Shown: positions 1 to 57,400 of the stretch, in pieces
How the letters are laid out: each line of letters starts with the position of its first letter
Numbering within the stretch: position 1 is the first letter of the stretch
Source: a virus
Lineage: Duplodnaviria; Caudoviricetes
Reading direction: 5' to 3' (one strand)
Length of the DNA: 57,400 bases
Virus record (IMG/VR): IMGVR_UViG_3300018432_000015
Location: 1-57,400 of that record
The notes under the pieces: model-generated
Seen by the model: only the letters and a program-made list of their open reading frames with translations
Told to the model about the DNA's origin: nothing
The model's database searches: none
Program-made: the position numbers and the translations under genes

Positions 1-8841: not shown

Positions 8842-8903
8842 GCCGAAACGCTGCTCGGGCGGCGTTCGCGGGACATTACCTACCCGCGCTGATGAGGCAG
8901 GTA
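8842..8903 (+). ncRNA. Type II hammerhead ribozyme
   Basis: GCC-GAAA-stem III (CGCTGC/GCGGCG)-UU-stem I (CGCGGG/CCCGCG)-CUGAUGA-GGC; loop I TACCT pairs with 3' AGGTA. Confidence 0.9.
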
Positions 8904-8931
8904 CCTCGCTGAACCACAAGGACTCCGAATC

Positions 8932-9459
8932 ATGGCCAAAGCCACCCCGACCGCTCCCGTCGCTCCTCGCGCCCCGTCGCCCGTCTCCGCGCCCGTCGCC
9001 GGCCAAGCGCCGTCTGCCCGACCCGGCACGACCGAGCTGAAGGCAAAGAAGGAGAAAATCGTTCGCGTGACTCACCCGGCTCTCTCGCCCGACGCTGAAG
9101 GCAAGCCGACGGTCCAGCTCGAAGCGATCCCGCAGGACTTCGACGCGAAGCTGCACAAGCCGATCCGCCGGAAGGACCTGAAGGACGAAACGCTCCACTT
9201 CGATCTGCAAATTCAACGGCTCGAGAAGAAAATCACGGACCTGCGCCGCCAGAAGGAAGAGTCGAAGCAGCTCGGCTCCGTGAAGGACCGCGCTTCGGCC
9301 AAGAAGCTTCTGGCTCTCCAGAAGCGGATGGACGAGGTCACGAAAACGCTCGAGGCTTCGGGCACGGACGTCACCGCGCTGCTCGCCATGCTGAAGGCGA
9401 AGCAGAGCGAGAAGGCCGTCGAGCCGACCGCCACCGACGCGACCACGCCCGCCGCCTAG
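8932..9459 (+). CDS. Basic coiled-coil hypothetical protein
   Basis: AAGGA SD; Pro/Ala-rich termini. Confidence 0.75.
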   Translation: MAKATPTAPVAPRAPSPVSAPVAGQAPSARPGTTELKAKKEKIVRVTHPALSPDAEGKPTVQLEAIPQDFDAKLHKPIRRKDLKDETLHFDLQIQRLEKKITDLRRQKEESKQLGSVKDRASAKKLLALQKRMDEVTKTLEASGTDVTALLAMLKAKQSEKAVEPTATDATTPAA

Positions 9460-9478
9460 CGCGACACGGATCAACCAC

Positions 9479-9507
9479 CCGCCGCTGGGTTTTTCGACCA
9501 GCGGCGG
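9479..9507 (+). other. 10-bp perfect hairpin (terminator or processing element)
   Basis: CCGCCGCTGG…CCAGCGGCGG, intergenic; no clear U-tract after it. Confidence 0.5.
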
Positions 9508-9546
9508 AGACTTGTTCCGCTTTGCACATCACAACGGAGGGATTCC

Positions 9547-9762
9547 ATGATCACGCGCATAACGATCGAACTGGCCGACGCGAAGTCGGCAAAAGAGTTC
9601 GGCAAAGAGGTGGCCGAATCGCTGGACGGGCTCGCCGCTGCCGTCGCGCAGATGACGACCGACAAGAAGACGGTCACGCTCTCTTGGGACGAGTCGCTCG
9701 ACCCGACGGAGCTCCTCGAGGCGATGACTTCGGCCATCGAGGAGATGGACTGGGAGTTCTAG
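9547..9762 (+). CDS. Acidic hypothetical protein
   Basis: GGAGG SD; Asp/Glu-rich. Confidence 0.7.
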   Translation: MITRITIELADAKSAKEFGKEVAESLDGLAAAVAQMTTDKKTVTLSWDESLDPTELLEAMTSAIEEMDWEF

Positions 9763-9764
9763 TA

Positions 9765-9793
9765 TTGACTCCCGCTCTCTGACTTGATATAAT
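9765..9793 (+). promoter_or_regulatory. sigma70 promoter with extended -10
   Basis: TTGACT-N17-TATAAT with TG before the -10. Confidence 0.85.
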
Positions 9794-9835
9794 AGATCAC
9801 TGGACGGTTCCACTAGCATACTGGAGGGATTCCCG

Positions 9836-10207
9836 ATGGCAGAGCCCATCATGCGCGCGAGCGACTACGCCGCCGCTATCGAAGACCAAGTCACTTTGGT
9901 CCGCTACTATCGGTCTCTCGCGCAAAGTCGCGAGTCGACCGAACGACAGATCGCCGAGTTCCGGCAACGAGCTGCCGAGTTCAACGCTTCGGCGGATCGA
10001 CTCGCGGCACAGCTCAACGACGCGCCCGGCCTCGAAGCCCGCGCGGTCGCAGAGATCAAGCGACTCCGCGAGGGCCAAGGCCTGCTGAAGGTCGAGTCCG
10101 GACTCAAGGCCGTGAACAAGCTGGCCGATCAACTGGCCGACTTGGACCCGGCTGCGCTGGCAGCAGTCATCGCTCAGCTCGAGAAGCTGCAAGGAGGTGC
10201 GAAGTGA
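9836..10207 (+). CDS. Coiled-coil hypothetical protein
   Basis: ATACTGGAGG leader. Confidence 0.7.
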   Translation: MAEPIMRASDYAAAIEDQVTLVRYYRSLAQSRESTERQIAEFRQRAAEFNASADRLAAQLNDAPGLEARAVAEIKRLREGQGLLKVESGLKAVNKLADQLADLDPAALAAVIAQLEKLQGGAK

Positions 10208-10479
10208 AAGACATTTTGATCAGATGCGGCTCCACGAGGTGGGTGATCGACGTCGATCACAACGGCACGGTGTGGTTCGTGTTCAATCGGTCAGCCGCGT
10301 TCGCGATGAGCGAAGATGATGCCGCTGAGATCATTCGCAAGTACGGTCGTCGCTTTCCAAAGATGCGGGCGGAGCCGCGATGGTCTGACGAAGAGCTGGC
10401 AGATGCGCGGCGCAGCGTTGCTGAGTTCGTCGAGCTGTCCCGCGAGCACAACGACTGCGGGCGGGAGGAGCGAGAATGA
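10204..10479 (+). CDS. Hypothetical protein
   Basis: AAGGAGGT SD; GTGA overlap. Confidence 0.7.
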   Translation: MKDILIRCGSTRWVIDVDHNGTVWFVFNRSAAFAMSEDDAAEIIRKYGRRFPKMRAEPRWSDEELADARRSVAEFVELSREHNDCGREERE

Positions 10480-11306
10480 CCGCGCTCGACAAGAAAATGG
10501 ACCGCGTCGTGGTGCCCGGGCTAACCGGCGCCCGCAAAGTCTACGTCCTCAAGCACCTCGGCGACGAGCGCAAGTTCGTTGCCGGGTCCGATTATCAACA
10601 AGTGACGACCAGCGATGAGCTGGCGTCGGCACAGCACTTTGCATCACGACTCGCGGCCAGAGGGTTCACTCTGAACGCGGACAAAGACAAACTGTTTGGC
10701 TTCGTCGCCGCCGAGTGGGATGTCGTCCAGATCGAGCTCGTGCCCGAGGAGCCGAAGATCGAAGTGATCGACGGTCTGATGGTCGAGGACCCGGTCGAGT
10801 GCGCGCGGAAACTGTGCGACCTGCACTTCAAGTACGCGGACCGCGTCGCCGCGTGGGTGCGAAAGGCGACGAACTACGTCGGAGACTACTCGCCGCCGAA
10901 GATCGTCGTCACCGCGCGCCCGCAGATGAACTGGACCGGGCTCTACTCGCCGACGGATCACACGTGTCACTACGTGCTCCCGATGGCGATGCTGAATCTG
11001 GGCCGGCCAATGCAAGACTACGAGGAGACAGTCGCGCACGAGGTGGTGCACGCGTACCAGCGGCTGTTCGTCGGCCAGGACATTAGGTCAGGCCACGGCG
11101 GCGACTTCTACGCCATGATGAGGCACGCCGCCCTGTGGCCGACGAAGACACATACGCACGCGCCGCTGCCGGGCGAGTTCCAGAAGTGCATACTGCTGTT
11201 CAAGAAATTGCAGAAACCTATCGAGCGTCTCGCCGAGGGCGGGCTGCTCGCGTCGCTGCCGTGTCAGATCGTGACAGAAAAACTCAAGCGGAGAGGGATA
11301 CAATGA
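10476..11306 (+). CDS. SprT-like zinc metalloprotease domain protein
   Basis: TVAHEVVH…GHGGDF. Confidence 0.75.
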   Translation: MTALDKKMDRVVVPGLTGARKVYVLKHLGDERKFVAGSDYQQVTTSDELASAQHFASRLAARGFTLNADKDKLFGFVAAEWDVVQIELVPEEPKIEVIDGLMVEDPVECARKLCDLHFKYADRVAAWVRKATNYVGDYSPPKIVVTARPQMNWTGLYSPTDHTCHYVLPMAMLNLGRPMQDYEETVAHEVVHAYQRLFVGQDIRSGHGGDFYAMMRHAALWPTKTHTHAPLPGEFQKCILLFKKLQKPIERLAEGGLLASLPCQIVTEKLKRRGIQ

Positions 11307-11566
11307 GACCTTGCGAAATCAACTGCATCAACGTCAGTCGCTACGCGCCCGGACACAATGATCCACGACGGGCGGGCAAGTGGTTCTGGGAGCTCATCGG
11401 ATCGGATGGGACGAGCTGGTCGATGTGCAAGCCGTTGAAGCAACTCAAGCGCGTCGTGATGGACGCTGAGACGTTCCGATGCTTTAGCGGGCTGCCGCTT
11501 CGTAGCAGTCAACCCGAAGCACTCGTGTTGATCGGCCAGTTCAAGAGAAAGGTGGTGGCGTCGTGA
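11303..11566 (+). CDS. Hypothetical protein
   Basis: ATGA overlap with the upstream stop. Confidence 0.55.
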   Translation: MRPCEINCINVSRYAPGHNDPRRAGKWFWELIGSDGTSWSMCKPLKQLKRVVMDAETFRCFSGLPLRSSQPEALVLIGQFKRKVVAS

Positions 11567-11754
11567 AACTTCTCAACCCACGATACCTCGGCGACGGTGT
11601 CTACATCACACTGTTGCCCGAGCTCGACAGCGTCATGCTGACGACCGGCCATCATGACGAAATGAATCCACAGTGCGAGAACGTCATCATCTTAGGACAC
11701 GCGGAGTTCAGCAATATGTTGCAATACTTACGAGAGGCAGAGGTGATCAAGTGA
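11563..11754 (+). CDS. Hypothetical protein (YLGDGVY motif)
   Basis: GTGA overlaps at both ends. Confidence 0.65.
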   Translation: MKLLNPRYLGDGVYITLLPELDSVMLTTGHHDEMNPQCENVIILGHAEFSNMLQYLREAEVIK

Positions 11755-12707
11755 AACTCAAATGTAAAGTGGCCGCGCCGGGCGTCGTCGCTCGGTATGC
11801 ACAGGTGAAATTAGATGGTCACTGGGTGAGAGTGTCCCGGGGCGGCGTCGACATCAAGGTCGAGACATCGCACCCGACGGACATCACCGATCAGCTACCA
11901 GAACACATCTACGCAGCGCTATGGGAGAACCTGCCGCGGCACTCGGTCGCGCTCGGCGAGCTGTGGGTCCCCGACAAGCCGGCCAGCTGTGTCAAGACGG
12001 CGCTGAAGGGAAAGTGGCCGGAGCTCCAGATCACGTTCTTTGCGCTCGAGCAAATGGCCCCATCGTCGACTCGGCACATCGAGATCATGCCGCTCGAGGA
12101 AGTGCGACAATGGTTCGATCACTACAAGCTCAACTTCGCGCCGTTCGAGGTCATCGACGCGGTCCCGGTCGAGCTAGGCGAGGGTCAGCTCGAGCACTAC
12201 CGAGCACGGGCTCGCAGCATGGGTATCGAAGGCTGGGTGCTGAAGACTGGCAATCTGACCGGATGGCACAAGCTGAAGTGCGAGAACTCGATCGACGTCG
12301 TCGTCACGGGCGTCAAAGACGCTAAAGACGGTAAGTATCTCGGCCAAGTGGGATCGCTGCTGGTGAGCGTCACCGGCGACGGCGGCTTGAACTGGAACGA
12401 AATCGCGGCGGTGTCCGGGATGACCGACCGCGAGCGACTGAACATCACGGAGAAGTACGACGAGCTCGCGAGCAGCATCATCGGCAAGGTCTGCGAGATC
12501 GAGTACCAGCGCATGGACGCGCAGGGCCGACTAAGACATCCAAGATTCAAGCGATGGCGCGACGACAAGCCGGCCAAAGAGTGCGGCGTGGACCAGGACC
12601 CGGACCTGGAGCGCCGCTACGCGCGAGGCATGCGATTCGTCGAGACCGAGCCGATCAAGTTCATGCAAATCACGCCAGGAGCAGAACATGACGCAGGGCA
12701 TCAATGA
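11751..12707 (+). CDS. ATP-dependent DNA ligase (minimal)
   Basis: KLDG, EGWVLK, WHKLK, RHPRFKRWRDDK. Confidence 0.9.
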   Translation: MKLKCKVAAPGVVARYAQVKLDGHWVRVSRGGVDIKVETSHPTDITDQLPEHIYAALWENLPRHSVALGELWVPDKPASCVKTALKGKWPELQITFFALEQMAPSSTRHIEIMPLEEVRQWFDHYKLNFAPFEVIDAVPVELGEGQLEHYRARARSMGIEGWVLKTGNLTGWHKLKCENSIDVVVTGVKDAKDGKYLGQVGSLLVSVTGDGGLNWNEIAAVSGMTDRERLNITEKYDELASSIIGKVCEIEYQRMDAQGRLRHPRFKRWRDDKPAKECGVDQDPDLERRYARGMRFVETEPIKFMQITPGAEHDAGHQ

Positions 12708-12948
12708 GGTCCTCGCTCTCGGAGCGCGCTGTAAGACTCACAAGATCACCGTCTCGATGACCGCGATATGGCCGCGCGGCGTCAAGACGACATTGACTGC
12801 CGAGCCACGCATGAAGTACCCACTCGGCGAACCTTACGTCGGTCACTTCACGATCTTCGAAGTGGAGGATCATATGGCCGACAAGCATGACGAGATGTTG
12901 AAGAAGCTCGTCATGGACATGGAGACAAAGCTATGCTGTGCGCGCTGA
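12688..12948 (+). CDS. Hypothetical protein
   Basis: AGGAG SD; operonic overlap. Confidence 0.6.
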   Translation: MTQGINEVLALGARCKTHKITVSMTAIWPRGVKTTLTAEPRMKYPLGEPYVGHFTIFEVEDHMADKHDEMLKKLVMDMETKLCCAR

Positions 12949-13058
12949 TGACGGGAGCGCTCGGGATCGCGGTGTTGATTTCGCTGCTCTTCACGATGGG
13001 ACGACACAAGGCGCGCAGACGGTCTGCGCGCTGGCTTCGCGACTTGGAGAAAAGATGA
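12933..13058 (+). CDS. 41-aa single-pass membrane peptide
   Basis: Not in track; MLCALMTGALGIAVLISLLFTMGRHKARRR…; GGAG SD; stop overlaps the ThyX ATG. Confidence 0.5.
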   Translation: MLCALMTGALGIAVLISLLFTMGRHKARRRSARWLRDLEKR

Positions 13059-13930
13059 TGAGACCCAGGACTTTCTTGGTGGGAGTGACGCAGCCGGACT
13101 TCGTTGGGCTGCAAGCGTATCTCGATCACACGGATCAAAGCGAATTCATGTTCGAGATCAGCGAGTATTTGGCCGAGCGACCCGGCGACCCGCTGTGCCT
13201 CGTGTCTTTCTATGCGAAGCTCTGCTACAAGAGCCTCGTCGAGGGCAAGAACGCAAACGTGACGCGGGTACGCTCGATCGAAGACAACTTGATCGCGACG
13301 ATAAAGTCCGGCCACGGAAGCGTGTTCGAGCACGTGTGGCTGAACTTCGTCACGACGGGATGCTCACGAGTGTTCACGCACGAGCTGGTCCGGCACCGTG
13401 TTGGGACGGCGTTCTCGCAGACAAGCGGGCGCTACGTGGCGATCGACAAGATCGACTTGGTCTTGCCACCAGAGCTGGAGAACGACGAACAGATGCACAC
13501 TTGCCCGAATTGCCAAGGGCGTGGTCCGATGCAAGACATGTTGCCGTGCGAATGGTGTCATGATCGCAGCCAGATCACCGTCGCAGAGTACATCAACATC
13601 TGCAACGTCGCTCAGACGAACTCGCTCAAAACGCTGCGTGAGATGCTCATCAAGCCCGACATGCCATTTGCTGAGAAGAAGCGACTCACCAGCGCGATCC
13701 GGCGGCTCGCTCCGAACGGGCAGGACAATGAGATCGGCTGGTCGTGCAATGTGCGGTCGTTCCGGCACCTGCTGGAGCTGCGCACGTCGCTGGCAGCCGA
13801 GTGGGAGATTCGGCAAGTGTTCTTCGACGTCGCAAAGATAGTCACGCAGCGCTGGCCGATGATGATGTATGGCGTCACTCCAGGCGAAGAAGTCGACGGA
13901 GTGACCGAACTGAAAGGGCTCAGGATATGA
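13055..13930 (+). CDS. thyX: Flavin-dependent thymidylate synthase
   Basis: GHGSVFEH, THELVRHR…SQTSGRY, NVRSFRH, WEIR. Confidence 0.93.
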   Translation: MMRPRTFLVGVTQPDFVGLQAYLDHTDQSEFMFEISEYLAERPGDPLCLVSFYAKLCYKSLVEGKNANVTRVRSIEDNLIATIKSGHGSVFEHVWLNFVTTGCSRVFTHELVRHRVGTAFSQTSGRYVAIDKIDLVLPPELENDEQMHTCPNCQGRGPMQDMLPCEWCHDRSQITVAEYINICNVAQTNSLKTLREMLIKPDMPFAEKKRLTSAIRRLAPNGQDNEIGWSCNVRSFRHLLELRTSLAAEWEIRQVFFDVAKIVTQRWPMMMYGVTPGEEVDGVTELKGLRI

Positions 13931-14202
13931 AGTGCTCAAAGTGCGGCGGGTTCGGGTCCGTCGGTGACAGTGCTGAGGAGTGCGAGGCGTGCGGCGGCGA
14001 CGGGCTCGCCACGGCTCGCGACCGGGCAGACGCGATGATTGAAGCGTTCAAAGACGAGCTTGTCGCGTTCAACGCAGAGGCGCTCAACGACAAAGTCGAC
14101 AAGCTGGCTGCCGCGTGCGCACTGGCTGGAGCGGAAGGGGTCATCACCGGGTTGGCAGCCAATGCCATCTCTCAACTGGAGGCACTCAAGAAATGCGCGT
14201 GA
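13927..14202 (+). CDS. Small Zn-finger protein (two CxxCxGxG motifs)
   Basis: CSKCGGFG and CEACGGDG; ATGA overlap. Confidence 0.65.
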   Translation: MKCSKCGGFGSVGDSAEECEACGGDGLATARDRADAMIEAFKDELVAFNAEALNDKVDKLAAACALAGAEGVITGLAANAISQLEALKKCA

Positions 14203-15443
14203 GTATCTACGAGCCCGATCCTCGAATCTGCGGCCCGGGCACCTGGGCGCGGCACTTGAGGCAAGGGTTCCGCGACCTCGGCCACGAGTGCGACGTGGTC
14301 ACGTTCACCCGCTTGGGCAAGCGCTCGCCCAACTGGGGCCGGATCGAGAAAGCGAAGGGCTCGTCGATGAGCTGCTCGCTGGTGCCCGACGTCTGTGCTA
14401 AGCTGGCCGAGGCGCACGACGTGCTGAACAGCTATGACTTGGTCGTCCTCGCTGACGTCAAGACATCGCCGTTGGACAATGCGGCGCTGAAAGACCCGAT
14501 GCTCGACGAACCGACGTACCTGACGGTGCTGCGGAAGACGCGGACCAAGTGGGCGTCGGCTCTGCACGAGCGATGGTACTTCGCGCCGCCCGATCCTGTT
14601 CCGCCCGGCGTGTCCGAGCGCAGCGGATCGCCGTTCATCAACGAATTGCTGGCACTCGACAGCTTCAGCGGTTTCGTCATGGCGCACTCTGCCGACTTCG
14701 ACAAGTACTGCGGGGCCTTGCAGCGATGCCGCAAGGTACTTCGGCCGCTCCCGTTCTCGTTGGAGCACTCTGAAGCGCAGGCAATGAAGCCGCGCGACCC
14801 ACTGACGTTCGCCGTGATCGGGCGCATGGTGCCGACCAAGCACCGGCACGTGACGAACGAGATGCTGACGCGCGGGATGTTGAAGAATGCTCACGCGCAC
14901 TACGGTGGAGGATGCGTCTGCACACACGGCCCGAGCGACACGTACGTCATGCAGGAGCGCCTCGGTCAGGATGGGTGGGCGACCGACTGGGGCGACGACG
15001 GCGTGCGGAAGACGAAGCCGTTCGAAGCTTGGCACGAGAACGGGAACGTCGTCGAATATCACGGCGCATACGTCGATCCGTACGAAGTGCTCCAGCACGC
15101 GCGATGCCACGTCGGGATTACCGACTGCGACTTCAGCGGCGGGCTGTTGGAGTTTGCCACGCTTGAGGCCATTGACTGCGGGTGCTTGCCGATCGTCACG
15201 CGGCCCTTTGTGCCCGACTTCGGCACCCAATGCGAACTGGGCGTGATCGAGCGCGAGTTCCGGAAGTTTGGCCACCGAGCTTGCAAAGACGAAAGCAATG
15301 CTCTCTACGAAGAGATGGCCGAGCTCGTCGCGGATGCTAGCAGACGGTGGGGCGCTGACGTGATTCAGCACAACCGCGAATGCATTCGCGTCGAAAATGA
15401 CCCGAGGGAACAGGCCAAGACACTCATTGAAGGAGCGCTTTGA
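14193..15443 (+). CDS. GT-B glycosyltransferase, T4 alpha-glucosyltransferase-like (putative DNA glycosyltransferase)
   Basis: N-terminus MRVSIY…CGPGTW…LGHECDVV; VIGR; LEFATLEAIDCGCLPIV. Confidence 0.75.
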   Translation: MRVSIYEPDPRICGPGTWARHLRQGFRDLGHECDVVTFTRLGKRSPNWGRIEKAKGSSMSCSLVPDVCAKLAEAHDVLNSYDLVVLADVKTSPLDNAALKDPMLDEPTYLTVLRKTRTKWASALHERWYFAPPDPVPPGVSERSGSPFINELLALDSFSGFVMAHSADFDKYCGALQRCRKVLRPLPFSLEHSEAQAMKPRDPLTFAVIGRMVPTKHRHVTNEMLTRGMLKNAHAHYGGGCVCTHGPSDTYVMQERLGQDGWATDWGDDGVRKTKPFEAWHENGNVVEYHGAYVDPYEVLQHARCHVGITDCDFSGGLLEFATLEAIDCGCLPIVTRPFVPDFGTQCELGVIEREFRKFGHRACKDESNALYEEMAELVADASRRWGADVIQHNRECIRVENDPREQAKTLIEGAL

Positions 15444-15697
15444 TGCTGGCAGTGAAGCAGAGACCAGACCAACCGCTGGTGATCGGCGACGTCATCGTGT
15501 ATGTTCGGCCAGACGGCGCAGACGTACATGTTTCGATCGACGCGCCGCGCAGCGTCAACATCCGCCGGGGCGACTTGGTGGAGCAAGACCTCGACCGCGC
15601 GGGATACAAGAGAGTGGGACCAGACCGATGGCAAAGTTACCGTGGGCCGATCCTGACCACTCGGCAAGCGCTCGCGGTCGTGGGAGCATTGGGATGA
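15443..15697 (+). CDS. csrA: CsrA/RsmA-like RNA-binding protein
   Basis: MLAVKQRPDQPLVIGD…VHVSIDAPRSVNIRRGDL follows the CsrA pattern. Confidence 0.75.
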   Translation: MLAVKQRPDQPLVIGDVIVYVRPDGADVHVSIDAPRSVNIRRGDLVEQDLDRAGYKRVGPDRWQSYRGPILTTRQALAVVGALG

Positions 15698-15897
15698 ACA
15701 ACCAACTCGAACGCTTGCGAGCGCATCGCGTGCTCGAAGTGATGCCCGTGTTCGGAGGAGTCAGGTTCACGGACGGCTGCGACTTGTACTTCACGGAAGA
15801 ACTGACGCCCGACGAGGTGGACCAACTCGCCGACGAACTGCGCTCGATCGCGGCCACAGTGAGAAAGGAGCAAGATGATGCCATCAAGCGTCTCTGA
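15694..15897 (+). CDS. Hypothetical protein
   Basis: ATGA overlap; GGGAG SD. Confidence 0.6.
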   Translation: MNNQLERLRAHRVLEVMPVFGGVRFTDGCDLYFTEELTPDEVDQLADELRSIAATVRKEQDDAIKRL

Positions 15898-16381
15898 GTG
15901 CGAATGGACGCGAGGCATCTGCAACGAGCTGACGCGCTGCGGGGCGAAGGTGTTCACGAACCAGAAGTCGTACGTCGTGGGCGGAGCACGCGGCACGAAG
16001 CTCGCACAGCCGAGCCAGAGCGGCTGGCCCGACCGCTGGGTTGCGCATGTGTGCTGGACCGGCTGGCTCGAGTTCAAGGGCTTGAAAACGAAGCTCGAGC
16101 CTTTGCAGGCAAAGACGATCCGCGAGATAGAGGAGCGGTGGCCGGGCGGAGCATACGTCTGTCGGCAACACCCGGACGGCTTGACGCTGAGCGGGTGGGA
16201 CGAGAGGCCGCTGCTCGTGACGCAGGGAACAGCAGAGCATCTCTTGCTCGCGCTACTTGCGCTTCAGATGCGCGAGCGAGAGTGGGTAGAGGATCGGCAA
16301 CGCAAGATAGCGTCGGTTGCCGGGAAATTAGCTGACAGGATTCGAGCGCGGGGCGAGGCTCCGGAGGCTTACGTGTTTTGA
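15875..16381 (+). CDS. VRR-NUC (PD-(D/E)XK) nuclease
   Basis: GWPDR…WLEFK…LEPLQ. Confidence 0.8.
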   Translation: MMPSSVSECEWTRGICNELTRCGAKVFTNQKSYVVGGARGTKLAQPSQSGWPDRWVAHVCWTGWLEFKGLKTKLEPLQAKTIREIEERWPGGAYVCRQHPDGLTLSGWDERPLLVTQGTAEHLLLALLALQMREREWVEDRQRKIASVAGKLADRIRARGEAPEAYVF

Positions 16382-16587
16382 TGAGTGACATCAAGCAATC
16401 GTGCGAAAGCTGCACACACTACCATCCTGTGGACAAAGAGCGCCTTGTACCCGGACAACGCTTGATGAAAATTGGTGAGTGCATGAACAAAGAGTGTGCG
16501 TGGCACGGTATGAAGCGAGCACCGAGTGAGGGCATTTTTTGCCCAGACTACAGTAATATAGGGCCGTTCGTATGTGGTACAGAGTGA
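16378..16587 (+). CDS. Cys-rich hypothetical protein
   Basis: CESCTHY…GEC…FC; GGAGG SD. Confidence 0.6.
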   Translation: MMSDIKQSCESCTHYHPVDKERLVPGQRLMKIGECMNKECAWHGMKRAPSEGIFCPDYSNIGPFVCGTE

Positions 16588-16796
16588 CGCTCGCGACTGG
16601 CCCGGGATGGGTCGGCCAGTCATTGATCGCACACTGCCGGCGAGCCGATGGACTGGTGAACAGAACTCTGGTAGTGTCAGGAGGTTGGGTTTGCGCGATG
16701 CCGACGCAGATGATTCATGCGCTCGCGGCCAGCTGGGAAGAAGAGACTGACAAGGAGATATTAGCATGTCTAGAGAAGAGATTGAAGCCGAGATAG
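16572..16796 (+). CDS. Hypothetical protein
   Basis: Fills the gap between overlapping neighbours. Confidence 0.45.
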   Translation: MWYRVTLATGPGWVGQSLIAHCRRADGLVNRTLVVSGGWVCAMPTQMIHALAASWEEETDKEILACLEKRLKPR

Positions 16797-17422
16797 CGGG
16801 CTTGGAAACGACGCTCGCGCAGACGAATCTTGAGAGCGTGAAACGGATGCTCGAGAAGGAGCTGGCGAAGCTGCGCAAGCAGATCGAGCCGAAGCGCGGG
16901 CGTGGTCGGCCAGCGCTTGATAAAGCGGACGTCTACAAGCGAGAGATGGAGCGCCTCGAGATGAAAGAGGCGGCGAAGCGCGATTTCAGGCGCCGCCAGG
17001 AAGAAGAGAATCTTCGTCGGCTCGAGACTCTGCCGAACAAGCGCGGGCGATGGTTTTCCGTTGATGACGATGAGCGAGTGATTGATGTCAGCGAGTATGG
17101 CACTTACATCAATGTCGTGGATGGTGAGCTGAAGGGCGCGACTCACAAGGTGGCCGATTTGGACGGTGAGTGGGAGTACTTGTCGCCGTCGCCGACGTTC
17201 AAAACTGTCACTCGTGTGGCCACCGAGAGCGAAGAACACGCGCTTTTGACGAAGAAATACCGCGCGCGGGCGAATGAACTGTTCGACATCGGCCAGAAAC
17301 CGTGTGGGAACTACAAGTGCGACGCAACATTGGTTTATGTTGACCCGGCGCGATTTTGTGTGGTTTGTGAGAGCGAGCGAAAATTCGGCCAGAATGAAGA
17401 AAAACAGGGACTGCCAAAATGA
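16766..17422 (+). CDS. Hypothetical protein with AT-hook-like motif and C-terminal Zn ribbon
   Basis: PKRGRGRP; CGNYKC…FCVVC; AAGGAG SD. Confidence 0.7.
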   Translation: MSREEIEAEIAGLETTLAQTNLESVKRMLEKELAKLRKQIEPKRGRGRPALDKADVYKREMERLEMKEAAKRDFRRRQEEENLRRLETLPNKRGRWFSVDDDERVIDVSEYGTYINVVDGELKGATHKVADLDGEWEYLSPSPTFKTVTRVATESEEHALLTKKYRARANELFDIGQKPCGNYKCDATLVYVDPARFCVVCESERKFGQNEEKQGLPK

Positions 17423-17682
17423 CAGTCTGTTGGTACGATTGGACTTATGTTAATCGGGTTTTGTTCCATCTGGGCCGGAGTTAGAAGGTGATATATAAGA
17501 GTCAACTGTGATTTTCATTAATTATATTCCGTTTTTTGTATTAAACATTAATGAAAATAGGGGTTGGTCTTATATAATCCTTTGGCCAACTCCGGCAAAC
17601 GTGGGTACAAAACCCGAAAGCTCGGTCGCAAAAATTTCGATCAAGTTCACTCTCATCGCTCCCAAGTTCACTCTCGTCGTTC
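17423..17682. other. AT-rich non-coding region with iteron-like repeats (candidate origin)
   Basis: AT-rich tract ~17490-17580; near-perfect 20-mer direct repeat at 17642-17661 and 17663-17682. Confidence 0.5.
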
Positions 17683-18114
17683 ATGGAACCTGAAACGAAA
17701 ATCGTGTCCGGCTTCGAAGTGCTCGCGCCGCGCGGCGAAGTCAAGCATCGTCGTGGTGACTTCGTGCTGGCCGATCGCACTCTTGGCGGGCCGCGCACGT
17801 CGCCCGAAACAGATGACTTGAAAAACACGATCGAAGAAGCGGAAGATCGCACGCGACGCGCGGAGATGAGAGAGGCAAATCGCTTGATGAGAGCCAAGCG
17901 AAAGCGCGAAAAGAAGAGGGCCGAATACAACCGCGCGCGTGACGAAGAGTTGCTTCCGCACATCCCGGCAGACATGGTGTGCTTGCTGTGCAAGCGTCAC
18001 AAGCCCAGGCGTCAGCAGTGGCTGCTCATCGCGCTACGAGAGTTTCCCGACATGCCGTTCGCGTGTTGCTCGGGATGCGCGCGCAGGTTGCAGACAGTTG
18101 GAGCAGTGAAGTAG
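17683..18114 (+). CDS. Hypothetical protein with C-terminal Zn finger
   Basis: CLLC…CSGC. Confidence 0.6.
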   Translation: MEPETKIVSGFEVLAPRGEVKHRRGDFVLADRTLGGPRTSPETDDLKNTIEEAEDRTRRAEMREANRLMRAKRKREKKRAEYNRARDEELLPHIPADMVCLLCKRHKPRRQQWLLIALREFPDMPFACCSGCARRLQTVGAVK

Positions 18115-18117
18115 CTG

Positions 18118-18146
18118 TTGACTCATTGTCGCGGTTGTAGTATAGA
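18118..18146 (+). promoter_or_regulatory. Possible sigma70 promoter
   Basis: TTGACT-N17-TATAGA. Confidence 0.45.
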
Positions 18147-18155
18147 GGACAAATC

Positions 18156-18716
18156 ATGAGAACACTCTTGGTGGCCGAACGATTCAACATCGGCGCGCGA
18201 TGGTCGCACGCCGACAAGCTCATCGCTGGCGGGCGATACGAGCGGTGGCTCCAGTTCTCGATGGACGTGGGTGCGTACGGGACGGGCATGACGGAGCGCA
18301 ATCGTCGCAACGACATCGGGAAGAACAAGCTTCGCAGCATCGGGTGTCGCTATGATCGCGCGCTGAACATGCTCCCGCCCGGGCCGGTCAGCGCGTGGGA
18401 ACTGCAGGCCGCTCGGCTCGTGGCCGACGAGCTGCGTCGTCTGATCGTGACGGCTCACGAGGAGACACATCTCGACATGGAGCCGCGCTTCGCCGAGTGG
18501 CTCTTCGATCGTGTGATACTCGTCGGCAAGCGCGTCGCCGCCGCGATGGAAGCAGACGTCGGGTTCTTCGAGCCCATCGGAGGATGCATCGTCGTTCCGC
18601 ATCCATCTGGCCGAAACTTGTGGTGGAACAACGCGCAAGCGATCGCGCATGGTCGCGCTAAGATGGAGGGATTCCTATGTGGCTATTCACTAAGCACGGA
18701 TTCTACAGCGTCGTGA
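18156..18716 (+). CDS. Uracil-DNA glycosylase superfamily-like protein
   Basis: VILVGKRVA…VVPHPSGRNLWWN. Confidence 0.65.
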   Translation: MRTLLVAERFNIGARWSHADKLIAGGRYERWLQFSMDVGAYGTGMTERNRRNDIGKNKLRSIGCRYDRALNMLPPGPVSAWELQAARLVADELRRLIVTAHEETHLDMEPRFAEWLFDRVILVGKRVAAAMEADVGFFEPIGGCIVVPHPSGRNLWWNNAQAIAHGRAKMEGFLCGYSLSTDSTAS

Positions 18717-19009
18717 AGCATGAGTCGAAGGAGCTCTTCATGGTGCGCGCGCGATGTCGTGGCCACCTCGAGAAGCTCATCGATGTGTGCTCGTTGAGCG
18801 AAAACGTTGTCGAGACGCCCGACAATGATTATCGGTTTCGCATTACGGTCGGCGCCGCCGCTCTGTCGCTCATCGTGGAGGACCTCGCGATGGAGATCGA
18901 CTACCCGAACTTCAAGGACGCTTGCAAGAAGGACGTCGCGTACCACTCAGCGCTGCACACAGTGTGGAACGCCATGTGGGTGTATGAGAAGAAAATCAAT
19001 GGTTCTTAG
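18677..19009 (+). CDS. Conserved phage hypothetical protein
   Basis: MWLFTKHGFYSVV…DYRFR…IDYPNFK; GGAGG SD. Confidence 0.75.
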   Translation: MWLFTKHGFYSVVKHESKELFMVRARCRGHLEKLIDVCSLSENVVETPDNDYRFRITVGAAALSLIVEDLAMEIDYPNFKDACKKDVAYHSALHTVWNAMWVYEKKINGS

Positions 19010-19199
19010 AACAAACGACTCGCCCGACGCGAACGGGCGCGTGCCTCAGCCGGACGACGTGCGTTGGAGCATCACGCTTCCGCTCGAGAACGGCGAATCG
19101 TTGACGGTGTTCATGGGCAAGCAGGGCAGAGACATCCTGTTCGGAATGTTGGTGGCCGAAGACACAGATGACGAAAGAGAAGCGCGTGATGCTCATTAA
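18999..19199 (+). CDS. Hypothetical protein
   Basis: Operonic overlap. Confidence 0.5.
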   Translation: MVLRTNDSPDANGRVPQPDDVRWSITLPLENGESLTVFMGKQGRDILFGMLVAEDTDDEREARDAH

Positions 19200-19401
19200 A
19201 GTCTACTACGCGTCGGGCGATCCCGTCCGGCACTTGATCGCGCAAGCGCTCTGTCATCGATTTCACGATGACAAGCAGAAGATGGCCGAAGTCATTGTGT
19301 GGCTGCGCGAGCGCGATCCCGACGGCAACTGGGACGCGGGTTGTGCAGAGAAGAATCTTCCTCGTAGAATACTGGAGAACATCAGTGAACGAATTGAATG
19401 A
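19168..19401 (+). CDS. Hypothetical protein
   Basis: Operonic overlap; start uncertain. Confidence 0.5.
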   Translation: MTKEKRVMLIKVYYASGDPVRHLIAQALCHRFHDDKQKMAEVIVWLRERDPDGNWDAGCAEKNLPRRILENISERIE

Positions 19402-19717
19402 TACTAACAGCACGAACAGCATCTTCGAGAAGGTCGAGGGTGAGCCCGCGTGGACGCTGAGCGAAGAGCTTCAGTGGCACTTGACGAATGCTGTTCGCAA
19501 CCCGATCAAGCTTGCGCGCGAGCGCTTCGGTGACAAGATCGGCAGCGACGTCGAGGCCGAGCAGAAGCGGCAAGGGCCTGCCGAGTTCGTTCGCGTCATG
19601 AAGTTCTTCAACGCACACTACCTGGGTGACGACCTTCCGGCGTGCATGAAGACAGAGTTCGTCGAGAAAGAGGCCGAGGCCACGCGATTCGTGGCCGCAT
19701 TGTTGGGAGACGGATGA
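19385..19717 (+). CDS. Hypothetical protein
   Basis: GTG start just after ATACTGGAGA. Confidence 0.6.
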   Translation: MNELNDTNSTNSIFEKVEGEPAWTLSEELQWHLTNAVRNPIKLARERFGDKIGSDVEAEQKRQGPAEFVRVMKFFNAHYLGDDLPACMKTEFVEKEAEATRFVAALLGDG

Positions 19718-20301
19718 TGGGAGACATGCCTAAGTACAGACAGATGCTTCACGAGATCAAAGAAGCGCTCGAGCAGCGAGACGCGCTTGAACAAGAGCTT
19801 GGCTCGATCAGAGCAACGCTTGTCGTCAACTTCGGCAAGGATGGTCGCAAGCTATGCGGCGTCGAAGTCGAGCATGAGCGCTTGAGCACGCACGGGTTCA
19901 TGGTCGAAGTGCTCGAGCTGCTGAGCGCCGCGCCGATGCATACCGCATTGAAGAAGCTGGCCGAACGATGGCGCTACAACGCCAAGTGTCGCGATCCCGG
20001 CTTGTCAGAATATGATTCGACGATCGCGGCGCTTAATGCGTGTTCCAGGGAACTCGAGATGACGCTGGCCGAGCCACACATGCAGCACGTCGTCTGCAAC
20101 ACGCCGACGGTGACGCTTGATACCACGGGCGCGCAGGACGTCACGGTGCGCAATAGCTGGAACACACATCGCACGTTCGAGCACGAACTTCTGTTCGGCC
20201 ACTCTGCGGGCAAGCCCTTTTCATGCTTCGACGAGTGTGTACCCGAAGAAGTGAAGATCGAAGTTGGGAGTCGAATCAAGGGCGGCTATTACAAGCAATG
20301 A
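19714..20301 (+). CDS. Hypothetical protein
   Basis: ATGA overlap. Confidence 0.6.
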   Translation: MMGDMPKYRQMLHEIKEALEQRDALEQELGSIRATLVVNFGKDGRKLCGVEVEHERLSTHGFMVEVLELLSAAPMHTALKKLAERWRYNAKCRDPGLSEYDSTIAALNACSRELEMTLAEPHMQHVVCNTPTVTLDTTGAQDVTVRNSWNTHRTFEHELLFGHSAGKPFSCFDECVPEEVKIEVGSRIKGGYYKQ

Positions 20302-20498
20302 TCACGCCCAACAAAGACGACTACTATGTTCATTTTGACTGCGGGTGTGTCGCCGTGATGCACGCGCCCGCGTACAGATCGCGCTCGCTTCACTGCCCCG
20401 GCGGTCATTGGCACGAGACAGCCGAGGTGCGCGAGATGTGGGCGATTGCTCGCGAGGCGATGAACAAAGACTTCGCGCGAAGGAGCGCTCTCAATTGA
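20298..20498 (+). CDS. Small Cys/His-containing hypothetical protein
   Basis: ATGA overlap; CGC…CPGGH. Confidence 0.5.
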   Translation: MITPNKDDYYVHFDCGCVAVMHAPAYRSRSLHCPGGHWHETAEVREMWAIAREAMNKDFARRSALN

Positions 20499-20646
20499 AG
20501 AAGGCTCCCGTCAAGTGGACCGACGACGGCGGCATCTGGCATGACCAGCCGCACTACTGGACGCCATCGCATCGTTACTGGTGACGGCGCGACAAGCGCT
20601 TGGTGCTCACCGGACGTCATCGACGATTCAGGAGGAAGCGACACCG

Positions 20647-21207
20647 ATGACCGATCCCGACCCAGAGCTGCTCGAGCTCGCCTGGGAGTTCCTCGCGCAA
20701 GAGTGGGAGGTGCTCCAGAAGATGTGTGCCATCGCCGCGCGCAAGGACCGCCTGCGTCGCGACACGTGGGAAGAGGCGATGAGCGAGGTGGCTCTGCGCT
20801 TGCCTGAAGTGATGTGGAGCTATGATCCCACGCGTGGCCGATCGCTGCGCTCGCACGTGATCGGCAACATCAGGTGGTACCTCTACAAGATGTTCGTCTC
20901 TGAAAGAGACGGCCGAAACGTCGACCGAGCGAAGCGCGGGTTCGAGGTCATCGCCCAGGAGCGAGTCTTAGTAGTGCTCGACGACAAGTCGGAACTTTTT
21001 GACTGGGACGAAGTACAATATGTCTTGGATAAGCTTCATCCCTTTCATGCCAGCGTCCTCAAGCTGTACTACATGTCGGGTCTCACCTACGAAGAGATCG
21101 GCGGCGTGCTCGAGTGCAGCAAGAGCGCCGCTCGCAAGAGAGTGATCGAAGCGCTGACTATCGCGCAGGAACATGCTCGTGGCCTCGACGCAAGAACGGC
21201 TGACTAA
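20647..21207 (+). CDS. ECF-like sigma70 family factor
   Basis: Region 2-like YDPTRGRSLRSHV; region 4 LYYMSGLTYEEIGGVLECSKSAARKR; AGGAGG SD. Confidence 0.85.
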   Translation: MTDPDPELLELAWEFLAQEWEVLQKMCAIAARKDRLRRDTWEEAMSEVALRLPEVMWSYDPTRGRSLRSHVIGNIRWYLYKMFVSERDGRNVDRAKRGFEVIAQERVLVVLDDKSELFDWDEVQYVLDKLHPFHASVLKLYYMSGLTYEEIGGVLECSKSAARKRVIEALTIAQEHARGLDARTAD

Positions 21208-21385
21208 GCTTCGCGCGCGCTACCGCGCATTGCTCGAGCAGCTCGATGCCGCCGAGACTCCGCAGAAACGCAACGAGCTGACGGCGCGAAAGAATCAAGC
21301 ATTGCGAGACATTCAAACCGTCGCCGCGTTCGTGCGGCAAGAAGAACTTGACCAAAGGATAGCCAATGAGCGCGCAGCACCATGA
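21173..21385 (+). CDS. Hypothetical protein
   Basis: Operonic overlap; CAGGA SD. Confidence 0.55.
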   Translation: MLVASTQERLTKLRARYRALLEQLDAAETPQKRNELTARKNQALRDIQTVAAFVRQEELDQRIANERAAP

Positions 21386-21773
21386 AGCCCACGTTCGTCG
21401 TCCGAGCGAGGACATCGATCCGGAGACGATGCAGATGCTCAACGAGCTGATGGCTCGCATCAACGAGTACGACGGGCAGATTCGTCAGCTCCCGGACTCG
21501 ACTGACCCGGAGTCGGCAATCCGCCAGCTTGCCGCCGAGCGCAACGAAGTGCAGCGCGAGTACGATGAGCTTGCCGCCGACGTTCGCCGCGGCCGCACCG
21601 TTCGTGACCTCGATGGACTCCGCGCGCAGGAAGACGAGCTGACCGCCGAGCGCGATCAACTCGTGCTCGCGCAGAATGCGCCGTTCACCGGCAGCGCTCC
21701 CGAGGCGAGCGGTGGCGAGTCGGCCGTTCCTGAAGGTGTCATCGACAGCAACGGACCGCACGCGCGAGTATGA
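21366..21773 (+). CDS. Acidic coiled-coil protein
   Basis: AAGGA SD; internal repeat LAAERNE/LTAERDQ. Confidence 0.65.
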   Translation: MSAQHHEAHVRRPSEDIDPETMQMLNELMARINEYDGQIRQLPDSTDPESAIRQLAAERNEVQREYDELAADVRRGRTVRDLDGLRAQEDELTAERDQLVLAQNAPFTGSAPEASGGESAVPEGVIDSNGPHARV

Positions 21774-21964
21774 TCACCGTCGAGTGCCTCATGTGCGGGC
21801 AGGAAACGGACTACTCGGGCACGCTCAATGACATGCTCGACGTCGTCTGCCCGCACTGCAACGTAAGAACTAGAATAGTGGCGACGCCTCTCAACGTGGA
21901 GCCGCCGGAAGACAACAGAAGCTCCTTCCATGGCTCGACAGCTCACGTCAGGTCGCTTTCTTAG
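21770..21964 (+). CDS. Zn-ribbon protein
   Basis: CLMC…CPHC. Confidence 0.6.
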   Translation: MITVECLMCGQETDYSGTLNDMLDVVCPHCNVRTRIVATPLNVEPPEDNRSSFHGSTAHVRSLS

Positions 21965-22472
21965 CCAAGCGCTCTGCGACCGAATGAAAGAGCTGGCCGG
22001 ACGCACGCCCGCTCAGCTGCTCGATCTAAGCGACGAACTTCGCCTCGCCAAGTGCACCATGGACGACGTGTCCATGATGTACGACATGACGAAGAAGGCG
22101 TACGAGCTCGCCGATGAGGGAAGCGAGCAGCAGGCGGCGGCGCTCAACGCGACGATACAAGTTGGCGCGATGGTGCGAGAAGTGGCCGAAGAGATCGGGT
22201 GCGTCGCGGGACGCGCTGCAGGCGCGATGGCAGCGGCTCGGCACTTCATCGGCGTACAGAACGTCGGGTTGCTCGTCGCGCAGATGATCACCATCGTCAA
22301 CGACGAGGTGAAGAGTCCCGAAGCTCAGCGGCGCATTGCTCAGCGCTTGAGCGAAGTGCACATCCCGGACAACGGCAATCGCGGCACCACGATCACGCCC
22401 GACATGGAAGCCGCGCAGATGGACGACAGCATTCCGCGCATTGCGTACATTCAAGAAGAGGATGTAGCATGA
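21930..22472 (+). CDS. Hypothetical protein, possible terminase small subunit
   Basis: Helical 180 aa with LLDLSDELRL; no other TerS candidate seen. Confidence 0.4.
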   Translation: MARQLTSGRFLSQALCDRMKELAGRTPAQLLDLSDELRLAKCTMDDVSMMYDMTKKAYELADEGSEQQAAALNATIQVGAMVREVAEEIGCVAGRAAGAMAAARHFIGVQNVGLLVAQMITIVNDEVKSPEAQRRIAQRLSEVHIPDNGNRGTTITPDMEAAQMDDSIPRIAYIQEEDVA

Positions 22473-22550
22473 CCCCCCCCAAACCAAAACACTCCTGCTC
22501 ACCCTGCTCGTGCTCGTTGGCTCAGCCTCCGCGCAGCGACAGCTTAGGTA
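22469..22550 (+). pseudogene. Frameshifted signal-peptide remnant
   Basis: C8 tract 22473-22480; with C6 or C9 the frame reads MT(P)PQTKTLLLTLLVLVGSASAQRQLR*. Confidence 0.45.
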
Positions 22551-22621
22551 GCGGCTGACGGCAAAACATAACCGAACCAATCATCACCGGATTTTGACCA
22601 AACCCACGCGGGTTCCCAGAA

Positions 22622-25600
22622 ATGACCAGAACAAAAACATCATTCACGACGCTGTTCGCGACAGCCATCCTGTCGCTGCTGTGCGGCCACGCTCACGCCC
22701 AGCTGGCAAGCAACCTGGTTTCATATTGGTCGCTCGATGAAGCCAGCGGCAACGCGATTGACGCGCATGGGGCGAATGACCTGACCGACACCAACACTGT
22801 CGGTTCTGCCGCTGGAAAGGTCGGCAACTGTCGCGACTTTGAGAAAGATGCGAATGAATATTTTTCAATCGCCGACAACGCTGGCCTGCGCACAGGCGAC
22901 ATTGACTTCTCTTTTGCCGCATGGGTGAAAATGGAGTCCAAAAACTCCTTCCCCCAAATTCTTAGCAAATGGGGCGGGAGTGGCGATGCCGAATACGCGC
23001 TTGGCTACGAATCTGGGAGCGACCGACTTTCTTTTTCGGTGTCCTCTACCGGAAGCAATACGGTGACGGCTGTTGCTAACACCCTCGGCTCTCCATCCAC
23101 CGGAACATGGTACTTCGTGGCTGGCGGCCACAATGCGACCACGAACGAAATCTGGATTTCCGTAAACGCTGGAACACCGAACACGACTTCACACTCAGCA
23201 GGTGTTGCTGTTGGCGCTGCTCCATTCCTTATTGGCGAACTGGGCGGCTTCGTTGGCCTGGCAGGCGGTGAGTGGGACGGTCTTATTGACGAGTTGGGGT
23301 TTTGGAAGCGAGACATCCGCAGCGACTTGTCGGAGTTGTACAACGCCGGGTCTGGACGGGACTACGACTACATCATCAATGGGCCTTCATTCGCAGCCGG
23401 CACGCTATCTCTAGTATCTAAAGCAAACACCAGCATTACGGGCTCTTGGACCGCCGCTACCGATGGCGTCGGAACTGTCACCAATCAGTTGCAAATCGAC
23501 GATGGTGGAGGATGGGACGACGTAACTGGCGCGACTAGCAGTCCCGGCACGGCGACGGGGCTGACCGACGCCACCGAATATGATCTTCGCGTTGCCTACA
23601 TCGACGACAATGAAACGGTTTACAGCAACACGGTCACGGTCACGACCGAGGCCGACCCGACGCTCGTTGCTACTCAGATTACGCTTGTCGCCCAAGGCAC
23701 AACCACAGCCACGCTCTGCGCTCATCCGGTCGGCGGCATCAAAAGCGATTCGGCAACCTATCAGTGGTATCGGTCAACCACTCAAGGCTTCACGCCGGGC
23801 GGCGGCAATATCATCAGCGGGGCGACTTCGCGCACGATCTCTGAGACAGGACTAACTAGCAACACGCTGTATTACTACGTGCTGCGGGCGACCAAATGGG
23901 GTGTCACAGTTGACTACCCAGAGTTCGACGTTCTCACTCGTGGGGCCGCGGTTGGCCTGCCAGTTGTGGACGACACCTCTGGCACAAACGGCGTGAACAA
24001 CACGCTGGCCGGAACCGTCACCTGGAATCATACGTGCAGCGGGACGAATCGCGGGCTGTTCGTGTCGCTACATCAAGTCGTCGATCCGGGGGTTCCGGTC
24101 ACTGCTACTTATGGCGGCGTTTCGCTGGTCCCGTTCGCTTGGCGGGCTTACGGTGGCGGCGTTTTCAACATCTTGTTCAAGCTTGTGAATCCGCCGCTGG
24201 GTGAACATGCGATCGTCGTCAACTGGGGCCACGTCGAGGGCGGTTATCAGCCGGTGTTCTCGGCGATCTCCGTAAAGGATTGGGACACGATTGCGCAGCA
24301 CGGTCAGATAACGATCTCGCCTTCCAGCACTGGCGATCCCGTCTCGCTAACGCTGAGTGATTATGAGGCTGGCGACCTTGCTTTAGGCATCGCCACTGCT
24401 GGTGCAAATCTCTTGGAAGGCGCTGGCATGGCGCTGGCAATTGAGCAGGCCAGTGAAAGTTCCGGTGCCTATACGTCTATCGTCACCGCCACGCAAGCGG
24501 GACTCTCTTGGACCGGCACTGGCGGCGGCGGTTGGGTGGTCGTCGGCATGTCGCTGAGTCCGGTTGGATCGGGCGGCACGCGACCCGTGCCGGCCATTGA
24601 GCGCTTCGAGGAGCGGATGGTTGGTGGTGCTGACGGTCAAGCCGCGGGGGCTATCACAGCCTACGACAACTGGCAACTCAACGAAGACCCGAATGAGGAT
24701 GAAGTGACGGATGTGTGGGGTGAAAACGGGGATTACACCTTCTACTACGCCGGGACGAAGGTGCTTTACGACATCGGGGATTACCTCGGAGTCACGACCT
24801 ACGACGAAGGGGCAACCAAACAGTTGTACGTTCGAGATCGGGCATACGAGCAGCCGACTGGGTACTTCATAGGTGGCAAGACTTGGGAAATTTTCACCGA
24901 CTCAGCAACCGTTGACCATGCGAACACGAGCGATGCGAATGATTTGGTGATTGTTGAGGGACTGCGGGACACGCCGCCATACGCAGCAGACGGTCAGACC
25001 GCGCTGGAAAGCACAGCACTCAGCCGCGAGAACGCCTATCACCTGATGTCGCACCTGAATGGTGACATCCTGGGGATCGCGGCTCGCACTACGAAAAAGA
25101 ACGAGCTAATCGCCAACGCCAAGAGCCACATGGTTCAGTGGTTCACGACCCGAACATGGGTTGGGGTGGACGAGCAATTCTCGCCCTTTATGGTTGGGCT
25201 GACCGCTGAGGCGCTGATTCGCCACCATGCAGTGACCAACGATCCTGAAGTTCTGCCACTCATCAAGGCCGCCTGCGACTATCTCTGGGACGACGCTTGG
25301 GACCCCGAAACTCTGGGGATGCTCTACCAGCTCAACGACGACGCGAGCCCCGAACAAGGCGGGCCGCGATACACGAGCGGTAGCCCTGTGCTCAACAACC
25401 TCATCGCCAAAATGTATGCCTGGGTCGCCGTCCAAACCGGCGACCAAGCCCAGATGGATCGTGCCGAGTGGCTGTTTGCCGGTTCTGCGATCAACGGAGC
25501 TTACCTATACGGCAAGCAGTTCAATCAGGCGCATTGGCTCACGCTGGGTTCGACTGGCACGCTGGCCATGCGGGAAGAGTTTTATGAACCGGAGGCAGGG

Positions 25601-25720
25601 CCGCTTCCAAGCACGAACACCGGCGACCGCATGCGCAAACTACTGCGGCCATTCTGCCCGCCTGTCTTCCCGCGTCGTCGCCGTCGCAAGACTGAAACAG
25701 ACACCGCAACTGCTGCTTAA
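22622..25720 (+). CDS. Large secreted/virion protein: signal peptide, LamG/ConA domain, Fn3-like domains, C-terminal helical (glycosidase-like) domain
   Basis: AHA-Q signal cleavage; LVSYWSLDE…WYFVAG…GLIDELGFW LamG pattern; TGLTDATEYDLRV and TGLTSNTLYYYV Fn3 patterns. Confidence 0.8.
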   Translation: MTRTKTSFTTLFATAILSLLCGHAHAQLASNLVSYWSLDEASGNAIDAHGANDLTDTNTVGSAAGKVGNCRDFEKDANEYFSIADNAGLRTGDIDFSFAAWVKMESKNSFPQILSKWGGSGDAEYALGYESGSDRLSFSVSSTGSNTVTAVANTLGSPSTGTWYFVAGGHNATTNEIWISVNAGTPNTTSHSAGVAVGAAPFLIGELGGFVGLAGGEWDGLIDELGFWKRDIRSDLSELYNAGSGRDYDYIINGPSFAAGTLSLVSKANTSITGSWTAATDGVGTVTNQLQIDDGGGWDDVTGATSSPGTATGLTDATEYDLRVAYIDDNETVYSNTVTVTTEADPTLVATQITLVAQGTTTATLCAHPVGGIKSDSATYQWYRSTTQGFTPGGGNIISGATSRTISETGLTSNTLYYYVLRATKWGVTVDYPEFDVLTRGAAVGLPVVDDTSGTNGVNNTLAGTVTWNHTCSGTNRGLFVSLHQVVDPGVPVTATYGGVSLVPFAWRAYGGGVFNILFKLVNPPLGEHAIVVNWGHVEGGYQPVFSAISVKDWDTIAQHGQITISPSSTGDPVSLTLSDYEAGDLALGIATAGANLLEGAGMALAIEQASESSGAYTSIVTATQAGLSWTGTGGGGWVVVGMSLSPVGSGGTRPVPAIERFEERMVGGADGQAAGAITAYDNWQLNEDPNEDEVTDVWGENGDYTFYYAGTKVLYDIGDYLGVTTYDEGATKQLYVRDRAYEQPTGYFIGGKTWEIFTDSATVDHANTSDANDLVIVEGLRDTPPYAADGQTALESTALSRENAYHLMSHLNGDILGIAARTTKKNELIANAKSHMVQWFTTRTWVGVDEQFSPFMVGLTAEALIRHHAVTNDPEVLPLIKAACDYLWDDAWDPETLGMLYQLNDDASPEQGGPRYTSGSPVLNNLIAKMYAWVAVQTGDQAQMDRAEWLFAGSAINGAYLYGKQFNQAHWLTLGSTGTLAMREEFYEPEAGPLPSTNTGDRMRKLLRPFCPPVFPRRRRRKTETDTATAA

Positions 25721-25736
25721 ACGAAAGGGTTGAACG

Positions 25737-26168
25737 ATGAACCGAATGCACGGGTGGATCGCGGCTGGGATGCTAGCGCTGGCGCTGCTGGCCGCGTACG
25801 CCAGCGCAGTCACGCGCCAGCCTATCGCGCAGTCGGCTGCCGCGCAGGTTGCCATCCAGCGGATGAGCGCGAGCACCAGTCTCGCGATTCATACCGACTT
25901 GGCGTCGTGCGATGCGCTGGACAATCGAAACCTCGCCGCGTGCCGCATCAAGATTCCGGCCAGCGTCACCGCGATCGCGTTCTATGAGTGCGACACCGCC
26001 GACGGGACGTATACTGCTTCGCGCGCGTCGGACGGGACTGCGGCTGCAATCGCCACGACGGTGGCCGGCGACTGGTACGACTTCCCGGCGTCGACGTTCG
26101 GCGCGGCGTACATCAAAGTCGTGTCAACTGGCTCAACAGGCACGGCGATCATCGTCGTGAAGACTTAG
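25737..26168 (+). CDS. Signal-peptide-bearing beta-rich protein
   Basis: Hydrophobic N-terminus ending ASA. Confidence 0.7.
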   Translation: MNRMHGWIAAGMLALALLAAYASAVTRQPIAQSAAAQVAIQRMSASTSLAIHTDLASCDALDNRNLAACRIKIPASVTAIAFYECDTADGTYTASRASDGTAAAIATTVAGDWYDFPASTFGAAYIKVVSTGSTGTAIIVVKT

Positions 26169-26174
26169 ACACAA

Positions 26175-26345
26175 ATGCCTGACGACGCAGACGATCTCGG
26201 TCTCGCTCTCGAAGAAGAGTCTTCGACGAGCGTCTTCGTGTCGGTAGAAGACGGGCTCGCAGTGGCACTCGACGAGTCCGCTCTAGGCTGGCCGACCACT
26301 CATGACGTGCACGTCGTCTTGTTCGACGTCGAGATCGTTCGCTAG
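26175..26345 (+). CDS. 56-aa acidic peptide with two copies of the D-x-L-x-V/L-A-L-x-E repeat
   Basis: Not in track; DDLGLALEE and DGLAVALDE resemble the repeats of 27241..29256. Confidence 0.5.
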   Translation: MPDDADDLGLALEEESSTSVFVSVEDGLAVALDESALGWPTTHDVHVVLFDVEIVR

Positions 26346-26350
26346 GTCGA

Positions 26351-26369
26351 GGAGTACAATACTGTCATG
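26351..26369 (+). promoter_or_regulatory. GGAGTACAATACTG-NC-ATG element (candidate late/leaderless promoter)
   Basis: Same 14-mer at 40691; TACAAT 6 nt before ATG. Confidence 0.55.
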
Positions 26370-26555
26370 TTGCAAGCCGAACTCCCGAAACTCGAAGTCG
26401 GCGTCCAGTCATTTCGCTGCGTGAAGACGAACGACGGCGAGGCACATCCGTTCGAGATCGTCGAAGGCGGCGATGGCTTGCCGGTGACGATCACGCAGTT
26501 CGATGAGAAGACCGGCGTCGCGCTCGGCCAAGTGGTAACTTACCCGGACCCGTAG
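26367..26555 (+). CDS. Hypothetical protein
   Basis: Follows the TACAAT element. Confidence 0.6.
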   Translation: MLQAELPKLEVGVQSFRCVKTNDGEAHPFEIVEGGDGLPVTITQFDEKTGVALGQVVTYPDP

Positions 26556-26556
26556 C

Positions 26557-26844
26557 ATGAAGATCAAGACTCTCGTACGTGGTTCGGACGGCTCTCGCGA
26601 ATACGAAGCGGGCGAAGTTCTCGAAGGAGACTCGCAGCACGCGCGTGTTCTTCTGTTCAACAACCTGGCCGAACCTCTCGACGAGCAAGCGCAGCGCATC
26701 TTCGACGAGATGAACGAAATGACGGAAGAAGAGTGGGAAGCCAGCCCGCTCAAGTCACATGCGCACTGGGATCGCGGCGACGAAGAGCGCGCCGCGGCTG
26801 CTGCGCCCGAGCCCGATCCGGTGCCACCCTCTCGAAGGAAGTAA
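26557..26844 (+). CDS. Hypothetical protein
   Basis: Operonic spacing. Confidence 0.6.
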   Translation: MKIKTLVRGSDGSREYEAGEVLEGDSQHARVLLFNNLAEPLDEQAQRIFDEMNEMTEEEWEASPLKSHAHWDRGDEERAAAAAPEPDPVPPSRRK

Positions 26845-26846
26845 CG

Positions 26847-27227
26847 ATGCCCTTGACGAATGCAGGCCGCGATCACATCGCGGCGGTGGTGCACGGATTC
26901 TCGGGCACCGCGTTCAACAACGCGAACGCCTATCTCGGTGTCGGCGACAGCTCGACGGCGTTCGCGGCCGCGCAGACCGACCTCCAGGCGGCGTCGAACA
27001 AGCTTCGCAAGGCGATGGACGCCACGTACCCGCAACAGGCAGCGAACGTCATCACGCTGCAAGCCACCTTTGCGTCGGGCGATGCCAACTGGGTATGGAA
27101 CGAGTTCGGCACGTTCAACGCGTCGAGTGCAGGCACGATGCTCCAGCGCAAGGTGAGCGCGCTCGGCACCAAAGCGTCGGGCCAGACGTGGCAGTTTCAA
27201 GTCGTGCTGACCTACAGCAACCCGTAA
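26847..27227 (+). CDS. Tail fibre/collar N-terminal-like structural protein
   Basis: LTNAGR…YLGVGD…ANWVWNEFG pattern; AAGGA SD. Confidence 0.7.
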   Translation: MPLTNAGRDHIAAVVHGFSGTAFNNANAYLGVGDSSTAFAAAQTDLQAASNKLRKAMDATYPQQAANVITLQATFASGDANWVWNEFGTFNASSAGTMLQRKVSALGTKASGQTWQFQVVLTYSNP

Positions 27228-27240
27228 GGGTAAGCATCTT

Positions 27241-29256
27241 GTGCCATCGCAGGGACCATACAGTCCCGCCAGCATTGTAAATAACAATACTGGCGGATTG
27301 ACCAACTGCCCTTGGGTCAATCCTTCCAACGCTGGCGCGTCAGACAACGCGTATGCCGAATCGGGAGTATTGCCCGGCGGCGGCACGTTCAGCAACCTAT
27401 CTGACTTTCTAGTCGCCACTGACTTTGGCTTCACAATTCCAACGAATGCCACAATCGATGGCATCTTGGTCGAAGCCGAAGTAAGCACCGACACGACGGG
27501 TGATGTCGTTCGCTTTCGCGCGAATCTCAAGAATGTTGGCGGTGGCAATCGCGACAAGAACCCGTACACAGTTCCAGGAAGCGACACGTATGAGTCTTTC
27601 GGCGGTGCCGCAGACTTGTGGAGCTCGTCGGCTATATATTCAGGAGTGAACTCAAGCACTTTTGGTGTTCAGTTTCAGCTCGCGTCTATTGCCGCTGGCG
27701 GTGACGCGCTGAATTTCCCAGTCAAGTGCGATCACATTCGCATAACGGTGTACTACACCGAAGCGACTATCACCAACAAGAACGCCGCTGACTCGCTCGA
27801 TGTTCAATTCTCCAGTGAGGCAGGTTCGCCGCGCTTCATAGATGCAGATGCAGACACGCTGGCGAGCGCAATCAGTGAAGCAGAAGTCGCGACAGTCAAG
27901 CCGTCTTCGACTGATTCGCTGGCAGTTGCTATCACCGATGCTGGTGCATTCATCGCAAAGCCGGTGTCGACCGACACACTATCTGTCGCACTGAGCGAAA
28001 CGGAAGACGTGACAGTAGGGCCGCTCGACACCGACACGCTCAATGTAGCGATCAGCGATGATCAGGTTGTTGGCATCGACGGGCTCTTCACCAGCACCGA
28101 CGCGCTCGCTATATCGCTCAACGAAGTAGAGTTTGCCGGATCATTCACGCCCGACAGTGACAGTATCGCCGTCGCGTTCAGCGATGAAGATACCGACTTG
28201 CTCATCACGACGCACAAGTCGGCGAACGACACAGTGTTGTCTGAGATTAGCGACGAGTTCGGTCATGACTTTGGACGCGTCGAGACTGACACGTTGTCTG
28301 TCGCGATCACAGAGTCGCAGCTGGCGACCGGCATCTTCGCTGAAGCGGATACGCTAGCATCATCGATGGCCGAAACAATGCTCGCGATCGAGCGACATCC
28401 GGACACTGAATCGCTCGCCGTCGCGATCGCTGACGCACCGCTGACCGGCATCACCGTTCACAACGACGATGCGCTCGGCGTGCGCATCGGCGATGCAGCC
28501 GTGTACGGCGTCATCATCTTTGAGGACGATGCTGACATCGACGTCGCGATCACTGAGACGCTCACGTACGAACGCGCTTGGATTGTATTCGACGCGATCG
28601 ACGTCACAGTGACCGAGACTCACACTACAAGCGTCGATGCATTCGGTGGCGACTTCGTCAACGTTCGACTAGCCGATATGCCGCTCGCGACGCGCGCGCT
28701 CGGTGACGCGGACGCGCTGGCTGTCGTGATCGTCGATGTCGGTACGGCAGTCGGAACCACGCACGGCACAGACGCGTTGGCGGTTGCAATCGCGGATGTC
28801 GCCACCGACGAAGAGATTCCGTTTGTCAAGACGCAGGGCGATGCTCTGTCTGTCACACTCCCCGAAGCCACGGCCATCGCTCGAGAGACCGCAGCCACTG
28901 ACGCGATGGCCGTGGCGATCGGAGAGGTTTGGTCGACTCAGTATGTCGCATTGGCTGGTGCGGACACGCTCGCTGTTGCACTGAGCGAGTTGGCTGCGGT
29001 TTCGCGCGAAGTGACGACAGCTGATGTGCTTGCTCTCTCGCTGGCCGAAGCCACCACGCCGCTCACGCTGAGACTTGTCGGCATCGATGCGCTCGGCATC
29101 GCGTTCCAATACGAGACGCCGATCATCTTTACTGCCGGTCCTGTCGTCGACTCGTTTATCTTCGAGTTCGTCGCGCCGGTCGTTGAAGCTGACCTCGAGC
29201 TCGCGCAACTGTTCAATGCGGATGTGATCTTGCAGGGACCAAGAAAGCGTCTCTAG
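27241..29256 (+). CDS. Fibre-like protein with about 20 degenerate ~20-aa acidic repeats
   Basis: D(T/A/S)L(A/S)VAI(S/T)(E/D) recurring about every 20 aa from ~27790 to 29110. Confidence 0.75.
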   Translation: MPSQGPYSPASIVNNNTGGLTNCPWVNPSNAGASDNAYAESGVLPGGGTFSNLSDFLVATDFGFTIPTNATIDGILVEAEVSTDTTGDVVRFRANLKNVGGGNRDKNPYTVPGSDTYESFGGAADLWSSSAIYSGVNSSTFGVQFQLASIAAGGDALNFPVKCDHIRITVYYTEATITNKNAADSLDVQFSSEAGSPRFIDADADTLASAISEAEVATVKPSSTDSLAVAITDAGAFIAKPVSTDTLSVALSETEDVTVGPLDTDTLNVAISDDQVVGIDGLFTSTDALAISLNEVEFAGSFTPDSDSIAVAFSDEDTDLLITTHKSANDTVLSEISDEFGHDFGRVETDTLSVAITESQLATGIFAEADTLASSMAETMLAIERHPDTESLAVAIADAPLTGITVHNDDALGVRIGDAAVYGVIIFEDDADIDVAITETLTYERAWIVFDAIDVTVTETHTTSVDAFGGDFVNVRLADMPLATRALGDADALAVVIVDVGTAVGTTHGTDALAVAIADVATDEEIPFVKTQGDALSVTLPEATAIARETAATDAMAVAIGEVWSTQYVALAGADTLAVALSELAAVSREVTTADVLALSLAEATTPLTLRLVGIDALGIAFQYETPIIFTAGPVVDSFIFEFVAPVVEADLELAQLFNADVILQGPRKRL

Positions 29257-29274
29257 AGTACAATAGATCGTAGG

Positions 29275-29604
29275 ATGGACTACATCAAGCGCGGCGACGA
29301 TTTCCAGTTCCTCGCCAAGTCGGTGCACAGCCGTCGCACGCAAGCACTCCTGCCATCGGCAACGGTGGCGTGGCGCTTGATCACGAAAGGTGGCGCGGCG
29401 TTAGGAGCCGGAAGCACCGGCAACATGACGCAGTATGATGTCGACAACAATCATTTCGAAGCGTTTGTCCCGCGCGCGCTCACGGCCACGCTGGACAAGT
29501 ATGGTCAGTATGTCCTCGAGATCGTCGTCACCAATTCCGGCCTCCAGACCACCAAGCAGATAGAGCTCACCGCTGTGGATGTCGTCCCAGCGGTCGCACC
29601 ATAG
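29275..29604 (+). CDS. BppU-like baseplate/adaptor domain protein
   Basis: YIKRGDDFQF start; GQYVLEIVVT end. Confidence 0.55.
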   Translation: MDYIKRGDDFQFLAKSVHSRRTQALLPSATVAWRLITKGGAALGAGSTGNMTQYDVDNNHFEAFVPRALTATLDKYGQYVLEIVVTNSGLQTTKQIELTAVDVVPAVAP

Positions 29605-29614
29605 GAGAAGCAGC

Positions 29615-29830
29615 GTGGAAGCGAACATCGAGGCCTTCATCGCCGGCGAGGGCAACGCCGTTACGTTCAGCCGGAACGAGACCGACCATGTCTTGTGCGT
29701 TGCGCGCGTGGGCGAAGAGGGAGCAACGTACGAAGGTGTCGGCAATACACCGTTCGCCGCGTTGTTCACCGCCGCGACCAAGGCACAGCAAGAGACGACG
29801 CGCAGTGCGAATCCTCATCTCGAGCCATGA
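29615..29830 (+). CDS. Hypothetical protein
   Basis: AGGAG SD before GTG. Confidence 0.55.
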   Translation: MEANIEAFIAGEGNAVTFSRNETDHVLCVARVGEEGATYEGVGNTPFAALFTAATKAQQETTRSANPHLEP

Positions 29831-30693
29831 TCGAAGACGCACAGATCATCGAGTGGTTGCTTCGCTACGGCTATCTTCCCAAGGAAGAAGCTCTCGGCGC
29901 CGCATTGACTCTTCAAGACAATGTCGTGCGCGATGCCGTTGCTCATGCGCAAGAGTTCGGCTTCTATCCGCTCAACGCAATCTGCATGCTGCGTCACGGG
30001 CGTCCATTGACTTCCGACGGCGACATTGGACCGGCCACTCGAGAGCTCTTCTCGCTCGAGCGCTGCGAGGTCCCTGACTTCGGCTCGATGAGCGGACGCG
30101 GTGGTGGTGGAAGCTGGCCGATCCTGTGCCAGAAGAGCGGCATCAAGATGTTCGTCGACTTGACGAACTGTCCCGTACGCGAAGCATGGCCGCAGATACT
30201 CGTCGACGTCGTCGAGGCGTATCGTTTGATGGGTCTGCGAGTCATACAAGTCAACTCGCTCGCGGAGTGCAACGTCCATGTGTACTGGCGCTCGTTCTTC
30301 GGCGGCACCATCGGGTTGGCCGAATTCAACGGCCGCACTTGCGTCGACCGCGTGTTCTGCTCGATGAGCATGTCGTATCGCGGTGAGAATCGCGGCCTGT
30401 TCAAGCACGAGTTCGGACACAACTGCAACTTGAATCACACGCGCGGCGGCACGATGAACCCGTACATCATCGCCGAGCAACACCCGAGAGCATTCTGGAC
30501 TCCGGGCGATCCCAGCTATTCAACACTTGTTCGATACTTCGATGGCATTCCAGTCGGCGAGCCGGGCCCGGGCCCGGGTCCGGGTCCGGGTCCGGGTCCG
30601 GTCGATCCGCCGCCGCCACCGCCACTGCCCACACCTGAACCACGTCCGCGCCGTCCGCTGTTGGACTGGTTGTGGAAATGGTTCTCCACTTGA
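29827..30693 (+). CDS. Matrixin (M10/MMP-like) metallopeptidase with prodomain
   Basis: WLLRYGY…DGDIGPAT, cysteine switch ERCEVPD, HEFGHNCNLNH, Met-turn TMNP, Pro-Gly tail. Confidence 0.85.
   Translation: MIEDAQIIEWLLRYGYLPKEEALGAALTLQDNVVRDAVAHAQEFGFYPLNAICMLRHGRPLTSDGDIGPATRELFSLERCEVPDFGSMSGRGGGGSWPILCQKSGIKMFVDLTNCPVREAWPQILVDVVEAYRLMGLRVIQVNSLAECNVHVYWRSFFGGTIGLAEFNGRTCVDRVFCSMSMSYRGENRGLFKHEFGHNCNLNHTRGGTMNPYIIAEQHPRAFWTPGDPSYSTLVRYFDGIPVGEPGPGPGPGPGPGPVDPPPPPPLPTPEPRPRRPLLDWLWKWFST
30563..30600 (+). repeat. Pro-Gly coding hexamer microsatellite
   Basis: (CCGGGY)n encoding PGPGPG…. Confidence 0.8.
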
Positions 30694-30705
30694 GAGGCTC
30701 ATGAC

Positions 30706-31083
30706 ATGACGAAGGCGATTCCGTCCGAAGGCAACGCAGGCGTTCGTGAGAACGTCGCGCAAGCACGTGAACTGCTGGAGAAGATTCTTTCCTTCGGCCC
30801 GCAAGTTCCTGAGTTCACGAATCACATCCAGGTGGCCGGCACCGAGCTAATGGCCGCGAAAGAGATGGTAAGCAAGCACTTCGGTCTCGGTCACCAGACG
30901 ATCACGATCACCATCGAAGAAGTCTGCGAGCAAGATCAAGAGTGCAAGCGGCTTGTCGAGCGCATTGAACAGCAGACGGGCGTCAGCGCCGGCGATCGCA
31001 AAGGCTTCCGGGACATTTTGACGATGCTGCTCCAAAACCCTGCGCTCATCACGCTGCTGCTGAGCTGGTTCAAAACGACCTGA
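30706..31083 (+). CDS. Hypothetical protein with hydrophobic C-terminus
   Basis: GAGG SD; ILTMLLQNPALITLLLSWF. Confidence 0.65.
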   Translation: MTKAIPSEGNAGVRENVAQARELLEKILSFGPQVPEFTNHIQVAGTELMAAKEMVSKHFGLGHQTITITIEEVCEQDQECKRLVERIEQQTGVSAGDRKGFRDILTMLLQNPALITLLLSWFKTT

Positions 31084-31141
31084 GCTGCAAAGCGACGCGG
31101 CGCGTGTTGGTGACTTGACATTAGTTTCTCTGGAGGCTCAC

Positions 31142-31897
31142 ATGAGATCGCTGCTGTTCTTGTTGATCGCGACGTCGGCGCTTGCGCAGGTGCCGCCGAC
31201 TGTTCCGTCGTCGCCGCCGACCGAGGCGACGCGAGTCTACCCGTCGAAGTCCGAGCTTGCAGTGGCCGTGCTTCGCTCGCGCGAGGCGAAGAGCCAGTGG
31301 CGAGTCTTTGCGATCGACTTCGACCAGCGAACGTTCGTTAACGTGCAGCCGGAAGTGATCGAAGATGGCATGACCTGCGTCATTGAAGGACCAGCCGGGT
31401 CTCAATGTGCAGTCATGCGCTTCGGTCCTGACGGCACGCAGAAAGACACGAACGTCATCGTGCTCGGCGGCGCTCGGCCACCTCCGAAGCCGCCGGTGAC
31501 GACCCCGGAGAACCCAACAAACCCTCCTCTACCCGCACCCGGGCTTCCGCTGACCGGGATGCGGGTTCTCATCTTGGAGGAGCGGAACCCCGCATCGCCT
31601 CTCCCTCTGACGCTCCAGCGAGCGCTACAGTCGCGAGAAGTCCAAACGTATTTGGACATCAAAGCGCTCAACTCGGACGGGTCCCGCCGATGGCGCCGGC
31701 TCGACCCAACGTCGTCGCTGGCCAACCTATCTCCCGAGTGGCAAGCCCTCCGAGCGGCGGTGCCAACTACTATCGACCAGCCTCAGGTGGTAATCGCGGG
31801 CTCTTCGGCTGGCGGCGTTGAAACCGTTGCGTTCGTCGGACCGTATCCCGACGACGAAGCGAAGGCGCTTGAGTTATTCAAGAAGTACGGCGGCTAA
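31142..31897 (+). CDS. Secreted Pro-rich two-domain protein
   Basis: Signal MRSLLFLLIATSALA-Q; Pro-rich linker; GGAGG SD. Confidence 0.75.
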   Translation: MRSLLFLLIATSALAQVPPTVPSSPPTEATRVYPSKSELAVAVLRSREAKSQWRVFAIDFDQRTFVNVQPEVIEDGMTCVIEGPAGSQCAVMRFGPDGTQKDTNVIVLGGARPPPKPPVTTPENPTNPPLPAPGLPLTGMRVLILEERNPASPLPLTLQRALQSREVQTYLDIKALNSDGSRRWRRLDPTSSLANLSPEWQALRAAVPTTIDQPQVVIAGSSAGGVETVAFVGPYPDDEAKALELFKKYGG

Positions 31898-32220
31898 TGT
31901 CGATGAACGCAGCAGACGAGCGAGCCAGCGAGCTTGAAGCGGCGGCCGAGAGATTGGCCTCGGTCAAGCTCGCATCGGACGAGCTGAGGTTCGCGCGCGA
32001 AGAGCGTCGTGAGAAGCGAAGAGAGACTCGAATCATCATCCTGGGACTGTTTGTCGCGCTGCCAGGAATCATCGGAGCTTGCGTCGGCGGCGCGAACATG
32101 GTCAAGTTGGACACAACGCACGACTTGGTGAACAGTCGAATGACTGAGCTGCTGGAGATAGTTGGAAAGAAGAGTCACGCAGAAGGCGTCGTCGAAGGCC
32201 GAAACACGAAAGGCAAGTAG
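31897..32220 (+). CDS. Single-pass membrane protein
   Basis: IIILGLFVALPGIIGACV. Confidence 0.65.
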   Translation: MSMNAADERASELEAAAERLASVKLASDELRFAREERREKRRETRIIILGLFVALPGIIGACVGGANMVKLDTTHDLVNSRMTELLEIVGKKSHAEGVVEGRNTKGK

Positions 32221-32221
32221 C

Positions 32222-33133
32222 ATGGCAAGCAAGATCATCACGGCACTGGACATCGATCCGCGCATCCAAGTCATCACCGACGACAACTGGCGCGATGCCG
32301 TCGTGCCGCCGTCGTCAACCGGCGAGGAGTGGTCGGCCACCGGATACGTCCCGCGCGACGAGCATGCGCAGCCGTACGGCGCGGTCGTCGGAAGCACGAC
32401 GATCCCAGCTTGGGTGATGAGCCAGTACGGGACGCGTCAAGCGCGCAAGGAACGGATGGCCGAGCTCAAGGCCAAAGGCATGCGCGTGCAGGACATCTTG
32501 CAGCGCGCCATCGAGCGGACTGGCAAAAATAAGTACGTCGGGCTCAACCAGAACCCAACAAACTATTGTTGGACGTACGGGCTGATTCACCAGATCATGG
32601 CCGAGCGTGAGATGAACGGCGAACCGTTTCTTCGCTTGTCGCCCTACAGCGTCGCATGCATCGTCAAGAACTTTCAGAATCAAGGCGGCTGGGGCACGCA
32701 AGCTTGCCAACAGATCATCAAGGACGGCGTGGCGACAGAAGAATTCTGGCCAATGGAACGGCCCGGCATGAGCGCGTCCGAGCGCAGCGCGGCTAACATG
32801 AACGCGATCCGCAACGGCCGCCAGTATCTCCAGACGTCGCGTGCGAACGCCGCGCTGAAGAAGGTGACCGAGTACTGGGAACTTAAGCCGCGCAGTTGGG
32901 AAGAGAAGGCCGCGTGTCTCTGCATTCCGCATCCGGTCGCGTCCGGCTACAACTGGATGGGTCATGAGCGCTGCTCAATCGACTTGTGCGAATTGTCGAA
33001 CGGCGACGAAGGCTGCGTTGACCAAGATTCGTACACGCAAGACGGTGGACTCGACCTGAAGATTCTCTCGTCCAGTCGTGGGGCCGCGGACGACCAGGTG
33101 GTCGCACTCGTGTCACAGCCCAGCGACGTTTAA
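32222..33133 (+). CDS. Papain-like (C1) cysteine peptidase
   Basis: QNPTNYCW, LSP, QGGW, WMGH, QDSY (degenerate NSW). Confidence 0.75.
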   Translation: MASKIITALDIDPRIQVITDDNWRDAVVPPSSTGEEWSATGYVPRDEHAQPYGAVVGSTTIPAWVMSQYGTRQARKERMAELKAKGMRVQDILQRAIERTGKNKYVGLNQNPTNYCWTYGLIHQIMAEREMNGEPFLRLSPYSVACIVKNFQNQGGWGTQACQQIIKDGVATEEFWPMERPGMSASERSAANMNAIRNGRQYLQTSRANAALKKVTEYWELKPRSWEEKAACLCIPHPVASGYNWMGHERCSIDLCELSNGDEGCVDQDSYTQDGGLDLKILSSSRGAADDQVVALVSQPSDV

Positions 33134-33146
33134 GTAGGAGGCTCTC

Positions 33147-33314
33147 GTGAAGTTTGTATTGTCACTGCTGCTCGTGGCGCTGTTCGTCGGCGACGCGAGC
33201 GCATTCTGCGGCGGTCGAGCTCGTGCTCGTCGCGCTGCTCGTCGGTCGTCTGTTTCGTCGATACAAAGCGCTCCCGTCGGCGCGTGCCATGGAAGCGCAT
33301 GCAATTTCCGCTGA
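33147..33314 (+). CDS. 55-aa secreted Arg-rich peptide with C-terminal CHGSAC
   Basis: Not in track; AGGAGG SD, GTG start, MKFVLSLLLVALFVGDASA signal. Confidence 0.65.
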   Translation: MKFVLSLLLVALFVGDASAFCGGRARARRAARRSSVSSIQSAPVGACHGSACNFR

Positions 33315-33335
33315 AGTGTTTGCCAGTCGTGAGCC

Positions 33336-33382
33336 GGGCGTCGGGCAGGTAGGGAGGCAACTTCTTAGCCTGCCCGACGTCT
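33336..33382 (+). other. Long GC-rich hairpin with GCAA tetraloop
   Basis: GGGCGTCGGGCAGG…CCTGCCCGACGTCT plus inner TAGGGAG/CTTCTTA. Confidence 0.65.
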
Positions 33383-33402
33383 TTATGGAGCCTTGAAACG
33401 CA

Positions 33403-33933
33403 ATGCACATCGAAGACATCGTGAAAGCTTTTGTCATCTATGTTGCACCGTTCGTCATCTGGACGATGACGATGCTTGCGCAGGTGCCGGTGCTCGAGCC
33501 TGGACTCGTCCAATTGATCGGCAACGGTCTCACGATCGTTGTGCTCGCTTGGTACGTCGTGTACGACGTGCGGACGCGGACGCCGGCGATGATCACGGCT
33601 TTCAAGGAAGAGCAGGCTGAAGCGCGCAAGATGGCGACTGCTCAGCTGATGGCTTTCGCGATCGAGCAGAACGCGCAACGAGCAGCTGCCGAGGCAGCAT
33701 TGGACAAAGTGCGCGCTCTGTTCATGCAAGAGCAAGCACAGATGCGCGAAGCGTTCTCTCGAGAGCATTCGAAGATTCACGAGCACTACCGCGAAGAGCT
33801 AGCCGACTATCGCGCCATGGTCAGCGACCTCATGGGCAAATTTCGCGACGCGGTCCACGACGTACGCGGCGTGGGTCAGCAAGTGGTCGGCGCGGCCGAT
33901 CTAGCGGTGAAAGAAGTGTCCAAGAAGCTATGA
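33403..33933 (+). CDS. Membrane protein with coiled coil (holin-like)
   Basis: Two N-terminal hydrophobic segments; just upstream of terL. Confidence 0.55.
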   Translation: MHIEDIVKAFVIYVAPFVIWTMTMLAQVPVLEPGLVQLIGNGLTIVVLAWYVVYDVRTRTPAMITAFKEEQAEARKMATAQLMAFAIEQNAQRAAAEAALDKVRALFMQEQAQMREAFSREHSKIHEHYREELADYRAMVSDLMGKFRDAVHDVRGVGQQVVGAADLAVKEVSKKL

Positions 33934-35204
33934 TGCCGCTCACGCCAGCATGGTTCCCGCTCAAGCCGCATCCGGTGCAGTCGGATTTGTGGCGCACGAG
34001 CTCGCGCTTTGTGGCAGTATATGCGGGCCGTGGTTCCGGCAAGACGCTTCTGGCTCGTCGACGAGTGGTGCGCTTCCTCAACGTCAAAAAACCTTGGCCG
34101 GACCCGATCTACTTCTACGCGCTTCCAACGCGCGACCAAGCGCGACGCGTCGCGTGGCCGGCGCTGAAGGCTCTCGTGCCCAAGCATTGGCTGACAACGG
34201 AACCGAGCGAGAGCGAGATGAGCATCTCGACGATCTTCGGCTCAAAGCTCTACCTTGTCGGGATGGACAAGCCGCAGCGCATCGAAGGCAACCAATGGGA
34301 TGGAGGCGTCATCGATGAATCTTCTGATCATAAGCCAAAGTCATTCGATCTCAGTGTACGACCGGCGCTCTCTCATCGCAATGGTTGGTGCTGGCGCATT
34401 GGTGTCCCAAAAAGAACTGGCTGCGGCGCGATTGACTTTAAAGAGTGGTGCCTTGACCGAGCAGAAGCAACTTTCACGTGGCCGAGCGAAGACATCCTGC
34501 CGCCCGAAGAGATTGCTGAAGCGCAGGCGCAGCTAGACCCGCGGGATTTCAACGAGCAGTATCGAGCGAGTTGGGAGACTGCATCCGGTCTCGTGTTCCA
34601 CGCGTTCTCGGATGTCTTGAACGTCAACCCGAAAGTACAATACAACCGAGACTTGCCGCTTCTCGTCGGGTCGGACTTCAATGTCGATCCTATGGCGTGG
34701 GTGGTCGCGCAGCAGTTCGGCCCTGAGATGCATGTGCTCGATGAGCTCTTCCTTCGCAACTCGAATACGCAGCTCGCTCTCGCGGAATTGCACCGTCGCT
34801 ACGCGAGTCATACTGCGGGCGTTCGCTTTTACGGCGATGCAACAGGACGCGCGCGCAAGACTTCCGCGACGGAATCCGACTACGTGCAGATCAGAAACTT
34901 CGCCGGCTTCAAAGATTCGAAGGTGTTCTATCCGCGGGCGAACCCGGCGGTGGCCGACCGATTCGCCGCAACCAATGCGATGTTCTGCAACGCAGCTGGC
35001 GTGCATCGTTTGTACATTCATCCGCGATGCAAGAATTTGATCAAAGACCTCACCAATCGGGCGTACAAGCCTGGGAGCAACGAGCCCGATGATCATGGCG
35101 ACGTCGGTCACATAACGGACGCGCTTGGTTACCTGATATATTGGCTGCACCCGCTGCACGTGAAGTTGTTCGACAAGGCGCCCGAAGTCAGGATGATTCA
35201 GTAA
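33930..35204 (+). CDS. terL: Terminase large subunit
   Basis: AGRGSGKT, VIDE, GSDFN, HITDALGY. Confidence 0.95.
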   Translation: MMPLTPAWFPLKPHPVQSDLWRTSSRFVAVYAGRGSGKTLLARRRVVRFLNVKKPWPDPIYFYALPTRDQARRVAWPALKALVPKHWLTTEPSESEMSISTIFGSKLYLVGMDKPQRIEGNQWDGGVIDESSDHKPKSFDLSVRPALSHRNGWCWRIGVPKRTGCGAIDFKEWCLDRAEATFTWPSEDILPPEEIAEAQAQLDPRDFNEQYRASWETASGLVFHAFSDVLNVNPKVQYNRDLPLLVGSDFNVDPMAWVVAQQFGPEMHVLDELFLRNSNTQLALAELHRRYASHTAGVRFYGDATGRARKTSATESDYVQIRNFAGFKDSKVFYPRANPAVADRFAATNAMFCNAAGVHRLYIHPRCKNLIKDLTNRAYKPGSNEPDDHGDVGHITDALGYLIYWLHPLHVKLFDKAPEVRMIQ

Positions 35205-35211
35205 AATACGC

Positions 35212-36624
35212 ATGAGTCTACTCAGCTCAATCCGAAGCTTCATCGGTCGTCGTCCGGCGATGTCACTTGACCTCGATCCCGGCGTCGAGCCTCATGTCCC
35301 ACGCGTCGAGTGGACCGGCCCGCAGTCGGGCGAGCGCATCGGAATGGAGGGCTCGCTTTCGAAGCAGCACGATCTTGGTCTGAACTTTTACAAGAAAGTT
35401 CGCAAGATTCGTCGCGACCCGACGATCAAGCTTGCGCGTGAATTCGCCGTCGCTCCGTTCCTCGCGGCCAAATGGTCCTACGATGCGGATGACACCGCGC
35501 CCGAAGGAGCAAAGGAACTCGTCGAGAAGGCGATGAACAAAGTGCGCAACACTCTGCTGCGCACGTCGGTCCTCGGCTGCATCGACTACGGATGGCAATC
35601 GTTCGAGAAGATATGGGTCGATGGACCCGACGGTCATTGGGGCTTCGAGCTCAAGCCGCTGATGCCCGACATCACCGAGATCATCGTCGACCCGAAGACC
35701 GGCAAGTACGTTGGGCTCGAACAGAACCCACTGACCATCGGCGGCGTGCGATTCGGGTTCGAGGACAAAGTGTTCCTGTCATCGAACAATGCAGTGCTCA
35801 TCAACATCGACGTCGAGGGCACGGGTTGGTACGGTGAGCCCGTCATGAAGGCGCTCGAGCAGCTGTGGGATGAGCAGCAAGGTATCCAGAAATCCGCGCG
35901 CAAGTACGATGCAAAAGTGGCCGGATCACACTGGGTCGTGTATTACCCGCTCGGCGTGTCGAAACTGAACGGTCAAGACGTCGACAACGGCGAGGTGGCT
36001 GCGACGCTCATCAAGAACATCGAAGCCATGGGCGGCATCGCGATTCCACGCTCGGTCGTTGAAGTCACTGACTCGCTGAACGCAGCGGCAGGCAACAACG
36101 AAGCTCTCATGTGGAAGGTCGAGCTGCTGTCCGACGAGGGCAGCGGGCAGGCGCCGTTCCTCGAGCGATTCAAGTATCTCGACACGCTGAAGGTGCGCGC
36201 GTTCGGATTCCCGGAGCGAGCGATGCTCGAGGGCCAGTTCGGCACCAAGGCGGAAGCCGAGGCGCATGCCGACTTGGCGCTAGTCAATCTCGAGTGCAAG
36301 CACGAGATGTACTGCGAACAATTCAATCGGCAACTGGTCGAGTCGTTCCTCGAGTACAACTACGGCCCGGAGTGCTGCGACTGCATTCGAATCAAGCCGG
36401 CACCGCTGGCCGACCGTGACAAGGCGATGCTGACCGAACTATACAAGCTGCTGCTGGCCAGTCCCGAAGCCTTCGCTGCGGAGCTGCCCAGCATCGATCT
36501 CAAGGCCATACGAGATCGGATCGGGGTCCCGGAAGCCGCCTTCGTGCCGACATACCAAGACGACATGACAGCCTTGGATGGCTTCGAGGAGCCTCTCATG
36601 GAGCCATTCGATGTCGTACAGTAG
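35212..36624 (+). CDS. Portal protein (Mu gp29/DUF935-like)
   Basis: Position after terL; YGWQSFEKIW, WYGEP. Confidence 0.85.
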   Translation: MSLLSSIRSFIGRRPAMSLDLDPGVEPHVPRVEWTGPQSGERIGMEGSLSKQHDLGLNFYKKVRKIRRDPTIKLAREFAVAPFLAAKWSYDADDTAPEGAKELVEKAMNKVRNTLLRTSVLGCIDYGWQSFEKIWVDGPDGHWGFELKPLMPDITEIIVDPKTGKYVGLEQNPLTIGGVRFGFEDKVFLSSNNAVLINIDVEGTGWYGEPVMKALEQLWDEQQGIQKSARKYDAKVAGSHWVVYYPLGVSKLNGQDVDNGEVAATLIKNIEAMGGIAIPRSVVEVTDSLNAAAGNNEALMWKVELLSDEGSGQAPFLERFKYLDTLKVRAFGFPERAMLEGQFGTKAEAEAHADLALVNLECKHEMYCEQFNRQLVESFLEYNYGPECCDCIRIKPAPLADRDKAMLTELYKLLLASPEAFAAELPSIDLKAIRDRIGVPEAAFVPTYQDDMTALDGFEEPLMEPFDVVQ

Positions 36625-37099
36625 CGTCGATGACCTATACAACTTGTTCGGTCGCATCAACATTCGCAAGTGGGCCGATCTGGACAACCACGGCGACGAT
36701 GATACCATCGACGCTCGCGTCGCGTGGGCGCTCGAACAAGCGAACGACGAATTGAATTCTCGCCTGGCTCGTAGTCCGTACCAGTTCCCACTCACGGGAA
36801 CGATCCCACCGATCGTCAAGCGCGTCGAGGGCTATCTGGCGGCGATGTTGCTCAACGAAGGCCGGTCGATCACGGATACGGACGAAGACGTCGGTGACCT
36901 GAAGAGCATCGCCAAGCGAGTCATGGCGTTCGTCAATGGAGTGAAGCTAGGTACGATACAGATCACCGGGATCACTCCGGTCGTGGCTGCGACTGAGATA
37001 CCGTTCGCCGTGAACGACTTCCCGCAGGTGCGCTTTCCGGCCACTGAAGAGACGTGGTATGATTCGTTCTATCGCGAATGGGAAGGGTGGGACCTATGA
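36611..37099 (+). CDS. Head-tail connector (Mu gp36/DUF1320-like)
   Basis: MSYSSVDDL…ALEQANDELNSRL…YQFPL. Confidence 0.75.
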   Translation: MSYSSVDDLYNLFGRINIRKWADLDNHGDDDTIDARVAWALEQANDELNSRLARSPYQFPLTGTIPPIVKRVEGYLAAMLLNEGRSITDTDEDVGDLKSIAKRVMAFVNGVKLGTIQITGITPVVAATEIPFAVNDFPQVRFPATEETWYDSFYREWEGWDL

Positions 37100-37247
37100 A
37101 CATCATCTTGCTGTTGATCTTGCTTCTCATTCTCTTCGGCGCTCTCCCCGCGTGGCCACACTCGCGCGGCTGGGATACGGACCGAGCGGCCTCGTTGGGG
37201 TGCTGCTCATTATCTTGATCATCTTGCTCGTGCTGGGGAGAATATGA
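37096..37247 (+). pseudogene. DUF3309-like small membrane protein, frameshifted
   Basis: MNIILLLILLLILFGALPAWPHSRGW in one frame, GYGPSGLVGVLLIILIILLVLGRI in the -1 frame; one G missing at 37172-37174. Confidence 0.75.
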
Positions 37248-37582
37248 GTCACTTGACACCAGAAGCAGAGGAGCGCGTCGCACTAAAGGTTGCCATGGCC
37301 GAAGTGCGATGGCGCTACGTCGACCAGCTCATGAAGACGTGTTTCGCAGGTCTCAAAGACCTCGCGCTCGTCGGCGTGTCGCTGTACACGATACAGGTCC
37401 AGAGCGTGAACTCCGGCAAGCTGGACAAAGCCGCAGCAGTAGCCGAAGTCGCCGCTGCCGAAGCGTCGGAAGCAAAGACGACGCTCAACGCGAGCATCCT
37501 TGAGCGTCGTGAGCAGATGACGGAGTTGGGAGCAAAGATCGACGCACATCCGATGGCCGCATCAGCGGCACCACCAGAATGA
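37244..37582 (+). CDS. Hypothetical membrane-associated protein
   Basis: ATGA overlaps at both ends. Confidence 0.6.
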   Translation: MSHLTPEAEERVALKVAMAEVRWRYVDQLMKTCFAGLKDLALVGVSLYTIQVQSVNSGKLDKAAAVAEVAAAEASEAKTTLNASILERREQMTELGAKIDAHPMAASAAPPE

Positions 37583-37845
37583 GTGAACAAGCAAGAGACG
37601 AAGATGGGAAGTTCGCGTCCGGCAGTGGTGGCGGTAGCAGCCACAAAGTGCCTCTGCCGAAGAACCCGAAAAAGATCACCATCGCCCACGCGCAGCGAGC
37701 GCTCAGCGAGATGGGCGGCGAGCTTGGTTCTGCATCGTTCGACGGGAACAGCGTGTCGTATCAAGTCAAGCTTCCCGGCGGCAAGAGCCAGACGATGAGC
37801 GTCGATGACTTGAAAAAATACGTGTACTCTCGTCGAGCGTCATGA
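37579..37845 (+). CDS. Small protein starting with an RDExG(K/Q)(F/W) motif
   Basis: MSEQARDEDGKFASG. Confidence 0.65.
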   Translation: MSEQARDEDGKFASGSGGGSSHKVPLPKNPKKITIAHAQRALSEMGGELGSASFDGNSVSYQVKLPGGKSQTMSVDDLKKYVYSRRAS

Positions 37846-40670
37846 GCAATCTCACCAAGTCGCCGAAACAGCTCGCGCGTCGCGGCCAAGCAGACATCGG
37901 CAAAGTCGAGCGGATCGCCGTCGCGGCTGCCTCGCGAGCCATGACGCGGGTGTGCCAGGCGGCGATCCGCAGCTTCTTGAGTCACAGTGAGTTCAACGCG
38001 CGCGGTGCGGTCATGAACGAGCTGGCTCCGGTGCTGGTCCGTGCCAGCGCCGTCATGCACGCCGCCGGCCAGCGGCGCAGCTTGCTGATGATGCGGCAAG
38101 CGTGCAGCAAGTGCGAGCGCGATGAGCTACGTCAGCGGCTCGAGCTCGACCTCTTCAGCACGGTCGAGAAGCTCGTCAAGAAGACTCTCAACGTCAACAC
38201 GAACGTTCTGAAGCAGCAGTACGGGCCGGGCATCGCCAAAACGCTCGACAAATTTGCCAGCAAGGTCGAGACCAAGGTCAGGAAGAAAGTCGGCGAGCTC
38301 ATCATGGCCGGCTCGCCGACGAAGCAAGCAGTTGAAGAGTTGCGCGAGATGCTCGACGACATGGGCGCCGGCGGCGTGAAGGAGACCGCGCTCGAGACGG
38401 TGTTTCGCACCCAGCTCCAGACCGCGTTCAATGCCGGACGCTGGCAAGAAGATCAAGACCCTGACATCCAAGAGATTCTCTGGGGCTACAAGTACGTTAC
38501 CGCAGGCGATGACCGTGTGAGAGAATCACACATGGCATGGGACGGCGTCACGCTTCCGAAGGATCATGAGTTCTGGCTTACTCACTGGCCTCCCAACGGA
38601 TGGAACTGTCGCTGCCAAGTGATTCCGATCTTCGACGAAAGAAAAATCGTCGAGCCCGACGAGGATATCATGCCCGACGAGGGTTTCGAGGGCAACGCTG
38701 GAATACTGTTCGGTGACTTCTCTCGACGCGCGACCAAGCCAGTCTTCTCCCTCGAGTACAATCCCGACCAACCACGCGACGAACGAGGCCAATGGGCTAG
38801 CGGGCCGAGCGGCGTCGTCAACACCGTGAAGCAGCTCGGCGGATCGACCGGCGCGCGACTCGTCAAGGACTCCAAGGGCAAGCAGTGGGTCGCGAAAGGC
38901 GGCGGCTCGCCCGGCCACGCCAAGAACGAATATCACGCCAACAAAGTGTACGACGCGATGGGCGTGTCCGTACCCGACTCGCATTTCTACCAACAAGAGC
39001 TTCACACCGAGTACAAGTCGCCAGGAGAGTACAAGCCATTGGCCGAGTTGAAGGGCGAGCAGCGAGAGCAAGCCCTGGCGACGATCCGCGAGCGCTTCGT
39101 GGCCGACGCGATGCTCGGCAACTGGGACGTCGTCGGCCAAGACGAAGACAACATTCTCGTTCACACGCTGGACCCGTCGGACGTGCTCCGAGTCGATAAT
39201 GGCGGCACATTCGACTATCGCGCGCAGGGCGGCGACAAGGGCGACGCATGGAACGGTGACTTGAAGGAACTGGACACGATGCGTTCGGTGACGAAAGGGC
39301 CCGCCGGCAAAATTTTCAGTGAGGTGACCGACGAAGACATCCAGAAACAGGGACATGCACTCTTAAAGAAGAAGGACGAGATCATGGCGGCGGTGCCCGA
39401 CAAGCACAAGGCCGTCATGGAGCAGCGGTTCAAGACGCTTGAGAAACGCATCGGCGCTGAGCCACCGAAGCTGAAAGAGACACATACATTTCACAAGGCG
39501 AAGTCGCTCGATGACAAGATCGCGAATCTCAAAGCGATCAAAGACGTCAAGCTCAATCCCATCCAGCTGAAGAAAGTCGCGCTGCTCAATGACGACCCGA
39601 AGCAACTAGTGTTGCCGAAGTCGTTCACGCCCGAGCAGATCGCGGCTGTCAAGGCGCACTTCGGTCACACGGGCGAGCCGAAGCTCGTCGTCGCCAGCAA
39701 GGCGCTCGAAAGCAAGATGAAGGAGCTCGGAGTCGCGAGCGCGCACGAACTGTGGCATGGTAAGCCGGTCACGCAGAGCGAGAAAGCGATCGCGGTCAAG
39801 CAAGCGAAGACGCCGGCTGAGAAGAATCACGCCGACGGGCTGAAGGTGGAGGCCGCGAAGCCGGCCACGCTGACGGAGGGTCAGAGCTACGCGGGTGACC
39901 CGAAGTTTGAGCGGCACAAGATCGAGAACGGTGCAAAGTATGTACTCAGATTGGAGAAGGGAAGCTACAGTACAGAAAGAACAGAAGAAGCTCTCCAGAA
40001 ACTGACCAGCACAGAAAAGAAACACATCGATGCCTGGCAAGGCGGCGCGCAGAAATCCTACAGAGATTCAGAAGCGGCGGGCTTTGGCGACAAAGACCCA
40101 AAGGTGATCGCGATCAACAAGGGTCTTGACAAGTGCGCGAAGTTCGAAGGTGTGACTTATCGTGGCGTCATGCACATCAAGCCGGGCACGGAGTACTATG
40201 CGGCGTTGACCAGCGTCGGCAGCGAGGTTGAGTTCACGGCCAACGCTTGTTCTTCGCGAGACTCTGCGACAGCGGCAAGCTTCTCCGGCGGTGTTGCAGT
40301 GATGCGAATAGCTGGCCGAACTGGCGCGTGTATTGAGGACTTAGACAAGCACGGTGGTGACTTCAAAAATGAACACGAAGTCGTCCAGCGCGCGAAGACG
40401 AACTACCGTGTGGTGGGCGTATCGCACGACGTTGAGTTCAACCTATACAAGAATGTAGCACACGGCACGCGCAAAGTCGCCGTCGTGATCGACCTCGAGG
40501 AAATCGAGCCGACCGGCAAGGCGAAGCCGCTGATGCTCGCGAATCAACTGTTCATTGAGCTCGCGCTCGACAAGAGCGAGCCGCACGGGACGCGGTTCGT
40601 CGAGGACGAGCCGGAGAAGTTCATGGTGGTTCGTTGGTCTCCGGAAGCGTTGTTCGACGACGAAGCGTAG
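37842..40670 (+). CDS. MuF/gp7-like head protein fused to kinase-like and ADP-ribosyltransferase domains
   Basis: MuF DDRVRESH…PPNGWNCRC; kinase GGSTG…WVAK…NE…LGNWD…NIL…VDNG; ART YRG…SS…EHE. Confidence 0.85.
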   Translation: MSNLTKSPKQLARRGQADIGKVERIAVAAASRAMTRVCQAAIRSFLSHSEFNARGAVMNELAPVLVRASAVMHAAGQRRSLLMMRQACSKCERDELRQRLELDLFSTVEKLVKKTLNVNTNVLKQQYGPGIAKTLDKFASKVETKVRKKVGELIMAGSPTKQAVEELREMLDDMGAGGVKETALETVFRTQLQTAFNAGRWQEDQDPDIQEILWGYKYVTAGDDRVRESHMAWDGVTLPKDHEFWLTHWPPNGWNCRCQVIPIFDERKIVEPDEDIMPDEGFEGNAGILFGDFSRRATKPVFSLEYNPDQPRDERGQWASGPSGVVNTVKQLGGSTGARLVKDSKGKQWVAKGGGSPGHAKNEYHANKVYDAMGVSVPDSHFYQQELHTEYKSPGEYKPLAELKGEQREQALATIRERFVADAMLGNWDVVGQDEDNILVHTLDPSDVLRVDNGGTFDYRAQGGDKGDAWNGDLKELDTMRSVTKGPAGKIFSEVTDEDIQKQGHALLKKKDEIMAAVPDKHKAVMEQRFKTLEKRIGAEPPKLKETHTFHKAKSLDDKIANLKAIKDVKLNPIQLKKVALLNDDPKQLVLPKSFTPEQIAAVKAHFGHTGEPKLVVASKALESKMKELGVASAHELWHGKPVTQSEKAIAVKQAKTPAEKNHADGLKVEAAKPATLTEGQSYAGDPKFERHKIENGAKYVLRLEKGSYSTERTEEALQKLTSTEKKHIDAWQGGAQKSYRDSEAAGFGDKDPKVIAINKGLDKCAKFEGVTYRGVMHIKPGTEYYAALTSVGSEVEFTANACSSRDSATAASFSGGVAVMRIAGRTGACIEDLDKHGGDFKNEHEVVQRAKTNYRVVGVSHDVEFNLYKNVAHGTRKVAVVIDLEEIEPTGKAKPLMLANQLFIELALDKSEPHGTRFVEDEPEKFMVVRWSPEALFDDEA

Positions 40671-40690
40671 AGAAACTAGCGTACGCGAGG

Positions 40691-40709
40691 GGAGTACAAT
40701 ACTGACATG
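40691..40709 (+). promoter_or_regulatory. GGAGTACAATACTG-NC-ATG element (candidate late/leaderless promoter)
   Basis: Same 14-mer at 26351. Confidence 0.55.
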
Positions 40710-41861
40710 ATCGAGGCCTTTCCGTTCAACACGGTGCTCTGCTTGGAGAACGGCGAGGCCCTCACGGCCACGTCAGACCCGCTCGAGTTCTGGAAGGAAG
40801 TGGCCCATGAAGGTGACTTCGTCAAGGACACCGGATCGAGTCGCATCAGCTTTCGGATCACGAAGGGCATGATGGACCACTGGCACAAGACCTTCGGCGA
40901 AATGTCGAAGGATGGACTGTCAGTGCCGGTCCCAGTCGAGCACACGCGCGACCCCGAGAAGCGTCGAGCGACGGTGGTCGAGTTCGCCCGCAAGCCGAAC
41001 AAGCGCGGCCTGGATGCCCTGTACGCGCGAATCAAATTTCGCGACGCTGATTCGGCCAAGCTTGCGAAGACTGCGAACGTCAGCATCTTCGTTCCGAAGA
41101 AGGCGACGAACGGTCACGGCAAAGACTACGTGATGCCCATCGAACACTTGGCGCTGACTGACTACCCAGTGCTCCACGATCTGGAGCCGTTCCAAGCCAT
41201 CGCTTTGTCGATGGTTTCTGAAGGAGACACCGAAGTGACGCTTCGCGAACTCGCAACTCAAGCCGGCATCGATCCGTCCATCACTGACGAGCAGCAGCTC
41301 ATGCTCGCTCTCTCGCAAAAGATCGTTCAACTGAAAGGCCCGCCGCAGCAGCCGCCCGGTGCGCAGCAAGCCGGCCCGCCGCGTCCGCCAGCTTACGGGC
41401 CACCGCGTCCGGGCTTCGGCGCCAGCGCCAGCAAGGGCCAGGTGGCCGAAGAGTCGCAGCCGCTGACCGGCTTGCTGCCGCTGACCGGCTTGCTGCCGCT
41501 GACCGGCTTGCTGCTCAGCACGCTCAAGAATGCGCGCAAGGTTCAGCTCGACGCGCTCAGCGTCGGCGACGGCGCTCGCATCACGCCGGCTGTTCGCAAG
41601 AAGCTCGAGGAGCGATTCGTCACCGACGATGCTCTCGCTTTCTCGCACGTCGAAGGCTTCGACGACGGCTTCGAGGTCACGCTCGAAGCGTTGGCCGCGA
41701 ACCCGCCGATCAATCGCGCCGGCAAGACGGGCGCCCAGTCTGGGATCGCGCTGTCGAAGGACGGCACCGAGTCGTTCGACAAGCAGGGCGCCGATAGCCC
41801 GCTTGTCAAGGACATGGAGTCGCGCAACAAGACCGGCGGCAGCAACCGCATGTACATGTAG
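40707..41861 (+). CDS. Mu gpI-like prohead protease with C-terminal scaffold
   Basis: PVEH, VSIF, HLALTDYP; internal AAGGAG-N8-GTG at 41235 in frame. Confidence 0.75.
   Translation: MIEAFPFNTVLCLENGEALTATSDPLEFWKEVAHEGDFVKDTGSSRISFRITKGMMDHWHKTFGEMSKDGLSVPVPVEHTRDPEKRRATVVEFARKPNKRGLDALYARIKFRDADSAKLAKTANVSIFVPKKATNGHGKDYVMPIEHLALTDYPVLHDLEPFQAIALSMVSEGDTEVTLRELATQAGIDPSITDEQQLMLALSQKIVQLKGPPQQPPGAQQAGPPRPPAYGPPRPGFGASASKGQVAEESQPLTGLLPLTGLLPLTGLLLSTLKNARKVQLDALSVGDGARITPAVRKKLEERFVTDDALAFSHVEGFDDGFEVTLEALAANPPINRAGKTGAQSGIALSKDGTESFDKQGADSPLVKDMESRNKTGGSNRMYM
41460..41513 (+). repeat. Perfect 18-bp tandem repeat x3 (PLTGLL)
   Basis: CCGCTGACCGGCTTGCTG three times. Confidence 0.95.
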
Positions 41862-41909
41862 CGCCGCGCTCGCGAGGCGGTTTGCTAACACATCTAGGAG
41901 ACTACGCAG

Positions 41910-42347
41910 ATGGCGATCAGCTCGTCCCTCACCAAGGGCAAAGTCCTCGGTGACATTTTCAAGTGGCTCTTGCACCCAGGCTTCAACCTGGTGAGCGCGA
42001 AGCTGGTCAACCCAGTCGCGGTCGTGCAGGCGCTCACGTCGCCGGCTGGTCTGCCCGTCAAGGCGAGCGGCGCGAACTACGTCATCGTTCAGGCGACCGA
42101 CGAAGCCAACGCCATCGGTCTGTTGTACCACGACAAGCCGATCGCGCTCGCGGCTTCAGGCACGAGCGACTTGCTCTATCCATTCTTGATTCGCGGCCCG
42201 GCGCTCATCGACAAAGACGCGCTTCCGACTCACGACGTGGCCGCGACTCCAGTCGCGTACACGAATGCAACGCTGGTGACGGCGTATGCTGCTCGAAACA
42301 TCATCGCGATGAGCGAGCCAACCAAGACCTCGACGCAGACCACCTAA
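41910..42347 (+). CDS. Head decoration protein
   Basis: Position before MCP; AIGLL…RGPALI. Confidence 0.7.
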   Translation: MAISSSLTKGKVLGDIFKWLLHPGFNLVSAKLVNPVAVVQALTSPAGLPVKASGANYVIVQATDEANAIGLLYHDKPIALAASGTSDLLYPFLIRGPALIDKDALPTHDVAATPVAYTNATLVTAYAARNIIAMSEPTKTSTQTT

Positions 42348-42401
42348 GCAAACGGCTAGGTCGCGCGTCACACTCAGGATTCACTCAGGAGAGCCATCGA
42401 G

Positions 42402-43415
42402 ATGCTGGACGTCTTCAACACGAACGCCTTCAACACGGTCAGCATGACCGCGGCCATCGAGAAGGCGCCGTATATGCCGAGTCGAATCGGCAAGCTCGGG
42501 CTTTTCAAAGTCAAGGGCATCAGCACACTTTCCGTCGCCGTCGAGGAGACGCAGGGCAAGCTGAGTCTTCTGCTGAACAAGGCTCGCGGCACTATGCCGA
42601 TCACGATGCCGCCCAAGACGCGCAAGGTGCGAACATTCCCGGTCTTTCACTTCCCGGCGAATGACGCGGTGATGGCCGACGAAGTGCAGGGCGTGCGCTC
42701 GTTCGGCAGCGAGGATGCACTCGAGTCGGTCACGGCCAAAGTGAACGAGAAGCTGGCCGACATGCGGCAGAGCATGGAACTGACGCACGAGTGGCTGCGC
42801 ATCGGCGCGATCACCGGCAACGTTCTCGACGGCGATGCGAGCACGGTGCTCTACAATCTGTTCACCGAATTCAATCTCACGCAGACGAACGTGAACTTCA
42901 CCTTCACGTCGGGCACGTTCAGCGTTCGCGGGGCAGTTCTGACCGTCATTCGCGCGATGGAAGATGCGCTGGGCATGACGTCGTACACCGGTATAACGGC
43001 CATCTGCGGTGACGCCTTCTTCGATGCGCTCATCGCACATGCAAGCGTGGCCGGAGCCTACGAGAAGTGGCAGGTCGGCACGTCGCAGATTCCGATGAGC
43101 ATGCGCGATCCGAACGAACAGCGCGAAGGGTTTACCTTCGCCGGCGTCGAGTGGATCAACTACCGCGGAACGATCGGTGGCTCGCGCTTCGTCGCGACTG
43201 ACAAGTGCCGATTCTTCCCGACCGGCGTCAACGACCTGTTCCACGCGTACTTTGCGCCGGCCCCGTTCGTCGAGACGGTGAACACGATCGGCAAGCCGAT
43301 CTACGCGAAGCAAGAAGTCATGCGGTTCGACGTCGGCGTCGAGCTGCACGCTAACTCCAGTCCGCTTCTCATCTGCACGCGCCCGCAAGTTCTCGTGCAG
43401 GGCACCGCGAACTGA
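42402..43415 (+). CDS. Major capsid protein (lambda E-like)
   Basis: MLDVF…AF…SMTAAI, QGVRSFG, THEWLRIGAI, SSPL…RP. Confidence 0.9.
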   Translation: MLDVFNTNAFNTVSMTAAIEKAPYMPSRIGKLGLFKVKGISTLSVAVEETQGKLSLLLNKARGTMPITMPPKTRKVRTFPVFHFPANDAVMADEVQGVRSFGSEDALESVTAKVNEKLADMRQSMELTHEWLRIGAITGNVLDGDASTVLYNLFTEFNLTQTNVNFTFTSGTFSVRGAVLTVIRAMEDALGMTSYTGITAICGDAFFDALIAHASVAGAYEKWQVGTSQIPMSMRDPNEQREGFTFAGVEWINYRGTIGGSRFVATDKCRFFPTGVNDLFHAYFAPAPFVETVNTIGKPIYAKQEVMRFDVGVELHANSSPLLICTRPQVLVQGTAN

Positions 43416-43418
43416 TGA

Positions 43419-43997
43419 ATGATCACGGCCACTGTCACAATCGACCTTGGCCCGCTCGTTAAGTTCAAGACCGCCTTGGAAAATGACCTGAGGCGGTCGA
43501 GCAACAAGCACATCCGAGCGGCGTTCAAGAAATGGGCCGCTCGGTATCGAGCGTTCTTGCGGGAGCGATACAGCATCTTGTCTCGCGGCGGCGGCGAGTG
43601 GCCGCCTCTGGCGACGTCTACGCTGCTCGGTCGCCGCGGCTATCGAGCCGCTCTCAAGAAGGCGACCAAGAAAAAGAAGTTCGTCGCGCCCAAGGTCGCG
43701 ATACTCATCGACACGGGAACACTCTTTGGTTCGCTCGATCCAGTGTTCAAAGGCAAGCCCGGCCAGTTCGAGCACGACATCGACTACGGCATCTCGGTGG
43801 GCTACGGTGGCAACGGCCCACACCCGAGCAGCCCAGCGCTGACAGTGCAGCAGATCGCCATGTTCCACCAGAAAGGTGGGCCGAGACTCCCGCAGCGCAC
43901 AATCATCGTGCCACCTGACCAGATCACGATGGATGGCATGGCGAAGGACATGACGGAAGCGTTGATTCGCATGAGCAAGGAGACCGGCTGCTCATGA
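43419..43997 (+). CDS. Virion morphogenesis/tail completion protein
   Basis: WPPLA…LIDTGTL…HQKG…LPQR. Confidence 0.75.
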   Translation: MITATVTIDLGPLVKFKTALENDLRRSSNKHIRAAFKKWAARYRAFLRERYSILSRGGGEWPPLATSTLLGRRGYRAALKKATKKKKFVAPKVAILIDTGTLFGSLDPVFKGKPGQFEHDIDYGISVGYGGNGPHPSSPALTVQQIAMFHQKGGPRLPQRTIIVPPDQITMDGMAKDMTEALIRMSKETGCS

Positions 43998-44524
43998 ACG
44001 ACGCGCCCGCTTTCAACCCGTTCACGCTCGTATACGACGCGCTGTGGGACCTCGCTATGCGCAGCGGCGATTTGCGCACCCGTGTGCGCGAAGGCAATCG
44101 CATCAGTTTCGGATCGCCGACAAACTCCAACCCGACCAAGCCGCAGATCGCCGCGGGAGACTTGCCGGAGCTCGTGCTCGTCGTGCGGTCGATGTCGGCC
44201 AACTTGCACAACACCAGTAGCGGCTCGATGTGCACGCGAGAGTACGCATGGCAGATCAGCGGCGGTGACTACCGATACAGTCAAACGCTCGCGCCGCTCG
44301 AGTGGGAGCTGTTCTGCGCGATGGCCGGATGGCGTAAGACTCTCACAGAGTTGCGCTGGCGCGATGTGGCATTCTGCAAGAAAATGACGCTCAACGGCGG
44401 GCAGACCGGGCTCAGCGACCCACAAAACAATCGAAACATCATTGGCTGGTCAGCGGTGTGGACTCTCAGCGTGGAGATGCACTTCAAGCAAGAGCATCTG
44501 GACGACGAAATAAAGGAAGATTGA
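43994..44524 (+). CDS. Putative tail terminator
   Basis: Synteny only. Confidence 0.55.
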   Translation: MNDAPAFNPFTLVYDALWDLAMRSGDLRTRVREGNRISFGSPTNSNPTKPQIAAGDLPELVLVVRSMSANLHNTSSGSMCTREYAWQISGGDYRYSQTLAPLEWELFCAMAGWRKTLTELRWRDVAFCKKMTLNGGQTGLSDPQNNRNIIGWSAVWTLSVEMHFKQEHLDDEIKED

Positions 44525-44525
44525 A

Positions 44526-45383
44526 ATGGGACTGCACTCAGGCAAGTGGGCCGCCGTCAACGGCATCAGCACCGTCCGGAGCTGGTCGATCAACGAGCGG
44601 CAAGCGCCCGCTCGTGGGATCGCCAGCAACACGGGCATGGCGCCCGTTCGCAAGAAGGGCGTGTTCTCGTGGGATGGGTCGTACAACGCGTACGGCGCGA
44701 CGCCCGCGGCGATGCCCGGCCAGCTTTTCAACTTCGTGGGCTATGGCGCGCCGGATGACGACGTCAGCGGCAACGGTCAGCGCTACGAAGGCAACGGAAT
44801 GGTGAGTGGAATATCGCTCACGTGGGACTGGGCGTCGGGCGGATTCATCGGCCACACCGTCAACTTCGCCGGCGACATGGCTCTTGCCAAGACGAGCGGC
44901 GCGCTGCCAGTCGATGCAACCGCGCCCGACATGCCGACGATCGCACTGTGCAAGATTCAAACTGGAAGCGTGGCCGAAACTGGCTACACGGACATTCCGA
45001 ACGTCACGAATGTGACGCTGAACATCAGCTGCGCGCTCCAAGCGGCGGTGAATTCGAGCACCATCGTCGGCGGCAAGCTGTGGACCGCGCAGAAGTCTGG
45101 GCCAATAGACTGGTCGCTGACCATCGCGCAGCAGGACAATGACCGGCTGGCGTCGATCCCGTTCGACATCGGGGACAATCGCAGCATCAAGATTTTCACT
45201 GACGCCTCGCTGTTCTGGCTGCTCAAGTGGGGTCACTGCCGCGGGTTCGAAGGACTGACAGCCGATCGCGAGAGCGGTGCGCTGCTCGCTCGGACGATCA
45301 ACTTCGACATGACCGCCGTCGATACTGCTGACCTCGGGACCGTGACCGATCCGTCGGGCACAGAATGGTGGCCGTTCGCATGA
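44526..45383 (+). CDS. Major tail tube protein
   Basis: Synteny; beta-rich with an apparent two-domain duplication. Confidence 0.65.
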   Translation: MGLHSGKWAAVNGISTVRSWSINERQAPARGIASNTGMAPVRKKGVFSWDGSYNAYGATPAAMPGQLFNFVGYGAPDDDVSGNGQRYEGNGMVSGISLTWDWASGGFIGHTVNFAGDMALAKTSGALPVDATAPDMPTIALCKIQTGSVAETGYTDIPNVTNVTLNISCALQAAVNSSTIVGGKLWTAQKSGPIDWSLTIAQQDNDRLASIPFDIGDNRSIKIFTDASLFWLLKWGHCRGFEGLTADRESGALLARTINFDMTAVDTADLGTVTDPSGTEWWPFA

Positions 45384-45880
45384 GCGATCATTCAAAGTTA
45401 GTCGCCGCGCCGGCGGAGCTGCGGCTCGGCGAGCTCACGATTTACATCGCGCCCTTGTCCGATATGGACATGTGCGAGTTGAACGAGTGGGTGCGAGCGC
45501 GGTACATCGCCAATGCGGACAAAGCTGGCCGAATATCCGGCGAGACTGCATGGAAGCAGATGATGACATTCGCGATGGATCGCGCAATGGAGTTGACGTG
45601 GACGGCTCCGCCCGGTTCGCGGCTCATGGCTACCGAGGAGGGCATTGTTCAACTCGTGTGGCAGTGCTGCAAGCGACACACGCCGGGCTTGACCAGAGAA
45701 CAGATTTGGACGGCAATGCTCGACCCGAAGAACATCGCCATGTTTCATGAGAGATTCGCGAGGCACAACTCGGTGCCTATCTCGAAGGAGGTGCAACCTG
45801 GTAAGGTGACCCGCCCTACTCGAAGGAGGAATGGTACTCCAGCCTCCACAGAGCGACGGGCATCACGTACGAAGAGATAG
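45380..45880 (+). CDS. Tail assembly chaperone (G-like)
   Basis: Between tail tube and tape measure; C-terminal PGK. Confidence 0.7.
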   Translation: MSDHSKLVAAPAELRLGELTIYIAPLSDMDMCELNEWVRARYIANADKAGRISGETAWKQMMTFAMDRAMELTWTAPPGSRLMATEEGIVQLVWQCCKRHTPGLTREQIWTAMLDPKNIAMFHERFARHNSVPISKEVQPGKVTRPTRRRNGTPASTERRASRTKR

Positions 45881-45996
45881 CTCGCATGACGCCGTACCAG
45901 CAGTGGTCGCTGGCGAACGGTGGCAAGCAGACAGACAAAGAGATCAAGTTCGACACGCAAGCTGAGTATGAAGCATGGCTGGCCCAGAAGTCGTAA
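45805..45996 (+). CDS. Tail assembly chaperone extension (T-like), reached by recoding
   Basis: -1 frame GDPPYSKEEWYSSLHRATGITYEEIARMTPYQQ… with no start of its own at the 5' end. Confidence 0.6.
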   Translation, partial: GDPPYSKEEWYSSLHRATGITYEEIARMTPYQQWSLANGGKQTDKEIKFDTQAEYEAWLAQKS

Positions 45997-47516
45997 CACA
46001 TCTTCGCACGCGCGACGACGTGACTCAAGAGCTTGGGCGCTTGGAAGGCACGTTCAATCGCTTCGGCAACGGGATCGAATCGCAGTTCAAGCGGCTAGGC
46101 GGCGTCATCGCGGGAGCCTTCGCGGTAAATCAGATCGTGGCATTCGGTAAAGAGAGCGTGCAGGCGTTCAGCGAAGCACAGGACGCGGAGTCGAAATATG
46201 TCGCAATGCGCAAAGCGTCCAACAACGCAACCGGCATTGCTGTCGAGCAGATGAAAGAGTTGGCCGCGTCCATCCAAGCGACTACGCGTCACGAAGACGA
46301 TCACATCATCTCGGTCGCGGCCACGCTTCTCAAGTACAACAACTTGACGGACGACGTGTTTCCGCGGACCATCAAGCTCGCTGCCGACATGGCGGAGATA
46401 TTCGGCTCGCTGGACGGCGCGGCAGCTCAGCTTGGCCGAGCCCTCAACGACCCGATGTCCGGCATGCGCATCTTGCGAATGGCGGGCGTCGAGCTCACCG
46501 ACGAGCTCAAGGATCAGATCAAGACTCTCACCGACACCGGCCAAACGGCGGCTGCGCAGGAAGTCATCTTCGGCGAGCTCGAGAAGCGCTTCGGCGGGCT
46601 CGGCAAAGCGATGGGCGACACGTTCTCCGGCCAGCTAGAGAAACTGAACAACCAGTTCGGCGACATCAAGGAGACCATCGGCGAAGCATTGGTGCCGGCC
46701 ATCGAAGCGGTCTTGCCGAAGCTGAGCGATTTCGCCGCACGCTTCAAGATTGCGATGGATGTGCCGACCACGGCCATGAACAATTTGCCGAGTGCACAGA
46801 AGAGCGCGACGCCCGGCATCTTCTCCGGCGTCACCGGCGCCATCAGCAACATGACGGGCGCGGCCAGCGACATGGGCATCAATGCGATGGCCAATCTCGA
46901 CACCGCGGCCAAGTTGGGCGGTGGCATCGCGTCGATGGCGTTCGGCGAGACTGCATTCGGCGCAGACTTGGTGAAAGACGCGATCGAGACGTTCGAGAAG
47001 CGTCAAGAGAAGTTCGCGCAGGGCGGTCCGAAAGAGCCGGTGATCAAGCCCGAGCACGACCAGAAGTACGAGGAGATGTTCGGCGGCGAAGCGTGGCTCA
47101 AGGGTCTCGAGAACAAGGCGAAAGAATTCGAGAAGGGCGTAGAGGACATGCTCAAAGTCGAGGACGAAGTCATCAAGGCGCAGCAAGAAGCGGCGGAAAA
47201 GTGGGAAGAGAATCAGAAGAAGGTGGCCGAAGACATCGATAAGATGAATCGCGAGGACTGGGGCGTCGAGACGAAACCGAAAGACACGTCGTTCCAGTCG
47301 AGCATCTCGAGCATGCAGGACACGTTCAACCGCATCAGCGCGGCCGCGTCGTCGCGCGAGGAGAAGCCCGAAGACAAGATCATCAAGGTCAACAAGGAGA
47401 CCACGAAGGAAGTGGTGGGCCGACTGGATAAAGCGGTGGAAGCACTCAACACCACCGCGCCGAAGCTTGACGAGGTGAACAGGTCAATCCGCGAGATGGA
47501 CACGGGACTAGCATAG
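45975..47516 (+). CDS. Tape measure protein (short, 513 aa)
   Basis: Ala-rich helical; LGRALNDP, FSGQLEKLNNQFGDIKETIG. Confidence 0.85.
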   Translation: MAGPEVVTHLRTRDDVTQELGRLEGTFNRFGNGIESQFKRLGGVIAGAFAVNQIVAFGKESVQAFSEAQDAESKYVAMRKASNNATGIAVEQMKELAASIQATTRHEDDHIISVAATLLKYNNLTDDVFPRTIKLAADMAEIFGSLDGAAAQLGRALNDPMSGMRILRMAGVELTDELKDQIKTLTDTGQTAAAQEVIFGELEKRFGGLGKAMGDTFSGQLEKLNNQFGDIKETIGEALVPAIEAVLPKLSDFAARFKIAMDVPTTAMNNLPSAQKSATPGIFSGVTGAISNMTGAASDMGINAMANLDTAAKLGGGIASMAFGETAFGADLVKDAIETFEKRQEKFAQGGPKEPVIKPEHDQKYEEMFGGEAWLKGLENKAKEFEKGVEDMLKVEDEVIKAQQEAAEKWEENQKKVAEDIDKMNREDWGVETKPKDTSFQSSISSMQDTFNRISAAASSREEKPEDKIIKVNKETTKEVVGRLDKAVEALNTTAPKLDEVNRSIREMDTGLA

Positions 47517-47520
47517 TAGC

Positions 47521-48315
47521 ATGGGACTTTACACGACCAACACGAATGCGCACGAGGTGCTGAACACCCAGCGCGAAGACTACGATGCCGACAACGGCAG
47601 CGCGAATGCTGCGGTTACGCTCATCGTTCCTGCGGCAGATCGGTACATCATCGTCAGCGAGATTCTCGCGAACGCATATGTCTGGCCACACGGTGCCAAT
47701 CCGGCCATCGCGAGCAAGATTGGAATCGTGCCAGCGCCCAACAGCAACGCGACCGAAGTCAACGGCACACTGCTATATGACTTCTATCATCTCAACATCG
47801 CGTACACGACCAAGAAGCCGGAAGGCGGGCAGACCACCGACGGCGATGGCAACGTGTACAGCGAAGAGCTCGTCCCGCTCACCGAGCACCAGACGCTCGA
47901 CTACAATGACTATGAATGGGACAACAGCAATCCGCTCAAAGAGGGCGAAGCACCGACGAAGATCGTTCGCTCGTTCAACTACGTGCGCACCATCTTCAAC
48001 TTGCAGCCGCCGCTCTCGGGCTCGCTGCTCGATGCACCCGGATGCGTCAACAACGCGGCGTTCTTGAGCCCGTCGCTCGGCATGTTCTTCCCGGCAGAAT
48101 CACTGCTTTTCGGCGATCCCAAGATCAGCCGTCAGTACTCGCTCACGACTGGCTTCAGCGGCATCACGCTTCAGACTTCGTTCGCGTTTCGCAAAGACGG
48201 ATGGAACAAGTTCTGGCGAGCGAAGACAAACGCTTGGGCCGAGATCAAAAAGAAATCAGACGGCGCCGTCGTCAAGCCTTATCCGCCCATTGACTTCTCG
48301 TTCTTGCTGTTCTGA
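47521..48315 (+). CDS. Putative tail tip protein
   Basis: Synteny after TMP. Confidence 0.55.
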   Translation: MGLYTTNTNAHEVLNTQREDYDADNGSANAAVTLIVPAADRYIIVSEILANAYVWPHGANPAIASKIGIVPAPNSNATEVNGTLLYDFYHLNIAYTTKKPEGGQTTDGDGNVYSEELVPLTEHQTLDYNDYEWDNSNPLKEGEAPTKIVRSFNYVRTIFNLQPPLSGSLLDAPGCVNNAAFLSPSLGMFFPAESLLFGDPKISRQYSLTTGFSGITLQTSFAFRKDGWNKFWRAKTNAWAEIKKKSDGAVVKPYPPIDFSFLLF

Positions 48316-49028
48316 TGCCAGAGAATCCGGCTGGTCTGATGCACTATGCGCGCGGCGAGCGGCTCCGAGCCGATACCGTGAACGCACTCATCGACGCGAT
48401 CCAGCGCGGCGACTTCGACGTGCGGCGCGCGCCGTCGCGCGAGTGGCCAATTCCGTTCAAGAACACCAACGTGGCGGAGATGCCTGCGTTCGGAGTGGCC
48501 GAGATCAAGAGCCCGCTCGTCATAGCGGACATGCTCGGCTGCAATGTCGACAAAGTGCCCGGCAGCAACGCGGAGCTTCGTCGACGCTACTTGGTCAACG
48601 GACCGACTCCCGCGCGGGCGAGCGGCACCGGATGGGGTTGCCTGCTGGAGTCGGCCAACTGGATTCTCTACGAGACTGGCGACGGCGTGCCGGATGTCAA
48701 CAGCGAGTGGGGCGTGGTGCCGGGAAGTTGGAAGATCGGTAAAGATCGCTATGGCTTCCGACCACGCGGTGCGACGCAGTCGAAGTACGGTGGCGTGGTA
48801 CTGGCCGACCAGCACGAGCTCACCAACGTACTGTGCAAGGCCGCGAGCGTCCCGTGGGAAGTTGGCAGCGACAAGACCGTGAATGTCTGGAAGAAAAATT
48901 TTTCGGCCACCACGAGCATGACCGTCACGCTGGCGCGAAACTATACGACGAAGATCAGCAACACCAACGACGAGCTCGTCGGGACGTGGTACGCGGGCGG
49001 GCTCGTCGTCGCCAAGTTGAAGTGCTAG
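48315..49028 (+). CDS. Putative tail tip protein
   Basis: Synteny; GERLRADTVNALID N-terminus. Confidence 0.55.
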   Translation: MPENPAGLMHYARGERLRADTVNALIDAIQRGDFDVRRAPSREWPIPFKNTNVAEMPAFGVAEIKSPLVIADMLGCNVDKVPGSNAELRRRYLVNGPTPARASGTGWGCLLESANWILYETGDGVPDVNSEWGVVPGSWKIGKDRYGFRPRGATQSKYGGVVLADQHELTNVLCKAASVPWEVGSDKTVNVWKKNFSATTSMTVTLARNYTTKISNTNDELVGTWYAGGLVVAKLKC

Positions 49029-49029
49029 C

Positions 49030-49701
49030 ATGAGCTTAACATTCTGTCACTGCTGCAAGCGACCTATCGGCATTGACCAACTTGCCTCTTCCTGGCAGAG
49101 CGGTGCGCTGTCGTGGGTCTTCTTGTCGGAATATGCACCGATCACCTTCGTAGAGTGGCTGTCCACCGACATCGCGGCGTTGGATCAAGTTCACGTGATC
49201 TTTGCTGGCAACCGCAGCGAGTGCGGCAACGCGATTAGGTTCGCGGAGGCCGACTGGCCGGCAGTGCGCGCGTGGATCGAGGCGGGCGGTCGCTTTCATC
49301 TCGCGACAGAACACTCGGGCAATCATCCGGAAGTCGGCGGCGAGTACGAGACTGGATTCAAATGCCTTCAAGACATGGCGCGAGTGAACGCTTTCATCGC
49401 GGCGATGGGCGGTACGATGACATATCGCGGCGGCGATTTTGTGGATAACAGCATTGCCACGCCCGGTACTGCGCTCATCGCCACGGTCAACAGCTACGTT
49501 AATAATCGCATCGGGCATCTCGAACCAGGATCGGGCAAAATCGTCTTCACGGGCAACATCTCGGGCAAAACTGCGATGGTGGCCGAAAAGTTAGGCAACG
49601 GCTTTCTCTTCGTTGAGGGCGACAGCAACTCATTCGGCGGCACGACTCCTAATAATTATTACTACAAGCTGTGGCACGACGCGGACGACGAAATTTACTG
49701 A
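49030..49701 (+). CDS. Hypothetical protein with N-terminal CHCC motif
   Basis: Last gene before the next promoter. Confidence 0.6.
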   Translation: MSLTFCHCCKRPIGIDQLASSWQSGALSWVFLSEYAPITFVEWLSTDIAALDQVHVIFAGNRSECGNAIRFAEADWPAVRAWIEAGGRFHLATEHSGNHPEVGGEYETGFKCLQDMARVNAFIAAMGGTMTYRGGDFVDNSIATPGTALIATVNSYVNNRIGHLEPGSGKIVFTGNISGKTAMVAEKLGNGFLFVEGDSNSFGGTTPNNYYYKLWHDADDEIY

Positions 49702-49708
49702 TTCGCTA

Positions 49709-49737
49709 TTGACACACTCTTCACGATCTGCTATAAT
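49709..49737 (+). promoter_or_regulatory. Consensus sigma70 promoter with extended -10
   Basis: TTGACA-N17-TATAAT with TG before the -10. Confidence 0.9.
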
Positions 49738-49778
49738 AGCCGACGTCAGGTCTGCATACCGAATACTGGAGAATCAGA

Positions 49779-50435
49779 ATGAAGCCGCTCATCGTGCACC
49801 CGGACGATTACGTCCAAGCTCATGCCGTCGACGCCGCGACGGAAATCGCCGACGCATTTTGCGAGGCAAATCATCTTCCGTTCGCGCACATCGCTCCACG
49901 CGACTGCCGCGGATACCGCGGGTACTACCGCGCTCACAAGAACGTCATCGGGAAGTTCTGGCAAGGATATGTCTACTATGATCCAAGCGGGTGCATTCGG
50001 CCAGTCAAAGTTCCCGGCTACAAGTGGAGCTTCACCGGCTACAAAGCGGACAACACCGCACCTGGTGTCATCGCGCACGAGATCGGCCACCACGTCTGGG
50101 AGTGCCGCGTGCGCATGGACGATGGCCGACGTCATCACTGGACGCACGAGCAGCTTGAGAACTACTGGGCCGAACACCGCGCAAGCGAGCGCGACGTGAC
50201 GAGCTATGGCGCCACCTGCGTGGCCGAAGACTTCGCTGAGACGGTGAAGCTGTTCGTGCTGAACCCGGACTTGCTGCGGCTCGGGCGTCCTCGCCGCTGG
50301 TCGATGCTTGTGGACGGATTCGGACTTCAGCCTGTCATCGACGCCGACTGGCAGACCGTCTTGCAGAACGCGCACGAGAAATTGCTGGCAGCCGCGGGAA
50401 ATTTTATTTCGACTGGACAGGTGGACTCCGAATAG
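49779..50435 (+). CDS. Zincin-type metallopeptidase
   Basis: IAHEIGH…TSYG…EDFAE. Confidence 0.75.
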   Translation: MKPLIVHPDDYVQAHAVDAATEIADAFCEANHLPFAHIAPRDCRGYRGYYRAHKNVIGKFWQGYVYYDPSGCIRPVKVPGYKWSFTGYKADNTAPGVIAHEIGHHVWECRVRMDDGRRHHWTHEQLENYWAEHRASERDVTSYGATCVAEDFAETVKLFVLNPDLLRLGRPRRWSMLVDGFGLQPVIDADWQTVLQNAHEKLLAAAGNFISTGQVDSE

Positions 50436-50450
50436 CCGATACAGTATAGT
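50422..50450 (+). promoter_or_regulatory. Putative sigma70 promoter
   Basis: TGGACT-N17-TATAGT. Confidence 0.6.
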
Positions 50451-50492
50451 AGTCAGATCAGACGTGACCCTTAGCATACTGGAGACTGGACA

Positions 50493-51110
50493 ATGACGGA
50501 AGCATTCATACGATCGGTCAAGCTCGTCACGGCGGGCAAGATGCAGTTCCAAGTGGTGGACTGCAAGACGGGCAAAATTCTGCGGATGGCGAGCTGCTCG
50601 CTTCCGAAGCTGGTCAACGGCATGCGAGCCGAGGCCGCCGGATCGCACAAGGCACGGGCACTGCTTGCTCGCTGGTGCATGAACAACGGTGTGATGATGG
50701 TGGACGAGCCGAAGATGATCATCTGCGAGCAGGAAGACACGACTGCTCGCGCCGTGCGGCTCGTGGAAGAGAAGCGTGTTGATCGCACGCTGGTCATTCT
50801 CGACGAGAGTCACGATGCCAGTCCCGCCATCAAAGCCGCGCTGCTTGACATGCGCTCGGGAGGCGGTCGCGCGGCGATGAAGCGACAAGACTTCGTTACT
50901 GGCAATCAAGCGTACGTCGTGCTCGGCGGCGAATGGGAAGGTTGGGTTGAGATCGTCAGCATCGACGACGACGGCGAGTACTTCGAGTTCAAGTGGCCGA
51001 AGGACGTCTATCGCGGCATCACGGCGCCATGTGAACGAATCGACGCGAGTCTCAGCTACATTGCTTCGCTCCAAGAAATCAGCTATGACCGGTCAGGAGG
51101 TGGCCGATGA
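50493..51110 (+). CDS. Hypothetical protein
   Basis: ATACTGGAGA leader. Confidence 0.65.
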   Translation: MTEAFIRSVKLVTAGKMQFQVVDCKTGKILRMASCSLPKLVNGMRAEAAGSHKARALLARWCMNNGVMMVDEPKMIICEQEDTTARAVRLVEEKRVDRTLVILDESHDASPAIKAALLDMRSGGGRAAMKRQDFVTGNQAYVVLGGEWEGWVEIVSIDDDGEYFEFKWPKDVYRGITAPCERIDASLSYIASLQEISYDRSGGGR

Positions 51111-53092
51111 GAGCGATGTCCGACGCTACAGCAGCGATGCTGACGCCGATCAACCTCTCGCCGACTGACCGGCTCGAGCTCGAGATCGACAAGGAGCAGA
51201 AACGCTTCCGCGCGCGAGTGTTCGGCGCGGAATCAAACGGCATGCGGAACTGGCCGAGCATCACAGCCCGCCAAGCGTGGCAGGCCCGCATTCCCGAGAA
51301 GAAGCAGCTCGACGGTGCGAACCTCTGGCAGATCGCAGCCACCGACTACACCGCCGAGATCATCAACGCGACGTGGCCGAAGGACCAGCTCGTCTTCGCC
51401 GACGAGAAGTCACGCTTGGTGTTCGCTGGACTGCTGCTCGAGACTACTATACAGGACCAGATTGCCGAAGCATACGCGCAGTTCAAATTCAACGGCACAC
51501 TGCCCGACGAATGCGACGAGCTCGAGCTTCATCCGAATCCTCTGCTTCAGCTCAAGGGCTACCAGAAGTTCGCGCTGTGGGCTTCGATGCGAGCTCGCGG
51601 CTACAATCTGTTCATGGAGCAAGGAACGGGCAAGACTCCCGTCAGCGTCGCTCGCATCATGAACGAGTGCCGTCGCAATAGACTGGCTGGCGACGATCAC
51701 ATGCTCCGCGTGCTGGTCGTCTGCCCGAAGAACGTGCGGCTGAACTGGCAGCGAGAACTGTGCAAGTTCTGCACGCGACCCGGCAAAGTGGAGATCATCA
51801 AGGGCGGCTTCATGGACCGCACGTCGATGATCATCGAAGCGATGCTGCCCGACGGCGACTCGCAGTGGTCGGCCTGCGTGATGTCCTACGAGGGAATGTG
51901 CAAGACATGGGAGACCCTCGAACACTTCCAGTGGGACTTGGTCATTCTCGACGAGGGTCACTACATCAAGTGGCCGCTTACGCAGCGAGCGCAGTACTCG
52001 TTCAAGCTGCGCGAGGTGGCGAAGTCTCGTATGGTGCTGACAGGCACGCCCATCTGCAATTCACCGCTTGACATCTACTCACTGTTCGAGTTTGACGGCG
52101 AGGGTTGGTCCGGCTTCCAGGACTACAAAGCGTTCAAGGAGTTCTACGGAGTGTTCGTGCCGACGGACGGCGACGGTCACTCGAAGCTCGTCGCGATTCA
52201 GAACAAGCCGTTCATGCAAGAGCGGCTCGCTCGGACGTCGTTCATCATCACGAAGAAGGAGGCTCTGCCTGACCTTCCCGAGAAGGTGTACGACGTCATC
52301 GAGGCAGATATGACCGATCAGCAGCGCAACGCGTACGCGGCGCTGGCCGAGAAGATGCTGCTCGAGATTGAGAGCGAAATGGCCGACACTCGCAACAAGA
52401 CGATGACAGTGCAAAACATCCTGACGAAGCTGCTTCGGCTCGCTCAGGTCTGCGCCGGCTATGTCGTCTGGGACGAAGTGGTCGACCCGAACTCGCTCGA
52501 GGTAGTCCAATCGAAGAGCCTCGAATACTTCGAGAAAAACCCGAAGCTCGACGAACTGGTCGCGCAGCTGAAGGACAAGACGCCGCAGCAGAAGACGATC
52601 GTGTGGGCCTGCTTTGTTCCGGCCATCAAGCAGATCAGCGAGCGGCTCACCGCCGAAGGCATCCGTCACGTGACGTTCTACGGCGGCACGAAGGACGACG
52701 ATCGTGCCGAGGCGGAACGGTTGTTCAACTATGATCCTGACGTGCGAGTGGTCGTCGCGAATCCCGCCGCCGGCGGCACCGGGCTGAACCTGCTCGGCCA
52801 CCCGCCGGACGTCGAAGAGAGCCGCAACGTCGATACCGACTGCGACCACCACATCTACTATGCGTGCAACTGGTCCTACGTCCAGCGCGCGCAGAGCGAA
52901 GATCGGTCGCACCGGATCGGCACGCGCAAGTCGGTGAGGATCAGCGACCTCGTCATACCCGAGACGCTGGACGAGGACATCCGCGTGCGAGTCCTCGAGA
53001 AGAAATTGATGGCTCTCGACATCGCCGACATCCGGGAGATACTTCAGTCTGTGATAACGGGACTGGGAAAGAGAGGGTCCGATGAGACCTAG
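51107..53092 (+). CDS. SNF2-family (SF2) helicase
   Basis: EQGTGKT, LDEGH, LTGTP, GTGLNL, QSEDRSHRIG. Confidence 0.93.
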   Translation: MRAMSDATAAMLTPINLSPTDRLELEIDKEQKRFRARVFGAESNGMRNWPSITARQAWQARIPEKKQLDGANLWQIAATDYTAEIINATWPKDQLVFADEKSRLVFAGLLLETTIQDQIAEAYAQFKFNGTLPDECDELELHPNPLLQLKGYQKFALWASMRARGYNLFMEQGTGKTPVSVARIMNECRRNRLAGDDHMLRVLVVCPKNVRLNWQRELCKFCTRPGKVEIIKGGFMDRTSMIIEAMLPDGDSQWSACVMSYEGMCKTWETLEHFQWDLVILDEGHYIKWPLTQRAQYSFKLREVAKSRMVLTGTPICNSPLDIYSLFEFDGEGWSGFQDYKAFKEFYGVFVPTDGDGHSKLVAIQNKPFMQERLARTSFIITKKEALPDLPEKVYDVIEADMTDQQRNAYAALAEKMLLEIESEMADTRNKTMTVQNILTKLLRLAQVCAGYVVWDEVVDPNSLEVVQSKSLEYFEKNPKLDELVAQLKDKTPQQKTIVWACFVPAIKQISERLTAEGIRHVTFYGGTKDDDRAEAERLFNYDPDVRVVVANPAAGGTGLNLLGHPPDVEESRNVDTDCDHHIYYACNWSYVQRAQSEDRSHRIGTRKSVRISDLVIPETLDEDIRVRVLEKKLMALDIADIREILQSVITGLGKRGSDET

Positions 53093-53495
53093 AGTGTTCA
53101 TGCTCATGGAGCACCGCAATGTCGACGTCAGCAGCGCGTCGTCGTTCGGCCAACTGATTTATCTATTTGCCAACGGCGAGTCGCGTCCTACGTTCTGGGA
53201 CCCAGCATTCATCGATGAAGCGATACATCGGCTATGGACGCGGGAGTTCGATCCGGCTATAGATTATTTCATGGTGGCCGGACACATGGCCCCGCTGGTG
53301 AAGCTGTGCTGCGCGCTGACACAAGTCTATCCGAGCACGCGGGGATTGTTCTGGGACTCGATCGAAGCACGCTACGTCGCGCAACCGTTACTCATACTGG
53401 AGACCGTCGATGATGAACCCACTGTTGGTCAAGTTGTTCCGGGAAGCGCGAGCGATGCACGAGTCGCTCGTGACGGCCGACGCAGAACTGCGTAG
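53082..53495 (+). CDS. Hypothetical protein
   Basis: GAGGG SD; operonic overlap. Confidence 0.6.
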   Translation: MRPRVFMLMEHRNVDVSSASSFGQLIYLFANGESRPTFWDPAFIDEAIHRLWTREFDPAIDYFMVAGHMAPLVKLCCALTQVYPSTRGLFWDSIEARYVAQPLLILETVDDEPTVGQVVPGSASDARVARDGRRRTA

Positions 53496-53985
53496 GCTAA
53501 TCAATCAAACGCCGTGTCGCGAGACACAGGCAGATACGGCGTACGCGCTGCGCGAGACGTCGAAGTTCGCGGACGACGTGCGTAAGCGGTGCGACGAGCT
53601 GAGCGCGCTCGCGCAGCGACTCGCCTGCGTTCTCTCGGTGGCCGAACAAAACACAAGCACGATTCGCACGGAGCGCTGCTCGGCCACGCTAGACATCAAG
53701 AGCATCGCGACCATTCCGAAGCAGTCGACTCATCCCGAGCAGTTCGCACAGCTGATGGAATACCTCGGTGTCGCGCGGCATCTCTGGGAAGTGCCGAACG
53801 AGGCCGAAGTTGAGGAAGAGAGCGAGCGCATGCACGCGATCGTGAAGCCACACTTCCCGGGTCTCGTCCAGCACCTCAACCGGATGATGGCGGAGGGCAA
53901 GCCGCTGCCGCCGGGCCTCGACCTCGACAAGACGTACAACGACTATCGCCTCATCATTCGCAAAAAGAAGGGAGTCACGGAATGA
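53410..53985 (+). CDS. Hypothetical protein (replication module)
   Basis: ATACTGGAGA leader; C-terminal GKPLPPG. Confidence 0.7.
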   Translation: MMNPLLVKLFREARAMHESLVTADAELRRLINQTPCRETQADTAYALRETSKFADDVRKRCDELSALAQRLACVLSVAEQNTSTIRTERCSATLDIKSIATIPKQSTHPEQFAQLMEYLGVARHLWEVPNEAEVEEESERMHAIVKPHFPGLVQHLNRMMAEGKPLPPGLDLDKTYNDYRLIIRKKKGVTE

Positions 53986-54194
53986 ACGAGCCTCGCTTCA
54001 TGCGCGTCACCAGCAAGCAAGGACGCGTTTACTTGATAAACATCGAGAGCGTAATGCATGTCGTTGACGACTCAGACGGCGTGAACGTCTTTTGGTCCAG
54101 CAGATGTGGACAAGAGGGTTCGAAGTATCTATGCATACGAGAGTCCATCGAAGACGTCAAGCGAATGCTTGACGGCACTTATATCTGTAAATGA
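53982..54194 (+). CDS. Hypothetical protein
   Basis: ATGA overlap; IRESIEDV. Confidence 0.6.
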   Translation: MNEPRFMRVTSKQGRVYLINIESVMHVVDDSDGVNVFWSSRCGQEGSKYLCIRESIEDVKRMLDGTYICK

Positions 54195-54196
54195 AC

Positions 54197-54247
54197 TCGA
54201 CCAGCGCTGAACTGACGGCGCATCGCTGGCCGACAACACATGCCGTC
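54197..54247 (+). ncRNA. Predicted pseudoknot in the leader of the SSB-like gene
   Basis: CCAGCG/CGCTGG stem; loop GACGGCG pairs with TGCCGTC just before the SD. Confidence 0.6.
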
Positions 54248-54264
54248 TTCACAGGAGCCATCAC

Positions 54265-55116
54265 ATGGCAAAAGCAGTTCCAGCAACAGTAGAGAAGACC
54301 GGCGGACTAGCAGCGACGATGCCGGACTTCCTCGCGCGATCGGAGGGCGACGGCAACCTCCGCGAGATGAAGCAGTACGTGATACTGCCTCGTCTCAAGG
54401 TGGTGCAAGCGCTCTCGCGCGAGCCGTTTCGACCACGCTTCAACGAGGGCGACGTGGTCGCGACGCCCGTCATGATCCCGGTGTCCGAAGGCTCGAAGCC
54501 CGGCGACGTTCTGTTCCACTTGGTGCCGATCCTGTTCTATCCTGAGTGGATCAGTTGGAACCCGCGCAACGCGGGCCTCCCGGCGATCAAGGAGCGATCG
54601 TACGACCCGCGGTCGCAGATCGCGATCAAAGCGCGCAACGCGGACACGCGGCGTGAGCCGATTCCAGGACGCGTGGATGGGAACAACCAGCCGCTCATGG
54701 TGAGGCACCTCGAGCACCTCAACTTCGTGTTCGACTTGTGCAGCCCCGCTGAGCACGAGCTGGCCGGAATGCCGTTGACGATGTCGTTCGCTTCGGGCGA
54801 GCATCAGGCGGGCTCGCGTTTCTCGACGCTCATCTCGACGCGCAAGGCGAAGTGGTCCTTCGGTTGCGTGTTCGCGTGCAAGCTCGCGCAGCGCACGAAC
54901 GAGAAAGGCCGGTGGATGGGACTGGACATCGACAATCCCGAGCCGGCCAGCGGCATCTCGCCCTGGGTGACCGACAACGCGAAGTTCGATCAGTACATGG
55001 CCGCGTACCGAGAGTACAAGGAAGTGTACGACGACCGACGCTTGCAGGTCAATATGGACGACTTGGAGGACCCTGAAGTCGAAGTGACTGGTGCCGCCGC
55101 CGAGACGAAGTACTAG
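54265..55116 (+). CDS. Putative single-stranded DNA-binding protein
   Basis: ILPRLKVVQALS; acidic C-tail with terminal aromatic residue; replication module. Confidence 0.6.
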   Translation: MAKAVPATVEKTGGLAATMPDFLARSEGDGNLREMKQYVILPRLKVVQALSREPFRPRFNEGDVVATPVMIPVSEGSKPGDVLFHLVPILFYPEWISWNPRNAGLPAIKERSYDPRSQIAIKARNADTRREPIPGRVDGNNQPLMVRHLEHLNFVFDLCSPAEHELAGMPLTMSFASGEHQAGSRFSTLISTRKAKWSFGCVFACKLAQRTNEKGRWMGLDIDNPEPASGISPWVTDNAKFDQYMAAYREYKEVYDDRRLQVNMDDLEDPEVEVTGAAAETKY

Positions 55117-55212
55117 CGGTGATTTCCCACCGAGTGCATGCAAGACCGCTTCGGGCGATTGCATGAGGGTCGACCTGGGATACACTGGCGGGTGGTGACT
55201 CGGACCTGCCAG
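55117..55212 (+). ncRNA. Predicted multi-stem structured RNA
   Basis: TCCCA/TGGGA, CATGCAA/TTGCATG, CTGGCGGGT/ACCTGCCAG, CCGAGT/ACTCGG. Confidence 0.45.
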
Positions 55213-55226
55213 ATTTTGAGGCTCAC

Positions 55227-55661
55227 ATGGGATGCGACATTCACGTACACGTTGAAGTCAAGCACGAGACGCTCGGCTGGCTTCACTACAATCACCCGCG
55301 CGTCGAGCGCAGCTACGCGCTGTTCTACGCGATGGCCGGCGTCAGGCCGAGCGATGATTGGAAACACGATGTCATCGCACAGCCACGCGGATTACCTGAC
55401 GATGCCAACGTTACGACGCGGCTCGACTACGAAAAATGGGACGGCGATGCGCACACGGCGAGCTGGCTCGAGCGCGACGACATCAAGAAGCTTGAGAAAT
55501 GGTTGAACGAATGGACAGCGAAGCATGATGTTAGGGACAGATGGTGCCCGCTCGAGAGTCGCTTCGGTTATCTATTCGGCAACAGTTTAGCATTCAATCG
55601 CGACGAAAGCTATCCGTCTTGGATGACCGACGTGAGACTTGTGTTCTGGTTCGACAACTGA
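55227..55661 (+). CDS. Conserved phage hypothetical protein
   Basis: MGCDIH…PRGLP…RLVFWFDN pattern. Confidence 0.75.
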   Translation: MGCDIHVHVEVKHETLGWLHYNHPRVERSYALFYAMAGVRPSDDWKHDVIAQPRGLPDDANVTTRLDYEKWDGDAHTASWLERDDIKKLEKWLNEWTAKHDVRDRWCPLESRFGYLFGNSLAFNRDESYPSWMTDVRLVFWFDN

Positions 55662-55763
55662 GCTTGAGCCCTCCTGCCCACAAGTCACTACGGCCGTCTA
55701 ACGAGCACGAGTGGCCTCTGTTGGGCAGAGGCTCATCTTCGTACACTCATAGCATACTGAACA

Positions 55764-55982
55764 ATGAAAATCAAGATAACACTGAAGCATCTCTTCATCG
55801 TATTGGGCGAAGGAGTCATCGATGTCGATCCATCGAGGCTATCATGCTCACCAAAAGAATTACGATCGGCAACAGCCCTAGAAAACGACGCGCATAAAGT
55901 AAAGCGATGGTTGCTGGAGATGGAGCAAGCAGCCAATGCTGGCCGAGACATCAGGATGCACCTCGAGCTCCTCGAGGATTAA
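55764..55982 (+). CDS. Hypothetical protein
   Basis: Stop abuts the primase ATG. Confidence 0.5.
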   Translation: MKIKITLKHLFIVLGEGVIDVDPSRLSCSPKELRSATALENDAHKVKRWLLEMEQAANAGRDIRMHLELLED

Positions 55983-57400
55983 ATGGCTCGGAAGCTGACG
56001 GAAATCTCGGTCATCGCTGAACTCGAACGCGCGGGCGTTTACTACGAGTACAGCGGCTCCGAAGACGTCAAGATCAAGTGTCCGTTTCACGACGATGAGA
56101 ATCCGTCGTGTGACGTTTCGATCCACAAGCGGCTTTTCAAATGCAAAGCCGCCGGCTGCCGTGTCAACAAAGGCGACATAGTCACGCTGCTATCGGGCAT
56201 CGTCAATCGTCCGAGAGCTGTCGTCCTTGAAGAACTGGCCACTCGCTATGACCTCGGCGACGTCAAGATCGTTGAGATGGAAGTGATCATGCGGTGGCAC
56301 GCGGCCATCTGGCCAGCCGGGCCGCTGCTGAGCGAACTGCGGAAGCGAGCCGTCACCGACGAGGACATCCGACAGTACTTCCTGGGCGAAGACCAGGGAC
56401 GCATAACGATACCAATCCCGAACGAGCGCGGCGACTACGTCAATGTGCGTCGCTATCTGCCCGGCGCACCCGGCAACGAGAAGATGAAGAACCTGCGTGG
56501 CCGTGGGTCCGCGCTGTGGTTCCCGGTCGAGCAGCTGAAGTACGATCACGTGCTGCTCTGCGGCGGCGAGATGAAAGCTATTGTAGCCGCCCGGCTGCTG
56601 AATCCGCACGGCATCGGCGCGGCGTGCATGACCCTCAACGAGGACTTGCTCCCGTCGCATCTGCTCAAGAAGCTGGCCGGAAAGCGAGTGGACGTCTGTT
56701 TCGACATCGACTCGCACGGTCGCATCGCCGCCGAGAAGAACTGCATCGCGCTGGTCCCGCTGGCTTCTGAGACGCATGACATACTGCTGCCGCTGGACAT
56801 CGAGAAGCATCCGAAAGGCGACATCAACGACTTCGTGGCAGAGGGCGGCGATCTATATGACTTGCTGCTGAAGAGCGATCCGTGGTCGGGTCCCGCGCGC
56901 GGCTTGCAGCTGCGCGACGAAGACCCGGTCAAGCTGCACATGTCTGAAGCAATACGCGCCAAGAACGCGGCCAGGCGAGTCTCGGTCACCGGCCTGGTCA
57001 CGGCCATGGTAGACGCGCCGTACGTCGTGCCCAAGACGGTCATCGTCAAATGCGATAAGTCCATGAACTTCTGCTCTCTCTGCCCAGTCTGGAACTCGAC
57101 CGATGCGAAGTTCGACATACATCCCGAGCACCCGGCGATTCTTTCGATGGTGTCGGCTACTAAGAGTCAGATTCCTGAGGCCATCATGGAGGGCGTCGGC
57201 ATCCCGCGAATGTGCCGCGTATGTGAGTTCGACGTCGAGAGCTATTTCAACGCCGAGGACGCACGACTGAGCCCGCAGCTCGAGATCACCGAGCGCGCAG
57301 CCGACCAGAAACTACAGCCAGCGATATGCATCGGAGAGGGACTCGAGCTCAACGAAGCGTACGAATTAGTTGGCCGGATGTACCCGCACCCGAAGACACA
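55983..57400 (+). CDS. Primase-helicase, N-terminal part (CHC2 Zn finger + TOPRIM); continues at position 1
   Basis: Not in ORF track (runs off the end). ATG 55983; CPFHDD…CKAAGC zinc finger, CFDID and KGDINDF TOPRIM-like motifs; no stop seen before the window end. Confidence 0.85.
   Translation, partial: MARKLTEISVIAELERAGVYYEYSGSEDVKIKCPFHDDENPSCDVSIHKRLFKCKAAGCRVNKGDIVTLLSGIVNRPRAVVLEELATRYDLGDVKIVEMEVIMRWHAAIWPAGPLLSELRKRAVTDEDIRQYFLGEDQGRITIPIPNERGDYVNVRRYLPGAPGNEKMKNLRGRGSALWFPVEQLKYDHVLLCGGEMKAIVAARLLNPHGIGAACMTLNEDLLPSHLLKKLAGKRVDVCFDIDSHGRIAAEKNCIALVPLASETHDILLPLDIEKHPKGDINDFVAEGGDLYDLLLKSDPWSGPARGLQLRDEDPVKLHMSEAIRAKNAARRVSVTGLVTAMVDAPYVVPKTVIVKCDKSMNFCSLCPVWNSTDAKFDIHPEHPAILSMVSATKSQIPEAIMEGVGIPRMCRVCEFDVESYFNAEDARLSPQLEITERAADQKLQPAICIGEGLELNEAYELVGRMYPHPKT
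57391..57400. repeat. 10-nt terminal overlap (CGAAGACACA) identical to positions 1-10; circular/permuted assembly of ~57,390 bp
   Basis: Exact match of both ends; the reading frame continues in frame across the join (…MYPHPKT|QQSTLLISKY…). Confidence 0.9.

Follow-up and report, generated by a model that had tools for sequence, protein, structure and literature searches.

Type II hammerhead ribozymes in which loop I pairs with the 3' tail to form a pseudoknot cleave fast, and mutants of the pseudoknot are rescued by compensation, according to the accessible part of PMC3088659. The same part of that paper (Perreault et al. 2011) describes hammerhead arrays that flank genes in prophages, for which a role in the processing of long phage transcripts was proposed. 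It also contains the idea that phage hammerheads create independent mRNA 5' ends, which the accessible part of a 2019 review leaves open, the biological role of hammerheads being considered there as still unresolved (PMC6765202). Activity in cells has been documented for three type II hammerheads of Desulfovibrio vulgaris, which cleave in vivo as judged by cyPhyRNA-seq (PMC8782182, partial text), and GUU is included among the active NUH sites (PMC3138052, partial text).

The locus described here, at positions 8842-8903 of the + strand of a phage record (the window, i.e., the whole stretch of 57,400 nt that was analysed), is a genuine type II hammerhead of an already described kind, for which self-cleavage is predicted from its sequence. 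Like the members of RF02276, as described in the accessible part of PMC3088659, it combines the core with an open stem II, with closed stems I and III, and with a pseudoknot of 4 bp or more; it differs in that H17 is U rather than the usual C, and in that the pseudoknot is UACCU/AGGUA rather than the GGCU-like/AGCC of the Rfam consensus, the difference having arisen via compensatory changes. With the gene-flanking hammerheads of prophages (PMC3088659, partial text) it shares an intergenic placement in a phage operon; its relatives carry arrays, whereas the window holds a single copy. The D. vulgaris hammerheads are of the same type and also lie near genes of phage origin, and they show that predicted motifs can be active in cells (PMC8782182, partial text). 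However, in that case RNA ends were mapped directly in a cultured bacterium, at chromosomal or prophage loci, whereas the activity of the element described here is a prediction. Two features are specific to the phage group of the window: in 6 of 10 loci the ribozyme is tied to one conserved gene family, and in two relatives a promoter takes its place. A functional analogy might also be drawn with the RiboJ-type insulators, which are engineered elements placed between promoter and ribosome-binding site and go back to a satellite-RNA ribozyme with a different topology; these likewise strip upstream RNA and leave a 5' hairpin before the ribosome-binding site. The window thus adds one well-formed type II hammerhead to the thousands known in phages, and the presence of a hammerhead in six loci and of a strong promoter in two lends circumstantial support to the idea of an independent 5' end.

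The window is a tailed phage, an IMG/VR record of 57,400 bases that represents an estimated ~91% complete genome, with a G+C content of 59% and nearly all plausible genes on the + strand. PHROG matches were obtained for a DNA polymerase (5658-7871), an ATP-dependent ligase (11673-12707), and the large terminase (33930-35204), as well as for thymidylate synthases, a portal protein, and a tape-measure protein. No GenBank phage matched positions 8000-10500 at the DNA level, and the best GenBank match of the polymerase was an uncultured Caudoviricetes record with 37.6% identity. The genes that flank the ribozyme, putatively early ones according to the first-pass annotation, sit in the replication module, with the DNA polymerase on one side and the ligase on the other.

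All parts of a type II hammerhead can be read in the sequence at 8842-8903 (+), within the inspected segment 8700-9060. Stem II is formed by GCC at 8842-8844, whose last base, C8844, is C11.1, and GGC at 8896-8898, whose first base, G8896, is G10.1, so that the C11.1-G10.1 pair is included in its 3 bp. The 5' strand continues with GAA at 8845-8847 (G12, A13, and A14 of the core) and with A15.1, which together match the GAAA of the Rfam consensus (8845-8848). The stem III hairpin (8848-8865) has 7 bp and is present in both the minimum-free-energy (MFE) and the centroid folds; it comprises the A15.1 (8848)-U16.1 (8865) pair and the pairing of 8849-8854 with 8859-8864, one pair of which is G-U, closed by the loop UCGG (8855-8858). 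H17 is U8866, which makes the triplet GUU and places the predicted cut between 8866 and 8867. Sequence and folding both indicate a 6-bp stem I hairpin at 8867-8888, in which CGCGGG (8867-8872) pairs with CCCGCG (8883-8888) around a 10-nt loop (8873-8882). It is followed by CUGAUGA at 8889-8895, the core bases C3, U4, G5, A6, U7, G8, and A9, which are also matched by Rfam. Finally, UACCU of loop I (8877-8881) can form a 5-bp pseudoknot with AGGUA of the 3' tail (8899-8903). Both core strands, the NUH rule (H17 is not G), the G10.1-C11.1 pair, the open stem II, the loop-closed stems I and III, a pseudoknot of at least 4 bp, and covarying helices are thus found; the one feature of family members that is missing is the Rfam gathering score, which is an annotation threshold and not a structural feature. 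The coordinates that the first-pass annotation had given agree with this reading throughout. Its claim of a complete type II hammerhead is likewise upheld, since core, topology, and pseudoknot all fit and covariation is seen across the family. It had also regarded the loop I-tail pseudoknot as typical of the type, which is consistent with the accessible part of PMC3088659 and with the 90 of 112 listed parsed viral examples in which this pseudoknot has at least 4 bp.

It appears probable that the element acts in cis, cutting after U8866 and thereby giving the P0002 gene a separate mRNA in which it is the 5'-proximal cistron. After transcription, stems III and I would form hairpins, the 3-bp stem II would close the core, and the pseudoknot, in which loop I and the 3' tail form 5 bp, would set stems I and II side by side, whereupon the RNA would cut itself after U8866. 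The upstream fragment would retain its stop codon, and its 3' end would be the stem III hairpin, bearing a 2',3'-cyclic phosphate. On the other side of the cut, the RNA would open with the first base of the stem I hairpin, which would have a 5'-OH and lie 65 nt 5' of the ATG; this fragment would include the Shine-Dalgarno site and the 175-aa gene, which would be uncoupled from the upstream gene in both stability and translation. Relatives might reach the same end with either a hammerhead or a promoter in the slot before the P0002 gene. The steps of this mechanism are taken from hammerhead chemistry, and its purpose from the comparative context. Cutting of a polycistron to give a 5'-OH end, as the first-pass annotation had proposed, is the standard inference for such elements and fits the conserved placement upstream of the gene family. 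Such a 5'-OH hairpin end may affect the stability of the mRNA.

No terminator-like site was called in a scan of the + strand from 7700 to 10400, and promoter-like sites lie upstream; therefore, the P0001 and P0002 ORFs are probably co-transcribed. Two such sites, both recognised by match to the consensus only, are found on the + strand 5' of three small ORFs (8108-8136, 9/12) and 5' of P0001 (8394-8421, 10/12), and the latter is a candidate start for the transcript that the ribozyme would cut. The highest-scoring promoter-like site of the region lies further downstream, at 9765-9793 (+), 5' of the gene at 9836; it consists of TTGACT, a 17-nt spacer, and TATAAT with an extended -10 TG (11/12). 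A new transcription unit probably starts there, two genes past the ribozyme. An 8-bp hairpin that lacks a U tract can be read at 9481-9505 (+), 22 nt past the P0002 stop; it was not called by the terminator scan, and it is a possible 3' end or stabiliser for the processed mRNA.

The ribozyme lies between two ORFs of the + strand. The upstream one, P0001 (8487-8840), encodes 117 aa, has a coding-like G+C pattern (0.58/0.46/0.66 by codon position) with GGAG upstream, and has a TAA stop codon (8838-8840) that a single base separates from stem II. The downstream one, P0002 (8932-9459), is a conserved gene of 175 aa with a GC3 of 0.85, which starts with ATG at 8932 and is preceded by a Shine-Dalgarno-like AAGGA at 8918-8922. 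The 91-nt gap between them is filled by the ribozyme. The same geometry is common among the 116 aligned viral relatives discussed below: in 78 of them, the upstream ORF has a stop codon whose end is between -2 and +1 nt from the base with which stem II opens, and in 92 the next start codon lies 10-39 nt 3' of stem II. The ribozyme thus takes up the entire space between the genes, with a flush stop before it and a close start after it. Neither P0001 nor P0002 matched a PHROG or Pfam family. The three consecutive small ORFs at 8178-8384, 8487-8840, and 8932-9459 show, by eye, a similar G-x-D-V-x-x-L ending after a helical region; a relationship of P0001 and P0002 as paralogues was considered but is not supported, their BLASTP E value of 0.032 being not significant.

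This tight spacing raises a different possibility, namely, that the ribozyme is active but that its cleavage depends on translation of the upstream ORF. The ribosome reaches downstream of its A site. Because stem II begins one base past the stop codon, a terminating ribosome would cover the 5' strand of stem II, the GAA of the core, and the start of stem III, and the core would thereby be unfolded. The position of the TAA at 8838-8840 and the flush stop in 78 of 116 relatives speak for such gating, and in its fullest form it would make hammerhead and promoter interchangeable devices by which this phage group provides one conserved replication-module gene with a 5' end, with cleavage of the hammerhead gated by translation of the upstream gene. 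The ribozyme would then be a translation-sensing switch and not a constitutive cutter. However, genome compaction explains the tight spacing equally well, since the 3' side is minimal too (10-39 nt in 92 of 116), and 38 of the 116 relatives do not have a flush stop. We therefore regard translational gating, including its combination with the exchange of hammerhead and promoter, as unlikely, though as the strongest of the competitors to simple cis-cleavage. In the literature covered, mostly not at full-text depth, nothing was found on stop-codon placement or on the alternation of promoter and hammerhead.

Somewhat less likely again is that the element does not cleave itself, being either an inactive relic or a purely structural element that serves as an RNase target, a pause site or attenuator, or a protection of the mRNA end. 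Three features are in keeping with such a state: the uncommon U at H17, the Rfam score below threshold, and an alternative hairpin in the MFE fold. As for the first, the earlier remark that GUU is less common than GUC holds, with 5 GUU and 96 GUC in the 116 aligned relatives, in which the base at H17 is C 104 times and U and A 5 times each; among 112 listed parsed examples, GUC, GUA, and GUU occur 95, 10, and 3 times, respectively. Because H17 is U in only 5 of the 116, cleavage may be slower than with GUC. Nonetheless, GUU is rare but recurrent among these relatives, and it is a cleavable triplet (PMC3138052, partial text). The ribozyme of L145, which closely resembles that of the window in loop and tail but has the triplet GUC, forms with the latter a natural pair for gauging the effect of the cleavage triplet in native context.

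As for the score, the first-pass annotation had pointed to the Hammerhead_II covariance model, and the outcome was mixed: a full-length match was obtained, whereas the gathering score was not reached (35.1 vs. 37 bits). The RF02276 match extends over 8841-8906 and covers model positions 1-66 of 66, with 35.1 bits, i.e., 1.9 bits under the cut-off, and E values of 6.1e-6 when a 181-nt stretch is considered and 0.0019 when both strands of the entire window are searched with all 4227 families. The window therefore shows no Rfam entry at the gathering threshold. The shortfall is plausibly due to U at H17 and to the differing pseudoknot sequence. No other ribozyme family of Rfam was found in the window at E <= 1.

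As for the fold, thermodynamic folding of the ribozyme, by a method that considers nested pairs only and leaves pseudoknots outside, gave a z score of -0.14, with 85 of 200 shuffles equally stable. The MFE fold keeps stems III and I and has a GAGG/CCUC hairpin in place of stem II, and this hairpin would tie up G8 and A9 together with the tail of the pseudoknot. The CCUC involved lies directly 3' of the pseudoknot (8904-8907, +) and can pair with GAGG at 8894-8897 (G8-A9-G10.1-G10.2) to give this alternative, inactive hairpin. CCUY is present directly 3' of the pseudoknot in 20 of 116 relatives, compared with 6.2 +/- 2.1 in shuffles, and the hammerheads that bear it may form a sub-class that has a second, alternative conformer. 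Against a relic or a purely structural element, however, stand the intact invariant core and a pseudoknot that is compensated relative to those of relatives, both of which decay would strike first, and the terminator scan, which called no + strand site here.

The relatives were collected by scanning IMG/VR contigs with the pattern GCCGAAA-N30-60-CTGAYGAGGCA, which returned at least 126 stretches. Among 137 matches listed, a strict script recognised 112 distinct type II hammerheads and rejected 18, which by eye consist of approximately 10 hammerheads with a stem mismatch, most of them regained by the covariance model R1, and 8 chance-like matches. Model R1, which has the window in its seed, was run on 100 of 136 sources, duplicates and L118-L135 being set aside, and gave 116 matches in these 100 sources, which make up alignment A3; this alignment is fitted to the R1 model, and the weak rows L039 and L022 are included in its counts. 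With the pseudoknot added, 91.8% of the A3 cells are paired, compared with 64.4% in shuffles and 27-41% with slid partners. Changes on both sides are seen in 18 of 22 pairs, and the observed score was reached by none of 500 shuffles. The individual helices are paired in 99.7% (stem II), 98.2% (stem III), and 99.4% (stem I) of cells. Stem II exchanges CG for UA in 7 of 116 rows, and both-side changes occur in 6 of 7 pairs of stem III, 6 of 6 pairs of stem I, and 5 of 6 pairs of the pseudoknot, where the window is in the family register. In the look-alikes L018 and L034, whose stem I is identical to that of the window, two pseudoknot pairs are compensatorily exchanged with respect to the window.

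Several of these sources carry more than one hammerhead. By R1 match counts, L023 has four and L070, L115, L056, and L040 have three each; those of L115 are spaced 346-444 nt start to start. Four type II hammerheads lie within 1.7 kb of G002 (L143, 858-2530), and G003 has two. Two of the three hammerheads of L070 (121-196 and 1259-1333, - strand) have CCGAUGA for CUGAUGA, i.e., a change of the normally invariant U4, and still score 64 and 58 bits.

The gene that the ribozyme would place at an mRNA 5' end belongs to a small family. P0002 has only three close homologues, none of them named, in a large protein database, and P0003 is an 83%-identical homologue. Its predicted structure (AlphaFold) comprises a disordered N-terminus and three helices, with a mean pLDDT of 68.7; the ESM Atlas gave no usable feature match for P0002, and all structure matches had a TM score of <= 0.26. 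Close relatives were found for neither flanking protein in viral contigs nor for P0002 alone in metagenome contigs, and tblastn of P0002 against GenBank phages gave no match. Relatives were reached only via the polymerase and the family alignment A4. In related phages, diverged P0002 homologues usually lie between the polymerase and the SprT-like gene plus ligase, so that the order polymerase, P0002-family gene, SprT-like gene, ligase is conserved. In L004, a homologue with 36% identity (E 3e-26) directly follows a hammerhead. The polymerase match of L005 (6001-8979) and L006 (6001-8664) falls into two pieces that are ~730-970 nt apart, which suggests that this gene holds an insertion, e.g., an intein, an intron, or a homing-endonuclease gene.

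Ten distinct loci of the gene family were compared: the window, G001, G002, G003, G005, L136, L137, L138, L142, and L145. In six of them (the window, L145, L136, L138, G002, and G003), a type II hammerhead ends at most ~25 nt from the start codon. Two of the four loci that lack an upstream hammerhead (L137 and G001/L002) have instead a sigma-70-like promoter at this place, with an 11/12 match and an extended -10. In L006, the region 5' of the family gene yielded no hammerhead and no adjacent promoter, and the spacer matched no Rfam family (best E 1.6). A search with R1 and filters off found no hammerhead in L002, L003, L005, and L006 (best 12.9 bits), and in L142 the nearest upstream hammerhead is ~900 nt away. 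The absence of an upstream hammerhead from 4 of 10 loci means that the gene does not need one. The alternation of hammerhead and promoter before the same gene suggests that a dedicated 5' end for this cistron has been selected.

In four loci, a hammerhead follows the family gene; those of G003, L136, and L142 start at its stop codon, and that of G002 starts 63 nt further on. In G003 and L136, and more loosely in G002, the same gene is therefore flanked by hammerheads on both sides, and the two copies of L136 are near-identical. Such an arrangement is reminiscent of a mobile or rearranging cassette, in which hammerhead-flanked genes would be excised, ligated, or circularised as RNA or shuffled between phages; ligation or circularisation is raised as a possibility in the accessible part of PMC3088659, where spliced or circular products were, however, not detected. 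The window holds a single hammerhead, and therefore there is no flanked unit here, and the order of polymerase, P0002-family gene, SprT-like gene, and ligase is conserved. A cassette is thus a highly improbable account of this locus, and processing of the mRNA in cis remains the preferred one.

How far the match could be a product of composition was addressed with a descriptor of the type II hammerhead (core, 3-bp stem II, and a minimum of 5 bp in both stem I and stem III) and with a second covariance model, R2, whose seeds were 9 other viral hammerheads, the window being left out. The descriptor matched the window at this one site, and it had no match in any of 300 dinucleotide-preserving shuffles. 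R2 matched the window at 8838-8911 with 64.0 bits (E 2.8e-16, a rough value), the runner-up among the 26 matches listed having 11.1 bits. It should be noted that 18 core bases match R2 by design because the seeds were collected by a pattern taken from the window and L004, whereas the helices and helix lengths of R2 were not dictated by that pattern. Chance resemblance in G+C-rich intergenic DNA, to which a folding energy no better than that of shuffles and a score under the Rfam gathering score might point, is thus extremely unlikely in view of the 0 of 300 shuffles, the distance between 64.0 and 11.1 bits, and the five other loci of the gene family that have a hammerhead in the same place.

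Elsewhere in the window, an A+T-rich island at 17493-17575 (24% G+C compared with 59% for the genome) contains an 11-base inverted repeat, TTTTCATTAAT / ATTAATGAAAA, inside a second inverted pair, TATATAAGA / TCTTATATA. The only Rfam match there, of mir-3618 to the A+T-rich hairpin, was dismissed as spurious. Possible roles of the island are those of an operator, an origin, or a cluster of promoters.
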